A DNA stretch of 45,941 nucleotides from Polymyxa betae A26-41 (Eukaryota > Protista > Endomyxa: Phytomyxea): positions 1 through 45,941 of the forward strand of contig RBZT01000476.1 in the NCBI GenBank assembly GCA_003693705.1, read 5' to 3'. How positions within the stretch are numbered: position 1 is the stretch's first letter; the number at the start of each line of letters is the position of its first letter. Of this stretch, positions 1-45,941 are shown one piece after another. The position numbers and the translations under genes are program-made. A model generated the notes under the pieces. The model saw only the letters and a list, made by a program, of their open reading frames with translations. It did not search any database and had not been told where the DNA came from.

Positions 1-11411: not shown

Positions 11412-14400
11412 TTACGAGGAAGGAGTCAAGCTGCGTTGTGGGCTCGTTATTCTTCTTGGACTACGTGACTGATGATGTGATTGTTCGTCGTTGGCAGGCG
11501 ATCTCCTTGGGGGATCGTTAATTGATGGATTCCTGATCGGTGATTTTGCTGAAGATGAGCTTTTTCTGGAAAATGCAGGTTGCTGTGGGCTTGGAAGCGA
11601 TGTCACTGAATTGCGTCGAGAACCACTGCCAGTTTCTTTCAAAAGAAAACTGACCCAGAGATCAGCCAGATTTTGCTGCTCCGAGCGTGGCTCCGGGGAT
11701 CCATCGTCGGCTTCTTCGTCTTCTGCCGAGTATGGAGATGGGATTAAGGACGATAATGACGATATAATGCTCTTGGGCCTAGCAGAGAAGGGACAATAAA
11801 CGAAAAAGTCACATTTAAATTGTCTAAATGCAATAAGAAGATAGCTAAAAATGAAACTGATAGACAAAACAAACCTCAGTGGTGAAGCAAGATAAAAACA
11901 TTCAAGTCCAAAAAGAAAATTGTTCAGTTTGGAAGACATAGATAGAACATCGTTTAACCTCTGAGACTCCAGAACAAGCCGCTTTTGCTCCTCGGTAAAG
12001 CCGAGCATCTTGATCATAAGATTAATAACCTCTGCAGAAGCCTTTCGCTCTAGATAGGTCACAAGCAGCTTGTTGACGATACGCCTATCGACGAGATTCT
12101 CATCCGAAGAGAACGTCTTGATGCGGTCCATGGTCTGTTGCATAGCATGACGTAAAGCAGCGTTGTCGGATTCAATCTGAAGTGCGTATTTTCTGCTTGA
12201 GCTTAATCTGCATAGCAGTCGATAAGAAAATGAGACTTCAACACGTTAAAATCGAAAAAATGGAAACCTGAAACCGTGAGAATCAAGAATGTAAATTGAG
12301 AGGTTAGCAAACAGAGGGTAACAAATGGAATGAGACATACTTGGCTTCAAGCTGGACAATAGCGGTTTCGCTCTGATTGAGTGACCTTGTGACTTGGATT
12401 AGCTCCTGGACAGCCAGACGACCTTCTTCGGCAGCATCCAGGCTCGTTTGCAACCGAAGCTCTGCCTCCTTTAACTACACAGACGATCACCAACGGGGAT
12501 CCAGAAATCAAAGCTCTACCTTTGAGTCACTTTCGGCTTGAATCTGATCCAAAACGGCCTGCAGATTATCGAGAGCCTCACTGAGGTTCGCGCATTCGTC
12601 GGCCTTGGCACGTAGCTGGATTTGCAATGCAGTATAATCAGCAGCGAGGTCCTATATAGCAAACGCCGCTATCAGAAACGTATTCACAAAATTAAAAAAG
12701 CAAAGATGCCCCTTGCATTTGTACAGAGAATTTTGAATGGAATCAGGCTGATTAAAGCAAAAAGTAGGAAAGCCAGAAGTCAAGGGAGGCAAAACAAACA
12801 CATGATGAATGAACCCAAAACTGATTTCAGAATCTTTCGAAATTACCTTAGAAGTTTGAAGATCCAGCTGAGCCTGGTAGGTGGTATCTCGTTCTTTCCG
12901 GATTTGATCCTGCAAAGTAGCGATGCGGGCCTCGTATTCGGCTGATACAGTCTCCAAGTTCTGACGCAGCCGGGCCGATTCGGCAGATAGCGTCTCTCGA
13001 TCCCTGGTTGGCATTAAACAAGCAGGAAACAGCTCAGAAAATATGACAAAGGTAAAAGAATGCTATTCAGATAAAAAGTAGGTATACGAAGTCCATGAAA
13101 TCTATAAGATACCTTTGGGCTTGTTCAAGCCATGTATTTTGCATGGATTCGGTCTCAACAAGCTGTTTGGTGCGGTGCTCCAACTGGGCATTCAGTTCAC
13201 GAATAACTGCATCTTTGTTGCCAATGTCCTTTTCCAAGTACTAGAGAACAAAAAAACGATAAGCTCCTTAAATTATAAACACGAGCATTGTTTCAAAATT
13301 CTGTCAAGATAGATGATAAAACTTAGAAAAAACATCAGAACAAAGGACCATTTCACAAACAGAGCAAAGCTATCTTGAAATTGATAAAAAGATGGTCCAT
13401 AACACATGGTGAAAATTTTCTGGAGCAATAGTTAGAGTACGAATGACCTCAACTTCCTCTTCCAAATCGTTGATTCGTGGCACATCACAACAAAGAGGAT
13501 GGAATTCAACAGAAAGAGCAAAAGATATTTAACAACGATAATAAAAACGCTGGTCCACAAGCACGACGAAAATGTTTTGGAAAACTAACCTGAACTTCTT
13601 CTTCCAAATCATTGATTCGGGATATCGTAGACGAATGCTTTTCGCCTTGAAGTCGCGCTGTCTCTGAAAGTTTTTTCTGCAGAGGGTGAGAAATGCAACA
13701 AACTAGCACAGCTTTCCATTACCTGTAAAGTATCAATCTGCTGCTTCAGTCCAGCATTTTGCGACTGTAAAGCTTTCTCCTCAGCGAATGCCTTCCGACA
13801 ATCCGCTTGAAGCTGCGAGATACACCGCAAATGGTCATCGATTTGGTTCTTCATCTAGGAATAGATCGTCAATTTGAAATAATCACATTTAGAAAAGATT
13901 GGGATAAGTATGAATAGCAAACAAATCACGACCCAACAGCATTGGTCATAACTTACAGACGATTTAATGGCAATCAGATTATCTACAGATTCCTGGGATT
14001 CTTCGCACGCTTGAAACTTGGCAGCATTCTGCAGATCCGAAGTGAGCTGGGCAACCTTCTCGTGAAGAAGTTTGTTCTCTTGTAAGTAGGCTTCGGAGCT
14101 GGAGCGAAGATCATTGAGATCGTTTTGAGCTTTCTTTAGAGATGTTCGCTCCGATTCTGCAAGACAGCAATGAATTTGAGGAAATGAGAAATAAGGAAAA
14201 ATAAACCGGAAAATTGACTCAGAGAATGCAGCACGTGTTTCGAGATAGAACAAAGCATGAATCAAACCAATCAAGAAACTATTTATGAGAGACAAACTTG
14301 CAAAAGTCAGAATATATATTTTACCTAAAAGGGAGACTAAGTCATGGGAGGCTTCAGAAGATTGGTTCAAGGCTTGTTCGGATTTGAGACGTTCTAGTTC

Positions 14401-15719
14401 AGAGCGTAATTCAGCGAGTTGCGGTTCAAGATCATCTTGGCATCTAGTCTCCAGTCCAGCAATCGTACTGGCTTGATCTGCGATAGTTTTCTGCAACGAC
14501 GCAACCTGGTCTCGATCCTTCATGAAAGAAAGTTAATTAAAAAGATTTACAGAGACATAACGAGAGGATAAGGCAAAGTTATAAATGAAATAGAGGACGT
14601 CAATGTAAACAAGAATAAAGATTGAGAAAAGGGGAAATGTTATTAGAAAGTGAAAAAAGCGAAATATGACCAGAGCAGGTTACCAAAGTCGGAAAACAAA
14701 TGGCCAAACGATACTGAGCGATCATACCGATGGAGGAGGTTTTTCCGAGCGCAAACGAGCGATAACCATTTTGTGGGATTCGAGATCTTCCGATTGTTTC
14801 GCTAGTTGAACTTCAAGCTCAGCGATTTTGGATTCACGGGTTTCGACCTGGTTCTCCAAAGTATGTAATCTGTCTTTGAGCTTTGCATTTTCGGCCTAGA
14901 GAAAGATTCGATCACAAAGCTTTCCAGCGCAAACCCATGTAAAATCGAAAACTGGGAAAGCAGAGGCAATGTGAAAAAACATAGCAACAAATTCCAAAAG
15001 TCACCTTGATCTGATGAAGAGCAGCAATATGTGTCCGTTTTTCTTCGTGAAATTTCCGAGTCAGCATCGAAACCCGCTCGCTGGCCTTGATCTTTTGGTG
15101 AATGACGGGCGTGGCGACATGGAGATCGGCGCTGGATTCCGGTGTGCTTAACGATTCAGGAGACGGGGACCGCGGCGAAAGCGATTCGGAAACGATCAAT
15201 CTGGTCTCTTCCAAAAGCTGGCGAAGCTCGTTGATTTCCTCCTAAACAATCGTGAGACCCTGCATCATATACAATGTTGCAATAAGAATAAAAAAAGCAT
15301 AAAGTAAGATTGCGGAAGACAAAAACGAGTCGTGCAATAAGATTCCGATTTAGCATTGAAATTGATGCAAACTTTGAAACTTAATATAAGGATTGGAAAA
15401 TATGTGATAAAAATATAACACAGAAATGAACTACATCTTTGTTCTTGATCGTTTTCGTGACAGATTCAGTGGCTCGAGCTCGAATATCGTTCAGACGATC
15501 AATTTCTTCGCGGGCTCGGTGCAACTTGTCTTGCAGACGCTGCACTTTCTGCACCAGAACGTCACCTGGTTCACCAGCTGAGCAGTCGGCTGTGTCTCCA
15601 TCACTGAAATCTGCTGCATCGAGACGCTCCTCGTCAGCGGCAGCATCCAGAAGCTGGGCGCCAACAGCCTTGGTGATTTGGGCGACGTTCTGCCCCAGCG
15701 ATGATAAGTGTCCCCACAT
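11412..15719 (-). CDS. Multi-exon coiled-coil golgin with C-terminal GRAB domain and GA1 motif (TRIP11/GMAP-210/Rud3/plant GC3-GC4-like)
   Basis: N-terminus MWGHLSSLGQNVAQITK, then many coiled-coil exons flanked by GT-AG (e.g. 15719-15435, 15241-~15005). GRAB domain ENLVDRRIVNKLLVTYLE...VINLMIKMLGFTEEQK; GA1 motif LADLWVSFLLKET; Ser/Pro-rich tail. Internal exon boundaries are only partly resolved. Confidence 0.88.
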
Positions 15720-16815
15720 GCTCAGGGCTGACGCTGGCTGATTTAAAACCAGACGCCCAGCCTAGGGAATGGAGTTGCCAAGAGAGCAGGCAGAGCGTCG
15801 CCCGGTCGAACACCGAAAATATTTCCCAGGAAAAAGCTACGGTACGTTCTTCTGTTTTTGAAATTTTTTTGCCAGATAGACTGATAGGTTGGCAAAAGTG
15901 CGTGAAGATGCTGTCGCGCACTTTATAAACGCTTCGCAGTTTTAGGTTTTGGAACAAAGTTTTGAATATTAGTATCCCGTTCTCCACAAACAACGAGTTG
16001 TCGCATCGTTCTCGTAGGGCTCTCCAACCAGAAAGCTCGAAGGTCGCTCCGACGTCGACAGTCTGCATGATGAGGACCATTCATGTTGCAAATACTATAA
16101 AAGTTAAAAGTTTTAAGGAGTTGATTTAAGGAGTTGATTGACGATTCGGTTAAATGATGCTGCCGATCCTATCTGCTGGTTTGGATAGAAATGTCATCAC
16201 AGCATAGCTTCTGCTTCCAGCTGTTGGGAGCATAATAAATTCAATCATTTCAAAGTGGCTATTCACGGTCCATGGCGATGTATTTTCATGCAGTTATAGA
16301 AATGCTCTCTATTGATATGAAGGCTGTGTCTTCTGAGATATTGATAGCGATATGCAATTGCGTATTAGTAGTAGTACTTGTTGCTGTTGCACACTGATAA
16401 CCAGAATGAGCTGGTTATGGATGCTGGCGCTGCCCAGGAAGGGGGGAATATGGTTGGCATATTCTTAATGGTCGTTGGTGTGAATCAACCGGCCAAGGCA
16501 CTTGGATAAAGTTTGAAAAGTGATTCTTGATTATAGTCTCAAAGAATATAAATTGATCTCCCCGATCATTGAGCGGTATTGTGTTAAGCTCGATATATTG
16601 AACGACCATCTGGCAATGGTGCTATCTGTTCATTGCACGCAGTCAATCCAGTTCTATCAGACACACAGACTTGCACACAGATTCAGATTCTGTACCGGAA
16701 TGTTCTCTATGTAGAACACATTTGCTCGATTTCGCTCCGTTCAATTTTTTCAGCACAAAAAAATTGGAGCTTTAGGCACTTGAAGAGCTGAGTCAATTAA
16801 ACAATCCTTTACTGA

Positions 16816-19085
16816 TTAAGTACTCTGGATAACGTTAACTGCAGATTGAGCAGGACATTGTCCAGTAGGTCCAGGACAGTAATGTTGCCGAAATTGATAA
16901 TGATCAATATGATGTCCATATATATGAGAGAAATACTTTACATCATTATCACAATGATGTTCAAGACAGTACAATATAGGATTTACAGAATCTCGGAGAT
17001 ATTCACTCAGATCATCTGACAATGTCAAATCCCGCATCTTCAAGTAATCATTCAGTCGCTGAATACAGTCCAGTATGAGCATCTGTGATATATTCAGAAA
17101 TACAAACAAACTTGAACACAGTAATACCGTCCCAAATTCTTTCATAGAATATCTCAATCGACAATGATAACGGAGTGAACAATCAAAACCTAGTTGGGAT
17201 TTGATAGAGTATTTCCCCTCATCATTGACAATGAGAGTCGTAAATCCGCACAGTTTACTCTTGCCATTGTGCCTCGAACAAAGCTTCATAAAATGGCTAT
17301 GGGAAATCGGATTTCCATATCGAGATTGAAAAGTCCGAAGATCACAATTGCAGCACATTGTAACACATGCAAGCACAGGATAACATACTCGCTGCAGCCA
17401 ATGCTCACAGCCTGCACGTGACATGTTCACCTTCGGGTCGGTAATCTTGGCACGAACTAATTTTTGAAATAAACTGGCAATCAATATCACCTTCTGTAAC
17501 GTGGTCTTCGATGTCGCAATTTCCGATATTTCGGTCAATATGAGCTCGTAATCGAGAACTTTGATAATAACGGGATCGCTTGCAGCTGGTCTGGATATCG
17601 ATGGTCGGACAGATATGTTCGTATTAGTAAGAAACGCGTACTCGTCATCATCAGGCTGCTTTTTCTGCATGATTCAATTTGAGATTCCGCATATAATCAG
17701 AATAAAACTCACCAGAAAGGCACAGAGAGTATAGTAGTCTATGATCTTATCGACATTAAAATTAAGCAAATTCCCAAATTCAGGAAAACCCCAAAACTTT
17801 GGCATAGCGAGGTCCTTTGGTGGCGATCTAACTTTCATCCGTTTTCTGGACGGTTTTTTGCCTTTTTGTAGAGGAGGATGGTCAATGAGAGAGCTATCTT
17901 GGACCTGATTAATAGATTTGTCGGCAGTGGAACGTTTGGATGGGCATTTATCTCCGGAACATCGATCATGAAGTTCCCAATTACGGAATGAATTCCCCCA
18001 GGTTGTCTGAAACTTCCGGAGATCTTTCTGACAGCAATGCATAACACATCGCAATACAGGACGACACATTCCATACATACCATGTTGAATTCTCCTGTCA
18101 ACCTCGCTCCAAGACCATTTAAACATCCGGGAGGCCCAGATCCATTTCCGATACAATTTCGCAATTAAAATCAGTTTCTGTAATGTGCTGCGAGCATAAC
18201 CGATTCGTTCGATTTCACTCACATCCAGATCGTATTCTTTCACATTGATAACTAATTGTGAGTTGCTCATGAAGCTTTGGTCTTCATCGCCATCGGACAA
18301 AAAATTAAGTTCCTCATCATTGGGCTCTTTGGCCTAATCAACAGTCAATACACAGGCGGGCAACACGGCTTGTCAGAATTCACCAGAAACTTGCAGAGAC
18401 TGTTATAATCATTGATATCAGTCACATCGTGATTGAAGGACGACAGAGGGTCGGTTGGAGATAATGTCTCCTCAGTACGAGGACGTTTCCGGGAGATAAT
18501 TTCAGCTGGTTTATCATTCTGATAATGAAATCTCAGAGTTTCCTAAACCATGAGACTAGATACGGAAACATTACATTGATAGTTTCCTGAATAGGAGGTA
18601 AAGCTGGAACATTATCTGTATCGTGTAATAAAGATGTTGATGTTGTTGGCGATTCAGCATCAGGTAGAGTGTTGAATGTTTCCCGAACGCAATTTTCAGT
18701 GAATATCTGAACGATTCATCAATTACATAACACAACAGTCATATAATCATTTTGTACACCAAAATATACATCCAGGTCAATTATGGGATCTAAGAGGTTG
18801 TTGAAATAGGAAAGATCCGAGAGATCTTGGATTGGATATGAATGATAGAGAATCGGATCCTAGAAAGACATGTTAATGAGCTGTGACTTCATTCTGACAG
18901 AGAAATCTTACTCTGGTCTCTGTAACATGGAGGTCGAGATCAGAAGCTGTAACGTGCAGGTCGAGAGGAGAGACAGTAACAGGAGTCTCTTCCAGAGAGT
19001 CTGTAACATGATTGATCCCAGGAATGCATGTAGCCAAGCCCTCAGAAAGGATGAGAATCAGGAAGACAATCGCTGGGTCAACCAT
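16816..19085 (-). CDS. Paralog A: predicted secreted, NLS-bearing protein with three tandem Cys/His-rich domains
   Basis: Exons 19085-18912, 18859-18770, 18706-18575, 18518-18384, 18333-17713, 17664-17128 and 17082-16816; all introns are phase-0 GT-AG and the frame is open. Signal peptide MVDPAIVFLILILSEGLA; RKRPR at 18477-18491; KKPSRKRMK. Domains have the pattern PVLxCxxxCxxDxxxF...G...H...C. Confidence 0.8.
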
Positions 19086-19713
19086 CTCCAGGCAAATGAA
19101 GTCGTACTGTCGTAGTCGGAATTCAGCGCGGCGAAAGTTTAGCGTGGTAAACGCGAAACGCAATTCAGCTCGCAGTTTCTTATTTCAGTGTTTTTTTGTC
19201 TACAGTCGCGAACATCTGGTCTGTGACTAATATGGGAGTTCGCAGATTCGTTAAGCCTCCACCGAGAACACTTTGAGGGAAAATTATGGGACATAATGTC
19301 ATTCAGAAGATCTCATCGAAAAAATAAGCAACATGGCCCGAACTTTTCAAACATTTCCAATGCTGACAGAACCTTAGCGAACAGGCAGTTTCGGCATTTC
19401 AAGATCGAGTTTTTTTTTGCGTTTTTGTGGCGAAGGAAAACAGACGCATTGTAATGTTACAAGCTGGTGCTTCATCAAGGAGATCATCAGGACCTGGTCG
19501 CACCACGATGCACAATTCATGGGACGATTCAGCTTCAATTCTTCCCTCGGTCCGCTCTACATTCGGAGACTCTACGACAACTGCCAAGCGATTATGCCTG
19601 AAAACGACCAAATCCGTGAGCCGATCCGGTCAGAGCGAGATAATCCACAGACCCTTCAGAAAGTGCACGGATGCTGAAATAACATCAAACTAGCGAAAAG
19701 GCTGTTTATTATT

Positions 19714-21826
19714 TTAAGGAAGATACTTGAAAGTATTCTGTTCCGTCATCTTTGAAAGCAGTTGCGCAGGACATTGTCCAGTAGGTCCAGGACAGCAATT
19801 CTGCTGAAATTGATAATGATCTATATGATGTCCAAATATATGAGAGAAATAATTGACATCATTATTACAATGATGTTCAAGACAGTATAATATTGGATTT
19901 ACAGAATTTTGAAGGTATTCACTCAGATCATGCGAATATTTCAAATTCCGCTTGTTCAGGAGTGTATTCAGTCGCTGAATACACTCCAACATCTTCATCT
20001 GTGATATATTTAGAAAATACAAAATAAATTTGAACAGAGTAATACCGTGTTAAATCCTTTCAAAGAAAATTTCAATAGACAATAAGCACGGAGTTCCCTA
20101 TCAAAAACCAGCTGCGATTCGAGGGAATAATTCTTCTTATTGCTGACAAAGAGAGTCTCAAATCCGCACTGTTGACTCTTGCCATTGTATCTAGAGCAAA
20201 GCGCCCCAAAACGACTATGTGAAAACGGATTTCCCCATCGAGCTTGAAAAGTCCGAAGATCATTCTGACAGCATATTGTAACACATGTCAGTACAGAGTA
20301 ACATGTTCGCTGTAGCCAATCACTACCGCCTTGACGATGCATTCCCAATTTTGGGTCGGAATTCTTGGCCCGAACTATTTTCAGGCAAAAACTGGCAACC
20401 AATATCAGCTTCTGTAACGTGGTCTTCGAAGACGAAATTTCCGATGATTCGGTCAACATGAGCGGATCATCGAGAACTTTGATAATAATGGGGTCTTGTG
20501 CAGCATGAATTCTGCCGTTTGATCGGATCGGAATGTTCGTATCAGTAAGAAACGCGTACTCGTCATCATCAGCATGCTTTTTCTGAATGAAGGTGAGATT
20601 CCGCATTGAATATGAATAAAGCTCACCATAAAGGAACAGAGAGTAGTGTAGTCTGTGATTTTTCGATACCAAACTCAAACAACTTCACAAAATCAGTCGA
20701 AACCCGAAACTTTAGCGGAGCGAGTTCCTTTGGTGATGAGCCAAATTTCATCCGTTTTCCCGACGGATTTTTGTCATTCTGTAGAGAGGGATGCCCAATA
20801 GAGATAAGAGGGCTATCTTGGACCTGATTCATAGACTGATCGGCAGTTAACAGTTTCGATGGGCATTTATCTCCGGAACAACTCAAATCAATTTTCCAAT
20901 GACGGAAGGGATTCCCCCAAAGATTCTGAAATCTCCGGAAATCTTTCTGACAACAATGCATAACACATCTCAATACAGGACGACACACCTTATACATGCA
21001 GTTCCGTATCGTCAAATCGAGCTTCCTCGAAGACCATTCAGGGGTCCGGGAGGCGCAGGTCAACTTCCGATACAGATTTGCAATCAGAATCAGTTTCTGT
21101 AATGTGCTGCGAGCATATTGGATTCGTTTGACCTCACTCACATCCAGATCATATCCTTTCACATTGATAACTAATTGTGAGTTGCTCATGGAGCATTGAC
21201 CTGTATCATCATCGGACTTTGAAGACAGAAAATGAAGTTCCTCATCATTCGGTTCTTTGATCTAATTTACAATCAATATACAGCCGGGCAGAACGAGTCT
21301 CAAAATTCACCAGAAACTCGCAGAGACTGTTATAGTCATTGATATCAGTCACATCATGATTGAAAGAATTCAGCGGGTCGGTTGGTGATGATTCTTCGCC
21401 AGTACGAGGACGTTTCCGGGAGAGATTCTGAACTCGCCCATCATTCTGATTATGAAAATCTCAGAGATTTCTAAACCATGAGACTAGATACGGAAACATT
21501 ACATTCATAGTCTCCTGAATAGGAGGTAAAGCTGGAACATTATCTGTATGGCGTAATACAGATGTTGATATTGATAACGTTTCGATATCAGGTAATTTGG
21601 ATGTGTCTTCTTGCTGATCGAGCAGTCTTACTGCTGTGTCTGTGAGGTTGGGAGAATACACGCTCACATTAAGATCGGGAGGATAGACGCTGACATTAAG
21701 ATCGAAAGGAAAGACACGATCAGGGGTCTCTTCCAGAGAAGCTGTATCGGTACTAGGCGTAAGACTGAATGCCGCGAAGCACTCAGATAGGCTCAGTATC
21801 AGGAGGACAGTCGCGGAGCCAATCAT
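19714..21826 (-). CDS. Paralog B of the same family; one apparent 1-nt frameshift near 20660 (pseudogene or sequencing error)
   Basis: Exons 21826-21503, 21445-21311, 21261-~20627, 20582-20046 and 19998-19714. Signal peptide MIGSATVLLILSLSECFA; RKRPR at 21404-21418; three Cys domains clearly homologous to those of A. An A-run appears one base short relative to the frame of A. Confidence 0.72.
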
Positions 21827-21961
21827 TTCCAAGCAACAGAGAGTCTGATCGTCGGACTTATCGGATGCGAGTTTGCGTGGTGAATGGTGACGAAGGCGAA
21901 TCAAAATTCTGCGCGCAGTTTTGGCAAAATTCTTTTCATTGATGAGAATTAGTGAAGGTTG

Positions 21962-22425
21962 TGTTAGCAGTTAGAGTTGAAAAGCGTGACAATCCCTGGG
22001 TTAGTTTTGGATTGGATAATTCGTGTTTGTTGATGTCAGTCAACAGGCGGCTCTGTATCCTTAGCTCAAGGCCGCAACACTCAGGCTCAGTCATCGTCGC
22101 TACCAAGACTCTTACTCCCAATTTCAGAGCCGTTATCATTTCACCCATTGACAACAGTAAAGCACTCGCTCAGCCCTATCGCGATCGGTTGGACCTTGGA
22201 GAAGTTCGATGAGAGAGAGTAGACCCCTTAACCCATTTCCTACTCCCTTACAAGTTTCCCAGCTTACAATCTATATCGTTATATGTAACAGCTATTTTCG
22301 TAAGCGCACGAGAGGAACTCGCCCATGAATTTGCTGTGAGAATAAAGTGCGTTGTTAAAGTTGCTGAGATTTAGCTTTTTGTCTCGGTAATTTTTGAGCT
22401 GTATTTTGAACTTTCACATTTAACA
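21962..22425 (+). mobile_element. Probable solo LTR
   Basis: TGTTA...TAACA termini; AATAAA at 22341 followed by a U5-like T-rich tract. Flanks gttg/attg give only an imperfect TSD. Confidence 0.45.
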
Positions 22426-23684
22426 ATTGATGTTCCATCGAAGGCCGCCATGTATCTTCTCACTCAATTTTGATGTTTTTTTGTTGCTCTCTAGACCGAG
22501 TATGTCCTGTTCGAACTCTATTGAGCTGAAAGTAGTTGCAATCTACTCCTTCAATGTTACATTCCACAAGGGGGCCTGCCGGGGTGCCCTGCAAATTGGT
22601 ACTGGATTCAAGGTAATTAACTCACTTTTTTCGCGCTGTTTTCAGCAAAAATTTGTACGAACATACGAATTGTTCATGATCCACTATTTCTTCGCCATTT
22701 TCTGCTGTAAGATTTGCCAAATTGTCAGAATCTTCGTCTTAAAGCATTGTCGTCAGATGGCTCGGTATAAAATGCATTTCAATGTCATTGGACTTTGCTA
22801 ATTCGGCTATTTTTTCGGCGACATCTTTCGCCACTGCGTTTGTGTATTTTATATCTGTTTGGAAATGTAGCAAATTGATGGATACATGAGGGTGAATCTG
22901 TGAACAGATGAATCTTGCGTTCTGTGACTTTGAATAAAAGAACTGTGTCTAGACCGCCTTGGAAGACTAGAATTTCTGTTTCAAATCTAATTACAGCGTT
23001 GGCTAGGCATAAGGCTGTCTTAAGTTGGATGCTTAAGAATCTGGTCGTAATCTTCATTGTTGGATAAATGTACAATGGAAGCGGCCCCAGCGATGGCAAA
23101 TTTGTCGTGTCTGTTTGATACTATGGTTAGACTTCCATCAGTCCAAAGAGCTCTATCTGGATTCTTACGAATGCCGTTTTGGTGAAGTTCCAAAGCGACA
23201 TCGCGCGTATAGAAGCGGAATAAACATTTTGAGACCTTCGAAGGTTTCTGAATCGATAATTTCCTCTATGTGGATTCTAGCGTTAAACGGGTTTGCTGTC
23301 GTTTTTGCTATTGCGTATCTGACTCGTCCAAATCGTGCCCAGCCGTCGCCATGGCATTCAGCTTGATCCCATGAGTAATAATCATCTCCTAACAGATTTC
23401 CTTGTGCTTCGGCTTTTATTATACTTAAAGCAGATTCGGTAAGAAATTTATCTTGCAGGAGAGGGAATCTGGAGATTGGAGGTAATAGTGTAAGTAATGG
23501 GAGTTGATTTTATGCATCATGTGTATGTTCTCATATATTCGTTATATGCGAGTTCTAAAGGACGAATGGTTTGATTAATGGCGGATTTGCTTGCGATTAA
23601 CGTTATGTAATAGTTAGAAGATACCTTCGATAAAGCCATGACAAGCATGGTGGAAAAAAGACAAAACGATTTCGACTCACCATC

Positions 23685-23850
23685 GAGGAGGGTGTTGGAA
23701 CCGTCGGCGCGGCCTCTCGCCCTCCAGGCGGGCTGACCCGAAAGAGCCACGGGGGCTCGGTCTAAATATGAAAAGGGTGACTGGCCACAAGCTGTCCGAC
23801 CGTCTTCTGCGTTTGGACTCCGGCTCTAGCTAGTTGTTGCATTTACAACA
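23685..23850 (+). mobile_element. PPT plus 158-bp LTR of a second, related copia-like element
   Basis: gaggaggg (same PPT as the full element) immediately followed by TGTTGGA...CAACA (23693-23850). Confidence 0.6.
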
Positions 23851-23858
23851 TGATCATC

Positions 23859-24065
23859 TGTTGGAGGCACCCTCGCATTGGCCACGGACAAAGGCAAGGA
23901 CACTTCACCTGCAGCCAGTTCCTCCTCTCCTGAGACAACTGCGCGCATGAACTAGCCTAGCCTAGTTGGAAATGCAAGTAGTCCCCTTCTTATCAAATAT
24001 ACAATTATTTCCGTTATTGTCCCCATCTGAGAGTTTGTCATCTTTCGTAGACTCGCGCCTCAACA
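23859..24065 (+). repeat. 5' LTR (207 bp)
   Basis: TGTTGGAGG...CCTCAACA, a direct repeat of 28098-28303. Confidence 0.97.
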
Positions 24066-24069
24066 GGTT

Positions 24070-26280
24070 ATGGGCCCAGGCGACAACCAAGAGATGACGA
24101 CAGTCCAAGCAGCTCCAGCAAAGTTCACCAACAGCAAGTTGACTGAGGACAACTGGCTGATGTGGTCGTGGGAGTTCCTACTCGCGGCTGATAACTATGG
24201 TGTCATGGGGATCATTGAGGGATCAGAGAAGGCGCCTGACAGCGCTGAATTGAAGAACGAGTTTATTCGAAGGGCGAAGTTGGCAATGACCCAATTGTCA
24301 AGTGCATCGACGACTCCATGAAAATCAAGATCGCTGGAAAACGTTCCGCTCATGAGGCCTGGAAAGTACTGAAATCCTATCATGAAGGCAAATCGAGAAG
24401 CGACATTCAACGTCGCAGGGTTAGGGTGGAGAATTTACGATATAAGGATTTCTCCAAGATGACAGAATTCTTGGACACAATCAAGAGCAAAGCTTTACAA
24501 CTAGAAAGCATGGGTGCCGGATTGGACAAAGAAGACATAATTGTTATCGTCCTGGAGAAGCTACCGTATTTTCGCAAGCACGCAGCAGCAGCCATTCGTA
24601 ATGAACGTGGAAGCAACAAAAGAAGCCTGGAGGAGGTCCTCAAGTATTTGATGGATGAGGCAGATATTGAAGAGGCTTACCGCAAGCGACGCAATGGAGG
24701 ACGCAACAAGCGAGGTGACAAGGACGGCACTGAGCAAAATGAGGCGGCATTTTCTGTACGAGGACAAACGAACAAGAAAAATGGCCAGAATTCGAAACCA
24801 GGAGGGAAGTCAAAGGACGTTGTGTGCCATCGATGTGACAAGTCTGGACACATTGCACGCAATTGTCGTGAAATCCTGCGGGACGACACACCATCGACGT
24901 CAATTGCTCTACACGCAACATTTCTGGCCAAGACATCCCAAGAGAACCGATTACGAACATGGTGGATTGACTCAGGATGCACGGCGCACATGACCAACGA
25001 TGAATCGATTCTGAGTAATCTGCGTGAACCTAACACTGACGCTGTAATTATAGGCGATGGAACAAAAATGCAAGTGAGTGCAATGGGAGACTACAGTGAA
25101 GGGGGGCTCACCCTACGAAACACCTTACATGTCCCTGCCCTGAAGGACAACCTAATGTCCGTCAGCAGCGCTCTGGACAACGGCGTGGACAAAGTGGTTT
25201 TCCAGAAGAAGAGCGTTGAAATCATCAAGGAAGGGAAGGTGATCGCCACTGGCAAGAGAGACGGACTCCTGTTCTACTTGAGCATTAACGGCAAGCCGCA
25301 GCAAGGCGAACATGCAGCAGTAAACCTGCATAGACAAGCCCCAGTTAAGGCAACGTACGAGCTCTGGCACCGAAGATTGGGCCACCTACACTATGACGCT
25401 ATCAAGAAACTGCACCAAGAAGGCAGAATAATCGCTACGGGTTCAGTGCCGCAACAGCCATGCTCGACCTGCGTGATCAGCAAGCTCCCGCGAAAACCAT
25501 TCAGTCAAGGACGATCATTCGATCCAAAGCTGTGGGCGAGGTAATCCATTCTGACGTTTGTGGACCCTTCAATACCGTGGGCAACTATAACGCAAGGTAC
25601 TTCGCTACGTTCATCGATGATAAGAGTCGTTACATAGCAATCTACCCTATCGCGAAGAAGTCGGAAGTGTGCGACAAGTTCAAGGAACTCGCAACCGCAA
25701 TGGAAGCAGAATTTGGATGCAAGGTAATCCGTCAGCTGATATCCGACAACGGTGGAGAGTATGCAAGTGCGGCATTCCGTACGTACTGCAAGACCAATGG
25801 CATCAAGCAGATGACGACCATTCCGCATACGCCACAGCAAAATGGGATTGCGGAGCGAGCCAATCGGACGATCGTGGAAGGCACCCGAGCTCTGATGCAA
25901 GAAACGAAAATGCCACCCAGTTCCTGGTCAAGCTGTCGTGTACGCGGCGTACATTAGAAAACCGTTCACCGTCAAGAGTGCTTGATCACAAAACACCATG
26001 TCAGGTTCAACAATCCACCAGACCTGAGCAAGATCAAATTATTCGGAGCCAAGGTATACTACCACATACCTCAGGCAACACGCACAAAATTGGACAGCAC
26101 GGCCGACGCAGGATGCTTCGTTGGTTTCGCGTCATCCCAGCAAGGATTCCTCATACGGACCAAGTACGGCAAATTAAAAGCATCGAGAGACGTCGTGTTC
26201 ATGGAATGTCCCAGTGAAAACGAAACCCTGAACGAGGAAACTGAAGATGAGCTTCCTTTTCCTGTTCAGAGCAATTGCAG
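24070..26280 (+). pseudogene. copia gag-protease-integrase, frameshifted
   Basis: Zinc knuckle CHRCDKSGHIARNC; protease WWIDSGCTAHM; WHRRLGH...CSTC; integrase HSDVCGP, SDNGGEY, PQQNGIAER. Frameshifts near 24318, 25515 and 25930-26000. Confidence 0.93.
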
Positions 26281-26324
26281 GTGACGTTGTTTGCAGTGTA
26301 TGGTTACAAGTATTTCTGTTGCAG

Positions 26325-28039
26325 AATGTGACGGCTTCGCTCTCCACCATCTTGATACATGACTGATCATCTTCGAATACAGTAGTTGGCGAGTTTTCGG
26401 CTAATCCTAGGTCACTTAACAGCTGACGTAGCCATTTTACCTGTTGCACCGCGTGTGCTGCTGCTACATATTCGGCTTCTGTAGAACTAAGCGCCACGCA
26501 CTTTTGGTGGCGCGACCCCCAGAGAATTGCGCCTCCATAGACGATGAGGTACCCAGTCGTCGACTTGCGATTAGATGAGTTAGCCCAGTCGGCGTCCACA
26601 TAGGTGACCAGCTTGGACTTGGCAGGTGGTGGCGCGGCCTCCTGTGGCGCGGCCCTCGCATACTTGATGCCGTAATTCTTCGTTCCTTTCAAATATCGAA
26701 GCACTCTCTTCACGGCCGTGACGTCTTCGTCGGTGGGCGACTCCACTGCTCGAGCACACCGGGTGACGGCCGCTGCGATATCCGGACGAGCCGCGCATGC
26801 CGCAAACATCAGAGCGCCTACACATTCTCGATAGGGAAACTTGGTCGTTGACGCCACCGGTTCGGTCTTGACTGTCATGTTTTCAACACACATTGGCGTA
26901 GGGGCGGGTTTGCAGTCTTGCATCTTAAATCTTTCTAACATCGCTTCAATATAGGCTGAGAGCGATATCGTGTTGATGCCCGCTTGTAAGTTCTGATTGA
27001 CCTTCACGCCAAGCGAATGTGTGAGTAAGCCCATATCTTTCATCTTGTACTCTTGACTTAATAATTTCTTAACTATTCGTAGTTCGGCGTCGCTTGTGGC
27101 TGTCATTACTAAATCGTCGACGTATAGGGCCAGAATGACGAAATGCTGTCCAACACACCTTATGAACAGACACTGATCGGCGTTGCATTTCTTAAACCCG
27201 AGTTTACGTAGGAACGTTGAAACGGTAAGCCACCACGCACGACCTGCTTGCTTAAGACCATAAAGAGGGCGAACGTTTCCTCATAGTCAACACCCTGAAC
27301 CTGAGAGAAGCCCTTTGCGCACTGTCATATTCTCTCATTCCATTCGTTACCAAGTACTTCCTTTATTTCACTTTCCTTTTACATTTTCTTAGGAAGATTC
27401 TAAGATCGATATCTACCTTTCTTTCCTGTGCCGTTCGATGGTATCTGCGTACTTTTCGATCCTTATCTTCCATTCGTTCAATAAATTGGTTGAGTTCTGT
27501 TGACCCGACTATCGCCACCTTTTGAGTAGATCTATCTCGGTCTATCGGCTCTGGCAGCACACGCACAGACGTGCCTTGAAGCCTTTGAAATTTCCATCTT
27601 CGTCGGTCTTGATTTTGTATGCCCATTTACATCCAATAATGTTTACGCCTTCAGGTTTCTCGACAAGCCTCCAGGTGCCTTTCTGCATATGGCTCGCATA
27701 TTCATCATCCATTGCGGCGATCCAATCATCTGCATTTGGTAGTGTTATTGCCTCACGCCTTGAGCGCGGAGTGATCGTGCTTGAGGATACCATCAAAGCC
27801 TTGGCAGAATGTTGACAAGTCTTGCTGCTGGTCATGCGGTAATCAGACGGGGTGTATCTCCGAGTCTGCGTCCTTATTCTTGATCCTCGTCGTGGTCCAT
27901 CACTGTTCTCACTTTCTTGTTCATTATCATCCATACCATCCATGAGCTCTTGGTCCGTCTGGGAATCGTCGTCTACGTTATCTTCTCGGTCGGTATCTTC
28001 TTCACTTTTGTCCTGTTTCTGGGTCTGATGTTGCTGCAG
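26325..28039 (-). pseudogene. copia linker-RT-RNaseH segment, inverted relative to the LTRs and gag
   Basis: On the minus strand: WIAAMDDE, GCKWAYKIK, KARLC-AKGFSQVQGVDYEETFA, LYGLKQAGRAW, LYVDDL, YRECVGALM, YVDADWA, VALSSTEAEY. Confidence 0.93.
27323..27561. mobile_element. Nested solo LTR (239 bp) inside the copia RT
   Basis: TG...CA termini, perfect 5-bp TSD CGCAC (27318-27322 and 27562-27566), AATAAA at 27480. Removing it restores ARLCAKGFSQ. Confidence 0.9.
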
Positions 28040-28097
28040 TGAAGTTTCAAGATTTCACTCTGCGCATAATGACGCCGGCCAGCCCCGGTGAGGAGGG

Positions 28098-28303
28098 TGT
28101 TGGAGGCACCGGCGCATTGGCCACGGACAAAGGCAAGGACACTTCACCTGCAGCCAGTTCCTCCTCTCCTGAGACAACTACGCGCATGAACTAGCCTAGC
28201 CTAGTTGGAAATGCAAGTAGTCCCCTTCTTATCAAATATACAATCATTCCGTTATTGTCCCCATCTGAGAGTTTGTCATCTTTCGTAGACTCGCACCTCA
28301 ACA
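28098..28303 (+). repeat. 3' LTR (206 bp)
   Basis: Direct repeat of the 5' LTR, followed by TSD TCATC. Confidence 0.97.
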
Positions 28304-28662
28304 TCATCCTCAGTCGTACGTGATCAATCTCGCAACATATAGATATGGAAAGGAGGCGGAAAGCATGTTTTCACATCGAGAGACAGCGGTTGAACTTACC
28401 AGCAGTACCTCCTTCCTGGTTTCGATCCAGCCGGCTGCAGCGATCACGGTGATCCAAACGATCCTATCAAAGATTTGTGCTTTTTTTCTCCTGTTCACAT
28501 CATCGTCACAAGTTTCTCAATATCCGCTATTGCGATAGAGTTTGTGACTGAATCAGGCGAATACGTTGAAGAACCAATTGAGAAAGCGGTTTATGCAGGC
28601 CAGGTTAGTGATGAGCCCCAGCTCATTGATGCAAATTCTGGTTCAAACAATGAATGAATTTT

Positions 28663-28718
28663 TAGATGTCATCTATTTATTGGTCAATGCTAGATGTCAT
28701 CTATTTATTGGTCAATGC
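28663..28718. repeat. 28-bp perfect tandem duplication
   Basis: tagatgtcatctatttattggtcaatgc occurs twice in tandem. Confidence 0.95.
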
Positions 28719-29827
28719 TGACTTTCAGGACAGAATGATTACTGCTCTTACGCAGCTAACAAAAGGGCCGCATGGGCCAGGAAATGTCTTAGATAAAAGA
28801 CTTGCTGCAGCCCATCACTGCCAGCCTCAGGGTACCTCCGCCTAGTATAATTTCTGATGTTGCCATTTGGTTTTTTTATCTTGAATGATGGAGAGCTCGG
28901 ATAGTGCGTATATCCAAGCGTTAATCCAACGAAAATATCATGATCAATTCAGTCGTGCTTAATTGGGTTTTGAATAAACATACTGACGACTGACGAGTGA
29001 CGCCAAGCGACGAATCCCTCTTTAATTTGAAGGTCTTTTGAGCCTCACCGGCTCAATTTTATCGCCCAATTCACAGAGCCAATAATTGCTATGATGTTGG
29101 ATGCAAAAAATATATCAGACCTGATTGGTAATGTTGGAGACACCGGCCCAGTGGCTTCAGACACAGGTTTGGCTACTACATCCGTCAACAGTGAAATACG
29201 GTAAAGACCGACTCGCTACACGACGTATACTTGCCTTGGGTGGATACAGCAGCTTTTTTTCACATTGGAATACATCATATTCAATTGTCCCCATTCGCTA
29301 GCTTGGTTTCTGTTAGTAGATCCTTTCGTGTTGAAATATAAAATGATAGATCGCAGACAGGTGGGCATTTCCGATATCACCAGGAGCGCAATGCATTCTG
29401 TCTGTCTGAGGCAAATTCGCACACTGAAGCAGGCGCTCTTTGTCAGCCCTATTCTTGTTGTATCCGCATACTTTGCCATCACATTGCAGATGGAATTTCA
29501 TGTGATAAAAAAGAGATCCGCAGCGTGCTCCAAGTCAGGAGAAAATGACACATTTCATCACTGGAAAACATACATTATTCGACAATCTGTTAATGGTGTT
29601 ATGAGTTCATAGCACGCGGTCAATCCAGTTCTCACTGAATACAGACATACACACAGAATCAGATTCTGTTTGCGGAATGTTTCTATGTAGAACAAACGTT
29701 GCTTGATTTCGATCCTGTCAGCAAAATTGGCTTTGGTTTGATGGATCAATCTCACAATTGTTGACACAGAAAAAATTGGAGTTTCAGGCACTTGAAGAAC
29801 TGAGTCAATTCTACAATCCTTTACTGA

Positions 29828-31883
29828 TTATGTACTCTGGTTAGCGTTTACTGGAGATTGAGCAGGACATTGTCCAGTAGGACAGGACAATTATTCTGTA
29901 GAACATGATAATGATCTATTTGATGTCCAAATATATGAGAGAAATAATTGACATCATTATTACAATGATGTTCAAGACAGTACAATATTGGATTTACAGA
30001 ATCTCGGAGATATTCACTCAGATCATGTGAAATTCAAATTCAGCTTTTTCAGGTAATCATTCAGTCGCTGATTACACTCCAATATGAGCTTCTGTGATAT
30101 ATTCAGAAAATACAATTAAAACTTGAACACAGTAATACCGTCCCAAATCCTTTCATAGAATATCTCAATCGACAAAAAGCAGAATCATCTCTATTAAAAC
30201 CTTATTTATTGTCACTGACAATGAGAGTCTCATATCCGCACTTTGTATCCTTGCCATTGTGTCTAGAACAAAGCGTCACAAAATGACTATGGGAAAACGG
30301 ATTTCCCCATCGAGATTGAAAAGTCCGAAGATCATTCTGACAGCACATTGTAACACAGGAAAACACTGGATAACATGTTCGCTGTAACCAATGATCACAG
30401 CGTTCACGTGTCAGGTTCAATTTCGAGTCGGTAACCTTGGCACGAACAAATTTTAGAAATAAACTGGCCACCAATATCAACTTGTCCAAAGTGGTCTTGG
30501 AAGTCAAAAGTTCCGATGTTTCGTTCAATATGAGCTGATTATCAAGAAACTTTAATAATAATGGGGTCTGTTGCAGCTGGTCTGGTTATCAGTGGTCGGC
30601 TCAAAATGTTCGTATCAGTAAGAAACGCGTACTCTTCATCATCAGGATGCTTTTTCTGAATGACAGATTGAAGGAAAGATTCCGCATTCAAAATGCATAA
30701 AACTCACCAGAAAGGCACAGAGTGTAGTGTAGTCTGTGATCTTCTCGACACCAAAATCAAACAACCAAATTCAGGCAAAACCCTACACTTTGGCAGAGCG
30801 GGATCCCTTGGTGAACCATATTTCAACCGTTTCCGGACGGATTTTCGTCATTTTGTAGAGAAGGATGGCCAAAATAGATGAAAGAGTAATTTCGAACCTG
30901 ATTCATAGCGAAATCGGCAGTTAACAGTTTGGGTGGGCATTTATCCCCGGAACATCTTTCAAAAAGTCCCCAATGACGGAATGGATTCCCCCAGATTTTC
31001 TGAAACCTGCGGAGATCTTTCTGACAGCAATGCATAACACATCGTAATACAGGACGACACATTCCATACATACCATGTCGAAATCTAGCATCAACCTTCA
31101 ACCAAGACCATTCAAGATTCCGGGAGGCCCAGATCAATTTCCGATACAGATTCGCAATCAGAATCAGTTTCTGTAATGTGCTGCGAGCATAACGGATTTG
31201 TTTTATTTCACTCACATTCAGATCATATCCGTTCACAGTGATAACTAATTGAGAGTTGATCTTGGAGCATTGATCTGCATCGTCATCGGACTTTAAAGAC
31301 AAAAACAGAAGCTCCTCATCATTCGGCTCTTTGATCTAATCAGCTGTTAATATACTGGCGGGCAGCACGGCTTGTCAGAATTCACCAGGCAGAGACTGTT
31401 AAAGTCATTGATATCCGTCACATAGTGACTGAGGGAATACAGAGGGTCGTTAGGAGATAATGTCTGGTAAGTACGACGATAACTTCAGCTGTTTCATCAT
31501 TTCTGATTATGAAAATCTCAGAGATTTCTAAACCATGAGACTAGATACGGAAACATTGCATTGATAGTCTCCTGAATAGGAGCTAAAGCTGGAACATTAT
31601 CTGTATCGTGTAATAAAGATGTTGATGTTGAGGGCGTTTCAAAATCAGGTAAAGTCGATGCGATTTCTTGCCGCCAGAGAAATCTTACTGCTGTGTCTGT
31701 GAGAATGGGAGGATCCACACTCACATTAAGATCAGGAGGATAGACGCTGACATTAAGATCGAAAGGATAGACACGATCAGGAGCCGCTTCCACAGAATCT
31801 GTAACATTACAAGGCCCAAGATTGAATGCCACGAAGAACTCAGATAGGCTCAGAATCAAGAAGACAATCGCGGAGCCAACCAT
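29828..31883 (-). pseudogene. Paralog C of the secreted Cys-domain family, probably pseudogenised
   Basis: Signal peptide MVGSAIVFLILSLSEFFVA and three Cys domains homologous to A and B. The donor after IQETIN is changed to GC, the RKRP codons are deleted (~31470-31490), and there are premature stops and frameshifts (e.g. at 30202 and 30823). Confidence 0.78.
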
Positions 31884-32761
31884 TTCCAAGCGGAAGAGAT
31901 TCTGATCGTCGGACTTCAGGGATGAGACATTTTTTGTGGAGGAATCAAAATTCTGCGCCCAGTTTTGGCAAATTTATATTTTCGTGGTTTGAAGATTGTG
32001 TTGAGAATTGGCAGATATTAAGGATGAAGAGGAAATGATTCTGGACCCCACCCTGCATAGGTGGTGGCGCTATAACTGCAGACTCGGACAGCAATGGACG
32101 TCATAATCGCGGAGCAGGACCGACTGTCGAAATCCTGGACCGGCTGCCGAGCTGGTCGATGATAGACCGGCCCCAAGTGAGGCTGGCCCGACCCCAATGG
32201 GGGCGCTGCCTGCCGAAACAACGTTTCAGGATGTACGAGCCGAACGGAAGCGGCCTCCCTGTGCATCTCTCTCGAAATGGCTTCAGTCGCTTCTTCCTTT
32301 CAATCAATTTACATCGCCGCTGATCTGCTTAGCTATTCGCTGTGTGTTTATTAAACTGTACTGAGCTGTATCTTTCTTTATTGGGTTTGAGATCCGCACC
32401 CACAAATCTGATCAACTTCGAGGTATTTATTCTCATTTTATCGATTTCGATGCATTCTATAGGGTTGCAAACCCTAACTTAAAATACGTCGGTTTGTTTT
32501 TCGCGATAAATTTTTATCATATTCTTTGTGCACGAAGTCGCCATTTTCATCAGTTGGTAGTTCAATCGGCTTTCCACATTTTTGAAATGTCCTGTAAATT
32601 ATCTCGTCAACATATGCGTTGGCTAACTTCGGGACTAGGAATTCCGTTATTCTGTGATTTCGATGGTGTTTCGTCGTTTCATTTGAATGACTGGAAATTG
32701 CCGGTCAGTTAGCCAAAATATACTATTTTGATTAGGTGCTCAGGGATATATTTTCAATCAT

Positions 32762-33031
32762 TTATTTTAGTACAGAGTGTTTGGGTATTCTATCATACGC
32801 TTTTGTAAAGTCGTGTAATAAAGCTCTAAAATGTTGGTTGGTGCCTGCTGCTGTTCCCGAGTAGCGTGTCAGTCGCATCAGCGCTTGTGCAGTAGATTGG
32901 CCCTGTTGACATCCAATTTGATGCCGCAGAAGCTTTCGTTTAACTATTGAACGAACGAGGAGGAGGCGCGCGAACAGACGTCTGGGAACTAGTTGAGTCT
33001 TCGATTCCATGCCCTTACCTCGTGACGTCAA
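32762..33031 (-). pseudogene. Non-LTR (LINE-type) reverse transcriptase fragment
   Basis: LLRHQIGCQQGQSTAQAL...LHDFTKAYDRIPK matches the LINE RT motifs QxGFxxGxST and DFxKAFDxVxH. Confidence 0.65.
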
Positions 33032-34120
33032 TCTTATATGCTACGGTAGCCAGGGGTAACAAACTGCGCAGGCTTCGCCAGTTCCATCAAACTGCGCATG
33101 GTCGCTTGGTTAACAATTGTCTCCATTCAGGAGCAGGATGTAGAGCGAGGACATCCCTGCGCTTGGAGCGGTCGGCAATGCGGCTGGGCAAGGATTTTTG
33201 GCCACTATGACGGCTGCAGGAGTTGGGGTCGGCACGCCCCGCGATCTCCAAGACGCTTTGTAATCTCGATCAGATCTCTCTCTCTTTTCCTCTCTATTTT
33301 TATTTTTCTCTATATGCCACAGATCATACTCTACCTTAATCCAGCATTCTTCACTATTGTCTATATTCATCCGATTCGACCGATCCTCCATTAATTTTGT
33401 TACCAAAACGCCAGCCAGTCCATGTTCACCGCAACGCTTATGACGCTGGTCACGAGATGGAGGTTCGTAAGAAGTTTTCGGTCGACCGAACCGAATCCCC
33501 TGACAACCGCGGATGAGGTTGCCGAACCTGTCGTCCGCTCCCATGCGTTCACAGCGGAGCTTTCTACACAGCTGTACCCGGCAGCGAATGTTCCAGCATA
33601 TCTCGCCCCAGCCCTACAGGCAGCTCTGCGACGTCAAGAGCATAGGTATTGTCATAATTCTCACAACTAAAACACGTCAATGCGGCCATTTAATTCACGC
33701 TGCAGCGAGTCTTGTTCAGTTGCGCGCCTGTCGTGAGCTAATATCGGTTCCGAATCGAGCCACTCCTTAACAATATGGGGGTCGTCCCTGCCAATTTTTC
33801 CAGAACGACATCCCAGCTCAAACGGCTTCCCGGTTTGGCATTTGTTTTGTTTACTCAGCACGCCTCGCTGATGATAGGGTTTTAGGTGCTACAGTCGACG
33901 CTCTTCTGACCGCTTACGGTTTACCTCTCGAAGGTCGAGTAGAGCGTTGTCGTCGGCTCGGCATCTGGTGCGGCCTCCACCAGCGCTTTAATTGAAAATC
34001 TGTTTGACTGTGGGTGATCAGATAATTCATAACGAACTGTTTCGAATAATATTGACTGATGTTTACTCAGAAAATCTTGCGAGGTCTGTTCATTGTGGCA
34101 TTATGTATCGGTAGAAGTCT

Positions 34121-34426
34121 ATGGATTTATTACTTGATGATTTACAATATTTCGATATGACGCTCGAATTGGAGGACCTTAAGGAAGATGCCTTAATGGG
34201 GTATCTGGACTGGTTTGGATATGACGGTGTTCGTGATTTGCTAGATCGGCAACGTGCTATCCGGCGGAAATGGTGTCTGTTGCACCTCGAGGCGTCCAGC
34301 GTGTTCGAGCAGCTGGATATGTGTGCAGGTCTGTTCCCGCGCGAAATCAAGTTCAAGATCGCCAATATGATTGGGCCGTTGTTATTCGACGTCCGAGAAG
34401 TTTTCCCACCATTCAAGTTTGCCTGA
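34121..34426 (+). CDS. Small hypothetical protein (101 aa)
   Basis: ATG-initiated ORF with protein-like composition and a T-rich 3' flank; no recognised domain. Confidence 0.3.
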   Translation: MDLLLDDLQYFDMTLELEDLKEDALMGYLDWFGYDGVRDLLDRQRAIRRKWCLLHLEASSVFEQLDMCAGLFPREIKFKIANMIGPLLFDVREVFPPFKFA

Positions 34427-35234
34427 AAATATTTTTTTTATTTGTGTGAGTTGATTGTATCTGAATCAGTGTACGTTTTAGTCAACACAATCATAGACGT
34501 GCCTAATACCCCGTTGGTACGCGGCATCTTATGATCCACCACTAAATTTTGAGTCGTGCCTGTTATCTTTAAAAATAAAATCACTTACGTACTGATCTCG
34601 TTTAAGATCATTTGTCTAGATTCAACTCTTGCATTTACCTATACTTTCGATGAATTTTTGTCGCCCACCACAATCCAGGTTTGTTAGATTGAGGCGCAAG
34701 TCTACAGCGCAAAGACCATAGCCCGATCCGCAGCTAATAAACCTGCTCAAAAGGTCGTGGCGCTAAAACTAAAAATCATAAAAACGCCATCTACAAAAAG
34801 GTTATGTGAAGGACAAATAAACATTATCGGTAAGATACATGTCCCGAAATTCATTTATGAAATATTACAGTGTGGTAATAAGTCGATTATAGAGCGCGAC
34901 CAAAGGAGAAAAGATTCGAAACAGTTCGTTATGAATTATATGATCACCCACAGTTAGTTATATAAAGCTAGGGTTTGCAACCCTATAGAAATCTCACAAA
35001 GTTGTCAAGAAAACTGAATGGTCGCAAATCTGTTGAGAGGCGTTATTTCTGCACCCGATCATGGTGCTATCATGCAACATGAGGAATCAGCTTATCTTCT
35101 AAAAACATGGCGGCAATATAGCAGAAGAAAGTTCTTGATGAAAGCTTTGAATAAAATTCGGAAGTTGATACGCACTGAGACAAACGGAACGCATTTCTTG
35201 CCAAAATTCTCTATTACAATCTACATTGTCCTGC

Positions 35235-45941: not shown

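Follow-up and report, generated by a model that had tools for sequence, protein, structure and literature searches.

Gene organization at the locus

The window analysed here, a stretch of 45,941 nt that makes up contig RBZT01000476.1 (positions 1 to 45,941) of Polymyxa betae A26-41, a plasmodiophorid parasite living inside beet root cells, carries two related genes, A and B, a remnant of a third, C, and a Crypton-like tyrosine-recombinase (YR) gene, all on the minus strand. Gene A (16816–19085) is the only intact three-unit gene in the window and has seven exons that together encode 655 aa: E1 at 18912–19085, E2 at 18758–18859, E3 at 18575–18706, E4 at 18384–18518 (or to 18542), E5 at 17713–18333, E6 at 17128–17664 and E7 at 16816–17082. 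Examined exon by exon, this model is in phase 0 throughout, each exon having a length divisible by three, and the six introns are all of the GT..AG class and 45–56 nt long. The product begins with a hydrophobic, signal-peptide-like segment (MVDPAIVFLILILSEGLATC; 19026–19085) and contains three related Cys/His units of about 105 aa each, namely unit 1 (17935–18258, profile E-value 1.7e-44), unit 2 (17242–17574, E-value 7.4e-44) and unit 3 (16846–17082, E-value 3.1e-20). A nuclear-import-like motif, SRKRPR, is encoded in exon 4 (18477–18494), and another, KKPSRKRMKVR, lies in the linker past unit 1 (17827–17859).

The gene A intron at 17083–17127 (45 nt, GT..AG) is missing from assembled contigs of two public runs, in which its flanks are free of mismatches, and another assembled contig stops exactly at the boundary of exon 5 (17713). 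We read the intron-skipping contigs as a sign that gene A is expressed and spliced, which is an interpretation, since the kind of both runs is not on record.

Gene B (19714–21826) is a tandem paralogue of A, duplicated at a period of about 2.92 kb, and the two agree in 76–89 % of their DNA. It lacks exon 2, and its units match the profile at 20854–21177, 20172–20492 and 19765–19995. Units 1 and 2 are put out of frame with each other by a 1 nt deletion near position 20660; the spacing of the A/B repeat shifts from 2914 to 2913 at this junction and, as a consequence of the deletion, the exon encoding unit 1 is 635 nt long and out of frame under A-like splicing. Remnant C (29851–31889) is truncated and frameshifted, with a leader at 31518–31889, profile matches to unit 1 (30931–31251) and unit 2 (30247–30561), and a frameshifted remnant of unit 3 (29851–30033). 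An earlier reading of the sequence alone had described this region as a cluster of paralogues with three related units each. The units were found in A, B and C where that reading had placed them, and the units of B and C match those of A, but B is frameshifted, C is truncated as well as frameshifted, and A alone is intact.

The triplicated Cys/His domain

The units are clearly related to one another. In BLASTP comparisons unit 1 matches unit 2 with an E-value of 4e-19, and unit 3 matches units 1 and 2 with E-values of 3e-6 and 6e-7, respectively. A profile built from 96 units matches nine units in the window (E-values 1e-48 to 2e-18), and all nine carry the core motif P-[IV]-[LM]-x-C-x3-[HC]-x7-F-x4-W-G ... 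C ... C. The segment EIxxI...TLQKLILIAxL, which the sequence-only reading had noted ahead of the first two units, belongs to the domain itself: the structure model shows it as a β-hairpin plus the first of the long helices. Units 1 and 2 are of a CC type and basic, with pI values of 9.3–9.6 and a net charge of +8 to +9 among the copies (median pI 9.6 for unit 1), and contain six and eight cysteines, respectively; unit 3 is of a His type and acidic, with a median pI of 5.8.

In an alignment of 127 domain sequences one column is Cys in 126 rows, and the column four residues further on is either His (80 rows) or Cys (47 rows) in every one of the 127. Further along, Cys occupies two more columns, in 93 and 95 rows, and the Phe and Trp columns of the motif are occupied by those residues in 122 and 92 rows, respectively. 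That one position never departs from His or Cys in the whole alignment, next to three near-invariant cysteines, suggests zinc binding, and judging from this conservation the domain is probably a zinc-binding one.

The domain is a new, uncatalogued and definable family, with 107 representative clusters at an E-value of 0.001 or below and a structure model with a pLDDT of 90. Pfam gives no match for any of the window exons, for ten external matches or for the 127 domain sequences, and among the zinc-finger families (Pfam zf-*, THAP, BED and others) no curated model or solved structure matches the domain. Profile searches of PDB sequences returned weak coiled-coil and bZIP noise and no true match, and a search of PDB folds with the unit model (pLDDT 89.9) found no neighbour; for unit 1 of gene A the AF2 model has a pLDDT of 81.7. 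Feature searches of the ESM Atlas found nothing. As the best fold neighbour of the unit model, the Atlas gives a cluster with the GCR1_C domain in 47 % of its members (TM-scores 0.57/0.50 over 86 residues, rmsd 3.4), and the GCR1_C model itself matches none of the 127 domain sequences. A TAL effector row in the Foldseek output, with an E-value of 7.3, was dismissed as noise. A word-index protein search with the ORF covering units 2 and 3 also gave zero matches, as would be expected from the length limits of that search and the apparent lack of deposited proteins for the P. betae draft.

A Crypton-type recombinase with the same domain as its tail

The YR gene lies at the extreme left end of the window (1–1548, minus strand). 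Exon 1 (89–1548) contains an ORF of 487 aa with recognizable H-x-x-R ... A-R-H ... Y motifs, and its stop codon at 85–87 falls within the GT donor of an intron of 56 nt (33–88); exon 2 begins at position 32 and leaves the end of the contig, so that the tail encoding the Cys/His domain lies beyond position 1. The element is present in about ten copies with 90–96 % protein identity, and no reverse transcriptase adjoins the YR in element copy L055. The gene is thus of the Crypton type, a multicopy tyrosine recombinase without a reverse transcriptase.

Whether the YR gene ends in the Cys/His domain could be read from two other element copies (C375 and C39), and it does: in both there are two more exons on the same strand, joined to the YR by splice sites, and the last of them encodes the domain (unit profile E-values 2e-12 and 2.5e-7). 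Complete tails are located at 4022–4423 (minus strand) in L055 and at 3895–4182 (plus strand) in copy L056. Comparison of the units with the YR tails by hhalign gives a probability of 99.4 % and an E-value of 3.9e-21 over 91 columns, and the tails, with a pI of 9.2, are basic like units 1 and 2. The arrangement extends to other organisms, since YR-plus-tail homologues are present in Plasmodiophora brassicae and in metagenomes; the domain stands at the extreme C-terminus in 12 or more clusters of proteins related to the YR by homology, including named P. brassicae proteins such as SPQ94712.1 ('Tyr recombinase domain-containing protein'). The sequence-only reading had named such a motif at the C-terminus of Crypton-like YR proteins, and in this it was right.

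That reading had further proposed A, B and C as recombinase-less derivatives in which the C-terminal domain of the YR was amplified. The homology is evident, and the YR core is absent from A, B and C and from every family locus inspected, where there are only a leader and three units; since no YR occurs in the same protein, these are derivatives and not transposase genes. The direction of descent, from YR tail to recombinase-less gene, is favoured, not proven: in a domain tree that is weakly resolved and unrooted the YR tails are scattered, which favours this direction.

The family in the P. betae genome

Searched with the unit profile, the 27 Mb genome yields 478 candidate places, the 150 best of them all with E-values below 1e-34, and there are 152 genome matches for the unit 1 exon. 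The family to which A, B and C belong consists of roughly 100–150 genes and pseudogenes. Every locus inspected runs from the leader through unit 1 and unit 2 to unit 3. The layout of a member is a signal-like N-terminus, a variable short-repeat region, KRPR, unit 1, KRMK, and units 2 and 3. The signal-like N-terminus recurs among the copies with the consensus M-x-G-x-A-I-x-F-L-I-L-S-L-S-E-C-x-A-A-F, and most copies have an N-x-T sequon after the leader. SRKRPR is found in 24 of 28 copies, within a linker that is otherwise variable, and a KRMK-like cluster in 16 of 22.

The DNA that the copies have in common begins some 100 bp ahead of the ATG and ends some 90 bp past the stop codon. Dispersed copies have sharp limits at these points and flanks that are not homologous, yet their introns can be aligned; a conserved promoter-like motif and a 3′ end resembling a poly(A) signal fall at these limits. 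Divergence among the copies is uniform and star-like, and the family evolves fast, with a median dN/dS of 0.53–0.69 at dS values of 0.2–0.37. Among the best 60 copies, in-frame stop codons interrupt about 40 %. Given these stops, the broken state of B and C and the high dN/dS, much of the family may be decaying.

Relatives in other organisms

Spongospora subterranea has an orthologue (A0A0H5REK9) with three units, the same layout and a classical signal sequence at its start, although the KRPR motif is not obvious in it. The protein is present in a supplementary secretome sheet of PMC12503489, a study in which secretomes were selected with SignalP. The same study describes a 'largest P. betae secretome cluster of orphan helical proteins', to which we found no tie of the Cys/His family. 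Three-unit proteins with signal sequences at their start and KRPR also occur in metagenomes, from a eukaryote; in the domain tree they form a group separate from the P. betae units, and the three-unit architecture may thus have arisen twice.

Possible role of the three-unit proteins

The combination of a tail domain, a signal-like leader and nuclear-import-like motifs makes the family proteins good candidates for DNA-binding proteins that are sent into the host nucleus. The best explanation of the data, to which we give about an even chance of being right, is a family of secreted, nucleus-targeted effectors that bind DNA or chromatin through a zinc-held domain derived from the tail. Each unit would be a mostly helical module around one zinc ion, whose ligands would be the first Cys, the His/Cys position four residues later, where the long helix ends, and two Cys of the C-terminal loop. 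In the transposase the tail module may bind nucleic acid and help to target the enzyme, by analogy with GCR1_C in fungal Cryptons, an activity that would persist in units 1 and 2, which are basic; the proposed DNA binding thus draws on basic charge and on the GCR1_C analogy. The tail may have left the element as a copy, become triplicated through duplication of an exon-plus-intron module, acquired a secretion leader and finally been amplified. Since the parasite sits naked within the cytoplasm of its host, the proteins would be exported to the host cell, imported into its nucleus and act there on DNA or chromatin. Against an effector function it must be said that unit 3 is acidic and that KRPR is not apparent in Spongospora. 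A large effector arsenal is also not an obvious expectation for a parasite whose infection is described as symptomless (PMC6328671). A bolder form of the effector proposal, in which secreted proteins with three DNA-binding modules of an undescribed zinc fold reprogramme or silence host genes in the manner of TAL effectors, but in a protist, we consider doubtful.

A Cys-rich domain that passes through the secretory pathway could instead be disulfide-bonded, and the even numbers of cysteines in units 1 and 2 (six and eight), the signal-like leader followed in most copies by an N-x-T sequon, and the variable short-repeat region after the leader would all suit extracellular parasite proteins of the spore wall, the zoospore surface or adhesion, with the tail domain serving as a mere scaffold and the basic motifs incidental. 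We think this improbable. At a single position all 127 sequences alternate between His and Cys, a pattern that fits a metal ligand and not a disulfide partner; a nuclear enzyme works with the same domain, the basic character of units 1 and 2 is strong, and KRPR and KRMK are kept while the linkers around them drift. The sequence-only reading had itself named a match to a known extracellular disulfide-bonded domain as grounds for abandoning its proposal, and no known extracellular domain matches the units in Pfam, PDB sequences or PDB folds. Still less probable, in our estimation, is that the leader is no working signal peptide and that these are domesticated DNA-binding proteins of the parasite's own nucleus, either transcription factors or Crypton repressors. 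The nuclear-import-like motifs and the basic units would fit such a role, for which Gcr1, Msn1 and Hot1 provide a precedent (PMC3212892), and a large, fast-evolving family may reflect an arms race with a multicopy element. The leader, however, is conserved among paralogues and between genera, the Spongospora orthologue appears in the SignalP-based secretome sheet of PMC12503489, and the metagenomic three-unit proteins independently have classical signal sequences.

The limits of the copy DNA, at about −100 and +90 bp, would also fit a mobile or mobilized cassette: the 2.4 kb unit may be a non-autonomous Crypton derivative or an accessory gene that owes its copy number to transposition, its protein regulating the recombinase or competing with it at Crypton DNA sites. 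Dispersed copies with such sharp limits, non-homologous flanks and alignable introns, a star-like and uniform divergence (dS about 0.35, dN/dS about 0.55), the many dead copies and a domain shared with the transposase all speak for this. On the other side, no terminal repeats or target duplications were seen, the limits are gene-like in coinciding with the promoter-like motif and the poly(A)-signal-like 3′ end, copies stand in tandem arrays with spacers, an orthologue of the same architecture exists in another genus, and a secretion leader makes no sense in a transposition factor. We therefore rate a cassette as unlikely too, and return to secreted nuclear effectors as the preferred explanation.

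Comparison with known systems

The closest parallel is GCR1_C (PF12550), the C-terminal DNA-binding domain of fungal and oomycete CryptonF recombinases, from which the yeast transcription factors Gcr1, Msn1 and Hot1, and also Cbf2/Ndc10, are derived (Kojima & Jurka 2011, PMC3212892). Like the Cys/His unit, GCR1_C is located C-terminal to a Crypton recombinase and survives in host genes that have no recombinase. The Cys/His domain differs in its set of Cys and His ligands and in being triplicated, combined with a putative secretion leader and multiplied by a factor of about one hundred, and at a 23-bit cut-off the 28 matches of Pfam GCR1_C in the genome all lie elsewhere, none in the Cys/His family or in the YR tail. 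What sets the P. betae proteins apart from Gcr1, Msn1 and Hot1 is thus another, uncatalogued domain with a probable zinc site, along with the triplication, the putative secretion leader, the nuclear-import-like motifs and the amplification to about a hundred copies. The CryptonS elements of oomycetes and diatoms lack GCR1_C and have a conserved, unnamed C-terminal region (PMC3212892), and so resemble the YR described here, compared by description alone, as a Crypton lineage that has a conserved tail of another kind; no named oomycete proteins occur among the domain clusters whose names were looked up. The animal DUF3504 genes KCTD1, ZMYM2-4 and QRICH1 are likewise host genes made from Crypton parts, but they keep the recombinase-derived core, whereas the Cys/His family keeps the tail domain only.

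At the level of architecture the proteins recall oomycete Crinklers and bacterial TAL effectors, which also combine an export signal, nuclear-import motifs and repeated C-terminal modules in pathogens of plant cells and belong to large, fast-evolving families. Neither group is related to the Cys/His family in sequence or fold, and no Crinkler LFLAK-type motif could be seen by eye in the family. If the preferred explanation is true, plasmodiophorids have built a family of DNA-binding proteins for the host nucleus from the tail of a Crypton transposase. Hardly any effectors are known from this crop parasite, which is unculturable, and its roughly one hundred gene copies offer testable candidates for nuclear effectors of plasmodiophorids. 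The presence in one genome of an active-looking transposase and of its recombinase-less derivatives also provides a system in which to ask what a Crypton tail recognizes.

Structure of the three-unit genes

The window carries three minus-strand copies (A, B and C) of one type of gene, encoding a signal-peptide-like leader and three units, each a Cys/His domain of ~105 aa. A and B lie in tandem with a period of ~2.92 kb and 76-89 % DNA identity, and C lies 10 kb from them, past a copia-like insertion. The three related units per paralogue seen in the sequence-only reading are borne out by BLASTP, both for unit 1 against unit 2 (4e-19) and for the kinship of unit 3 to these two (3e-6 and 6e-7), and searching the window with a 96-unit profile yields nine units (E-values 1e-48 to 2e-18).

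Gene A is intact; its model, checked one exon at a time, has seven phase-0 exons and six GT..AG introns of 45-56 nt, and encodes 655 aa. Contigs from two public runs, the kind of which is not on record, show no mismatches to A and skip exactly positions 17083-17127, which are flanked by GT..AG on the minus strand; we read these contigs as spliced transcripts of A, supporting splicing at this one intron. A further contig terminates precisely at 17713, the exon-5 boundary. The splice sites of exons 1-4 are predicted from the sequence, with the exon-4 acceptor ambiguous between 18518 and 18542. Gene B contains a one-base deletion near 20660, so that its unit-1 exon (635 nt) is out of frame with the downstream part, and C is truncated and frameshifted.

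Exon 2 with its flanking introns (18650-18950) can be aligned in only ~11 of 27 dispersed copies and is missing from most copies, B and C among them. A D-Y-x-[ST]-L-C-x-F-L motif closes each repeat module right before the intron, at the ends of exons 4 and 5 of gene A (18384-18410 and 17713-17739, minus strand) and in degenerate form in exon 6; the Spongospora orthologue has it too, as do fragments from metagenomes. Downstream of C, the unit-like stretch RCGSLFYHMKFHLQCDGKVCGYN (29316-29534, minus strand) gives a weak, non-significant profile match (E 0.15) and could be the relic of a fourth domain described in the sequence-only reading. Remains of gypsy-like and copia-like retrotransposons are also found in the window (7464-9015 and 24318-27943); the copia-like one lies between B and C. 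Just past B, one contig skips 47 nt with GT..AG bounds on the plus strand (21998-22046), and the adjoining plus-strand gene is thus spliced.

A domain shared with a recombinase tail

The ORF of the Crypton-like tyrosine recombinase (YR) at the left end of the window, on the minus strand, spans 85-1548 and has about ten copies in the genome, with 90-96 % identity. Its apparent stop (85-87) falls within a GT splice donor; an intron at 33-88 (56 nt) is followed by an exon that runs from 32 off the contig. The window starts at base 1 of this contig, C323. In the copies on contigs C375 and C39 there are two further same-strand exons with GT..AG introns and the frame preserved; the unit domain is encoded by the last of them (profile E 2e-12 and 2.5e-7). 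The real protein is one of ~750 aa and three exons (window 1-88; locus L055, 3950-5120). Its W-R-P-I-F-V linker region is also kept in Plasmodiophora brassicae and metagenomic homologues.

An exhaustive profile search with the unit against 1.84 billion representative proteins gave 107 matches at E ≤ 0.001. At least 12 of these proteins are homologous to the window YR by phmmer (E 1e-62 to 5e-5) and carry the unit at their extreme C-terminus; among them are P. brassicae entries bearing the name 'Tyr recombinase domain-containing protein'. The likeness to such tails proposed in the sequence-only reading reflects real homology: when P. betae units and bona fide YR tails are compared profile against profile, they match over 91 columns with 99.4 % probability and E 3.9e-21. 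A previously undescribed domain is common to the tail of a Crypton-like transposase and to a large family that lacks the recombinase; the literature searched contained no paper that connects Cryptons with plasmodiophorids.

Expansion in the P. betae genome

Polymyxa betae is a plasmodiophorid, an obligate parasite inside beet root cells. The genome searched comprises 27,085,814 bases in 1,001 contigs, an assembly apparently without a deposited protein set. The unit-1 exon has 152 matches, with in-frame stops in 25 of the 60 best, and a search with the unit profile gives 478 candidates; among the matches listed, all 150 have E < 1e-34. In all 42 loci inspected the order is fixed (leader, KRPR exon, units 1, 2 and 3), apart from an additional unit 2 in locus L018, and subfamilies with as little as 33-40 % identity to A keep it too, so the triplication predates the expansion. 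Intact copies have a median dS of 0.21-0.37 and a median dN/dS of 0.53-0.69.

DNA similarity of dispersed copies is confined to a segment from ~100 bp before the ATG through ~90 bp after the stop, and its upstream part contains a motif like AAACTGCGCGCAGAAT. Similarity between the copies ends on the 5′ side at a motif like AAACTGCGCGCAGAATTG, ~60-80 bp before the ATG, that is conserved, in part palindromic and a candidate core-promoter element (in A at window ~19150-19170; also loci L003, L007, L008, L015, L017, L024 and L027).

Relatives and origin

Spongospora subterranea encodes proteins of the same layout, and the leader and three-unit architecture is thus common to another plasmodiophorid genus. 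One of these, A0A0H5REK9, is 639 aa long and combines a classical signal sequence with a Ser-rich region, a 'DYDSLCVFL' motif and three units. A supplementary sheet of a study whose secretomes were built using SignalP includes it in a list of secretome proteins and their pLDDT; with 55.9 it falls short of the pLDDT >65 column of that study's summary table (PMC12503489). A eukaryote in ENA metagenomes has two tandem intron-less three-unit genes, P0019 and P0024 (contig locus L061, 471-4062), both with a signal sequence and KRPR and with a 238-aa ORF between them. Their surroundings are ordinary eukaryotic genes (hybrid histidine kinase, SNAPC3, ABC transporter).

In an unrooted and weakly resolved domain tree, P. 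betae units 1 and 2 cluster with many CC-type environmental sequences and unit 3 forms a separate clade; the metagenomic three-unit proteins stand apart from the P. betae units, among YR tails, which are scattered throughout. Such a distribution speaks for derivation of the family from transposase tails without proving it, and the derivation may have happened more than once.

Possible functions

No Pfam family and no PDB sequence matches the unit domain, known extracellular disulfide-bonded domains included. In an alignment of 127 sequences Cys occupies one column in 126 rows; four residues further on only His (80) or Cys (47) occurs, and Cys also fills two later columns, in 93 and 95 rows. 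Units 1, 2 and the YR tails are strongly basic and unit 3 is acidic; the units probably bind zinc and may bind nucleic acid. A hydrophobic N-terminus is recurrent among the copies; SRKRPR is found in 24 of 28 copies, and 16 of 22 have a KRMK-type cluster, the motifs being kept while the linker around them drifts.

We infer that the three-unit proteins are exported from the parasite and imported into the host nucleus. Of the main rivals, one takes them to be extracellular and disulfide-bonded, but a fixed position that can be either His or Cys is consistent with a metal ligand and not with a disulfide partner. The other two hold that the gene is a mobile cassette, or that its products are factors working in the parasite's own nucleus.

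The best ESM Atlas neighbour of the unit (TM 0.57/0.50) is a fungal cluster, 47 % of whose members have GCR1_C. This domain is the tail with which fungal Cryptons bind DNA, and it gave rise to yeast Gcr1, Msn1 and Hot1 (PMC3212892). The resemblance of the unit to that cluster is a lead rather than a result, since the Pfam GCR1_C model (PF12550) works in this genome yet misses the three-unit family: none of its 28 places (C377:1540-1776, C426:3784-3969, C508:1991-2155 and 25 more), 23 of them above the Pfam cut-off and some in open frames of 480-535 aa, belongs to it. Going by these canonical places, the genome harbours a second lineage as well, CryptonF-like, or genes descended from such a lineage.
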